DNA of 38,730 nt, taken from NCBI GenBank assembly GCA_036279815.1, contig DASUIJ010000206.1, positions 1 through 38,730 on the forward strand. The letters are read 5' to 3'. The notes under the pieces are model-generated. The model had not been told where the DNA came from. It saw nothing but the letters and a program-made list of their open reading frames with translations, and did not search any database. This document shows positions 1 to 38,730 of the stretch, in pieces. The DNA comes from Phenylobacterium sp. (lineage in GTDB: Bacteria > Pseudomonadota > Alphaproteobacteria > Caulobacterales > Caulobacteraceae). Both the position numbers and the translations under genes were made by a program. Position 1 is the stretch's first letter. Each line of letters begins with the position of its first letter.

Positions 1-330
1 CAGCGAGGCGAGGATGGTGGCCTTGCGCATGCCGTAGGTCCGGCGCGCGCTGGGCGCCCGCCTGGCCAGGGCCGTCGCGCCCCACCCCAGCAGCAGCGTC
101 AGGACATCGGAGAGGTTGTGGCCGGCGTCGGCCAGCAGGGCCAGGGAGTGGGTCCAGAACCCGGCTCCGGCCTCCACCAGCACGAACCCCGAATTCAGCA
201 CCACCCCGACGGCGAAGGCCGGGCCGAAGTCCTTGGGCGCGTGGCTGTGCCCGTGGCCGTGGGAACGCCCGTGGCCATGAAAATGACCGTGCCCGTGGTC
301 ATGGCCATCGTCGGTGTGGTCGTGCGCCAT
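1..330 (-). CDS. Cation diffusion facilitator (CzcD/ZitB-like) transporter, 5' part, runs off the window edge
   Basis: Manual translation from ATG at 330: MAHDHTDDGHDHGHGHFHGHGRSHGHGHSHAPKDFGPAFAVGVVLN...SLALLADAGHNLSDV...RRTYGMRKATILASL. His-rich N-terminus plus the CDF TM2 signature SLALLADAGHxxxD. Absent from the ORF track because it is truncated. Confidence 0.92.
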   Translation of the reverse strand, partial: MAHDHTDDGHDHGHGHFHGHGRSHGHGHSHAPKDFGPAFAVGVVLNSGFVLVEAGAGFWTHSLALLADAGHNLSDVLTLLLGWGATALARRAPSARRTYGMRKATILASL

Positions 331-341
331 GGCCCTATGTC

Positions 342-1070
342 TCACCGCGACGCCGCGGGATCAATCGGCGGGCGGGCGACCAGGGCCTCGGCCCGGCGGG
401 TGGCCGCCGACAGCTTCGCCGACCAGTCGGTCACCAGGGCCTCGATCGCCGCGTCGTCGGCGTTGGCGGGCACGTAGAACGGGCCTTCCCAGATGCAGGC
501 GCCGCGTCCGAACGGCGCCGCGATCATCACCTTGTCCCAGACGCTCCGCAGCTGGATCGCCGGCGAAACCGCCAGGCCGGTCAGGAACACCGGCGCGCCC
601 GTGCGCCTGGCGATCTGCAGCGAGCCCGCCGCGATCACCTCGTTGGGGCCGCGAGGGCCGTCCGGAGTGACGATCAGGATGCCGCCCTCGGACACATGGT
701 TGATGGCCTCGCGGAACGCCGCCACCGCCTGGCGGGCCTTGGTCGAGTCGCCCTTCTTGGCCGACGACATCCGGATGGCGGGATAGCGGGCGTGCTCCAG
801 GGCCAGCGCGACGAACTCGCCGTCGGAGGACGGGGAGACAAGGCAGCGGCGCTTCTCCTTGCGCCACCAGACCTCGGCCATGCCCAGGCAGATCGGGATG
901 CGGCCATGCCAGAACAGGCCCAGGGCCCCCTGGTCGCTGGTCAGCATCGGCTCCAGCTTCTCCAGGCCCTCGTGCCGCCAGCGGGTGGTGCGGCGGATCA
1001 GGATCAGGTAGCCGGCCAGCACCCAGCCCAGGAACGCCTGCACGATCTCGTTCCGCAGCAGCTTCTTCAC
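342..1070 (-). CDS. lpxJ: DUF374/lysophospholipid acyltransferase family, LpxJ-like lipid A secondary acyltransferase
   Basis: FWHGR, S-x-DGE and TPDGPRGP motifs, WDK near the C-terminus. GTG start overlaps the msbA stop. Confidence 0.75.
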   Translation of the reverse strand: MKKLLRNEIVQAFLGWVLAGYLILIRRTTRWRHEGLEKLEPMLTSDQGALGLFWHGRIPICLGMAEVWWRKEKRRCLVSPSSDGEFVALALEHARYPAIRMSSAKKGDSTKARQAVAAFREAINHVSEGGILIVTPDGPRGPNEVIAAGSLQIARRTGAPVFLTGLAVSPAIQLRSVWDKVMIAAPFGRGACIWEGPFYVPANADDAAIEALVTDWSAKLSAATRRAEALVARPPIDPAASR

Positions 1071-2845
1071 GCGGCGGTCTCCGCCTCCAGGTCCTGGCTC
1101 CTGGCCAGGCGGGCGTAGAGGCCGCGCTTCCGGATCAGTTCAGCGTGGGAGCCGGTCTCCACCACCTTTCCCTTGTCGATCACATGGATGCGGTCCGCGC
1201 CGCGCACGGTGGACAGGCGATGGGCGATCAGGATGGTCGTGCGGCCGGCCATCAGCCGGGCCAGCGCCGCCTGCACCTGGGCCTCGCTCTCGGTGTCCAG
1301 CGCGCTGGTGGCCTCGTCCAGCAGCAGGATCGGGGCGTCCTTCAGGAAGGCCCGCGCGATGGCGATCCGCTGGCGCTGGCCGCCGGAAAGCCTCGCGCCC
1401 GCTTCGCCCACCTGGGTGTCGTAGCCGACCGGCAGGGCCAGGATGAACTCATGCGCCGCCGCCGCCCTGGCCGCGGCCTCGATCTCGGCCTGGGAGGCCT
1501 CGGGCCGGGCGTAGGCGATGTTGGCCCGGATGCTGTCGTCGAACAGGAACGGCTCCTGGGTGACCAGGGCGATCTGGTTGCGCAGGGAGGCCAGGGTCAC
1601 GTCGCGCACGTCGACGCCGTCGATGGTCACCCGGCCCCCGGTGGCGTCGTAGAAGCGCGGGATCAGGTTCAGCAGCGTGGTCTTGCCGCCGCCCGAGGGT
1701 CCGACCAGGGCCACGGTCTCGCCGCGACGGACTTCGAAGCTGACGTCCTCCAGGGTGGGCGGGCCGCCCGCATAGGCGAAGCCCAAATGCTCGAAGGCGA
1801 CGGTCGCGGCGCCGCGGGCCAGGGCCGGGGCGCCGGTGTGCTCCCGCACCTCGGGCTCCACGTCGAGCGCGGCGAACAGCCGTCGGGCCGCCGTGAGGCC
1901 CTCGGCGAACACGGTCTGCAGGTTGGCGAGCTGGCGCAGGGATTGGGAGCCCAGGCCCAGGGCGCCGATGAAGGCCACGAAGGCCCCGACATTCATGCCC
2001 CCCGACTGGGAGCGCCATCCCGCATAGGCGATCACCGCGGCGGTGATCAGGGTCATCAGGGTCTCGGTGGCCGGCGCCGCGCGCGCCCGGGCGTTGGCGC
2101 CCTTGACCAGATGGGCCTGGCGGCGCTGCACCACCTCGGCGACGCGGGCTTCCTCGAAGGCCTCCCGGTTCTCGATCTTCACCACCCGCACCCCGTCCAG
2201 GCTCTCCATGATCGCGGTGGAGAGCGCCGAGGTCTCGGCCATGGCCCCCTTGGCGGCCTTGGTGGAGCGTTTGGAGAACCGGCGCATGATCGTGGTCGCC
2301 AGCGGCGCGGCCACCACGAGGGCCAGGGACAGGTAGAGGTCGTTGGACACCATGACCAGGACGGCGCCGATCACCGTCAGCAGGTGCTGGGTGTAGTTGA
2401 TCACGCCGGAGGTCGCCGCCTCGCGGATCAGGCCCGCATCGTAGAGCACCGACGAGACATAGGACCCGGAATGCTGGGTTCGCAGGCGGGCCAGATCGGC
2501 GCGCACCAGCTTGCCGAACAGCTGAACCTGCACGTCGCCCACGACGGCGTTGCCGATCTGGTTGACCAGCGAGGCCTGGATCACCTGGGCCAGGCCGCGG
2601 CCGATGGCGAAGGCGGCGATGGTGATGGGGATGGCGACCAGGGCGCCGGGCTTGTGCCGGACCAGCAGGTCGTTGATCGCGGGCTCCAGGATCTGGATCA
2701 GCTTGGCGCTCAGCACCGCCACCACGATCGCGGCCAGGAGGGCCCCAGTCCAGGATTTCCAGCGCGGCGCCATGTAGACTCGCGCGATCCGCCCGATCAG
2801 GGCGCGGGCCGAAAGCTCGGCGGGCACTGGGCTGGGCGCGGTCAT
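1067..2845 (-). CDS. msbA: MsbA-like lipid A ABC flippase (fused TMD-NBD)
   Basis: Walker A GPSGGGKT, signature LSGGQRQ, Walker B ILLLDE, SALD, AHRL; N-terminal TM domain. Start placed at MTAPSP (2845). Next to lpxJ-like and ctpA-like genes. Confidence 0.85.
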   Translation of the reverse strand: MTAPSPVPAELSARALIGRIARVYMAPRWKSWTGALLAAIVVAVLSAKLIQILEPAINDLLVRHKPGALVAIPITIAAFAIGRGLAQVIQASLVNQIGNAVVGDVQVQLFGKLVRADLARLRTQHSGSYVSSVLYDAGLIREAATSGVINYTQHLLTVIGAVLVMVSNDLYLSLALVVAAPLATTIMRRFSKRSTKAAKGAMAETSALSTAIMESLDGVRVVKIENREAFEEARVAEVVQRRQAHLVKGANARARAAPATETLMTLITAAVIAYAGWRSQSGGMNVGAFVAFIGALGLGSQSLRQLANLQTVFAEGLTAARRLFAALDVEPEVREHTGAPALARGAATVAFEHLGFAYAGGPPTLEDVSFEVRRGETVALVGPSGGGKTTLLNLIPRFYDATGGRVTIDGVDVRDVTLASLRNQIALVTQEPFLFDDSIRANIAYARPEASQAEIEAAARAAAAHEFILALPVGYDTQVGEAGARLSGGQRQRIAIARAFLKDAPILLLDEATSALDTESEAQVQAALARLMAGRTTILIAHRLSTVRGADRIHVIDKGKVVETGSHAELIRKRGLYARLARSQDLEAETAA

Positions 2846-2995
2846 CGTCCTTGGGGTCGGCTGTCGGGCCCTTGAAGTCAAGCCGCGCTCTGCCTCCCGG
2901 CCCACGAGGGGCGCAGGGTGTGCCGCGCGGGAAACGGTGCGCCCGATCATCGCGGCGCGCTTCCTAATCGGCCCGCGCCATCCTAGTTAGGGGCG

Positions 2996-3682
2996 ATGAG
3001 CGACGCGGAGCGAGCCTTGGCCGATTTCGATCTCGTCACGCCCCGCGGGCGTTTCCGGACCTATCTCGACTATCTGTGGAAGGACCACGCCTACCTGCGG
3101 CTGAAGTTCTCCAACGCCCACTGGGTGTCGGACGAGCTGGTGCGCACCAACCAGCCCTGGCCGTTCCAGCTGGCGGAATGGAAGCGCAAGGGGATCAAGA
3201 CCATCGTCAACCTGCGCGGCGGGTTCGACGCCAGCTTCCATGCGCTGGAGAAGGACGCCTGCGAGAAGCTTGGCCTGAAGATGGTCGACTTCACCATCAC
3301 CTCGCGCGAGGTGCCCAGCCGGGCCCGGGTGCACGGCGCCAAGGCGCTGTTCGAGAGCCTGGAATATCCCGCCCTGATGCACTGCAAGTCCGGCGCGGAC
3401 CGGGCGGGCATCATGAGCGTGTTCTACCTGCATTTCCGCAAGGGCCTGCCGATCCGCGAGGCCCTGGAGCAGCTGTCGCTCAAGTACCTGCACGTGAAGC
3501 ACGGCAAGACCGGAGTGCTCGACTACACCTTCGAGCGCTACCTGGCCGAGGGCGAGCCCAGGGGCCAGACCTTCCTCGAATGGGTCGACAGCCCCGCCTA
3601 TGACGAAGCGGGGATCAAGGCCGACTTCCGCTCCAGCATGTGGGGCCGCCTGCTGACCGAGGGCCTGCTGAAGCGCGAATAG
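2996..3682 (+). CDS. ctpA: Tyrosine/dual-specificity phosphatase homolog, CtpA-like (lipid A-associated in Caulobacter)
   Basis: HCKSGADRAG CX5R P-loop. Divergent from msbA-lpxJ, matching the Caulobacter ctpA arrangement as recalled from literature. Confidence 0.75.
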   Translation: MSDAERALADFDLVTPRGRFRTYLDYLWKDHAYLRLKFSNAHWVSDELVRTNQPWPFQLAEWKRKGIKTIVNLRGGFDASFHALEKDACEKLGLKMVDFTITSREVPSRARVHGAKALFESLEYPALMHCKSGADRAGIMSVFYLHFRKGLPIREALEQLSLKYLHVKHGKTGVLDYTFERYLAEGEPRGQTFLEWVDSPAYDEAGIKADFRSSMWGRLLTEGLLKRE

Positions 3683-3703
3683 GTCCGCCGGCCTGCGGCC
3701 AAG

Positions 3704-3717
3704 TTGATCCACGTCAT
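3704..3717 (+). promoter_or_regulatory. FixK/FNR-like binding site
   Basis: TTGAT-CCAC-GTCAT, one mismatch to TTGAY-N4-RTCAA. Centred about 41 bp upstream of the start site implied by -10-like TAGGGT at 3739-3744. Confidence 0.5.
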
Positions 3718-3773
3718 CGCCCGGCCGGCCGGGACTCCTAGGGTCGAACCGACAGGCTCAGGGAGGATTGGCG

Positions 3774-4247
3774 ATGGACGCCGCATTGGCCCAGGAGATT
3801 TCGGCGATCCTGCTCGAGGGCAAGGACCTTACCCTGGCCACCCTGCGCGAGGACGGCGCCCCGCAGGCGACCACGGTCAGCTACGCCAGCGACGGCGCCA
3901 GGATCTACTTCGGCTGTTCGCCCCAGTCGCAGAAGGCGGCCAACCTTACCCGCGACCCCAGGGTCTCCGTCACGGTGGATCTGCCCTATCTGGACTGGAA
4001 CCAGATCCGGGGGCTCTCCCTGGGCGGCCGGGCGCGGCGGCTCGTCGACCCCGACGAGATCGGTCGGGCCGGCGCGCTGTTCCAGCAGAAATTCGCGGCC
4101 GAGATGGCGCAGTTCATGACGCCGGATCCGCCGGAAATGGCCCTGTTCGAGATCGTCCCGCAGGTGATCTCCGTGCTCGATTACCGCAAGGGTTTCGGCC
4201 ACACCGACCTGGTCGAGGTCGCCGGGGCGCCGCCCACGACCGCCTAG
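3774..4247 (+). CDS. Pyridoxamine 5'-phosphate oxidase-like FMN-binding split-barrel protein
   Basis: LTLATLREDGAPQATTV, SQKAANL, DPRVSVT, DYRKGFGH motifs; RBS GGAGGA upstream. Start at 3768 or 3774. Confidence 0.85.
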   Translation: MDAALAQEISAILLEGKDLTLATLREDGAPQATTVSYASDGARIYFGCSPQSQKAANLTRDPRVSVTVDLPYLDWNQIRGLSLGGRARRLVDPDEIGRAGALFQQKFAAEMAQFMTPDPPEMALFEIVPQVISVLDYRKGFGHTDLVEVAGAPPTTA

Positions 4248-4253
4248 CGCGGC

Positions 4254-4490
4254 CTAGTGGTGGTCGTCGTCCTGGTCGGGGTTCATCAGCTTGTGGGCGT
4301 GGATGATGAAGTAGCGCATCAGGGCGTTGTCGACGGTGGACTGGGCCTTCGAGCGCCACGCGGCGGCGGCTTCCTCGTAGCTGGCGTAGGCGCCGACCAG
4401 GTCGACCTTGCTGAGGTCGCGGAACACGTTGTGCTCCACGTCCTGAAGTTCACCGCCGATGACGAGGTGCAGAAGCTGCTTGTCGGGCAT
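4254..4490 (-). CDS. DUF4170 family protein
   Basis: QLLHLVIGGEL...FRDLSKVDLVGAY...AWRSKAQSTVDNALMRYFIIHAH; usual position downstream of cysQ. Confidence 0.85.
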   Translation of the reverse strand: MPDKQLLHLVIGGELQDVEHNVFRDLSKVDLVGAYASYEEAAAAWRSKAQSTVDNALMRYFIIHAHKLMNPDQDDDHH

Positions 4491-4513
4491 GGCTTGGGAT
4501 TTCCGAAAGTGAA

Positions 4514-5308
4514 TCAATTGCCCAAGGCGATATGCCCGACCCGGTTAAGGATCAATGGCGCCAGGCGCGGCGCGGCGCAGACCAGGCTCCGCTGCTGCGG
4601 ATTGGCCCCGTTGTAACGGAAAGTCCGCCCGTGGTGGTCGCCGGCGTAGGCGCCCGCCTCGGTGGCGATCAGGTCGGCTGCGGCCAGGTCCCAGTCGCTC
4701 TTGGGCGCTATGGCCATGGTGGCGTCGAAGGCGCCCGAGGCCACCAGGCAGAGGCGGTAGGCGGTGGAGTTGCGCGCCTCGATCCGCATGGACGGCCAGG
4801 GCTGGGGCCAGGACGGATGCTCGAACATCCGCAGGTCGCCGATCATGCCGCAGCCCTCGACCAGCACCCGGTCGCTGGCCCGGATCGGCGCCCCGTTCAG
4901 GGTGGCGCCGCCCGAGGCGGTGGCGGCGTAAAGCTCGTCCACATCGGGGGCGAAGACGACGCCGGCCGACGGGCGATCGTCCTCCACCACGGCGATGGAG
5001 ACGCTCCACCAGGGCCGGCCCTTGAGGAAGGCGCGGGTGCCGTCGATGGGATCGACCACGAAGACCCGGCGCCTGGTCAGGCGCTCGGGATTGTCGGCCG
5101 TCTCCTCGGACAGCCAGCCATAGTCCGGCCGGGCGCTTCGCAGACGCTCGGTCAGCAGGGCGTCCGCGGCCAGGTCGGCGTTGGTCACCGGCGAATCGCC
5201 CGCCTTGTACTCGATGGTCAGGCCTTCCGAGCGCAGCTTCGCCGCCAGGGCGCCGGCTTCGCGGGCGGCGTCGAGCAGCAGCTCCAGATCCGCTTGGGCC
5301 GTGGTCAT
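4514..5308 (-). CDS. cysQ: Inositol monophosphatase / 3'(2'),5'-bisphosphate nucleotidase CysQ family
   Basis: PVTNAD, WLSEE, VVDPIDGT and WDLAAA motifs; ATGA overlap with pmbA. Confidence 0.85.
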   Translation of the reverse strand: MTTAQADLELLLDAAREAGALAAKLRSEGLTIEYKAGDSPVTNADLAADALLTERLRSARPDYGWLSEETADNPERLTRRRVFVVDPIDGTRAFLKGRPWWSVSIAVVEDDRPSAGVVFAPDVDELYAATASGGATLNGAPIRASDRVLVEGCGMIGDLRMFEHPSWPQPWPSMRIEARNSTAYRLCLVASGAFDATMAIAPKSDWDLAAADLIATEAGAYAGDHHGRTFRYNGANPQQRSLVCAAPRLAPLILNRVGHIALGN

Positions 5309-6636
5309 TTTCCGGCGATGGCCAGTCCGTCGACCAGGATCGAGGGCGAGTTGGCCGAGCCGCGGATCTCCAGGTCGGAGCCCACCACCAGGCGCGAATA
5401 GATGTCGATCAGGTTGCCGGCGACGGTGATCTCGGCCACGGGGTAGGCGACTTCGCCGTTCTCGAACCAGAAGCCCGCGCAGCCCACCGACCAGTCGCCG
5501 GTGTTGCCGTTGAGCGAGGGACCGAACATCGAGGTGATCAGCACGCCGGACCCGGCGTCGCGCATCAGCCCGGCCTGGTCCTTGTCGCCCGGCTGGACCG
5601 TCAGGTTCGACGTTCCCACCCCCGACGGGCCGGCCAGCCCTCGGGACGCATGGCCGGTGGAGGCGAGGCCGAGCTGGCGGGCCGACGAGGAGTTCATCAG
5701 CCAGGTGGTCAGCACCCCGTCGTCGATCAGCGACCAGACGCGATTGGCGACGCCCTCGTCGTCGAAGGGCGAGGAGCCCAGGCCCCGCACCTTGTGGGGG
5801 TCGTCGACGATGTTGATCCCCTTGGCGAACACCTGCTGGCCCAGCTTGTCCTTCAGGAACGAGTTCCCGCGGGCGATGGAGGGGCCGCTGATGGCGCCCA
5901 GCAAGGGTCCGATGAGCGAGGTGGCCAGTCGGTTCTCGAAGATCACGGGCGCCGTGGTGGAGGCGATCTTGCGGGCGCCCAGGCGGGCGGCGGCGCGGCG
6001 GCCGGCCTCCGCGCCGATGGACTCAGGGGTCGGCAGGTCGGACAGCCAGCGGGCGGAGCGGCCGTCGTAGCCGCTTTCCATTTCGTCTCCGTCGCCGGCC
6101 ACCACCGAGGCGCCGATGGAGAAGCCCGATGCGCGATGGACTCCGGAGAAGCCGTTGGAGGTGACCAGCCGCCACTCCGACTGCGAGGCCGACGACGATC
6201 CGCCTTCGGAATTGGAGATCCGCGGCATGGCCCGGGCGGCGTCCTCGGCGGCGCGGGCGGTTTCCTCCAGGGATTCCGGCGAGGGCTCTGCCGTGTCGTA
6301 GAGGTCGAGGTCGGGCAGCGGGCCCTTGGCGTAGCCTGCGGGGTCGGCCAGGCCGGAATAGGGATCCTCGGGCGCGAGCCGGGCCATGGCCACGGCGCGT
6401 TCCACCAGCTTGGCGCGGGCCTCGGGCGAGATGTCGGACCCCGACACGGTGGCGTGCTGCTTGCCGATGAACACCCGGAGGCCCAGGTCGCGGGACTCCT
6501 CCCGCTCGACTTCTTCCAGCTTGCCCAGCCGGACGTTGATCCCCAGCGCCCGTCGTTGGGCGCCCACGGCTTCGGCGGCGTCGGCGCCGGCGCGCAGAGC
6601 GGCGGCGACCACATCGGCTAACAGGTTTTCATCCAT
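5305..6636 (-). CDS. pmbA: TldD/PmbA family, non-catalytic PmbA (TldE) subunit
   Basis: GLRVFIG, SSPFDDEG, STGHASRG, GDWSVG, EITVAGNL; no HExxGH. Start at 6636 (MDENLL) or 6645. Confidence 0.9.
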   Translation of the reverse strand: MDENLLADVVAAALRAGADAAEAVGAQRRALGINVRLGKLEEVEREESRDLGLRVFIGKQHATVSGSDISPEARAKLVERAVAMARLAPEDPYSGLADPAGYAKGPLPDLDLYDTAEPSPESLEETARAAEDAARAMPRISNSEGGSSSASQSEWRLVTSNGFSGVHRASGFSIGASVVAGDGDEMESGYDGRSARWLSDLPTPESIGAEAGRRAAARLGARKIASTTAPVIFENRLATSLIGPLLGAISGPSIARGNSFLKDKLGQQVFAKGINIVDDPHKVRGLGSSPFDDEGVANRVWSLIDDGVLTTWLMNSSSARQLGLASTGHASRGLAGPSGVGTSNLTVQPGDKDQAGLMRDAGSGVLITSMFGPSLNGNTGDWSVGCAGFWFENGEVAYPVAEITVAGNLIDIYSRLVVGSDLEIRGSANSPSILVDGLAIAGK

Positions 6637-6694
6637 GTCCGCCATATGGCGGCGCGCGAGGCGCGGGGCAAGCGCGGTGCGCGCCGCCCGGGCC

Positions 6695-7096
6695 CTAAGG
6701 CAGGGCGTAGAACAGCAGGGCGACCGCCAGGAACACATAGGCGATCCAGGTCAGCACGATGCCGATGGCGCGGGGGAACGACGTCCCGCCGCTGGCGGAA
6801 AGCCCGATGGCGTGGATCACCCGGCCGGTGAACAGCAGCAGGCCTGCCACGTGGATCGCCAGCGGCGGCGCGCCGACCGCGGCCAGGACCGCGATCCCGA
6901 CCATGGCGGCGGGTACGTATTCCGTGGCGTTGCCGAAGGCGCGGACCGCCTGGGCCAGCTCCGGCACGCCCTCGTCGCCCAGGGCGACCTTGTGCTTCTG
7001 GCGCTGGCGCACCACCAGCAGCGAGAGGACCAGCAACAGGACGATGTGCAGGCCCGCCCACAGGGCGGCCGCATGACCCGACGCAGCGACGTCCAT
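6695..7096 (-). CDS. MAPEG family membrane protein (glutathione metabolism)
   Basis: VVRQRQKHKVALGDEG...RAFGNATEYVP...GRVIHAIG; four hydrophobic segments. Confidence 0.88.
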   Translation of the reverse strand: MDVAASGHAAALWAGLHIVLLLVLSLLVVRQRQKHKVALGDEGVPELAQAVRAFGNATEYVPAAMVGIAVLAAVGAPPLAIHVAGLLLFTGRVIHAIGLSASGGTSFPRAIGIVLTWIAYVFLAVALLFYALP

Positions 7097-7178
7097 GGCG
7101 GATGCTCCTTCGACGCCCCGGTGAGCGGCGAGTTGGGCGCGGAACGCCCCCCGGGGCAAGTGCGGCGATACGGCGCGG

Positions 7179-8705
7179 CTATTTCACCGGGTCGCCCGCG
7201 CCCGGCAGGCCCAGGCGGGCCCACTTGGCGGTGACCAGGTCGACGGTCGCCTGGTCCATTCCCAGCTGCTCGCCCCATTCGCGATGGGTCTCCGGCGGCC
7301 ACTTGTTGGTGGCGTCCAGGCCGATCTTCGAGCCCAGCCCGCTCTCCGGCGAGGCGAAGTCCAGGTAGTCGATGGGCGTGCCCTCGACGAGGGTGATGTC
7401 GCGGGCCGGGTCCATGCGCGTGGACAGCGCCCACATGACATCCTTCCAGTCGCGGGCGTCGATGTCGTCGTCCACGACGATCACCCACTTGGTGTACATG
7501 AACTGCCGCAGATAGCTCCAGACGCCCATCATCACGCGCTTGGCGTGGCCGGGATAGGCCTTCTTCATCGACACCACGGCGATCCGGTAGGAGCAGCCCT
7601 CGGGCGGCAGCCAGAAGTCGGTGATCTCCGGGAACTGCTGGCGCAGCAGCGGAATGAACACCTCGTTCAGGGCCTCGCCCAGCACGCTGGGCTCGTCCGG
7701 CGGCCGGCCGGTGAAGGTGGTCAGGTAGATCGGGTCCTTGCGCATGGTGATGGCGCTGACCTGGAACACCGGGAACTTCTCGACCGAATTGTAGTAGCCG
7801 GTGTGGTCTCCGTAGGGGCCCTCGTCGGCGTAGTCGTCCAGCATCACGTGGCCCTCGATGACGATCTCCGCCTCGGCGGGCACCAGCAGCGGCACGGTCT
7901 TGGCCGGGACCAGTTCGACCTTGGCGCCGCGCATCAGGCCCGCGAACTGGTATTCCGACAGGGTGTCGGGCACCGGCGTCACCGCCGCCAGGATCGTGCC
8001 CGGGTCGGCGCCGATCACCGCGCAGGCGGGTAGGGGCTCGCGCCGGCCTTCGGCCTTCCAGCGGCGGTGGTGCTGGGCGCCGCCGCGATGGGCCAGCCAG
8101 CGCATGACGGTGCGGTCCCTGCCCAGCACCTGCATGCGGTAGATGCCGAGATTGTAGTCGTCCTCCCGCGTGGCGGAGGGTCCCTTGGTGACCACCAGCG
8201 GCCAGGTGATCAGCGGCGCGGGCTCGCCCGGCCAGCAGGTCTGGATCGGTAGCTTGCCCAGGTCGATCTGGTCGCCGGTCCAGACCACCTCCTGCACGGG
8301 CGCCTTCTTCACCGTCGCCGGGCGCATGGACATCACGGTCTTGGCCAGGGGCAGCATGTCCCAGGCGTCCTTCAGCCCCCGCGGGGGCTCGGGCGCGCGC
8401 AGGAAGGCCAGCAGTTCCCCCACTTCGCGCAGGTCGGCGGCGGTGGTCCGCTCGCGGCCCTCCAGCGTCACGCCCATGGCCACCCGCTTCACCGTGCCGA
8501 ACAGATTGACCAGGCAGGGCATCGACGAGGGTTCGCCGTCGGCGCGGGTGACGTTTTCGAACAGCACGGCGGGGCCGCCGGTCGCCAGCAGGCGGCGCTG
8601 GATCTCGGTCATCTCGAGCACCGAGGAGACGGGCTCCTTCACGCGCACCAGTTCGCCGGCGGCTTCCAGCTTGGCGATGAAATCCCGCAAGGACCGGTAG
8701 GCCAT
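7179..8705 (-). CDS. ubiD: UbiD family prFMN-dependent decarboxylase (3-polyprenyl-4-hydroxybenzoate decarboxylase)
   Basis: [47 protein letters not shown]. Confidence 0.95.
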
Positions 8706-8798
8706 GACAACTCCCGCAATTGGCGCCGCGGAAGCTAGGGCCGCCGCAAGGCGCTGTCACGCTTTGCGGCGCGGCCCGGCAGGCATAAACTGTCCGTT

Positions 8799-9026
8799 AT
8801 GAAGCGCCTCGACCTCGACGACCTGCCGCCCAAGCTCGCCCAGCTGCTCACCGGCCTGGAGGAAGGCGAGGAACTGCTGCTGGTCCAGGGCGGCGCCGTG
8901 GCCGGCCGGCTGACCGGGGGCGCGCCCGAGGTCCAGGGCGACCCGGGCGAGGAGCCGCCCCCCTCCAAGGAGCGGGCCGCCGAGATCTTCGAGCAGTTCC
9001 GCTCGATGATGGAAGACGAGTTCTGA
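8799..9026 (+). CDS. Small protein resembling the N-terminal domain of Phd/YefM antitoxins
   Basis: MKRLDLDDLPPKLAQLLTGLEEGEELLLVQGGAVAGRLT follows the Phd pattern (L-xx-LL-xx-V-x-x-GEE-hhh-xx-G-xx-VA-R-L). Promoter-like TTGCGG-N16-TAAACT lies 7 nt before the ATG. Confidence 0.6.
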   Translation: MKRLDLDDLPPKLAQLLTGLEEGEELLLVQGGAVAGRLTGGAPEVQGDPGEEPPPSKERAAEIFEQFRSMMEDEF

Positions 9027-9046
9027 GCCCGGCCTGACGCCGCGCC

Positions 9047-9397
9047 TCAGCCCGCCGTCTTGGCCGCGTCGTAGTCCTTGACCGCCTTCCGGGGCGCGAT
9101 CTCCCGCCACTTGCGCTCCAGGAAGTTCCGGAACGAGCCGGGATGCAGGGTCTCGATGCGGGCGAGAACGCTGGGATAGTCCTTGTAGTGGGCGGTGATG
9201 TGGAAGGTCCCGGGCTCGGCCTCCATCAGCATCTCGCGCTCGTCGAAGCTGATGGACGTCAGGACCACGCTCTGGTCGTCGCGTCGCAGCCGGGTGAAGA
9301 ACTTGCCGTTCACCTTGTAGGCCGGCGCGCCGTAGGACATGCCCTCCTCGGCCAGGGGAAAGCTCATCACGATCTCGCGCACCTCTTCGGGGGTCAT
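9047..9397 (-). CDS. MmcQ/YjbR family putative DNA-binding protein
   Basis: MTPEEVREIVMSFPLAEEGMSYGAPAYKVNGKFF...FHITAHYKDYPSVL; RBS AGGAGG upstream of ATG 9397. Confidence 0.85.
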   Translation of the reverse strand: MTPEEVREIVMSFPLAEEGMSYGAPAYKVNGKFFTRLRRDDQSVVLTSISFDEREMLMEAEPGTFHITAHYKDYPSVLARIETLHPGSFRNFLERKWREIAPRKAVKDYDAAKTAG

Positions 9398-9410
9398 GGG
9401 GTCCTCCTGA

Positions 9411-11177
9411 TCAGTAGGCCAGAGCCACGCCGTCCTTGCGCATCTCGGTGGCCGCCGCATAGCGGCCGGGCCAGCGCTCGATGGCCTGGTAGCCGCCGAA
9501 GCCGCCGTCGGACGCGCCCAGTTTCCAGCCCATCCGGGCCAGGGCGGCCTGGGTCTGGGCCGGCACGCCGGTCTCCAGGCGCAACAGGCCCGAGCCGTCC
9601 ATGGCCGCTTCGCCCGTGGGCTCCGGCGATCCCTCGTGGTGCCAGCGGGGGCTGTCGCCGGCTTCCTGCAGGCCAAGGCCGAAGTCGACCATGTTGGAGA
9701 TGATCTGCGCCTGGCCCTGGGGCTGCATGTCGCCGCCCATGACCCCGAAGGCCAGCCAGGGCGTGTCGCCCCGGGTGGCGAAGCCCGGGATGATGGTCTG
9801 GAACGGCCGCTTGCCCGGCGCATAGACGTTGGGATGGCCGTCGGTGAGCGAGAAGAGTTCGCCGCGGTCCTGGAACATGAAGCCCAGGCCGTCGGGCGAC
9901 AGGCCCGAGCCCATGCCGCGATAGTTGGACTGGATCAGCGAGACCATCATCCCGTCGGCGTCGGCGGCGCACAGATAGGTGGTGTCGCCGTGGCTGGGCG
10001 CCTGGCCGGGGCTGAGCGAGGTCAGGACCTTGTCGGGCGAAATCAGCCCGGCGCGTTGGCGGGCATAGTCCTTGGACAGCAGCCACTCGGTGGGCGTCCT
10101 GTAGAAATCCGGATCGGCGTAGTAGCGGGCCCGGTCCTCGTAGGCGATCCGCTTGGCCTCGACCGCGTGGTGGATGGCGGCGGCCGACTGGAAGCCCATG
10201 GCCTTCACGTCGAAGTTCTCCAGGATGTTCAGAAGCTGCAGGGTCGCCAGGCCCTGGCTGTTGGGCGACAGGCCCCAGACGTCGACCCCCCGATAGCTGA
10301 CCTTCTGCGGCGGGTCCCAGCGGGCATGGTGGGCGGCCAGGTCGGCCCTGGTCATCCAGCCGCCGATGCGCTTGAAATAGCGTTCGATGGTCTCTGCGAT
10401 CTCGCCTTCATAGAAGGCGTCGCGGCCGCCCTCGGCGATCAGGCGGTAGGTGCGCGCGAGGCCCGGATTGCGGAACACCTCGCCCTCGCGCGGCGCCTTG
10501 CCGTCCGGCGCCCAGACCTTCCTGAAATTGTCGGTCTCCTCGATGCCGGCTCCGGGCCGGGTGAAGATGCCGTAGGAGCGCTCGAGATAGAAGGCGACGT
10601 TCTGGGTGATCGGCGCGCCGTCCTCGGCGAAGCCGATGGCCGGCTGGAACAGGTCCTTCCAGGGCAGCTTCCCGTAGCGCTGGTGCAGGGTCCACCAGGC
10701 GTCCACCGCGCCCGGGACGCTGACCGAGATCGCGCCGTAGGAGGGGATCAGGCCGTTCTTCGCCCGCCCCCGCACGGTCTCGAGGCTGAGACCCCGCGGG
10801 CTGCGGCCCGAGCCGTTCAGGCCCATCACCTGCCGGGCCTTCGGGTCCCACAGCATGGCGAAGCAGTCGCCGCCCACGCCGCAGGCGATCGGCTCGCCGA
10901 AGCCCAGCACCGCATTGGCGGCGATGGCGGCGTCCACCGCCGACCCGCCGCGCTTCAGCATCTCGATGGCGGTCTGGGTGGCCAGGGGATGGGCCGTGGC
11001 CGCGGCGCCGTGCAGGCCCCAGGCGGCGCTGCGGCTGGCGAAGGTCGCCCCGTCGATCCGGTCGCCGCCCCGCACGTCGGGCCGGTCGCGGTTGGGATTC
11101 TCGCCCCGGTTGGTGGCGTGGGCGACGCCCGCGACGGCGGCGGCGGGCAGGGCGGCCAGGAAGGTGCGGCGCAACAT
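9411..11177 (-). CDS. ggt: Gamma-glutamyltransferase family (Ntn hydrolase) with Tat signal
   Basis: GGSAVDAAIA, GVGGDCF, autocleavage site GD/TTYL, PGKRPFQTIIPG, GVMGG; N-terminal MLRRTFLAA twin-arginine signal. Confidence 0.92.
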   Translation of the reverse strand: MLRRTFLAALPAAAVAGVAHATNRGENPNRDRPDVRGGDRIDGATFASRSAAWGLHGAAATAHPLATQTAIEMLKRGGSAVDAAIAANAVLGFGEPIACGVGGDCFAMLWDPKARQVMGLNGSGRSPRGLSLETVRGRAKNGLIPSYGAISVSVPGAVDAWWTLHQRYGKLPWKDLFQPAIGFAEDGAPITQNVAFYLERSYGIFTRPGAGIEETDNFRKVWAPDGKAPREGEVFRNPGLARTYRLIAEGGRDAFYEGEIAETIERYFKRIGGWMTRADLAAHHARWDPPQKVSYRGVDVWGLSPNSQGLATLQLLNILENFDVKAMGFQSAAAIHHAVEAKRIAYEDRARYYADPDFYRTPTEWLLSKDYARQRAGLISPDKVLTSLSPGQAPSHGDTTYLCAADADGMMVSLIQSNYRGMGSGLSPDGLGFMFQDRGELFSLTDGHPNVYAPGKRPFQTIIPGFATRGDTPWLAFGVMGGDMQPQGQAQIISNMVDFGLGLQEAGDSPRWHHEGSPEPTGEAAMDGSGLLRLETGVPAQTQAALARMGWKLGASDGGFGGYQAIERWPGRYAAATEMRKDGVALAY

Positions 11178-11355
11178 GTCGTCTCCGGCAGAGTCTGGAT
11201 CGCCGCAGTTATAAGCGCGTGGTCGCCGGGCGGAAGTCGTGGGTTACGATGCGGCCTTGAGCGACAGGAGCTTGCAGCACTTTCCGCAATCGCCGCGGCT
11301 CATCATCCGAGGTCTCCCACCGGATCGACAGGCGGGGGAGGGCGGCGGCGGCATG

Positions 11356-11382
11356 TGACGCCTTCTCATGGGCAGGGCGTCA
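11356..11382. terminator. Stem-loop at the 3' end of the protease gene
   Basis: TGACGCCTT-N9-AGGGCGTCA inverted repeat. No clear U-tract. Confidence 0.35.
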
Positions 11383-12648
11383 GGTGGCCGGCTTGAGGTT
11401 GAGGAAATCCAACGCGTCGCCGATGGGAATGAAGAGGTTGAGGCCGGCGGGCGCGCCGCCGATGTCGTATCCCTTCACGGTGATGCCGATCACGGCGCCT
11501 TTTTCGTCCAGCAGGGGGCCGCCGCTGTTGCCATGGTTCACCAAGACATCGCTCTGGATGTAGCTGTACCCATCGAAGATGCGGTTCGCCGAGACGATCC
11601 CCTTGGTCAGGGTGCCCTGGAACTTGGCGTCAAGCGGCGTTCCGATCGCGAACACCGCGGCGCCGGGCGTCGCCGCGCCCCGATGCAGTGGGAAGGGCTG
11701 GCGGCCGTGGGGGTTGGTGCGGATGAGCGCCACATCCCTGGCCTTGGCGTTGCGCAGGACTTCGCCCTCGCTTTCGAAGCCGTCCGACCAGCGCACCCGG
11801 ACCTTGCGCTCGGCGCCCACGACGTGGGCGTTGGTCAGGACATAGCCGTCCGAGGACACGAGAAAGCCGCTTCCAAAGCCGTCACCGGCGAAGATGGCGA
11901 CGACGGAACCCGATGCTTCGGAAATTGGGCCCGTCGTTTTTGGAGCCGCGTTGAGCACGATCGGGTCCGCAGACGCCACGATCTTCTGCGGGCCTTCAGC
12001 ATCGTTTGCCGGGCGCACGAAGAGTTTTTTGAACTCAGCGTCTTCAGTCAGAGCGGTGGCGTTGCGCTCGAAGGCGCCCAACAGGATCGGCACGACATTG
12101 TCCGGTTCGGCTCGCCGCAGTTCGAAGAAACCGGTCGTGGATATTGTCGCCACGACTCGCTGCTGCAGACGCGAATAGACCTGCCATTCCACGGCAAGGG
12201 TCGCTGATCCCTTTTGCCACAAACGGGTGTCGTCATATTGCGAAGAGCAGATTTTCGCGTCGATCGATTTCACGCGCGCGCCAACGGCGAATTCGCCTGC
12301 GTTATCCGCACTTGGGTCGAAGAGATTGTCGGTTCCGCTCTGGAACCCGGCGGCTCTCATCGCCCTGCGAAAGACGTCCGGAAACGCCGCGTCCGCCACG
12401 TCGAACCTTCCGCTGCGCCACTTCAGGACCTCCATAGGGATACAGAACAGCCCGCCCTGCTGAATGCCGATGCGCTGTCCGACGGGAATATCAATCAGCA
12501 CACGGGAGAGATTCACCGGCAAGGTCCGGGCGCCCAAGGGCAAGGATCGACCAGGCGGGGACTGAATCTCCTCGGCGTTCGCGACGTTGGCCAGCGCCAC
12601 GGCGGCGCAGGCCGCGATCATCGACAACCGGATCAAATTTGTCTCCAT
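11380..12648 (-). CDS. Exported trypsin-like (S1) serine protease with uncharacterised N-terminal domain, no PDZ domain
   Basis: GSGFLV, LTNAHVV (His), DVAL (Asp), GNSGGP (Ser); signal peptide ending near ANA-EE. Confidence 0.88.
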   Translation of the reverse strand: METNLIRLSMIAACAAVALANVANAEEIQSPPGRSLPLGARTLPVNLSRVLIDIPVGQRIGIQQGGLFCIPMEVLKWRSGRFDVADAAFPDVFRRAMRAAGFQSGTDNLFDPSADNAGEFAVGARVKSIDAKICSSQYDDTRLWQKGSATLAVEWQVYSRLQQRVVATISTTGFFELRRAEPDNVVPILLGAFERNATALTEDAEFKKLFVRPANDAEGPQKIVASADPIVLNAAPKTTGPISEASGSVVAIFAGDGFGSGFLVSSDGYVLTNAHVVGAERKVRVRWSDGFESEGEVLRNAKARDVALIRTNPHGRQPFPLHRGAATPGAAVFAIGTPLDAKFQGTLTKGIVSANRIFDGYSYIQSDVLVNHGNSGGPLLDEKGAVIGITVKGYDIGGAPAGLNLFIPIGDALDFLNLKPAT

Positions 12649-12703
12649 GCTGAAAGGTCGGCGCGACTTAAACGTGTCGATACAATCCTAGGTAATGGAG
12701 CGC

Positions 12704-13048
12704 CTAATCTTCGGTAAACACCGCCAGCTCGTTCCCGCTCGGGTCGCGGAAATGGAATCGCCGACCGCCCGGGAAGCTGAAGATCGGCTTGACGATCTCG
12801 CCGCCGGCGGCGCGCACCTTGGCCTCCATGGCTTCGAGGTCCCTGGCGAACAGCACCACCAGGGGCGCGGCGAGCGCCTGTTCCGGGTCGGCCTGGAAGC
12901 CGCCGTCGAGGCCGCTCTCGGCGAAGGCCGCATAGGTCGGTCCATAGTCGGTGAAGCGCCAGCCGAACGCGCCGGCGTAGAAGGCCTTGGTGGCCGGCAG
13001 GTCGCCGCCGGGCATCTCCACATAGTCGATTCTGCCGTCTTCGCGCAT
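12704..13048 (-). CDS. mmcA: VOC/glyoxalase family protein, probable MmcA ortholog
   Basis: IDYVE...FYAGAFGW...FPGGRRFHFRDPSGNELAV. An SOS box lies directly upstream. The symbol rests on family plus SOS box, not on an alignment. Confidence 0.75.
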   Translation of the reverse strand: MREDGRIDYVEMPGGDLPATKAFYAGAFGWRFTDYGPTYAAFAESGLDGGFQADPEQALAAPLVVLFARDLEAMEAKVRAAGGEIVKPIFSFPGGRRFHFRDPSGNELAVFTED

Positions 13049-13065
13049 GGCGCCGCCTCCCGGTA

Positions 13066-13080
13066 GTTCCGCTTTTGTTC
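13066..13080 (-). promoter_or_regulatory. Alphaproteobacterial LexA (SOS) box
   Basis: Exact GTTC-CGCTTTT-GTTC (GTTC-N7-GTTC), 17 nt upstream of the VOC start codon, next to a -10-like GCTAGAAA and RBS GGAGG. Confidence 0.8.
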
Positions 13081-13091
13081 TTTCTAGCGGC

Positions 13092-13757
13092 TCAACCTGG
13101 GAGAGTCCAGACGGCGGTCTTCTTGACCTCCTGGTCCTCCAGCTCGCGGGTGGTCTGGACCTGGTATTCCGCCAGCTTCTCCAGGCCTTCGCGGGGGAAA
13201 TAGCTGCGGCCCGGATCGCCGATCAGCACCGTGGCGCCGGCGTCGCGGGCGGCGGACAGCCAGGCCATGACCCTGTCGGCCAGGGGTTTCTCGTAGCAGA
13301 TGTCGCCGGCCAGGATGACGTCGGCGGCCGGGGGCGGGGCGTCCAGCAGGTCGGTGTCGGTGAAGGCGATGTCCACGCCGTTGGCCAGCGCGTTGAGGCT
13401 GAGCGCCTGGCCGCAGAAGCCGTCGATATCCGCCGCCAGCACGTGGGCCGCGCCGGCCCTGGCCGCGGCGATGCCGACGATGCCGGAGCCCGATGCGAAG
13501 TCGATGACCCGCTTGCCCGCCACCACCTCCGGCCTGTCGAGGATGTAGCGCGCCAGGGCCTGGCCGCCAGCCCAGGCGAAGGCCCAGAAAGGCGGCGGCA
13601 GGCCGATCTCCTCCAGCGCCTCCTCCGTCATCCGCCAGATCGGAGTGATCTCGTCGGCCAGGTGCAGCGCCAGCTCCGGCGTGTGGGGCGGATGCTGCAG
13701 GCGGGTGTTTTCGAGGATGAAGGCGCGGCGGCCTTCCGGGGTGCGGGGGATCATCAC
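13092..13757 (-). CDS. Class I SAM-dependent protein-lysine methyltransferase (METTL20/ETFB-KMT-like, MTF16)
   Basis: PPPFWAFAWAGGQALARY, VIDFASGSG, DICY (DxxY), IGDPGR. Confidence 0.85.
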   Translation of the reverse strand: MMIPRTPEGRRAFILENTRLQHPPHTPELALHLADEITPIWRMTEEALEEIGLPPPFWAFAWAGGQALARYILDRPEVVAGKRVIDFASGSGIVGIAAARAGAAHVLAADIDGFCGQALSLNALANGVDIAFTDTDLLDAPPPAADVILAGDICYEKPLADRVMAWLSAARDAGATVLIGDPGRSYFPREGLEKLAEYQVQTTRELEDQEVKKTAVWTLPG

Positions 13758-13762
13758 CCGGC

Positions 13763-14698
13763 TTAACCGGCGGGCTTCCCCGCCGCCAGCTTCATGACCG
13801 CCAGGTAGCCCCCCGGCTCCGTCAGCATATTGTCCGTCACGCCCTTGGCTTCAAGCAGGCGGTGGGCCCTGGGCAGGTTGTAGCAGGGCACATGCATGAA
13901 CATGTGATGCTCGCAGTGATAGTTCACGAAGTAGGGGGCGAGCGTCGCGCGGGCGAGCCATCCGGCGCGGGTGGTCCGCGCATGGCGCAGAGGGTCGGGC
14001 TCGTTCTTGGCGATGCAGGCGTGCTCGGCGATGTTGCGCATGCGGGTGATGAGCTGGAACCAGGTGAACTGCGGGATCACCCACAGCACCGGCCAGGCCC
14101 ACCAGGCGCCGAAGGGCGCGCCGATGGCGGTGATGATCACGCCGCCCAGCAGCCAGCGGCGCTTGCGGCGGATCTCCTCGGCGAGGATCGGCAGCAGGGG
14201 CTCCCCCGGCTTGCGGGCGCGCAGGCGGGCCTGAAGGTCCCCGAACCGCAGCTTGAACCCGGTCTGGCCGGTCAGGTCGCGGATCACCTTGCGGCGCAGG
14301 GACAGCGGGGTGATCGGGAAAGGCGCGGACAGTCCCAGGTCCGGGTCCTCGGCCTGCTGGGCGAAGCGGTGATGGCCCAGGTGATAGGTGCGGTAGCGGA
14401 CCAGGCCGCCGCCGGTCAGCCATTCCCCCGCCCAGTCGTTGATCCTGGAATTCCCGTGCAGCGCGCCGTGGGCCGCGTCGTGCATCAGGATCGCCAGGCC
14501 GAGCTGGCGGCCGCCGATGATGATCCACGCGATCGGCAGGGTGATCGGCCAGACCACCGCCATGGCCCCGGCCGCCAGGATGGTCAGCCAGGCATGGGCG
14601 ATCAGGGCCAGGCCCTTCCAAGACGAGCGCGGCGAGAGGCTCGCCCACTCGTCGGGGGTGAAATAGGTCTTGGGATCGACGCGGGCGGCTGCGGCCAT
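13763..14698 (-). CDS. Membrane di-iron fatty acid desaturase family protein
   Basis: His boxes HDAAH, HLGHH and HCEHH, plus RNIAEH. Start at MAAAARVD with TATGAT 6 nt upstream. Confidence 0.88.
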   Translation of the reverse strand: MAAAARVDPKTYFTPDEWASLSPRSSWKGLALIAHAWLTILAAGAMAVVWPITLPIAWIIIGGRQLGLAILMHDAAHGALHGNSRINDWAGEWLTGGGLVRYRTYHLGHHRFAQQAEDPDLGLSAPFPITPLSLRRKVIRDLTGQTGFKLRFGDLQARLRARKPGEPLLPILAEEIRRKRRWLLGGVIITAIGAPFGAWWAWPVLWVIPQFTWFQLITRMRNIAEHACIAKNEPDPLRHARTTRAGWLARATLAPYFVNYHCEHHMFMHVPCYNLPRAHRLLEAKGVTDNMLTEPGGYLAVMKLAAGKPAG

Positions 14699-14739
14699 GG
14701 GCGGATCATACTCCTCGAAGCCTGGAGGAAAAAGCTCGG

Positions 14740-15972
14740 CTAGACCGCCAGCTCCAGCCGGGCCAGGCCGCGGAAGAAGGGCAGGGTGCGCCACTCCGCC
14801 TCCTGCTCGGGATGCGCCAGCCGCAGGTTCGGGAAGCGGGCGAACAGCCTGGGGATCGCCACCTGCGCTTCCAGCCGGGCCAGCGGCGCGCCGATGCAGA
14901 TGTGGGCGCCGCCGCCGAACGCCATGTGCGCCTGCCGCTTGCGGCTGATGTCGAAGCGGTCGGGGTCGGGGAAGACCTCCGGATCGCGGTTGGCGGCGCG
15001 CAGGGAGAGGGTCATGGCCTGACTGGTCTTCACCGGGCAGCCGCCGACTTCCATGTCGTGGGAGGCGATCCGGCCGGTGATGTCCACCGGCGGCTCGTAG
15101 CGCAGGATCTCCTCGACCACCCCGTTGATCAGGCCGGGATCGGCCCTGAGCTTGGCGAGCTCCTGCGGGTGGAGCAGCAGCAGCCGCACGCCGTTGCCGA
15201 TCAGGTCGGTGGTGGTCAGGTTGCCGCCGACCAGCAGGGCGCCGAGATTGATCCTCAGCTCCTCGTCGCTGAGCGGCGCGCCCTCGGCCTGCAGCCGGGT
15301 CATGTCGCTGATCAGGTCGTCGCGGGGATTGGCGCGGCGCTCGGCGATGGTCTGCAGGAAATAGGCGCTCAGGGCCGCGCTGGCGCGCTCCATGTGCGCG
15401 GTCTGCTCGTCGTTGCGGAAGGGGTTGAGGCCCTGGATCACGCCCTCGGACCAGTCGCGGAACTCCACCAGCCGGTCATGGTCGACACCCAGGATGGCGG
15501 CGATCACGTCGATGGGGATCGGCACGCAGAAGGCGTCCATCAGGTCGAAGGTCTCATGGCCTGCGACGCGGTCCAGCGCCTCGTCGACGATGCGCTCCAC
15601 ATCCGGGCGGCACCTGGCGACCCGGGCGTAGAGCGCCTGGGCCAGGGGAGTGCGCACCCGGGCGTGGTCGGGGTTGTCGAGCATCAGGATGCTGGTGGTC
15701 TCGGAGCGCGGAACGCCTTCCACCACGGCGTCGGCGAAGCGGCGCTGCATCACCGCGGCTTCTTCGGCATGCATCGGATCGCGCCACATCCCCAGGTCCG
15801 TGGCGATGGCCCGCACGTCGCCGAAGCGGCTGATGATGAAACTGCCGGACGTCTCGTCGCGCAGCACGGGGCAGCGGTCGCGAAGGGGGCCCAGCACCGA
15901 ATGCGGATCGCGCTGGAAGTCGGGGTTCAGCGGCGTGAGCTGCAGGATGGTGGGGGTCGCGTCGTCGGCCAT
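14740..15972 (-). CDS. Cytochrome P450
   Basis: LDNPDHARVR, ExxR (EEILR), ANRDP, heme motif FGGGAHICIG; I-helix reads GGNLTT. RBS GAGGG before MADDAT. Confidence 0.95.
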   Translation of the reverse strand: MADDATPTILQLTPLNPDFQRDPHSVLGPLRDRCPVLRDETSGSFIISRFGDVRAIATDLGMWRDPMHAEEAAVMQRRFADAVVEGVPRSETTSILMLDNPDHARVRTPLAQALYARVARCRPDVERIVDEALDRVAGHETFDLMDAFCVPIPIDVIAAILGVDHDRLVEFRDWSEGVIQGLNPFRNDEQTAHMERASAALSAYFLQTIAERRANPRDDLISDMTRLQAEGAPLSDEELRINLGALLVGGNLTTTDLIGNGVRLLLLHPQELAKLRADPGLINGVVEEILRYEPPVDITGRIASHDMEVGGCPVKTSQAMTLSLRAANRDPEVFPDPDRFDISRKRQAHMAFGGGAHICIGAPLARLEAQVAIPRLFARFPNLRLAHPEQEAEWRTLPFFRGLARLELAV

Positions 15973-15998
15973 GGTCGTTCCCTCGCTCGCGGCCGGGT

Positions 15999-16937
15999 TC
16001 AGAACACCGAACCCGGTCCTTTCCACATGCCGGCCACCAGGGCGGCGAAGAGGAGCAGCCCGGCCATGCTGTTGGATTTGAACAACTTGAGTGCGCCCTT
16101 GCCGTCGCGGACGTCAAGCGCCGCCGCCTGGCGCGACAACGAGACGCCGAACAGGGCGGCGGGGGGCAGGAAAAGAGGCCCCAGGCCTCCCGCCCAGGCG
16201 CAGGCCAGCGCCAGGACGAAGGCCGCCACATAGAAGCCCAGCACCGCCTTGGGCGCGGCGTCGCCCAGTCTCAGGGCCGAGGATTTCACCCCCGCCAGGG
16301 CGTCGTCCTCCAGGTCCTGGACGGCGTAGATGGTGTCGTAGCCGAGGGTCCAGAGCACGCCGCTCGCATAGAGCAGGATCGCCGGCCAGCCGAGGGTTCC
16401 AGTGGCCGCCGCGAAGCCCAGCAGGGCCCCCCAGTTGAAGGTGAGGCCCAGCCAGGCCTGCGGCCACCAGGTGATCCGCTTCATGAACGGATAGCCGGCC
16501 ACCAGTGCCAGGGAGCCCACCCCCAGGCCGATGGCCAGGGGCGGCATGGTCAGCAGGATGGCCAGCGAGACCAGCGCGCAGCCGGCGATGAAGGCCCAGG
16601 CCTGCTTGACGCTGATCTGGCCTGACGGGATCGGCCGGCCGGCGGTGCGCGCCACCTTGGCGTCGAAGTCGCGGTCGACGATGTCGTTGTAGGCGCAGCC
16701 GGCCGCGCGCATCAGGGCGGCGCCCACGAACACTTCGGCGAGCAGCAGCCAGCTGGGCCAGACGCCCTTCATGGCGGCCGCCAGGGCGAGGCCCTGCCAG
16801 CCCGGCAACATCAGCAGCCAGATCCCCGTCGGCCGGTCGAAACGTCCGAGCCTCAGCCAGGGGCGCAGTCCCGCCGGCGCGAACCGGTCGACCCAGTTGG
16901 CGGGAGCGGCGTCGGGAAGCGGAGAGGCGGTGGTCAT
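15999..16937 (-). CDS. ubiA: 4-hydroxybenzoate polyprenyltransferase
   Basis: RFDRPTG, NDIVDRDFDAKVART-x-x-RP, YPFMKR, YDTIYAVQDLEDD. Confidence 0.95.
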   Translation of the reverse strand: MTTASPLPDAAPANWVDRFAPAGLRPWLRLGRFDRPTGIWLLMLPGWQGLALAAAMKGVWPSWLLLAEVFVGAALMRAAGCAYNDIVDRDFDAKVARTAGRPIPSGQISVKQAWAFIAGCALVSLAILLTMPPLAIGLGVGSLALVAGYPFMKRITWWPQAWLGLTFNWGALLGFAAATGTLGWPAILLYASGVLWTLGYDTIYAVQDLEDDALAGVKSSALRLGDAAPKAVLGFYVAAFVLALACAWAGGLGPLFLPPAALFGVSLSRQAAALDVRDGKGALKLFKSNSMAGLLLFAALVAGMWKGPGSVF

Positions 16938-17024
16938 GGCGAAGTTCTAGCCCGATCTCGCGCGCCGCTCATCCCCCGATCGTGGCTTTCGCGCCGCAGT
17001 TCAGATTTCGCGTAACAACGTATG

Positions 17025-17053
17025 TTGACGCACGATTCATGCCCGCCTAGCTT
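17025..17053 (+). promoter_or_regulatory. Sigma70-type promoter of the leader-ABC locus
   Basis: TTGACG (17025-17030), 17 nt spacer, TAGCTT (17048-17053). Overlapped by an imperfect palindrome GCGTAACA-ACGTA-TGTTGACGC. Confidence 0.7.
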
Positions 17054-17095
17054 CCCGGCGTCCTCAACGACAAGCGGAAAGGAGGGTCGACCAAG

Positions 17096-17149
17096 ATGAT
17101 TGCCATCGCAACGAACGACCTCCGCCGCGTCGCCCGACCGCGATTCTAG
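17096..17149 (+). CDS. Putative 17-aa leader peptide (uORF) MIAIATNDLRRVARPRF
   Basis: Near-perfect SD AAAGGAGG at 17078-17085, ATG at 17096, TAG at 17147-17149. Lies between the promoter and the ABC gene, which itself lacks a clear SD. Confidence 0.7.
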   Translation: MIAIATNDLRRVARPRF

Positions 17150-17319
17150 ACACACGGAATCCAGGGGCCGGCGCCTGATTGGCTCCCCGCTCCAAGGTTT
17201 CTCCCCGTGTTCCCGCGATCCCGCTGGCGTCCTGCGCCCAAGCGCCCCTTCCAGACCCATCCCGACGTGAGCGCGCCTGTCCGCGCCGTCTCCGTCGCCC
17301 ATAGACATCGACGGTTCCC

Positions 17320-19107
17320 ATGACCGATTCCCATGAAGACGAAGACGAAAACCGACCCCGCGTCCTGACCAATATCCAGGTCCTGGAATATTTCTGGCGC
17401 CACTGGATGGTGGAGCCCGGCCGTTTCGCGACCATCGCCGTTCTGATCCTGGCCTCGACGGTCTGCGACGCCTCGATCCCCTGGGCGACGCGGGGCCTGA
17501 TCAATGCGGTCTCGGCGCCCGAGCACCCCACGCGGACCGCCTGGATCGCCTGGGCCAGCCTGTCCGGGCTGTACCTGGCCTTCTACCTGCTCCGCTCGGG
17601 GATGTTCCGGCTGAGCAACGGCTTCTACTCGCGCATCATGGCCCGCATCGTCTCCGAGGGCTTCCAGCGGGTGCAGTCGTTCTCCTCGGACTGGCACGCC
17701 TCGAACTTCGCCGGGGCCACCGTGCGGCGGGTCAGCCGGGCCATGTGGGGCGCCGACAGCGCCTTCGACGCCCTGCTGCTGATGCTGACGCCCACCGTGC
17801 TCGTGCTGTCGGCGCTGGCGGTGTCGATCGGCCTGCGCTGGCCGGTGGCCGGCCTGTTCGTGGCCGCCCTGATCGTGGTGTTCGCGGTCTACAATGTGCT
17901 GGTTTCGACCTTCTACATCCGCCCGGCCAACCTGGCCTCCACAGCGCTGGACTCCGGCATCGGGGCCAATCTGGCCGACGCCATCGGCGCCAATCCGGTG
18001 GTCAAGGGCTTCGGCGCCGAGACCCGCGAGGAGGCGCGCTTCAACGCCCATATCGAGACGTGGCGGAAGGCCCAGAACGAGACCTGGGACCGCTTCAACC
18101 TCGTGGGCGTCGGCCAGAACCTTTTCCTGGTGCTGCTGCAGGCGGGGCTGACCGGCCTGCTGGTCAACGCCTGGTCCAAGGGCCAGGCCACCGCCGGGGA
18201 CGTGGCCTTCGCCATCACCTCGTTCATCGTCATGGCCGGGTACATGCGGAACTTCTCGGAGATCACCCGCATGCTGCAGAAGGGCCTGGACGACAGCCTG
18301 GACGTCGCCACCTACATGCGCACCGAGCCCCAGCTGAGGGACCGTCCCGGCGCGCCGGAGTTCCGCGGCGAACTGGGACAGGTGGTCTTCGACAAGGTGA
18401 CCTTCGGCTACGAGAAGCAGGGCTATCCGCTCTACGAGAACTTCAGCCTCGTGGTGGCGCCCGGCGAGCGGGTGGCGCTGGTGGGCTCCACGGGGGCGGG
18501 CAAGTCCACCTTCGTGAAGCTGATCCAGCGGCTCTACGATGTGCAGGAAGGCCGCATCCTGATCGACGGGCAGGACATCGCCCACGTCGCCCAGGGCTCG
18601 CTGCGGCGCGCCATCGCCGTGGTGCCGCAGGACCCCGCCCTGTTCCACCGCTCCATCGCCGAGAACATCGGCTATGCGCGGCCGGACGCGACCCGGGACG
18701 AGATCATGCTGGCGGCCCGACGGGCCCGCGCGCACGACTTCATCGCCAGGCTGCCCAAGGGCTACGACACCCTGGTCGGCGAGCGGGGCGTGAAGCTGTC
18801 GGGCGGGGAGCGCCAGCGGGTGGCGATCGCCAGGGCCTTCCTGGCGGACGCCCCGATCCTGGTGCTGGACGAGGCCACTTCGTCCCTGGACGTGGAGACC
18901 GAGCGTCTGGTGCAGGCGGCGATGGAAGAGCTGATGGTGGGGCGCACCACCGTGGTGATCGCCCACCGCCTGTCGACCATCCGCGGCGCCGACCGCATCC
19001 TGGTGTTCGAGGAGGGCCGCATCGTCGAGGAGGGTCGCCACCACGACCTGGTGACCAAGGGCGGCGCCTATGCCCGCCTGCACGCGGTGACGGAGGCGCA
19101 CGCATGA
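17320..19107 (+). CDS. Multidrug/peptide-type ABC exporter, fused TMD-NBD, paralog 1
   Basis: GSTGAGKS, LSGGERQ, ILVLDE, SSLD, AHRL; TMD contains FSSDWHASNFAGATVR; 595 aa. Confidence 0.93.
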   Translation: MTDSHEDEDENRPRVLTNIQVLEYFWRHWMVEPGRFATIAVLILASTVCDASIPWATRGLINAVSAPEHPTRTAWIAWASLSGLYLAFYLLRSGMFRLSNGFYSRIMARIVSEGFQRVQSFSSDWHASNFAGATVRRVSRAMWGADSAFDALLLMLTPTVLVLSALAVSIGLRWPVAGLFVAALIVVFAVYNVLVSTFYIRPANLASTALDSGIGANLADAIGANPVVKGFGAETREEARFNAHIETWRKAQNETWDRFNLVGVGQNLFLVLLQAGLTGLLVNAWSKGQATAGDVAFAITSFIVMAGYMRNFSEITRMLQKGLDDSLDVATYMRTEPQLRDRPGAPEFRGELGQVVFDKVTFGYEKQGYPLYENFSLVVAPGERVALVGSTGAGKSTFVKLIQRLYDVQEGRILIDGQDIAHVAQGSLRRAIAVVPQDPALFHRSIAENIGYARPDATRDEIMLAARRARAHDFIARLPKGYDTLVGERGVKLSGGERQRVAIARAFLADAPILVLDEATSSLDVETERLVQAAMEELMVGRTTVVIAHRLSTIRGADRILVFEEGRIVEEGRHHDLVTKGGAYARLHAVTEAHA

Positions 19108-21107
19108 GCCGCCTGATCCGCTGGGCGCGGGCCTTCGCCCGCGCCGTCGCCCGCGACGGGGTGTGGGTCTATGCGCCGCCCCTGGTCATCTCCGCCGCCA
19201 GCCCGCTGTGGCGGGCGGCGCCGCCGCCGCGCATCGCGGAAGAACCCGCCCCGGCGCCGGCGACGGCGACGGACCCGCAGTCGGTCGCCGCGCGGCGGGC
19301 CGGCCTGCGGCTCATCATCGGATTCCAGAGCCTCACATGACCGAGCACTACGAAGACAACGAGGAGGTCAGGACGCGGGTGCTGTCGAACGCCCAGGTGC
19401 TGGGGTTCATCGCCCGGTTCTGGATGCGGCGGCCCCTGCTGATGGTGGGGGTGACGGTCTTCACCCTGGGCTCCATCGCCCTGGACATGGCGCTGCCCTG
19501 GGCGTCCGGCCGGCTGGTGGACGCCGTGGCGGCGGGCCCGAGCGGCATCCCTGAGGCCTGGAGCGCCTGGGGGCTGTTCGTCGGCGTCTATCTGGCCATG
19601 GCCCTGGTCCGCAACGCGGCCAACAAGTTCTGGATTCCGGTGGCCGCCCGCAACATGCGCGACATGACCGACGAGGGGTTCGCCCGCGTCCAGTCGTTCT
19701 CGGCCGACTGGCACGCCGACGCCTTCGCCGGCGCCACCGTGCGGCGGCTCAGCCGGGCCATGTGGGGCTATGACGTCGTGTCGGACGCCGTGGTCATGTG
19801 GATCGGCCCGGCCGTGCTGGTGCTGGTCGGGCTGTCGGTGATGATGATCCTGCGCTGGCCGATGGTGGGGCTGTTCTCCCTGGCCATCGTCAGCCTCTAC
19901 ATCCTCTCGAACGTGGTCCTCACCTCGAAGTTCGGACGCCCGCTGAACCTGAAGTCGGTGGGGCTGGATTCGCGGATCGGCGGCGCCCTGGCCGATTCCA
20001 TCACCGCCAACGCCACGGTGCGCAGCTTCGGCGCCGAGGACCGCGAGAGCGCGCGGATCGGCGGCGTCACCGAGATGTGGCGGGTGGCGATCATCAGGAC
20101 CTGGAACAGGTTCACCGATATCTGGCTGGTCCAGAACCTGCTGCTCACCGCCCTGCAGGCCGGGCTGACCGGCCTGCTGATCCGGCTGTGGATCCGGGGC
20201 GAGGCGACGGCCGGCGACGTGGCCTTCGGGATCACCGCCTTCATGCTGATGAGCGGCTATCTGCGCAATGTGGGCGACAACATCCGCATGCTGCAGAAGG
20301 GCCTCGACGACGTGGAGGACGTGGCCCGCTACGAGCGCACCGAGCCCCAGGTGGCCGATGCGGCGGACGCCAGGCCGCTGACGGGCGAACTCGGCGAGAT
20401 CGTCTTCGACCACGCGACCTTCCGCTACAAGTCCGTTCCCGAGCCGCTGTTCAAGGACTTCTCGCTCACCATCCGGCCGGGCGAGCGGGTGGCGCTGGTC
20501 GGGCCGACGGGGGCGGGCAAGTCCACCTTCGTCAAGCTGGTGCAGCGCCTCTACGACCTGGAGGAGGGCCGCATCCTGATCGACCGCCAGGACGTGGCGC
20601 ACGTGACCCAGAACAGCCTGCGCCGCGCCATCGCCGTGGTGCCGCAGGACCCGGCCCTGTTCCACCGGACCATCGCCGAGAACATCGCCTATGCCCGGCC
20701 CGAAGCCACGGCCGACGAGATCGAACTGGCGGCCCGCCGGGCCCGCGCGCACGACTTCATCGCCAGGCTGCCCAAGGGCTACGACACCCTGGTGGGCGAG
20801 CGGGGCGTGAAGCTCTCGGGGGGCGAGCGCCAGCGGGTGGCGATCGCCAGGGCCTTCCTGGCGGACGCCCCGATCCTGGTCCTGGACGAGGCCACTTCGT
20901 CCCTGGACGTGGAGACCGAGCGTCTGGTGCAGGCGGCGATGGAGGAGCTGATGGTCGGGCGCACCACCATCGTCATCGCCCACCGCCTGTCGACCATCCG
21001 CGGCGCCGACCGGATCCTGGTGTTCGAGGACGGCCGCATCGTCGAGGAGGGGCGCCATGCGGAGCTGGTGGCCAAGGGCGGCGCCTATGCCCGACTGCAC
21101 GCCGTGA
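18709..21107 (+). repeat. Near-identical direct repeat of NBD-coding DNA (about 18709-19090 vs about 20726-21107)
   Basis: Long identical runs at a constant 2017-nt offset, e.g. ctggacgaggccacttcgtccctggacgtggagaccgagcgtctggtgcaggcggcgatgga in both copies. Confidence 0.85.
19104..19340 (+). CDS. 78-aa hypothetical protein translationally coupled to both ABC genes
   Basis: MSRLIRWARAFARAVARDGVWVYAPPLVISAASPLWRAAPPPRIAEEPAPAPATATDPQSVAARRAGLRLIIGFQSLT. ATGA overlaps at 19104-19107 and 19337-19340; GGAGG at 19092-19096. Confidence 0.65.
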   Translation: MSRLIRWARAFARAVARDGVWVYAPPLVISAASPLWRAAPPPRIAEEPAPAPATATDPQSVAARRAGLRLIIGFQSLT

Positions 21108-21124
21108 CCCTGGGCGCGGGCTAG
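19337..21124 (+). CDS. Multidrug/peptide-type ABC exporter, fused TMD-NBD, paralog 2
   Basis: Start at MTEHYEDNEE gives 595 aa, colinear with paralog 1; GPTGAGKS, LSGGERQ, ILVLDE, AHRL. Confidence 0.93.
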   Translation: MTEHYEDNEEVRTRVLSNAQVLGFIARFWMRRPLLMVGVTVFTLGSIALDMALPWASGRLVDAVAAGPSGIPEAWSAWGLFVGVYLAMALVRNAANKFWIPVAARNMRDMTDEGFARVQSFSADWHADAFAGATVRRLSRAMWGYDVVSDAVVMWIGPAVLVLVGLSVMMILRWPMVGLFSLAIVSLYILSNVVLTSKFGRPLNLKSVGLDSRIGGALADSITANATVRSFGAEDRESARIGGVTEMWRVAIIRTWNRFTDIWLVQNLLLTALQAGLTGLLIRLWIRGEATAGDVAFGITAFMLMSGYLRNVGDNIRMLQKGLDDVEDVARYERTEPQVADAADARPLTGELGEIVFDHATFRYKSVPEPLFKDFSLTIRPGERVALVGPTGAGKSTFVKLVQRLYDLEEGRILIDRQDVAHVTQNSLRRAIAVVPQDPALFHRTIAENIAYARPEATADEIELAARRARAHDFIARLPKGYDTLVGERGVKLSGGERQRVAIARAFLADAPILVLDEATSSLDVETERLVQAAMEELMVGRTTIVIAHRLSTIRGADRILVFEDGRIVEEGRHAELVAKGGAYARLHAVTLGAG

Positions 21125-21140
21125 GCCATAGTCGCAGGCC

Positions 21141-21944
21141 ATGACCTACATCGAAAAAGCCGCGACCTGGCTGCGGGACCGCTTCGCCGATCCGGCCGCG
21201 GCGACCGCCAACGACCTCAATCTCGCCCTGCGGGTCCTGGCCATCTGGCGCTCGTCCACCCTGGTCGCCGAGTTCCAGCGCCACCACGGCCTGACCATCC
21301 TGCAGGGCCCCTTCGAGGGCATGGCCTATGTGGGGGCCGCCGCCGAGGGCGCGCTGCTGCCGCGCCTGATCGGGACCTATGAGCAGGAGCTGCATCCGGC
21401 GATCCGCGGGTTCGCGGCGGCGGACCTGGACTGCGTGATCGATGTGGGCTGCGCCGAGGGCTACTACGCGGTCGGCATGGCGCGGCTGATGCCCCGGGCC
21501 ACGATCTACGCCCACGACATCAACGAGAAGGCCCAGGCCGCCTGCCGCGAGCTCGCCGGGCGCAACGGCGTGGCCGAGCGGGTGGTGGTGGGCGGGATCT
21601 TCGCGCCGGAACAGTTCCAGGCCTTCGCCGAGCGCAAGTGCCTGGTGATCTGCGACATCGAGGGCGCGGAGGACGACCTGCTGCGCCCCGACCTGGCCCC
21701 GGCCCTGGCGGGGATGAACCTGATCGTCGAGGTCCACGAGGTGTACAAGCCGGGCCTGCTGGCGCGGATGATCGAGCGGTTCGAGCCCACCCATCACGTC
21801 GAACGCCTGGACATGGGGCCGCGCACCCTGCCCCTGCCCCTGTGGTTCTTCCGCAAGAACCACATGGACCAGCTGCTGGCGGTCTGGGAGTGGCGCTCGG
21901 GGCCGACGCCGTGGCTGGTCCTGAAGCCGAAGACGGCGCCTTAG
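21141..21944 (+). CDS. Class I SAM-dependent methyltransferase (FkbM-like features)
   Basis: GTYEQELH, VIDVGCAEGYY, ICDIEGAE, IVEVH. Confidence 0.8.
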   Translation: MTYIEKAATWLRDRFADPAAATANDLNLALRVLAIWRSSTLVAEFQRHHGLTILQGPFEGMAYVGAAAEGALLPRLIGTYEQELHPAIRGFAAADLDCVIDVGCAEGYYAVGMARLMPRATIYAHDINEKAQAACRELAGRNGVAERVVVGGIFAPEQFQAFAERKCLVICDIEGAEDDLLRPDLAPALAGMNLIVEVHEVYKPGLLARMIERFEPTHHVERLDMGPRTLPLPLWFFRKNHMDQLLAVWEWRSGPTPWLVLKPKTAP

Positions 21945-21986
21945 CCGCCCGGTCCCTTCATCCCGGCGATGGCCGGGGCGAGCGGT

Positions 21987-23189
21987 TCAATCGGACAGGG
22001 CCGCCGCGAGACGGCCCGCCAGGTCGCCCCGGGGTTCGACGCGCACCGATTCCAGCCCCAGCCACCCGGCCATCAGCCGCAGTTCCTGGGCCAGGGCGAC
22101 GGGGGTCGCCGCATCGGCCCCGGGTTCGGCGTGGGTCGACTGCACCGCCAGGACGCCGGCCTTGCGCTCGGCCTTCAGGTCGACGCGGGCGGTGATGGCC
22201 TCGCCCTGCAGGAAGGGCAGGACGTAGTAGCCGTGGGTGCGCTTGTGGGCCGGGGTGTAGATCTCCAGCCGCACCTTCACCCCGAACATCCGCTCGGTCC
22301 GCTCGCGGAACCAGATCAGGTTGTCGAAGGGGGAGAGCAGGGCCTGGGCCTGCACCTTGCGCGGCCGCCGGGCCTGCGGGTGCAGATAGGCCTGGGCGCC
22401 CCAGCCCTGGACCTCGACCGGGACCAGCTCGCCGGCCTCCACGAGTTCGGCGATGCGCGCCTTGGTGTCGGCCACCGGCATGCGGAAATAGTCGCGCAGG
22501 TCGCGCTCGGTGGCGACGCCCTGGGCGCGGGCGGCGATGCGGACCAGTTCGCGCTGGGCCTCGTCGCGGGGCGGGGTGGGCGTCTCGCGCACCGCCTTGG
22601 GATGGACCTTCTCGGGCAGGCCGTAGACCCGCTCGAAGGTGCCGCGGCGGGTCGCCGTGGTCAGCCGGCCGGTCCAGAACAGGCATTCCATCGCCCGCTT
22701 GTCCTCGCTCCACCCCCACCAGCCGCCGGCGCCCTTGGCCCCGAGCTCCAGTTCGCCGGCCGACATCGGGCCCCGCTGCTCGATCTGGGTCCGCGCCTTC
22801 TCGATGAAGTCCCCATGGGTGCGCAGGAACCGGGCCACGCCCTTCCAGGCGCCGACGCCCTCGGCGGCGTCCTCCATGCGCCAACGCATCAGCGGCTGGG
22901 TGGACCAGGGCGCCAGCGACGCCTCGTGCATCCAGTACTCGTAGAGCGCCGGGCGCCTACCCCAGGCCAGGTCTTCGAGCAGGGCGCGCGGATAGGCGCC
23001 CAGCCTCGAGAACAGCGGCAGGTAGTGGGTGCGCGAGACCACGTTGACCGAATCGATCTGCAGCACGCCCAGCCGCTCGATGGTCTTGAGCAGATGGCGG
23101 CGCCCGGCGGTCTCGGGCCGCCGCTCGGCGAAACCCTGGGCCGCCAGCGCGATGCGCCGGGCCGCCTTGGCGGAGAGGGTCTCGGTCAT
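21987..23189 (-). CDS. ycaQ: YcaQ-like (HTH_42/AlkZ superfamily) DNA crosslink glycosylase
   Basis: LQIDSVNVV (QxD motif), SRLGAY, EYWMHEAS, LLSPFDNLIW, EIYTP-x-x-KR-x-x-GYYVLPFL. Confidence 0.88.
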   Translation of the reverse strand: MTETLSAKAARRIALAAQGFAERRPETAGRRHLLKTIERLGVLQIDSVNVVSRTHYLPLFSRLGAYPRALLEDLAWGRRPALYEYWMHEASLAPWSTQPLMRWRMEDAAEGVGAWKGVARFLRTHGDFIEKARTQIEQRGPMSAGELELGAKGAGGWWGWSEDKRAMECLFWTGRLTTATRRGTFERVYGLPEKVHPKAVRETPTPPRDEAQRELVRIAARAQGVATERDLRDYFRMPVADTKARIAELVEAGELVPVEVQGWGAQAYLHPQARRPRKVQAQALLSPFDNLIWFRERTERMFGVKVRLEIYTPAHKRTHGYYVLPFLQGEAITARVDLKAERKAGVLAVQSTHAEPGADAATPVALAQELRLMAGWLGLESVRVEPRGDLAGRLAAALSD

Positions 23190-23204
23190 TCGCCGATCGG
23201 GGCC

Positions 23205-23969
23205 CTACCGCTCCAGCCGACCGTCGCTCAGCGCGGCCATCTCGAAGGGGAACACCACCTTGGGGTCAGGCTTGTCGACCGTCTTGGCGACGTCCTTGGG
23301 CGCCAGCGCCTTGACCAGATGGCGGATGACGTTCAGCCGCGCCTCCTTCTTGTCGTCGCCCCGGACGCAGGTCCAGGGAGCCAGGTCCGAATTGGTGCGC
23401 TTCAACATCTCGTCGCGGGCGGTGGAATAGTCGTCCCACTTCTTCTGGGCGGCCTCGTCCAGCGGGCTCGCCTTCAGAATCTTCAGCGGATCGTCGTGGC
23501 GCTCCGCCAGCCGCTTGGCCTGCTCGCCCTTGGAGACGTCGAGCCATAGCTTGACCAGCTTCAGCCCGTTGTTGACCAGCATTCCCTCGAACACCGGCAC
23601 GTCGCGCAGGAACGCCTCGTGCTCCTCCGGCGTGCAGAAGCCCATCACCGGCTCGACCCCGCCGCGGTTGTACCAGGAGCGGTTGAACATCACCGTCTCG
23701 CCGCTGGCCGGCAGGTATTCGACATAGCGCTGGAAGTACCACTGGCTGCGTTCGCGGTCCGAGGGCTTGGACAGAGCGACCACCCGCGTGGCGCGGTTGG
23801 ACAGGTGCTCGGTCACCCGACGGATGGTCCCGTCCTTGCCGGCGGCGTCGCGGCCTTCGAAGATGATCAGCACCTTCTCGCCGGATTCCATGGCGTGCTG
23901 CTGGAAGCGGACCAGGGCGAGCTGCAGGTCGGCCAGCGTCTTTTCGTAGGCGTCGTCGGAATTGGACAT
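23205..23969 (-). CDS. ppk2: Polyphosphate kinase 2, single domain
   Basis: FEGRDAAGKDG Walker A, QWYFQRY, FNRSWYNR. Confidence 0.93.
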   Translation of the reverse strand: MSNSDDAYEKTLADLQLALVRFQQHAMESGEKVLIIFEGRDAAGKDGTIRRVTEHLSNRATRVVALSKPSDRERSQWYFQRYVEYLPASGETVMFNRSWYNRGGVEPVMGFCTPEEHEAFLRDVPVFEGMLVNNGLKLVKLWLDVSKGEQAKRLAERHDDPLKILKASPLDEAAQKKWDDYSTARDEMLKRTNSDLAPWTCVRGDDKKEARLNVIRHLVKALAPKDVAKTVDKPDPKVVFPFEMAALSDGRLER

Positions 23970-24018
23970 GGGGAAAGCCTAGTCCGGTTCACACTCCAGC
24001 GGCTAGAACCCTTGCGAC

Positions 24019-24741
24019 ATGATCCGACTGTTCGTCCCCCACCCGCTCGCCGCCGACGCCGCCTTTCCCCTGGACGACGGCCAGAGCCGCTACCTGACCT
24101 CGGTGATGCGCAAGGCCGTGGGCGACGAGGTGCTGGTGTTCAACGGCGTCGACGGGGAGTGGCGCTGCGCCATCGATCAGGTCGGAAAGCGGTTCGTGAT
24201 CCTGAGGGCCCGATCGCTGGAGAGGCCGCAGTCGCCGGGTCCCGACGTGGTGCTGATCGTCGCCCTGGTGAAACGGGGCCGACTGGAGACGATCGTCGAA
24301 AAGGCCGCCGAGCTGGGCGCCGCGGGCGTCTGGCCGACCATCACGGAGCGGACCAACGCCGATCACACGCGCGAGGACCGCCTGCGGATCATCGCCACAG
24401 AGGCCGCCGAGCAGACCGGGCGGCTGGACGTGCCGGAGATTCGCGCGCCGGTGAAGCTGGACAGGCTGCTGGCGGGCTGGGAGGCGGGCCGCCGCCTGCT
24501 GTTCTGCGACGAGGCCGGGGACGCAAGGCCGGTGATCCAGGCCCTGGCGGGGGCGCCGGCCGGGCCCTGGGCGATCCTGATCGGGCCGGAGGGCGGCTTC
24601 TCCCCCGCCGAGCGGGAACGGCTGCGGGCCCTGGACTATGCGACGCCGGCGACGCTGGGCCCGCGCATCCTGCGCGCCGACACCGCCGCGATCAGCGCGC
24701 TCACGCTCTGGCAGGCGGCGTTGGGCGACTGGCGCGGATAG
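24019..24741 (+). CDS. rsmE: 16S rRNA m3U1498 methyltransferase
   Basis: EKAAELG, EAAEQ, IGPEGGFS, LGPRILRADTA. Confidence 0.95.
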   Translation: MIRLFVPHPLAADAAFPLDDGQSRYLTSVMRKAVGDEVLVFNGVDGEWRCAIDQVGKRFVILRARSLERPQSPGPDVVLIVALVKRGRLETIVEKAAELGAAGVWPTITERTNADHTREDRLRIIATEAAEQTGRLDVPEIRAPVKLDRLLAGWEAGRRLLFCDEAGDARPVIQALAGAPAGPWAILIGPEGGFSPAERERLRALDYATPATLGPRILRADTAAISALTLWQAALGDWRG

Positions 24742-24859
24742 CTTTCGGCCGGGGCTTGAGCTTTCCTGATTTGCGCCCACTTGATTGAACAGCGTAAAGA
24801 TCGCGCCGTTTTGCCCGGCGAGAGCGCCGAAGGCATGTGTGTGGGGTGGGGAGAACAAG

Positions 24860-26218
24860 ATGGCCGACGCAAAGGTCGATGACCGTCCCCTGACGTTCGA
24901 CGATATTCTGGCCTGGTTCGACGAGGGCTCGAAACCCAAGGACCAGTGGCGTGTGGGCGCGGAGCACGAGAAGTTCGTATTCCAGCTGGGGACCCACGAA
25001 CCGGTCCCCTATGAGGGTCCCAGGGGGATCAAGGCCCTGCTCGAGGGCCTCAGGCGATTCGGCTGGAAGGGCGTCTACGAGGGCGAGACCATCATCGGGC
25101 TGGAGCGCGGCAAGGCCAATGTGAGCCTGGAGCCCGGCGGCCAGTTCGAGCTGTCCGGCGCGCCGCTGGAGACCATGCACGACATCTGTTCGGAAACCGG
25201 GGAGCACCTCAAGGAGGTGAAGACCGTGGCCGACGAGCTGGGCCTGGGCTTCCTGGGGCTGGGCTTCACCCCGATCTGGCGGCGCGACCAGGTGCCGGTC
25301 ATGCCCAAGGGCCGATATAAGATCATGCGCGAGTACATGCCCAAGGTCGGCTCGCTCGGCCTCGACATGATGTTCCGCACCTGCACGGTGCAGGCCAACC
25401 TCGACTTCGGCTCCGAAGCCGACATGGTCATGAAGTTCCGGGTGGCCCTGGCCCTGCAGCCGATCGGCACGGCCCTGTTCGCCAATTCGCCGTTCGTGGA
25501 GGGCAAGCCGTCGGGCTTCCTGTCCAAGCGCGCCAACATCTGGACCGACACCGATCCCGACCGCACCGGCATGTTGGACTTCGTGTTCAAGGACGGCTTC
25601 GGATTCGAGACCTACGCCAACTACCTGCTCGACGTGCCGATGTATTTCGCCAAGCGCGACGACAAGTACGTGGACCTGTCGGGCAAGAGCTTCCGCAAGT
25701 TCATGGCCGGCGAACTGCCGGAACGCCCGGGCGACCGGGCGACCATCAAGGACTTCGCCGACCACTCCACCACCGCGTTCCCGGAGGTGCGGCTGAAGCA
25801 GTACCTGGAGATGCGCGGCTCGGACTCCGGCCCGTGGAGCCGGCTCTGCGCCCTGCCGGCCCTGTGGACGGGAATCTACTACGACAGCCAGGCCCTGGCC
25901 GCGGCCTGGGACCTCTGCAAGGACTGGGACATCGCCGATCATGAGCGCCTGCGCTCGGACGTGGCGACCCTCGGCCTCAAGGCCAAGATCGGCGGCCGCA
26001 CGGCCCAGGACGTGGCCAAGGACATGGTGGCCATCGCCCGCTCGGGCCTGAAGAACCGCAACCGGCTCAGCGCCGGCATGGTCGACGAGACCGGCTACCT
26101 GTCCGAGCTGGAGGAGATCGCCGATTCGGGGATCACCCCGGCCGAGCGGCTGCTGGAGCTCTATAACGGTCCCTGGAAGGGCGATGTCTCGCCGGTGTTC
26201 GAGGCCTTCGCCTACTGA
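24860..26218 (+). CDS. gshA: Glutamate--cysteine ligase (alphaproteobacterial/plant type)
   Basis: GAEHEKF, SLEPGGQFELSG, MPKGRY, TCTVQANLD, FPEVRLKQYLEMRG. Start at MADAKV after GGAG. Confidence 0.95.
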   Translation: MADAKVDDRPLTFDDILAWFDEGSKPKDQWRVGAEHEKFVFQLGTHEPVPYEGPRGIKALLEGLRRFGWKGVYEGETIIGLERGKANVSLEPGGQFELSGAPLETMHDICSETGEHLKEVKTVADELGLGFLGLGFTPIWRRDQVPVMPKGRYKIMREYMPKVGSLGLDMMFRTCTVQANLDFGSEADMVMKFRVALALQPIGTALFANSPFVEGKPSGFLSKRANIWTDTDPDRTGMLDFVFKDGFGFETYANYLLDVPMYFAKRDDKYVDLSGKSFRKFMAGELPERPGDRATIKDFADHSTTAFPEVRLKQYLEMRGSDSGPWSRLCALPALWTGIYYDSQALAAAWDLCKDWDIADHERLRSDVATLGLKAKIGGRTAQDVAKDMVAIARSGLKNRNRLSAGMVDETGYLSELEEIADSGITPAERLLELYNGPWKGDVSPVFEAFAY

Positions 26219-26241
26219 CAGCTGTGAGTGGTTCGGTCGGA

Positions 26242-26472
26242 ATGGTTCAACGTCATCCCTTCGAAATCACCGATCGCGGCCAAACCCATGCCGGTGAATG
26301 GCGCGTCGAAGACGGGCAGGTTCACGTCACCAGCCACCTTGGCTCGATCAGCTCTCCGGTCGTGACCCTGATGGATCGGATGATCCCCCTGCCTTCCGAC
26401 AGGGCGAAGGGCATGCTGTGGAAGCTGGCTCGGGCCAGCGATCCAAATCGACCTTTCTGGTATTGGCGTTAG
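26242..26472 (+). CDS. Small hypothetical protein
   Basis: ORF MVQRHPFEITDRG...RPFWYWR fills the gap after gshA; no recognisable motif. Confidence 0.5.
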   Translation: MVQRHPFEITDRGQTHAGEWRVEDGQVHVTSHLGSISSPVVTLMDRMIPLPSDRAKGMLWKLARASDPNRPFWYWR

Positions 26473-26504
26473 GTCGGCCGGCCAGGCGACCGGAGGCTGC
26501 GGAC

Positions 26505-26734
26505 GTGATCGTGCCCAAATACGCCAAGCTGGAGAACGAACGGCGTTCCTCGCGAATCTGGCCCGGGCTCGGGACCTGACCGGACTGCCGCAGCGCCGGA
26601 TCGAGGACCGCTACCTCGACGGCTCGCGGCTGCGCCTGCGGGCGATGACCGACAGCGTCACGGCCGACCCGTTCTTCTCCGGTGGGAGCCTGTGTCGGGT
26701 CTCGGCGGCGGAACTGGCCGCGCGGATGGGCTAG
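26505..26734 (+). pseudogene. Frameshifted and internally deleted CYTH-domain gene
   Basis: GGAGG RBS, then PKYAKLENERR, a frameshift near 26545, then FLANLARARDLTGLPQRRIEDRYLDGSRLRLRAMTDSVTADPFFSGGSLCRVSAAELAARMG*. ExERRFL and RLRLR are CYTH-like. Confidence 0.7.
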
Positions 26735-26798
26735 CCGTCACCCCGGTCGGCGCGCGCGGGAGATTTCTCCTCAACCGAGGTTGGTCTTTCGTCGCCGT

Positions 26799-27293
26799 TC
26801 AGCCGCCATGGGGCCGGGTCGGGTCGTCCAGGTTGGTGGGCCAGTGTTCCCTCTGGCTGGACCCGGAGCCGCTGTCGGTGTGCAGGATCGCTTCGTCGAT
26901 GTCGGTGCGCAGGGCATGCGGAACGACGGCTTCGTCCTCCACCGCATAGACCTCGACCTTCTCGCGATAGAAGGCCAGGCGGCCGCGAATCTGCTCCATG
27001 GCCGGGAAGGGCTCTTCGTAGGTCCAGACGGCGTTTTCGGCGAAATGGCCGTCCATCAGGAGAGTGTAGTAGCTGGCGTCGCCCTTGTAGGGGCAGTAGG
27101 TCGCGCGGTCGGTGAGGGTGAGGAATTCCAGCGAGACGTCCCCGCGTGGGAAGTAGACCACGGGGTGGCAATTCTCCTCCTCCAGGATCAGGGCGTCGCC
27201 GGTGTCGGCGATCACGTGTCCCTGGAAGCCGACCCGCCAGCGGGTGGCGGCCGGGGCGATGGTGATCGGATGGTCGGGACCGGGGATCTTCAT
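26799..27293 (-). CDS. DUF427 domain protein
   Basis: MKIPGPDHPITI, PVVYFPR, TYCPYKGDASY, AVWTYEEP; RBS AGGAG. Confidence 0.88.
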   Translation of the reverse strand: MKIPGPDHPITIAPAATRWRVGFQGHVIADTGDALILEEENCHPVVYFPRGDVSLEFLTLTDRATYCPYKGDASYYTLLMDGHFAENAVWTYEEPFPAMEQIRGRLAFYREKVEVYAVEDEAVVPHALRTDIDEAILHTDSGSGSSQREHWPTNLDDPTRPHGG

Positions 27294-27481
27294 GGCGGGC
27301 CTCTCCTGGGTTCGGAAGCGGAACGTCTGACATGGGCCCGAAGCTCCCCGGGCGCCAGCCACTTGGCGCCGGGTTGCTTGTCTTGGCCCGTTTGGCGTGA
27401 TCATCTGCCGCCAAATCATGCTCGGCGGGGGCGAAACAGCCCCGATCAGCGCCGGCCGTCTAAGGAACGGATCACCCCTAA

Positions 27482-29374
27482 ATGAATCTCGTCGTCCTGC
27501 TCGGGCTCGTCGTCACCCTTCTGACCGGCGTTCCCGTCCTGCTTCAGCTCATGCGCAATCACCCACGCGGGCTGATCATCCTGTTCTTCGCCGAGATGTG
27601 GGAGCGGTTTTCCTATTACGGGATGCGCGGCATCCTGATCTTCTACCTGACGCAGCACCTGCTGTTCGACCAGGCGGCGGCGAGCGCCCAGTACGGATCC
27701 TACACCTCGCTGGTGTACCTGCTGCCGCTGGTGGGCGGCATCCTGGCCGACCGCTACCTGGGCACCCGCAAGGCGGTGGTGTTCGGCGCCCTGTTGCTGG
27801 TCGCCGGCCATTCCATGATGGCCCTCGAAGGCAAGCCCGCCACCGAGACCCTCAGCTATGCGGGCCAGACCTACCAGGTCGAGGCCGCGGGCCGGATGGA
27901 GGACCGCAAGGCGCACATCGTCGTCGCCGGCACGCCCTATGAGTTCGGCCCCTCCAAGGACGGCGGCTTCGAGATCAAGAACCTGCCGGCCGGCGCGCCC
28001 CTGCCGCAGGTCCTGCCCAAGGGCGAATACAAGCTGGAGATCCACCGCGACCCGTTCGGGGTGAACGCCTTCTACCTGTCCGTTTCGCTGATCATCATGG
28101 GGGTGGGCTTCCTCAAGCCGAACATCTCCACCGTGGTCGGCCAGCTCTATCCCGAGGGCGATCCCCGTCGGGATTCCGGCTTCACCCTCTACTATTACGG
28201 CGTGAACCTGGGCGCGTTCTGGGCGTCGCTGGTCTGCGGCCTGCTGGGCCAGTACGTCGGCTGGTGGGCGGGCTTCGGCCTCGCGGGCGTCGGCATGGCC
28301 CTGGGCCTTGTCGTGTTCATCATCGGCAAGCCGCTGCTCCAGGGGAAGGGCGAGCCGCCGGATCCTGTGAAGCTCAAGGCGCCGCTGTTCGGACCCGTCA
28401 GCCGCGAATGGCTGATCTACATCCTGGGCGTCCTGGGCGTCGGCGTGGTGTTCATGCTGGTGCCGCGCAACAACCTCGTGGGCGTCGCGCTCACCCTGGC
28501 GATCCTCGCCTCGGCGGGCGTCATCGCCTTCATCATCGCGGTGGCCTGCAAGACCTGGGCGGAGCGCCAGCGAATGATGCTGGCGGTCATCCTCATCCTC
28601 GGCGCGGTGGTGTTCTTCACCCTGTTCGAACAGGCGGGCAGCTCGCTCAACCTCTTCGCCTCAACCAATGTGGACCTGACGGTCATGAGGGAGGCCACCA
28701 CGTTCATGGGGCTGCCGGTGGGCAGCCGCGCCCAACTCGAGGCGGCGGGCGTCCACCCGTCGGGCCTGGCCTGGATCGACACCGCCATGGGCGCCGCACA
28801 GACCCAGTCGTTCAACGCCGGCTTCATTCTCATCTTCGCGCCCGTCTTCGCGGCGATGTGGGCCTTCCTGGGCGCGCGGGGTCGTGACTTCGGACCGACC
28901 ATGAAGTTCGGCCTTGGCCTCATCCAGGTCGGCCTGGGCTTCATGGTGGTGGTGTGGGGCGCCGGCCTGCACGACGCCGCCTTCCGCCTGCCGCTTCTGC
29001 TTCTGGCCCTGCTCTATCTGCTGCACACGACCGGCGAACTGTTCCTGTCGCCGGTGGGCCTGTCGCAGATCACCAAGCTGGCCCTGCCGACCGTCGTCTC
29101 GTTCATGATGGCGGTCTGGTTCCTGGCCTCCTCGGCGGCCCAGTTCGTCGGCGGATGGATCGCCAGCCTCGCCGGCACCGAGACCGTGGGCGGTCAGGTG
29201 ATGGACCCGGCCGCGGCCCTGGCCGCCTCGACGCGGGTGTTCAACATGCTGGGCTGGGGCGGCATCGGGTGCGGCGTGGTCTTCATCCTGCTCAGCTTCT
29301 TCGTGAAGGCCTGGACGCACGACGTGAAGACCGAGGCCCATGCGGAGATCGAGAGCGGCGCCCCCGTCGTTTAG
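27482..29374 (+). CDS. POT/PTR2 proton-dependent oligopeptide MFS transporter
   Basis: EMWERFSYYGMR (ExxERFxYY), GGILADRYLG, KPNIS, FTLYYYGVNLG, GELFLSPVGLS. Confidence 0.95.
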   Translation: MNLVVLLGLVVTLLTGVPVLLQLMRNHPRGLIILFFAEMWERFSYYGMRGILIFYLTQHLLFDQAAASAQYGSYTSLVYLLPLVGGILADRYLGTRKAVVFGALLLVAGHSMMALEGKPATETLSYAGQTYQVEAAGRMEDRKAHIVVAGTPYEFGPSKDGGFEIKNLPAGAPLPQVLPKGEYKLEIHRDPFGVNAFYLSVSLIIMGVGFLKPNISTVVGQLYPEGDPRRDSGFTLYYYGVNLGAFWASLVCGLLGQYVGWWAGFGLAGVGMALGLVVFIIGKPLLQGKGEPPDPVKLKAPLFGPVSREWLIYILGVLGVGVVFMLVPRNNLVGVALTLAILASAGVIAFIIAVACKTWAERQRMMLAVILILGAVVFFTLFEQAGSSLNLFASTNVDLTVMREATTFMGLPVGSRAQLEAAGVHPSGLAWIDTAMGAAQTQSFNAGFILIFAPVFAAMWAFLGARGRDFGPTMKFGLGLIQVGLGFMVVVWGAGLHDAAFRLPLLLLALLYLLHTTGELFLSPVGLSQITKLALPTVVSFMMAVWFLASSAAQFVGGWIASLAGTETVGGQVMDPAAALAASTRVFNMLGWGGIGCGVVFILLSFFVKAWTHDVKTEAHAEIESGAPVV

Positions 29375-29383
29375 GCGGCGGGC

Positions 29384-31435
29384 TCAGCCGAAGGTCTTGC
29401 GGACCCGCAGGTAGTAGCTGCGGCCGAACTGGATGTCGCGGTCGTCGGTGAAGGCCAGGCCGGCCAGGTTTCGGGGTCCGGCATAGACGTCCTGGATGTG
29501 GCGGAAACCGCGTTCGGTCAGGTTCTGCACCTGGGCGGTGAAGGTCAGGTCCGGCGCCGGCTTGTACTCGGCGTAGAGCACCACGAAGGTCTTCAGCTTG
29601 TCGGTGTAGACCTGGTCGAACCGGTAGGAGGTCTGGCGCCAGCCGCCGAAGACGTCGACGCCCCAGTTGGCGTTGAACTGCGGCAGGTCCTGGCTGAAGT
29701 GGGCCTCCCACTCCACCGGCCGCAGGCGGGAGATCTCGCGTTTGGCCAGGGTGGTGGGGTCGGTCACCTCCGACTTGCGCCAGGTGGAGGTCCCGCGCAG
29801 CTGGCCGCCCGGGATCAGGAACCGGTCCAGCGGCAGGGTCAGGTCGAGGATCGCTTCATCCTTGGTCCCGTCGCCGATGTTGCTGGGCGCGTCGTGGGCG
29901 ACGCCGGCGGCGTCGAAGCTGGGCGCCCGGTCGATGGCGTCGCTCAGTTCGGAATGGCGCAGGGTCAGGGCGATCGAGCCCTTCTTCCAGAATCCCTGCT
30001 CGACCGCGATTTCGCTCACCCAGGCCTGCTCCGGATCGAGGTCCGGATTGCCCGCCGTCACCACGCCCGAGGCCAGGGTGGAGGAGGCGACGAAGTCGTC
30101 GAAATTCAGCTGGCCCACGACGCGCTCGTAGCGCAGGCGGACCTGGGTCCCCTGGGCGGGCGCCCAGGTGACGAACAGCCGGGGCTTGGCGAAATGGAGG
30201 TCCTTCTCCAGCCGCACGTCGCCGGTGGAGGTGATCGAGGAGGTCTCGTACCGGAGGCCGCCTTCGAGCGTCCATTGCGGGCTGGCCCGCCAGACCGCCT
30301 TGCCGAAGACTTCGTTGCGCTTCTCCTCCACATGGACGTTGGCCGCGGGCAGGGGCACGGGCGCGCCGTTGCGGACGAACGAGGTCTTGTTGTCCAGGGT
30401 GTTGAGCGCGCCCTCGCCGCCGGCCTCCAGGGACAGGGCGTCGCTCCAGCGGTATTTCAGCACGCCCCGGCCGATGGTCTCCTCGGTGTCCTTGTCCAGG
30501 CCGAAACGGACCTTGGCGGCCGGCGTGCGGAACTCCGAGGCGTAGGCCAGATCGTCGGTCTGGCGCAGGGCCACCAGCTCCAGCTGGGTCCGATCGCCGA
30601 ACCTGCGGCTGAAACGGGCGCCGAGCTCCGTCTGCAGGCGGTCCTGGGTGTCGTGGCCGGAATCCAGCTCGATCGTCGGGAAGGTCACGCGGTCGAGCTC
30701 GTTGTAGCGATAGTGGTCGTCGAACAGCCGCCCGTTCACCTTCAGGCTCCCGCCGGCGAAGGGCAGCTCGTAGGCGGCGGTGCCCACGGACTGGTGGACA
30801 TCTCCGTGGCTCTCGATGCCCGCCCGGCCCAGCACCTTGCCGGTCGGGTCGACCTGCAGGTTCGGGCCCGAGCCCGAGCCGTCGTCCACGCCTTCGCCGT
30901 AGCGGGCGCTGCCCTCGAACGAGCCGGGGCCGATGGGGCCGGTCAGCTCCAGGCGCACCCCGATCTTGTCGCGGCCGTCATAGATGTAGTTGTTGGCGAA
31001 CGCGGTCACCGCCTGCCACTTGGCGGTCTTGGACCGGACCACGTTGGCGATGATCGACTTGCCCTGCATGTCGATGCCCGGCGCGCCGCCGCGGATCAGC
31101 TCGACATGGTCCACCTGGCCGGCGGGGATGCGGCGCAGGATCTCGTCCAGGCTGTCGGTCTTGGAGGCGGGCCGCGCGCCGTCGATCAGCACATTGCCCG
31201 CCGCGCCCTCGAAGCCGCGCACGTCGTCGCCGGTGTCGAGCTGGAAGCCGGGCACCCGGGCCAGCATGTCCAAGGCGGTGGTCGCCTTGGCCGCGGCGAA
31301 GAACGAGACCGGATAGCTGGTCACGCCCTGGACCGCGGCCGGCGAGATCGCCGCCGCCTCCACGGCCTGGGCCGGCGCGGCGTCGTGGGCGGCGGCGGCG
31401 GCCAGGACGGTGATCAGGCTCAGTGCAGGTGACAT
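29384..31435 (-). CDS. TonB-dependent receptor-like outer membrane protein, paralog A
   Basis: Plug motifs DMLARVPGF, NVLIDG, VELIRGG; GNPDLDPE; C-terminal YYLRVRKTFG. Confidence 0.9.
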   Translation of the reverse strand: MSPALSLITVLAAAAAHDAAPAQAVEAAAISPAAVQGVTSYPVSFFAAAKATTALDMLARVPGFQLDTGDDVRGFEGAAGNVLIDGARPASKTDSLDEILRRIPAGQVDHVELIRGGAPGIDMQGKSIIANVVRSKTAKWQAVTAFANNYIYDGRDKIGVRLELTGPIGPGSFEGSARYGEGVDDGSGSGPNLQVDPTGKVLGRAGIESHGDVHQSVGTAAYELPFAGGSLKVNGRLFDDHYRYNELDRVTFPTIELDSGHDTQDRLQTELGARFSRRFGDRTQLELVALRQTDDLAYASEFRTPAAKVRFGLDKDTEETIGRGVLKYRWSDALSLEAGGEGALNTLDNKTSFVRNGAPVPLPAANVHVEEKRNEVFGKAVWRASPQWTLEGGLRYETSSITSTGDVRLEKDLHFAKPRLFVTWAPAQGTQVRLRYERVVGQLNFDDFVASSTLASGVVTAGNPDLDPEQAWVSEIAVEQGFWKKGSIALTLRHSELSDAIDRAPSFDAAGVAHDAPSNIGDGTKDEAILDLTLPLDRFLIPGGQLRGTSTWRKSEVTDPTTLAKREISRLRPVEWEAHFSQDLPQFNANWGVDVFGGWRQTSYRFDQVYTDKLKTFVVLYAEYKPAPDLTFTAQVQNLTERGFRHIQDVYAGPRNLAGLAFTDDRDIQFGRSYYLRVRKTFG

Positions 31436-31490
31436 GCGGCTCCCCGGAAAACGCGCCGTCAGGTGGCTCGCGGGTGGGCGCCGGGGCCAG

Positions 31491-31506
31491 TTAAATGCCT
31501 GTAAGG
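31491..31506 (-). promoter_or_regulatory. UzcR m_5-like site upstream of TBDR A
   Basis: Minus strand CCTTAC-AGGCAT-TTAA versus the recalled consensus CATTAC-N6-TTAA; a further TTAA lies 10 bp upstream. Confidence 0.55.
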
Positions 31507-31531
31507 TAGATTAAATCTCCGACAGGTCCGG

Positions 31532-33556
31532 TCAGAAGGTCTTGCGAAGGCGGACATAGGCCATCCGCCCGAACTGGATGTCGCGGTCGTCCACGAAGGC
31601 CAGTCCGCGGGTGCTGCGCGGGCCGGAATAGACGTAGCGGGTGTGGCGGAATCCGCGCTCGGTGAAGTTGCCCGCCTCGGCCCGGATGCTCAGGTCCGTT
31701 CGGGGTTTCCACTCGATGAACGGCTGGACGTAGGCCTTCAGCTTGTCGATGGCGATCTGGTCCTGGCGATAGGACGTCTGGCGCCAGGCGCCGAAGGCGT
31801 CGACACCCCAGTTCAACTTGTACTGCGGCAGGTCCCAGCTGAAGTGCGCCTCCCATTCCTGGGGCCGCAGCTTGGAGATTTCCCGCGTCTCGTGCGTGGT
31901 GGGATCGGTCACTTCCGACTCCCGCCAGGTGGACTCCAGGCGCAGCAGCACGCCCCTCAGGCCGATCTTGTCGAAGGGCAGGGTGAGGCTGGCGATCAGT
32001 TCGTCCTTGGTTCCCTCGCCGATGTTGGCCGGGGCGTCGAACACGCCGGTGGCGGTGAACACCGGGGCCCGGTCGATGACGTCGGTGAGGGTCGAATGGC
32101 GCACGGTCAGCACGGCTGCGCCGCCGCTCCAGAACCTCCGCTCGATGGCGGCCTCGCTGACCCAGGCCTGTTCCGGATTGAGGTCGGGGTTGCCGGTGGT
32201 CACCACCCCCGTGCCGAGCGAGGACGACGCGGTGAAGTCGTCGAAGTTCAACTGGCCGACCACCCGCTCGAACCGCACCCGCAGCTGGGTCCTGGCGTCG
32301 GGATCCCAGGCCACCGAAAGCCGGGGCTTGGTGAAGGTGAGCGACTTTTCCAGCCGCACATCGCCGGACGAGGTGATCTCCGAGCCTTCCTGGCGCAGGG
32401 CGGCCTCGACCGTCCACTTCGGAAGCGGCCGCCAGACGGCCTTGCCGAACACCTCCCAGCGCTTCTCCTCCACGTGCACATTGGCGGCGGGCAGGACGAT
32501 CGCGGCGCCGTTCTCGGTGAACCGGATCCCGTTGTCGAGGGTGTTGAGCGCGCCTTCGCCGCCCAGCTCCCACGACAGTTTCGGGGTCTGGGTGAACTTC
32601 AGGACGCCGCGGGCGATCGACTCGCCGGTCTGGGAATCCTGGATGAAATGCTGCGCCGTTCCCGGGGAGTCGCTGACCTCGTCGTAGAGCTCGTCCTTGG
32701 ACTGGCGCAGGCCGACCATTTCGAGCTTGAGGCGGGCGCCGAAGTCGCGGCTGTAGCGCACGCCGATCTCGGTGGTGTCCTTGTCGTCGCTCTTGTGGTC
32801 GAGCGCGAGACTGTCGGCGGGAAAGCTCGACCGGTTGGTCTCGTCATAGTCGAAATTGTTGCGCGCGAAGCGGCCGTTGACGCGCAGCCGACCTCCCATG
32901 AGGGGCAGCTCGTAGGCGCCCGTCGCGACGATGTCGCTGCCGGCGCCTTCGGACTGCACCAGGGACCGGATCTGCGGCGCTCCGCCCGGACCCAGCTGCA
33001 CCCGCGGACCATCGCCGGCGCCGTCGTCTATGCCCCGGCCCATGAACAGGCCCGCTTCCCAGCTGCGGCCTCCGGTTCGCCCGGAGCCTTCCAGCCGCAT
33101 GGCGCCTCCGCTGCGGCCGTCATCCACCACATAGTTGTGGGCCACGGCGAACAGGCCGTTGAAGCTGTCGCCGGTCTTCAGGACCACGTTGGCGATCACC
33201 GATTTGCCCTGCATGTCGATGCCGGGCGCGCCGCCGCGGATCAGGTCCACATGGGCGATCTTGGCGGCCGGGATGCGGCGCAGGATCTCGTCGAGGTTGT
33301 CAGTCTTGGAGGCGGGCCTCTGGCCGTCGATCAGCACATTGCCCGCCGCGCCCTCGAAACCGCGGACGGAATCGCCGCCGTCGAAGGAAAAGCCCGGGAT
33401 GCGCGCGACCATCTCGCTGGCGTTGGCGGGCCGGGCGGCGGCGAAGAACTCGGCGGGATAGGAGATCACCCCCTGGGTCGGCGGAGCCGCCGCCGCCGTC
33501 TCGAGGCTCGCCGCCGCGGCCGCCGCCTGGGCCAGCGCGTGGATGATGATCGGCAT
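31532..33556 (-). CDS. TonB-dependent receptor-like outer membrane protein, paralog B
   Basis: EMVARIPGF, NVLIDGQRP, DLIRGG, GNPDLNPE, C-terminal YVRLRKTF. Start at MPIIIH after GGGAG. Confidence 0.9.
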   Translation of the reverse strand: MPIIIHALAQAAAAAASLETAAAAPPTQGVISYPAEFFAAARPANASEMVARIPGFSFDGGDSVRGFEGAAGNVLIDGQRPASKTDNLDEILRRIPAAKIAHVDLIRGGAPGIDMQGKSVIANVVLKTGDSFNGLFAVAHNYVVDDGRSGGAMRLEGSGRTGGRSWEAGLFMGRGIDDGAGDGPRVQLGPGGAPQIRSLVQSEGAGSDIVATGAYELPLMGGRLRVNGRFARNNFDYDETNRSSFPADSLALDHKSDDKDTTEIGVRYSRDFGARLKLEMVGLRQSKDELYDEVSDSPGTAQHFIQDSQTGESIARGVLKFTQTPKLSWELGGEGALNTLDNGIRFTENGAAIVLPAANVHVEEKRWEVFGKAVWRPLPKWTVEAALRQEGSEITSSGDVRLEKSLTFTKPRLSVAWDPDARTQLRVRFERVVGQLNFDDFTASSSLGTGVVTTGNPDLNPEQAWVSEAAIERRFWSGGAAVLTVRHSTLTDVIDRAPVFTATGVFDAPANIGEGTKDELIASLTLPFDKIGLRGVLLRLESTWRESEVTDPTTHETREISKLRPQEWEAHFSWDLPQYKLNWGVDAFGAWRQTSYRQDQIAIDKLKAYVQPFIEWKPRTDLSIRAEAGNFTERGFRHTRYVYSGPRSTRGLAFVDDRDIQFGRMAYVRLRKTF

Positions 33557-33617
33557 GGCCGCGGACTCCCGGAATTTTACGCACGTCAACTGACCTGCGT
33601 CGGGAGGGGCCCGCCAA

Positions 33618-33633
33618 TTAAAAGGCCGTAATC
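33618..33633 (-). promoter_or_regulatory. UzcR m_5-like site upstream of TBDR B
   Basis: Minus strand GATTAC-GGCCTT-TTAA, with an adjacent plus-strand CATTAC at 33636-33641. Confidence 0.6.
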
Positions 33634-33679
33634 TGCATTACATTTGCGAAATCTAAGCGCCGCTTAGTCGGCGCCGGGG

Positions 33680-35110
33680 CTAGACGCTGGTGCCGCCGAC
33701 CGTCAGTCCGGTGATCTTCAGGGAGGGCTGGCCGACGCCCACCGGGACGCTCTGGCCGGACTTGCCGCAGACGCCGACACCGGGGTCGAAGCCGAAGTCG
33801 TCGCCGATCATGGTGACCCGGGTCAGCGCCGAGGGGCCGTCGCCGATCAGGGTGGCGCCCTTGACCGGGGTGGTGATCCTGCCGTCCTCGATCAGGTAGG
33901 CCTCGGTGCATTGGAAGACGAACTTGCCGTTGGTGATGTCCACCTGGCCGCCGCCGAAATTGGCGCAGTAGAGCCCGCGCTTGGTGGCTTCGATCATCTC
34001 GGCCCGCGGGGTGGAGCCGCCCTCCATGGCGGTGTTGGTCATGCGGGGCATCGGCATGTGGGCGTAGGACTGGCGCCTGCCGTTGCCGGTGGCCTTCATG
34101 CCCATCAGGCGCGCGCTCATGCGGTCGTGCATGTAGCCCACCAGGACGCCGTCCTCGATCAGCACGGTGCGTTCGGTGGGGGTCCCCTCGTCGTCGACGG
34201 TCAGCGAACCGCGCCGGCCGGCCAGGGAGCCGTCGTCGAACACGGTGACGCCCTTGGCGGCCACCCGCTCGCCGATCCGGCCGGAGAAGGCCGACGTGCC
34301 CTTGCGGTTGAAGTCGCCCTCCAGGCCGTGGCCCACGGCTTCGTGCAGCAGCACGCCGTTCCAGCCCGGACCCAGGACCACGTCCATCTCGCCGGCCGGG
34401 CAGGGGACGGCGTCCAGGTTGACCAGGGCCTGGCGCAGGGCCTCCTCGGCCTGCTCCTGCCACTTCTCGGCGCTGATCCAGGCCTCGAATCCGGCGCGGC
34501 CGCCGGCGCCGGTGAAGCCGTTCTCGCGCTTGCCGTCCTTTTCCACGGTGATCTGCACATTGATGCGCGACAGCGGGCGCACGTCGCGGATCAACCGGCC
34601 GTCGGCGCGCAGGATCTCCACCGTGCGGCGTTCGCCGGACAGCGAGGCCATCACCTGGACCACCCGCGGGTCCAGCTTGCGGCACCAGGCGTCGATCTCC
34701 TGCAGCAGGGCGACCTTCTCGGAGAAGGCCGGCGAGGCGGTGGGGTCGTCCTCGCCATAGAGCTTGGTGTTGGTGGCCCGCGGGGCCTCGTCCGAGCTGC
34801 CCGAATAGCCGCGCTTGGCCAGGGCGGAGGACTGGCCGGCGCGACGGATCGCCGCCTCGGAGATTTCGCTGGAGTGCGAGTAGCCGGCGGTCTCGCCCGC
34901 CACCACCCGAAGGCCGAAGCCCTCCGACGAATCATAGGCCGCCGATTTCAGCCGCCCGTCGTCGAACAGGAATGATTCGCTTTCGGAGCGTTCGACGAAC
35001 AGCTCCCCGTCGTCCGCCCCGGCCAGGGCCTCGCCCAGGATCTCCCGGGCCCGTTCGGGCGCCACGCCGGCGGCGTCGAGGATCGAGGGAGCGGGGGAAT
35101 GGGCGTTCAT
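33680..35110 (-). CDS. tldD: Metalloprotease TldD
   Basis: GFGLRVV, LLHEAVGHGLEGD (HExxGH), TGNGRRQSY, PMPRMTNT, C-terminal GVCGKSGQ. Confidence 0.95.
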   Translation of the reverse strand: MNAHSPAPSILDAAGVAPERAREILGEALAGADDGELFVERSESESFLFDDGRLKSAAYDSSEGFGLRVVAGETAGYSHSSEISEAAIRRAGQSSALAKRGYSGSSDEAPRATNTKLYGEDDPTASPAFSEKVALLQEIDAWCRKLDPRVVQVMASLSGERRTVEILRADGRLIRDVRPLSRINVQITVEKDGKRENGFTGAGGRAGFEAWISAEKWQEQAEEALRQALVNLDAVPCPAGEMDVVLGPGWNGVLLHEAVGHGLEGDFNRKGTSAFSGRIGERVAAKGVTVFDDGSLAGRRGSLTVDDEGTPTERTVLIEDGVLVGYMHDRMSARLMGMKATGNGRRQSYAHMPMPRMTNTAMEGGSTPRAEMIEATKRGLYCANFGGGQVDITNGKFVFQCTEAYLIEDGRITTPVKGATLIGDGPSALTRVTMIGDDFGFDPGVGVCGKSGQSVPVGVGQPSLKITGLTVGGTSV

Positions 35111-35403
35111 CGTCTCTACCTGGCAGGCGGCGCGGGTTCGCAAGGGTTCCAGAGATAGGGTCTCCACCGGTCGGCGTCACCCCAAACCGCCGTGGAACGG
35201 ACGATCAGCGGGCATTGTGCGTCATATCGCCCCGATCCCTCGCGCCATAAGGGCCGCAACCGCCTTGGCAAGCCCCTACTGAGCGCGTATGCAGCCCGCG
35301 ATGGGCCGGGCCATGCGCGTGATTGCATGGGCCGATCCTCTATGACGTCGGCGGGGGCGATCGCTATCGGCGAGGCGCGGCCGGCCAAGCAGACCGAGGG
35401 GAC

Positions 35404-36399
35404 ATGAAGTCGAGGTTTCAAGGGATGCGGGCGTTGGCGGCCGGGGCCGCCGCGGGCGCAATGACGGCGTTCTGGGCGGTGTCCGCCCTGGCGCAAACGC
35501 CGGACAAGATCGGTCAGCCCACGCCGGGCGCGATCGATCTGCAACCGGGTGTCACGCCGCTGCGGCATGACGCCATTTTCTTCCACAACGCGATCCTGCT
35601 GCCGATCATCACGGCCATCACGCTGTTCGTGCTGGCGCTGCTGATCTGGATTGCCGTGCGCTACAACAAGCGCGCCAATCCGGTGCCGGCCAAGTGGAGC
35701 CACAACACGCCGATCGAGGTGATCTGGACGGTCCTGCCGGTCCTGATCCTGATGTTCATCGCGATCTTCTCGTTCAAGCTCCTGTTCGCCTATCACGACA
35801 TGCCCAAGCCCTACATGAGCATCAAGGCCACGGGTTACCAGTGGTACTGGGGCTACGAATATCCGGACCAGAAGATCGGCGAATTCGTCTCCAACATCCT
35901 CCCCGAGGATGAGGCCAAGGCGAAGGGCGTGCCCTTCAGGCTGGCCGCCACCGAGCCGCTGGTCGTTCCGGTGAACCAGGTGGTCCGGGTCTACGTGACC
36001 GGCGCCGACGTGATCCACGCCTTCGCCGTCCCGTCCTTCGGCATCATCACCGACGCCGTGCCCGGCCGGGTCAACGAGACCTGGTTCAAGGTTGACCGCC
36101 CGGGGATCTATTACGGATCCTGCCGCGAGCTCTGCGGCGTCGACCACGCCTTCATGCCGATCGAGGTTCACGCGGTCAGCCAGGCCGAGTTCGACGCCTG
36201 GGTCGCCTCCAAGGGCGGCACCAAGATCGGCGCGGCCCCGCCGCCGGCCGCTCCGGCTCCGGCCGCGACCGCCGTCGAAGGCGCCGCGGTTCCCGCCGCC
36301 GCCACCGCTCCCGCGGCCGCGGCTCCGGCCCCCACCGCCGCGGCTCCGGCCGCTGCGACCTCCAAGCCTGCGCCCGCTGCGGCGCCGGCTGCGAAATGA
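35404..36399 (+). CDS. ctaC: Cytochrome c oxidase subunit II
   Basis: IEVIWT, GYQWYWGYEY, DVIHAF, CuA motif CRELCGVDHAFM; signal peptide; RBS GAGGGG before MKSRFQ. Confidence 0.96.
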   Translation: MKSRFQGMRALAAGAAAGAMTAFWAVSALAQTPDKIGQPTPGAIDLQPGVTPLRHDAIFFHNAILLPIITAITLFVLALLIWIAVRYNKRANPVPAKWSHNTPIEVIWTVLPVLILMFIAIFSFKLLFAYHDMPKPYMSIKATGYQWYWGYEYPDQKIGEFVSNILPEDEAKAKGVPFRLAATEPLVVPVNQVVRVYVTGADVIHAFAVPSFGIITDAVPGRVNETWFKVDRPGIYYGSCRELCGVDHAFMPIEVHAVSQAEFDAWVASKGGTKIGAAPPPAAPAPAATAVEGAAVPAAATAPAAAAPAPTAAAPAAATSKPAPAAAPAAK

Positions 36400-36416
36400 T
36401 CTTAGGATAGCGTTCG

Positions 36417-38072
36417 ATGGCACACGCCGCCGCTCACGACACACATCACGATGACGACCACAAGCCGGGCTTCGTGGCCCGCTGGTTCTTCTCGACGAAC
36501 CACAAGGACATCGGCACCCTCTACATCCTCTTCGCCATTATGGCGGGGCTGGTGGGCGGCGCCCTGTCCGGCCTGATCCGCTGGGAGCTCATGGAGCCCG
36601 GCATCCAGGTCTTCACCAAGGGCAGCCTGCTCGACCAGCTCGGCGTCGTCGAGGCCTCCAAGCACGGCTACAACGCCGTGGTCACGGCCCACGCCCTGAT
36701 CATGATCTTCTTCATGGTCATGCCCGCCATGATCGGCGGGTTCGGCAACTGGTTCGTGCCGATCATGATCGGCGCGCCCGACATGGCCTTCCCGCGGATG
36801 AACAACATCTCGTTCTGGCTGCTGGTCGCCGCCTGGGTGATGCTGCTGACCTCGATGTTCGTCGACGGCGGCCCTGGCCGCGGCTTCGGCGGCGGCTGGA
36901 CGCTCTATCCGCCGCTCTCGACCAGCGGGCATACCGGCCCGGCCATGGACTGCGCCATCCTGTCGATCCACCTGGCCGGCGCCAGCTCGATCCTGGGCGC
37001 CATCAACTTCATCACCACGATCTTCAACATGCGCGCGCCGGGCATGACCCTGCACCGCATGCCGCTGTTCGTGTGGTCGATCCTGGTCACCGTCTTCCTG
37101 CTGCTGCTCTCGCTGCCCGTTCTGGCCGGCGCGATCACCATGCTGCTGACCGACCGCAACTTCCACACCCACTTCTTCGACGCCGCCGGCGGCGGAGACC
37201 CGGTCATGTACCAGCACCTGTTCTGGTTCTTCGGCCACCCCGAGGTGTACATCCTGATCCTGCCCGGCTTCGGGATGATCAGCCACATCGTCTCGACCTT
37301 CTCCAAGAAGCCCGTCTTCGGCTACCTCGCCATGGCCTACGCCATGGTGGCCATCGGCTTCATCGGCTTCGTCGTGTGGGCGCACCACATGTACACGGTG
37401 GGCATGCCCATCAACCTGCGGGCCTACTTCGTGGCCGCGACCATGGTCATCGCCGTGCCCACGGGCGTGAAGGTGTTCTCCTGGATCGCCACGATGTGGG
37501 GGGGTTCGATCGACTTCAAGACGCCCATGCTGTGGGCGATCGGCTTCATCTTCCTGTTCACCGTGGGCGGCGTCACCGGCGTCGTCCTGGCCAATGCGGG
37601 CATCGATTACAGCCTGCACGACACCTATTACGTGGTGGCCCACTTCCACTACGTCCTGAGCCTGGGCGCCGTTTTCGCGATCTTCGCCGGCTTCTACTAC
37701 TGGTTCGAGAAGATGTGGGGCGTGAAGTACAACGAGTTCCTCGGCTGCGCGCACTTCTGGGTCACGTTCGTCGGTGTGAACCTGATCTTCTTCCCGCAGC
37801 ACTTCCTGGGCCTGCAGGGCATGCCGCGCCGCTACGTCGACTATCCCGAGGCCTTCGCCTACTGGAACAAGGTGTCGACGATCGGCTACATGATCACCGC
37901 CGCCGGCGTGGTGATCTTCCTGGTGCTGCTGCTGGAATCGGCCATCCGCCGCCGCAAGGCCGAGGCCAATCCCTGGGGCGAAGGCGCGACCACCCTGGAG
38001 TGGACCCTGTCCTCTCCGCCGCCCTTCCACCAGTTCAGCGAACTGCCGGTGGTGAAGCCGGACCTGCACTAG
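36417..38072 (+). CDS. ctaD: Cytochrome c oxidase subunit I, A1 type
   Basis: [46 protein letters not shown]. Confidence 0.98.
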
Positions 38073-38095
38073 GTCCGGCCCCGCCAAGACTTCCT

Positions 38096-38133
38096 GAGGG
38101 GCGCGGGCTGGGACAATCCGGCGCGCGCCCTTC
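38096..38133 (+). other. Intercistronic GC-rich stem-loop between ctaD and ctaB
   Basis: GAGGGGCGCG...CGCGCCCTTC outer stem with GCTGG/CCGGC inner stem; no U-tract. Confidence 0.45.
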
Positions 38134-38154
38134 GAGTTTCAAGAGAGTAGAAGT

Positions 38155-38730
38155 ATGGCGATGCCCGCCGCCGTCACCAGAGCCGCCATGCCTGCCCGCT
38201 GGCAGGACTTCCTTCAGCTGATGAAGCCGCGGGTGATGTCGCTGGTGGTGTTCACCGCGATCACCGGCATGGTGTGCGCGGGCAAGCCCATCAACCCGAT
38301 CCTTGGCGCCGTCGCCATCCTCTGCATCGCCGTGGGCGCCGGCGCCTCGGCCGCGCTCAACATGTGGTACGACGCCGACATCGACGCGAAGATGCGCCGC
38401 ACCCGCGGCCGGCCGGTGCCGGCGGGCAGGGTCCAGGGCGCCGACGCGCTGGCGCTGGGCGTCGTGCTGTCGCTCTTCTCGGTGATGATGCTGGGCATGA
38501 CGGTGAACTGGCTGGCGGCGGGCCTGCTGGCCTTCACCATCGTCTTCTACGCCGTCGTCTACACGATGTGGCTCAAGCGCTGGACGACGCAGAACATCGT
38601 CATCGGCGGCCTGGCCGGGGCGCTGCCGCCGGTGATCGGCTGGGCTGCGGCCACGGGGACAACCCCGCTGAACGCCTGGCTCCTCTGCGCCATCATCTTC
38701 ATGTGGACGCCGCCGCACTTCTGGGCGCTG
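38155..38730 (+). CDS. ctaB: Protoheme IX farnesyltransferase (heme O synthase), 5' part, runs off the window edge
   Basis: Manual translation: [34 protein letters not shown]...[19 protein letters not shown]...[13 protein letters not shown]...WTPPHFWAL. Confidence 0.95.

Follow-up and report, generated by a model that had tools for sequence, protein, structure and literature searches.

A conserved two-uORF leader as a candidate translation-stress attenuator of duplicated ExsA-like ABC exporter genes in Phenylobacterium

Upstream open reading frames (uORFs) that sense antibiotics have been well documented for Gram-positive bacteria, with a few Gram-negative cases as well, and the locus studied here, in a 38,730-nt window from Phenylobacterium sp., raises the question of what a short uORF ahead of two ABC exporter genes might sense and how it could act on genes behind it. 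A preliminary description had noted a TTGACG-N17-TAGCTT site, a strong Shine-Dalgarno sequence (SD), a 17-codon uORF and two ABC exporters, all of which are present, and had suggested that the R-P-R motif and CGA codons of the uORF sense macrolides or Arg/Pro decoding speed. From comparison of related leaders and from folding models, we consider it somewhat more probable than not that the leader is an RNA-level translation-stress attenuator of the ermC/duf1127 kind, with two uORFs and a coupling relay to ABC genes that have no SD. The features are collected in Table 1.

Table 1. Features of the leader and exporter operon in the window
Feature	Positions	Strand	Remarks
Predicted sigma-70-like promoter	17025..17053	+	-35 TTGACG 17025-17030, 17-nt spacer, -10 TAGCTT 17048-17053
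SD1, near-perfect SD of uORF1, AAAGGAGG	17078..17085	+	Alignment of 51 leaders
uORF1, predicted sensor ORF, 17 codons, UAG stop, MIAIATNDLRRVARPRF	17096..17149	+	Peptide not conserved
C-rich anti-SD within uORF1, codons 8-11	17117..17128	+	Predicted partner of SD1 (folds)
Predicted hairpin burying SD2 and the uORF2 GTG	17152..17212	+	-24.9 kcal/mol (fold)
SD2, AAGG	17194..17197	+	Alignment; AAGGAC is the consensus in relatives; same motif drives the rsgA start
uORF2, 38 codons, GTG start, C-rich	17207..17323	+	TGA overlaps the ABC1 ATG (ATGA); in frame with uORF1
ABC1, ExsA-like type IV ABC exporter half-transporter	17320..19107	+	Pfam; without own SD
78-aa bridging ORF	19104..19340	+	Overlaps ABC1 stop and ABC2 start, each by ATGA
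ABC2, paralog of ABC1, 595 aa from ATG	19337..21124	+	64% identity; 49% in membrane domain

The promoter-like site is conserved in ABC1 orthologs and is also found before rsgA; we regard it as a putative promoter on the basis of this conservation and of the Caulobacter sigma-70 consensus, and a scan with the E. coli-type sigma-70 consensus called no promoters, this site included. SD1 is invariant or almost so across the 51 aligned leaders, and the combination of a -35/-10-like site, a strong SD and an ORF of 6-45 codons is found twice in the 3.47-Mb genome. Of the 108 ABC1 orthologs with at least 500 nt upstream, 107 have an SD-led uORF ahead of them (12 further orthologs were too short, and some of the loci counted are redundant). 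The preliminary expectation of a conserved SD and short Arg-rich uORF holds for the SD and the position of the uORF and fails for its peptide. Among distant relatives, uORF1 was present in 20 of 38 as compared to 3.4 expected from shuffles. No uORF1 was called for 68 family members in Caulobacteraceae loci, and the idea that most of these are leaderless was borne out in part only (14/68, against none of the 96 leaders with uORF1). Since the relatives are not independent, P values are optimistic. No Rfam covariance model matched positions 16800-17500 up to E 5, the whole window leader folded no better than its shuffles (z -0.35), and a pattern scan for leader DNA in 301 genomes returned mostly chance matches within coding sequence. 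Public RNA runs (n=2; 0.04-0.06 of words) yielded contigs of relatives only.

The uORF1 of the window ends in CGA CCG CGA TTC TAG, and ketolides stall ribosomes mainly at R/K-x-R/K motifs (PMC8298421), which would favour a peptide-specific arrest; of the Arg codons, CGA accounts for 4% in the ABC genes as against 8% in uORF1s, and a stall at this place would adjoin the stop, where opening of the downstream hairpin is predicted to be easier. However, R/K-x-R/K occurs in 38 of 80 distinct uORF1 peptides when shuffles give a mean of 39 (sd 3.8), and it lies within the last five residues in seven; an RPRF end was found in two of the 80 and any CGA codon in only 15 of 51 uORF1s. Moreover, the predicted cost of opening the uORF2 ribosome-binding site (RBS2) peaks at 15-16.5 kcal/mol with uORF1 codons 11-13 in the P site. 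With the motif at shuffle level and RPRF in so few peptides, the macrolide-motif and CGA reading fails, and we judge an arrest by the peptide itself improbable. No conserved drug-specific arrest motif was found in the uORF1 peptides compared.

Instead, while uORF1 varies in sequence and in length (about 14-37 codons) among relatives, its conserved parts look as if they are kept at the RNA level. For the Leu at codons 7-11, CTC is used in 40 of 51 cases although the ABC genes favour CTG (1024:300), and the Arg of the 'DR' pair is CGG in 33 of 35. The C-rich motif begins 22 nt past the start codon in 34/51 ABC and 10/14 rsgA leaders, and the 'LR' residues of uORF1 are accounted for by this anti-SD. 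Its pairing with SD1 exceeds that of shuffles modestly (median z -1.0).

The 170 nt between uORF1 and the ABC1 ATG (17320) had been described as a spacer; the length is right, but the stretch is not non-coding, as it contains uORF2. In our comparison uORF2, which varies in sequence and from about 16 to 70 codons in length, keeps its frame in 47 of 51 relatives even though indels occur, a result reached in none of 5000 tree simulations. Its frame is interrupted by a stop in one of the 51, as compared to 22 and 19 for the other two frames, and the ATGA end is present in 46/51 over 19 different lengths. In disjoint sister pairs, 11 of 15 length changes of uORF2 were multiples of three versus 2 of 19 in the promoter-to-uORF1 control. 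An SD-like motif ahead of the ABC1 ATG was seen in five of the 51 relatives, and 31 of 96 leaders gave no call of SD2 plus start. As a side observation, the earlier reading of this locus did not contain uORF2, the SD-hiding hairpin or the chain of ATGA overlaps.

The hairpin is predicted to sequester the downstream RBS as in the ermC type, with SD2 mostly paired in the predicted folds of 50 of 51 leaders. When hairpin arms were swapped within 25 sister pairs, the own arms were better in 16 and the swapped ones in 4 (non-overlapping segments were used for both spacer helices); column covariation in both helices (2:3 and 3:4) was not above shuffles, and RNAalifold returned no consensus structure. 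An alternative pairing by the 3' end of uORF1 is weak overall: it was favoured in 11 versus 7 sister pairs (median z -0.4) and beat 19 or more of 20 shuffles in 24/51 leaders, and it is not supported in the window, where 11 of 20 shuffles were as good. The predicted median cost of opening RBS2 in the 51 leaders was 12.2 kcal/mol with the uORF1 3' end covered, 8.1 with it free, 7.5 with a ribosome at the stop and 5.8 upon read-through, the corresponding window values being 13.9, 11.6, 8.5 and 4.6 kcal/mol. An out-of-frame stop 2 nt past the uORF1 stop (31/51) was considered as a signal and set aside as a by-product of the hairpin loop.

According to the attenuator that we favour, the position of a ribosome on uORF1 would open the hairpin hiding the uORF2 start, and ribosomes translating uORF2 would be handed on to ABC1 at the overlapping stop and start. 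When uORF1 is translated fast and its ribosome released, the hairpin would shut over SD2 and the GTG, and Rho would likely be able to end transcription in the C-rich leader (C 40-46%, G 25-28%), now without translating ribosomes. A ribosome held on uORF1 would cover the C-rich codons; in many relatives the freed uORF1 3' end may then capture the 5' arm of the hairpin. Alternatively, and as predicted for the window, a ribosome dwelling at the stop or reading through it may melt the hairpin base. RNA geometry and ribosome position rather than the peptide would be what is sensed, and ribosome inhibition in a broad sense, not macrolides in particular, is the probable trigger.

Termination by Rho could also suffice by itself, with C-rich uORF1 and the sequence behind it serving as a rut site that a ribosome at the start blocks, and uORF2 providing constitutive coupling. 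Both the predicted pairing of C-rich uORF codons with the uORF RBS and a C>G stretch downstream are found here, as in duf1127-1 of Sinorhizobium meliloti, for which such a mechanism has been shown (PMC12218461). Nothing terminator-like with a U-run was found in 17150-17320, which sets the leader apart from the intrinsic-terminator type of bmrB and PA5471.1; one weak 5-pair match inside ABC1 is at chance level. Distant relatives, including a tetracycline-induced S. meliloti gene, moreover have uORF1 without a coupled uORF2. Nevertheless, Rho alone leaves the burial of SD2 in a co-adapted hairpin, and the hairpin over the rsgA start, unexplained, and we consider it unlikely as the whole explanation.

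The S. meliloti gene, SM2011_b20941 / SM2011_RS11895 (membrane domain about 35% identical), stands alone and has queC and queD behind it; we call it exsA because epimerase and queC (exsB) genes adjoin it and because of a cited title, the name not being taken from an annotation entry. It is preceded by a 14-codon uORF that is SD-led and shows SD:C-rich pairing, and it lacks an ATGA-coupled uORF2. After 10 min of tetracycline its transcript was among the top 30 listed, with a log2FC of 1.89 (3.7-fold; padj 1.2e-26; PMC12218461, supplement file 6), a rise that could also reflect the general stabilisation of first genes described by the same authors. For duf1127-1, which is induced by tetracycline and chloramphenicol, reporters showed that a uORF with SD:C-rich-codon pairing mediates the tetracycline induction (PMC12218461). 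The S. meliloti uORF has no entry among the rows listed in a Ribo-seq supplement (PMC10117765), which does not show its absence, the gene is not mentioned in the main text of the uRBS preprint, and we found no mention of SMb20941 in the literature searched. Together with the conserved SD and uORF and the rsgA copy, the tetracycline response supports the earlier suggestion of a uORF attenuator responding to translation stress; peptide-specific sensing through R-P-R, CGA codons or Arg/Pro decoding is not supported.

This leader type is also found ahead of rsgA, the gene of a ribosome GTPase, where a scripted search recovered it in 15 of 30 family loci (L322 was left out of the rsgA set owing to a miscalled start), and also in the present genome, whose copy was found once an ATG start was no longer required. 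The predicted hairpin lies over the rsgA start as it does over that of uORF2. In these leaders uORF1 was in frame in 3/14, the read-through frame was productive in 4/14, and stops were mostly UAG.

In a further reading, ribosomes passing the single uORF1 stop would melt the hairpin and continue in frame as far as the start of ABC1, such that miscoding drugs or release-factor inhibition would turn the pumps on. In the window, a single TAG is all that breaks the frame running from 17096 up to the ATGA, and uORF1 and uORF2 are in frame in 39 of 51 leaders (tree simulation P 0.0006), although out of frame in the other 12. Among 68 non-redundant leaders (9/96 were left out for an inserted ORF or unsure start), the read-through frame was productive in 53, reaching the ATGA in 42 and fusing into the ABC frame in 11, and stopped inside the leader in five, whereas the other two frames were productive in 10 and 7 (14 and 32 with the first 9 nt skipped). 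It was also productive in 12/17 leaders without a uORF2 call, and L031, the closest relative type, lacks GTG and ATGA, yet reads directly into ABC1. The rsgA leaders show no such frame pattern, but Fisher tests of ABC versus rsgA overstate the difference because the two leader sets are related. The stop is UGA-C in 46/51 as compared to about 17% in a crude genome count; however, UGAC may owe its conservation to pairing with a GUC located downstream, the stop in the window is UAG-A, and in a spacer-only sister-pair test just 9 of 18 length changes were multiples of three. We hold a read-through sensor to be a tentative proposal, compatible with the attenuator as an added input. Equally tentative is the view that uORF1, spacer and uORF2 form one frame with a single stop, selected to stay in frame, and that the same portable module controls rsgA without the frame constraint, which would outline a factor-free translation-stress regulon of Alphaproteobacteria.

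ABC1 and ABC2 each carry ABC_membrane and ABC_tran domains (Pfam), and membrane-domain homology and the WH..F.G.TVR motif place them among ExsA-like ABC exporters. The duplication reported earlier is real, but the genes are not directly consecutive, the 78-aa ORF lying between them in a chain of ATGA overlaps (uORF2-ABC1, ABC1-ORF78, ORF78-ABC2). This ORF has 15 matches including itself, with 57-67% identity in the alignment, and none in Pfam or NCBIfam. The best scores against the NCBIfam equivalogs MsbA, ChvA, Atm1, SmdAB and Tet(46) were 379-384 bits with cut-offs of 602-780, and the nearest solved structure is an Atm1-type exporter (E 1.4e-15); drug export is a candidate role for the pair. 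Peptides can be transported by ABC exporters of this class, and three genomes keep the leader before an ORF of 59-69 aa with shared residues and no ABC match, so that the small ORFs might encode functional or secreted peptides, or be incidental. Yet uORF lengths and sequences vary while frame and RNA motifs are kept, the leader also stands ahead of rsgA, and no peptidase domain or modifying enzymes were found (Pfam, NCBIfam), which makes this the most improbable of the readings.

If our preferred reading is right, the locus would add a family-wide alphaproteobacterial antibiotic-sensing uORF with a hidden relay ORF, through which attenuation could act on a gene that has no ribosome-binding site. 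The locus offers a lead on rsgA and on ExsA-like exporters, which are annotated as saccharide exporters and tied here to translation stress. The read-through path, if true, would be a bacterial leader reporting termination fidelity, of which we found none in the literature searched (few subscription journals), the closest being PepNL and ermC frameshifting.

Among known systems, E. coli PepNL likewise has UGA read-through as part of leader-ORF regulation, but there it relieves a sequence-specific arrest (PMC11890864) whereas here it would deliver ribosomes to the next gene. B. subtilis bmrCD (PMC13689557) and P. aeruginosa PA5471.1 (PMC12057347) also place a stalling uORF upstream of, or in control of, efflux, but both reportedly attenuate transcription by means of terminator hairpins. 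In E. coli toiL-topAI (PMC12121999) a uORF senses several ribosome drugs and unmasking is tied to Rho termination; unlike here, toiL itself base-pairs with the RBS of its target, conservation extends over its first seven residues, and the excerpts of that source used here describe no relay ORF. The ermC and ermB leaders share a leader ORF followed by a hairpin over a downstream RBS; two leader peptides are required in the case of ermB, and telithromycin-induced frameshifting on ermC sends ribosomes into the spacer and unfolds it (PMC5009743, PMC8274638). There, however, the hairpin hides the RBS of the resistance gene itself and the stall is peptide-dependent, while at the present locus the hairpin covers a relay uORF whose coupling is to a gene without an SD, the peptide varies, and read-through would proceed in frame without frameshifting. 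S. meliloti duf1127-1 likewise has an alphaproteobacterial leader with an SD-led uORF, the RBS of which pairs with C-rich codons early in that uORF, with a C>G stretch after the stop and the RNA rather than the peptide being decisive; its cargo differs, excerpts of PMC12218461 describe no second coupled uORF or SD-hiding hairpin, and the role of Rho is a candidate one here. S. meliloti ExsA, finally, is of the same exporter family and is tetracycline-induced with an SD-led uORF upstream, differing from the present pair in being a single gene.

Inspection of the locus bore out every element on which the preliminary description had built its attenuator; a promoter-like site, a Shine-Dalgarno (SD) sequence and a 17-codon upstream ORF (uORF1), followed after 170 nt by two paralogous genes for ABC exporter half-transporters, ABC1 (17320-19107) and ABC2 (19337-21124). 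The spacer had the length described and additionally contains a second SD-led ORF (uORF2), whose stop overlaps the ABC1 start as ATGA. The promoter was read against the Caulobacter consensus. The exporters are 64% identical to each other, both with intact Walker A, signature, Walker B and H-loop motifs, and ubiA is the divergent neighbour gene. Nearest relatives are found in Phenylobacterium and other Caulobacteraceae, with family matches in 84/151 Caulobacteraceae genomes and 28/301 genomes of the class Alphaproteobacteria, while neither the named NCBIfam exporter families (at cut-off, for the exporters) nor an Rfam search of the leader gave a match. The ATPase-coding halves (18520-19000 and 20537-21017) share 85-96% DNA identity as compared to 53-71% for the membrane halves, with 69/81 versus 68/101 four-fold sites identical and a longest identical run of 62 nt, a pattern that may reflect gene conversion. 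A methyltransferase-like ORF with weak family matches (21141-21944) starts 16 nt past ABC2.

Features of the exporter leader, the intergenic ORF and the rsgA leader copy
Feature	Position	Strand	Basis or remark
-35-like hexamer TTGACG	from 17025	+	sequence
-10-like hexamer TAGCTT	from 17048	+	sequence
SD1 AAAGGAGG	from 17078	+	sequence
uORF1, 17 codons	17096-17149	+	sequence
SD2 AAGG	17194	+	sequence
uORF2, GTG start, 38 codons	from 17207	+	TGA overlaps ABC1 ATG
78-aa ORF	19104-19340	+	overlaps ABC1 stop and ABC2 start
rsgA leader copy (L299)	G000:C261, uORF start 2859	-	-35/-10 hexamers and SD identical to ABC leader

A strong SD, an ORF of 12-40 codons and an upstream TTG[AC]C precede ABC1 in 107 of 108 orthologs with enough upstream DNA (search span 1300 nt, redundant loci included; 12 further loci were too short). 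More distant loci, 38 in total and ranging over other Alphaproteobacteria as far as Burkholderiaceae, had an SD-led uORF in 20 cases, against 3.4 expected from shuffles; the SD list had been loosened after viewing, and the identical list was used for the shuffle control. Within the 3.47-Mb genome carrying the window, the promoter-SD-short-ORF pattern occurs at two sites, the ABC1 leader and a leader of rsgA, where the GTG start lies 55 nt past the uORF stop. According to a scripted count, the module of promoter, SD1, uORF, hairpin and AAGGAC stands directly before rsgA in 15/30 family loci, besides the window's genome; elsewhere in the class 9/29 rsgA loci have an SD-led short ORF, a count made without control.

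Several variants of this arrangement were observed. In some loci (L041, L044, L046-L048, L050, L053-L057, L062, L069, L070, L085 and L087) a gene resembling class I SAM methyltransferases, judging by a motif recognised by eye, is inserted before ABC1, so that the uORF precedes the methyltransferase gene; the uORFs there are GTG-started and the spacer is different. Four loci (L007, L059, L071 and L195) have 370 nt from leader to ABC1 with an extra small ORF between, and in four (L004, L060, L198 and L199) the ABC1 start region, compared with that of relatives, seems displaced by a single base within a run of T, through either an error or a real frameshift. The leader also precedes stand-alone ORFs of 59-69 aa with shared residues (L292, G021:C15; L285, G043:C13; L332, G023:C6), in three genomes where the ABC exporter query was unmatched. 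Many single-copy family members (L008-L030 and L099-L155) have no leader.

uORF2 appears to be tied to ABC1 by its frame. A frame-blind caller detected SD2 and a start in 65/96 leaders (51 after culling those >90% alike), and in 47 of these 51 the distance to the ABC ATG matches the overlap frame, with 19 lengths represented between 47 and 212 nt. A stop interrupts this frame in one leader, and the other two frames in 22 and 19. For disjoint sister pairs on the ABC protein tree, 11/15 uORF2 length changes were multiples of three, compared to 2/19 in a non-coding control, and none of 5000 tree simulations reached the observed frame count. An SD-like motif at the ABC start itself was seen in only 5/51 leaders. 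In the leader-free family members a -10-like hexamer lies 5-8 nt upstream of the ATG in 14/68, suggesting leaderless mRNAs, which may be why the ABC gene has no SD. The hand-over from ABC1 to ABC2 is likewise by overlap, directly in most relatives and in the window via the conserved 78-aa ORF. This ORF has 15 matches including itself, conserved WxYAPPL and DPxxVAARRA blocks and an amphipathic-looking N-terminus, and its family search returned zero matches; it may encode a small accessory protein besides acting as a coupler.

A predicted hairpin (17152-17212, -24.9 kcal/mol) pairs SD2 and the uORF2 GTG, and in predicted folds SD2 was mostly paired in 50/51 leaders. When arms were swapped between the members of 25 sister pairs, own arms did better in 16 and swapped arms in 4. 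Column covariation of the leader helices showed no excess over shuffles, RNAalifold gave no consensus structure for the leaders, and the whole window leader fold was unremarkable. With ribosome footprints masked, the median predicted cost of opening the uORF2 binding site was 12.2 kcal/mol with the uORF1 3' end covered (window 13.9), 8.1 with it free (11.6), 7.5 with a ribosome at the uORF1 stop (8.5) and 5.8 after read-through (4.6); an ermC-like alternative pairing beat at least 19/20 shuffles in 24/51 leaders. These predicted costs point to a candidate ermC-like pairing in many relatives, and in the window the hairpin would be opened mainly by a ribosome at or beyond the uORF1 stop. Since the leaders are C-rich (C 40-46%, G 25-28%) and no intrinsic terminator was found in them, a candidate Rho site acting when translation is off would fit.

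The signal sensed had been proposed to lie in an R-P-R end and CGA codons responding to macrolides or Arg/Pro decoding, and this detail did not hold up among the relatives. The uORF1 peptides fall into 80 distinct types in 96 leaders; R/K-x-R/K occurs in 38 of the 80 (shuffle mean 39, sd 3.8), the RPRF end in two, and a CGA codon in 15/51 non-redundant uORF1s. What recurs is a CCCTCC-like anti-SD beginning 22 nt into uORF1 (34/51), with CTC, minor among ABC-gene Leu codons, as its Leu codon in 40/51 cases. Of the peptides, 35 end near 'DR'; CGG encodes this Arg in 33 of them, and in the codon before it the last two bases are retained although the residue differs between peptides. This stretch is complementary to the spacer. 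The recurring features look like RNA-level ones, the peptide not being the message.

In the window, uORF1, spacer and uORF2 form one frame with a single stop, and ribosomes reading through that stop may run on toward ABC1. The spacing between the uORFs is in frame in 39/51 leaders (simulation P 0.0006), while length changes between sister pairs were multiples of three in only 9/18. Of 68 non-redundant leaders drawn from 87 of the 96, 42 would bring a ribosome that reads through in frame to the ATGA junction, 11 would carry it into the ABC frame as a fusion, and 5 would halt it early. Reading in the other two frames has such a productive outcome in 10 and 7 leaders, or in 14 and 32 if the first 9 nt are passed over. 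Leaders without a uORF2 call were productive in 12/17. The rsgA leaders have an equal hairpin but no frame preference (in frame 3/14, productive 4/14; stop mostly UAG), indicating that the geometry of the hairpin does not by itself dictate the pattern. These frames are most simply explained by read-through, whether it serves as a signal or is a basal leak, and UGA-C, a leaky stop context, ends uORF1 in 46/51 ABC leaders. However, this UGAC may be structural, the stop in the window is UAG-A, and kinship among leaders inflates the frame statistics; we regard this reading as less likely than not.

Translation stress is suggested as the sensed input by the rsgA leader copy, the rsgA product being a 30S-dependent GTPase, and by a relative in S. 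meliloti strain 2011 (SM2011_b20941/RS11895, exsA by its position, L251, pSymB) with an SD-led 14-codon uORF. SM2011_RS11895 belongs to the top-30 list of genes raised by a 10-min tetracycline exposure (log2FC 1.89, padj 1.2e-26; PMC12218461, supplement file 6), and the downstream queC and queD, with roles in queuosine tRNA modification, rose about 2-fold (log2FC 0.94 and 0.99; PMC12218461). Since the authors ascribe many tetracycline rises to mRNA stabilisation, and the word exsA is absent from the main text (PMC12218461), this supports translation-stress sensing but is not proof of it. Another S. meliloti ABC transporter gene, SM2011_RS23660, rose in tetracycline with log2FC 2.23 and is reported to be preceded by two small ORFs (PMC12218461), possibly a parallel two-uORF leader.

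In summary, the general idea of a uORF attenuator stands. The leader is real and conserved, and we consider it probable that it represents a new form of attenuation by uORFs in which a relay ORF takes part; that read-through is an added input to it seems rather doubtful. No description of the ABC1 leader was found in the literature searched, which excluded most subscription journals and preprint supplements. In its predicted working the leader resembles ermC and ermB in its hairpin over a ribosome binding site, its two leader ORFs and a spacer unfolded by continued translation, and it would work similarly to toiL. It departs from the ermC type in the defining peptide motif, and from the bmrB/PA5471.1 type in having no intrinsic terminator. 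PepNL is the nearest case of UGA read-through, which there serves a different use. The nearest known mechanism for uORF1 is that of duf1127-1, for which reporters showed that a uORF pairing its ribosome binding site with C-rich codons acts via RNA and not via the peptide (PMC12218461).
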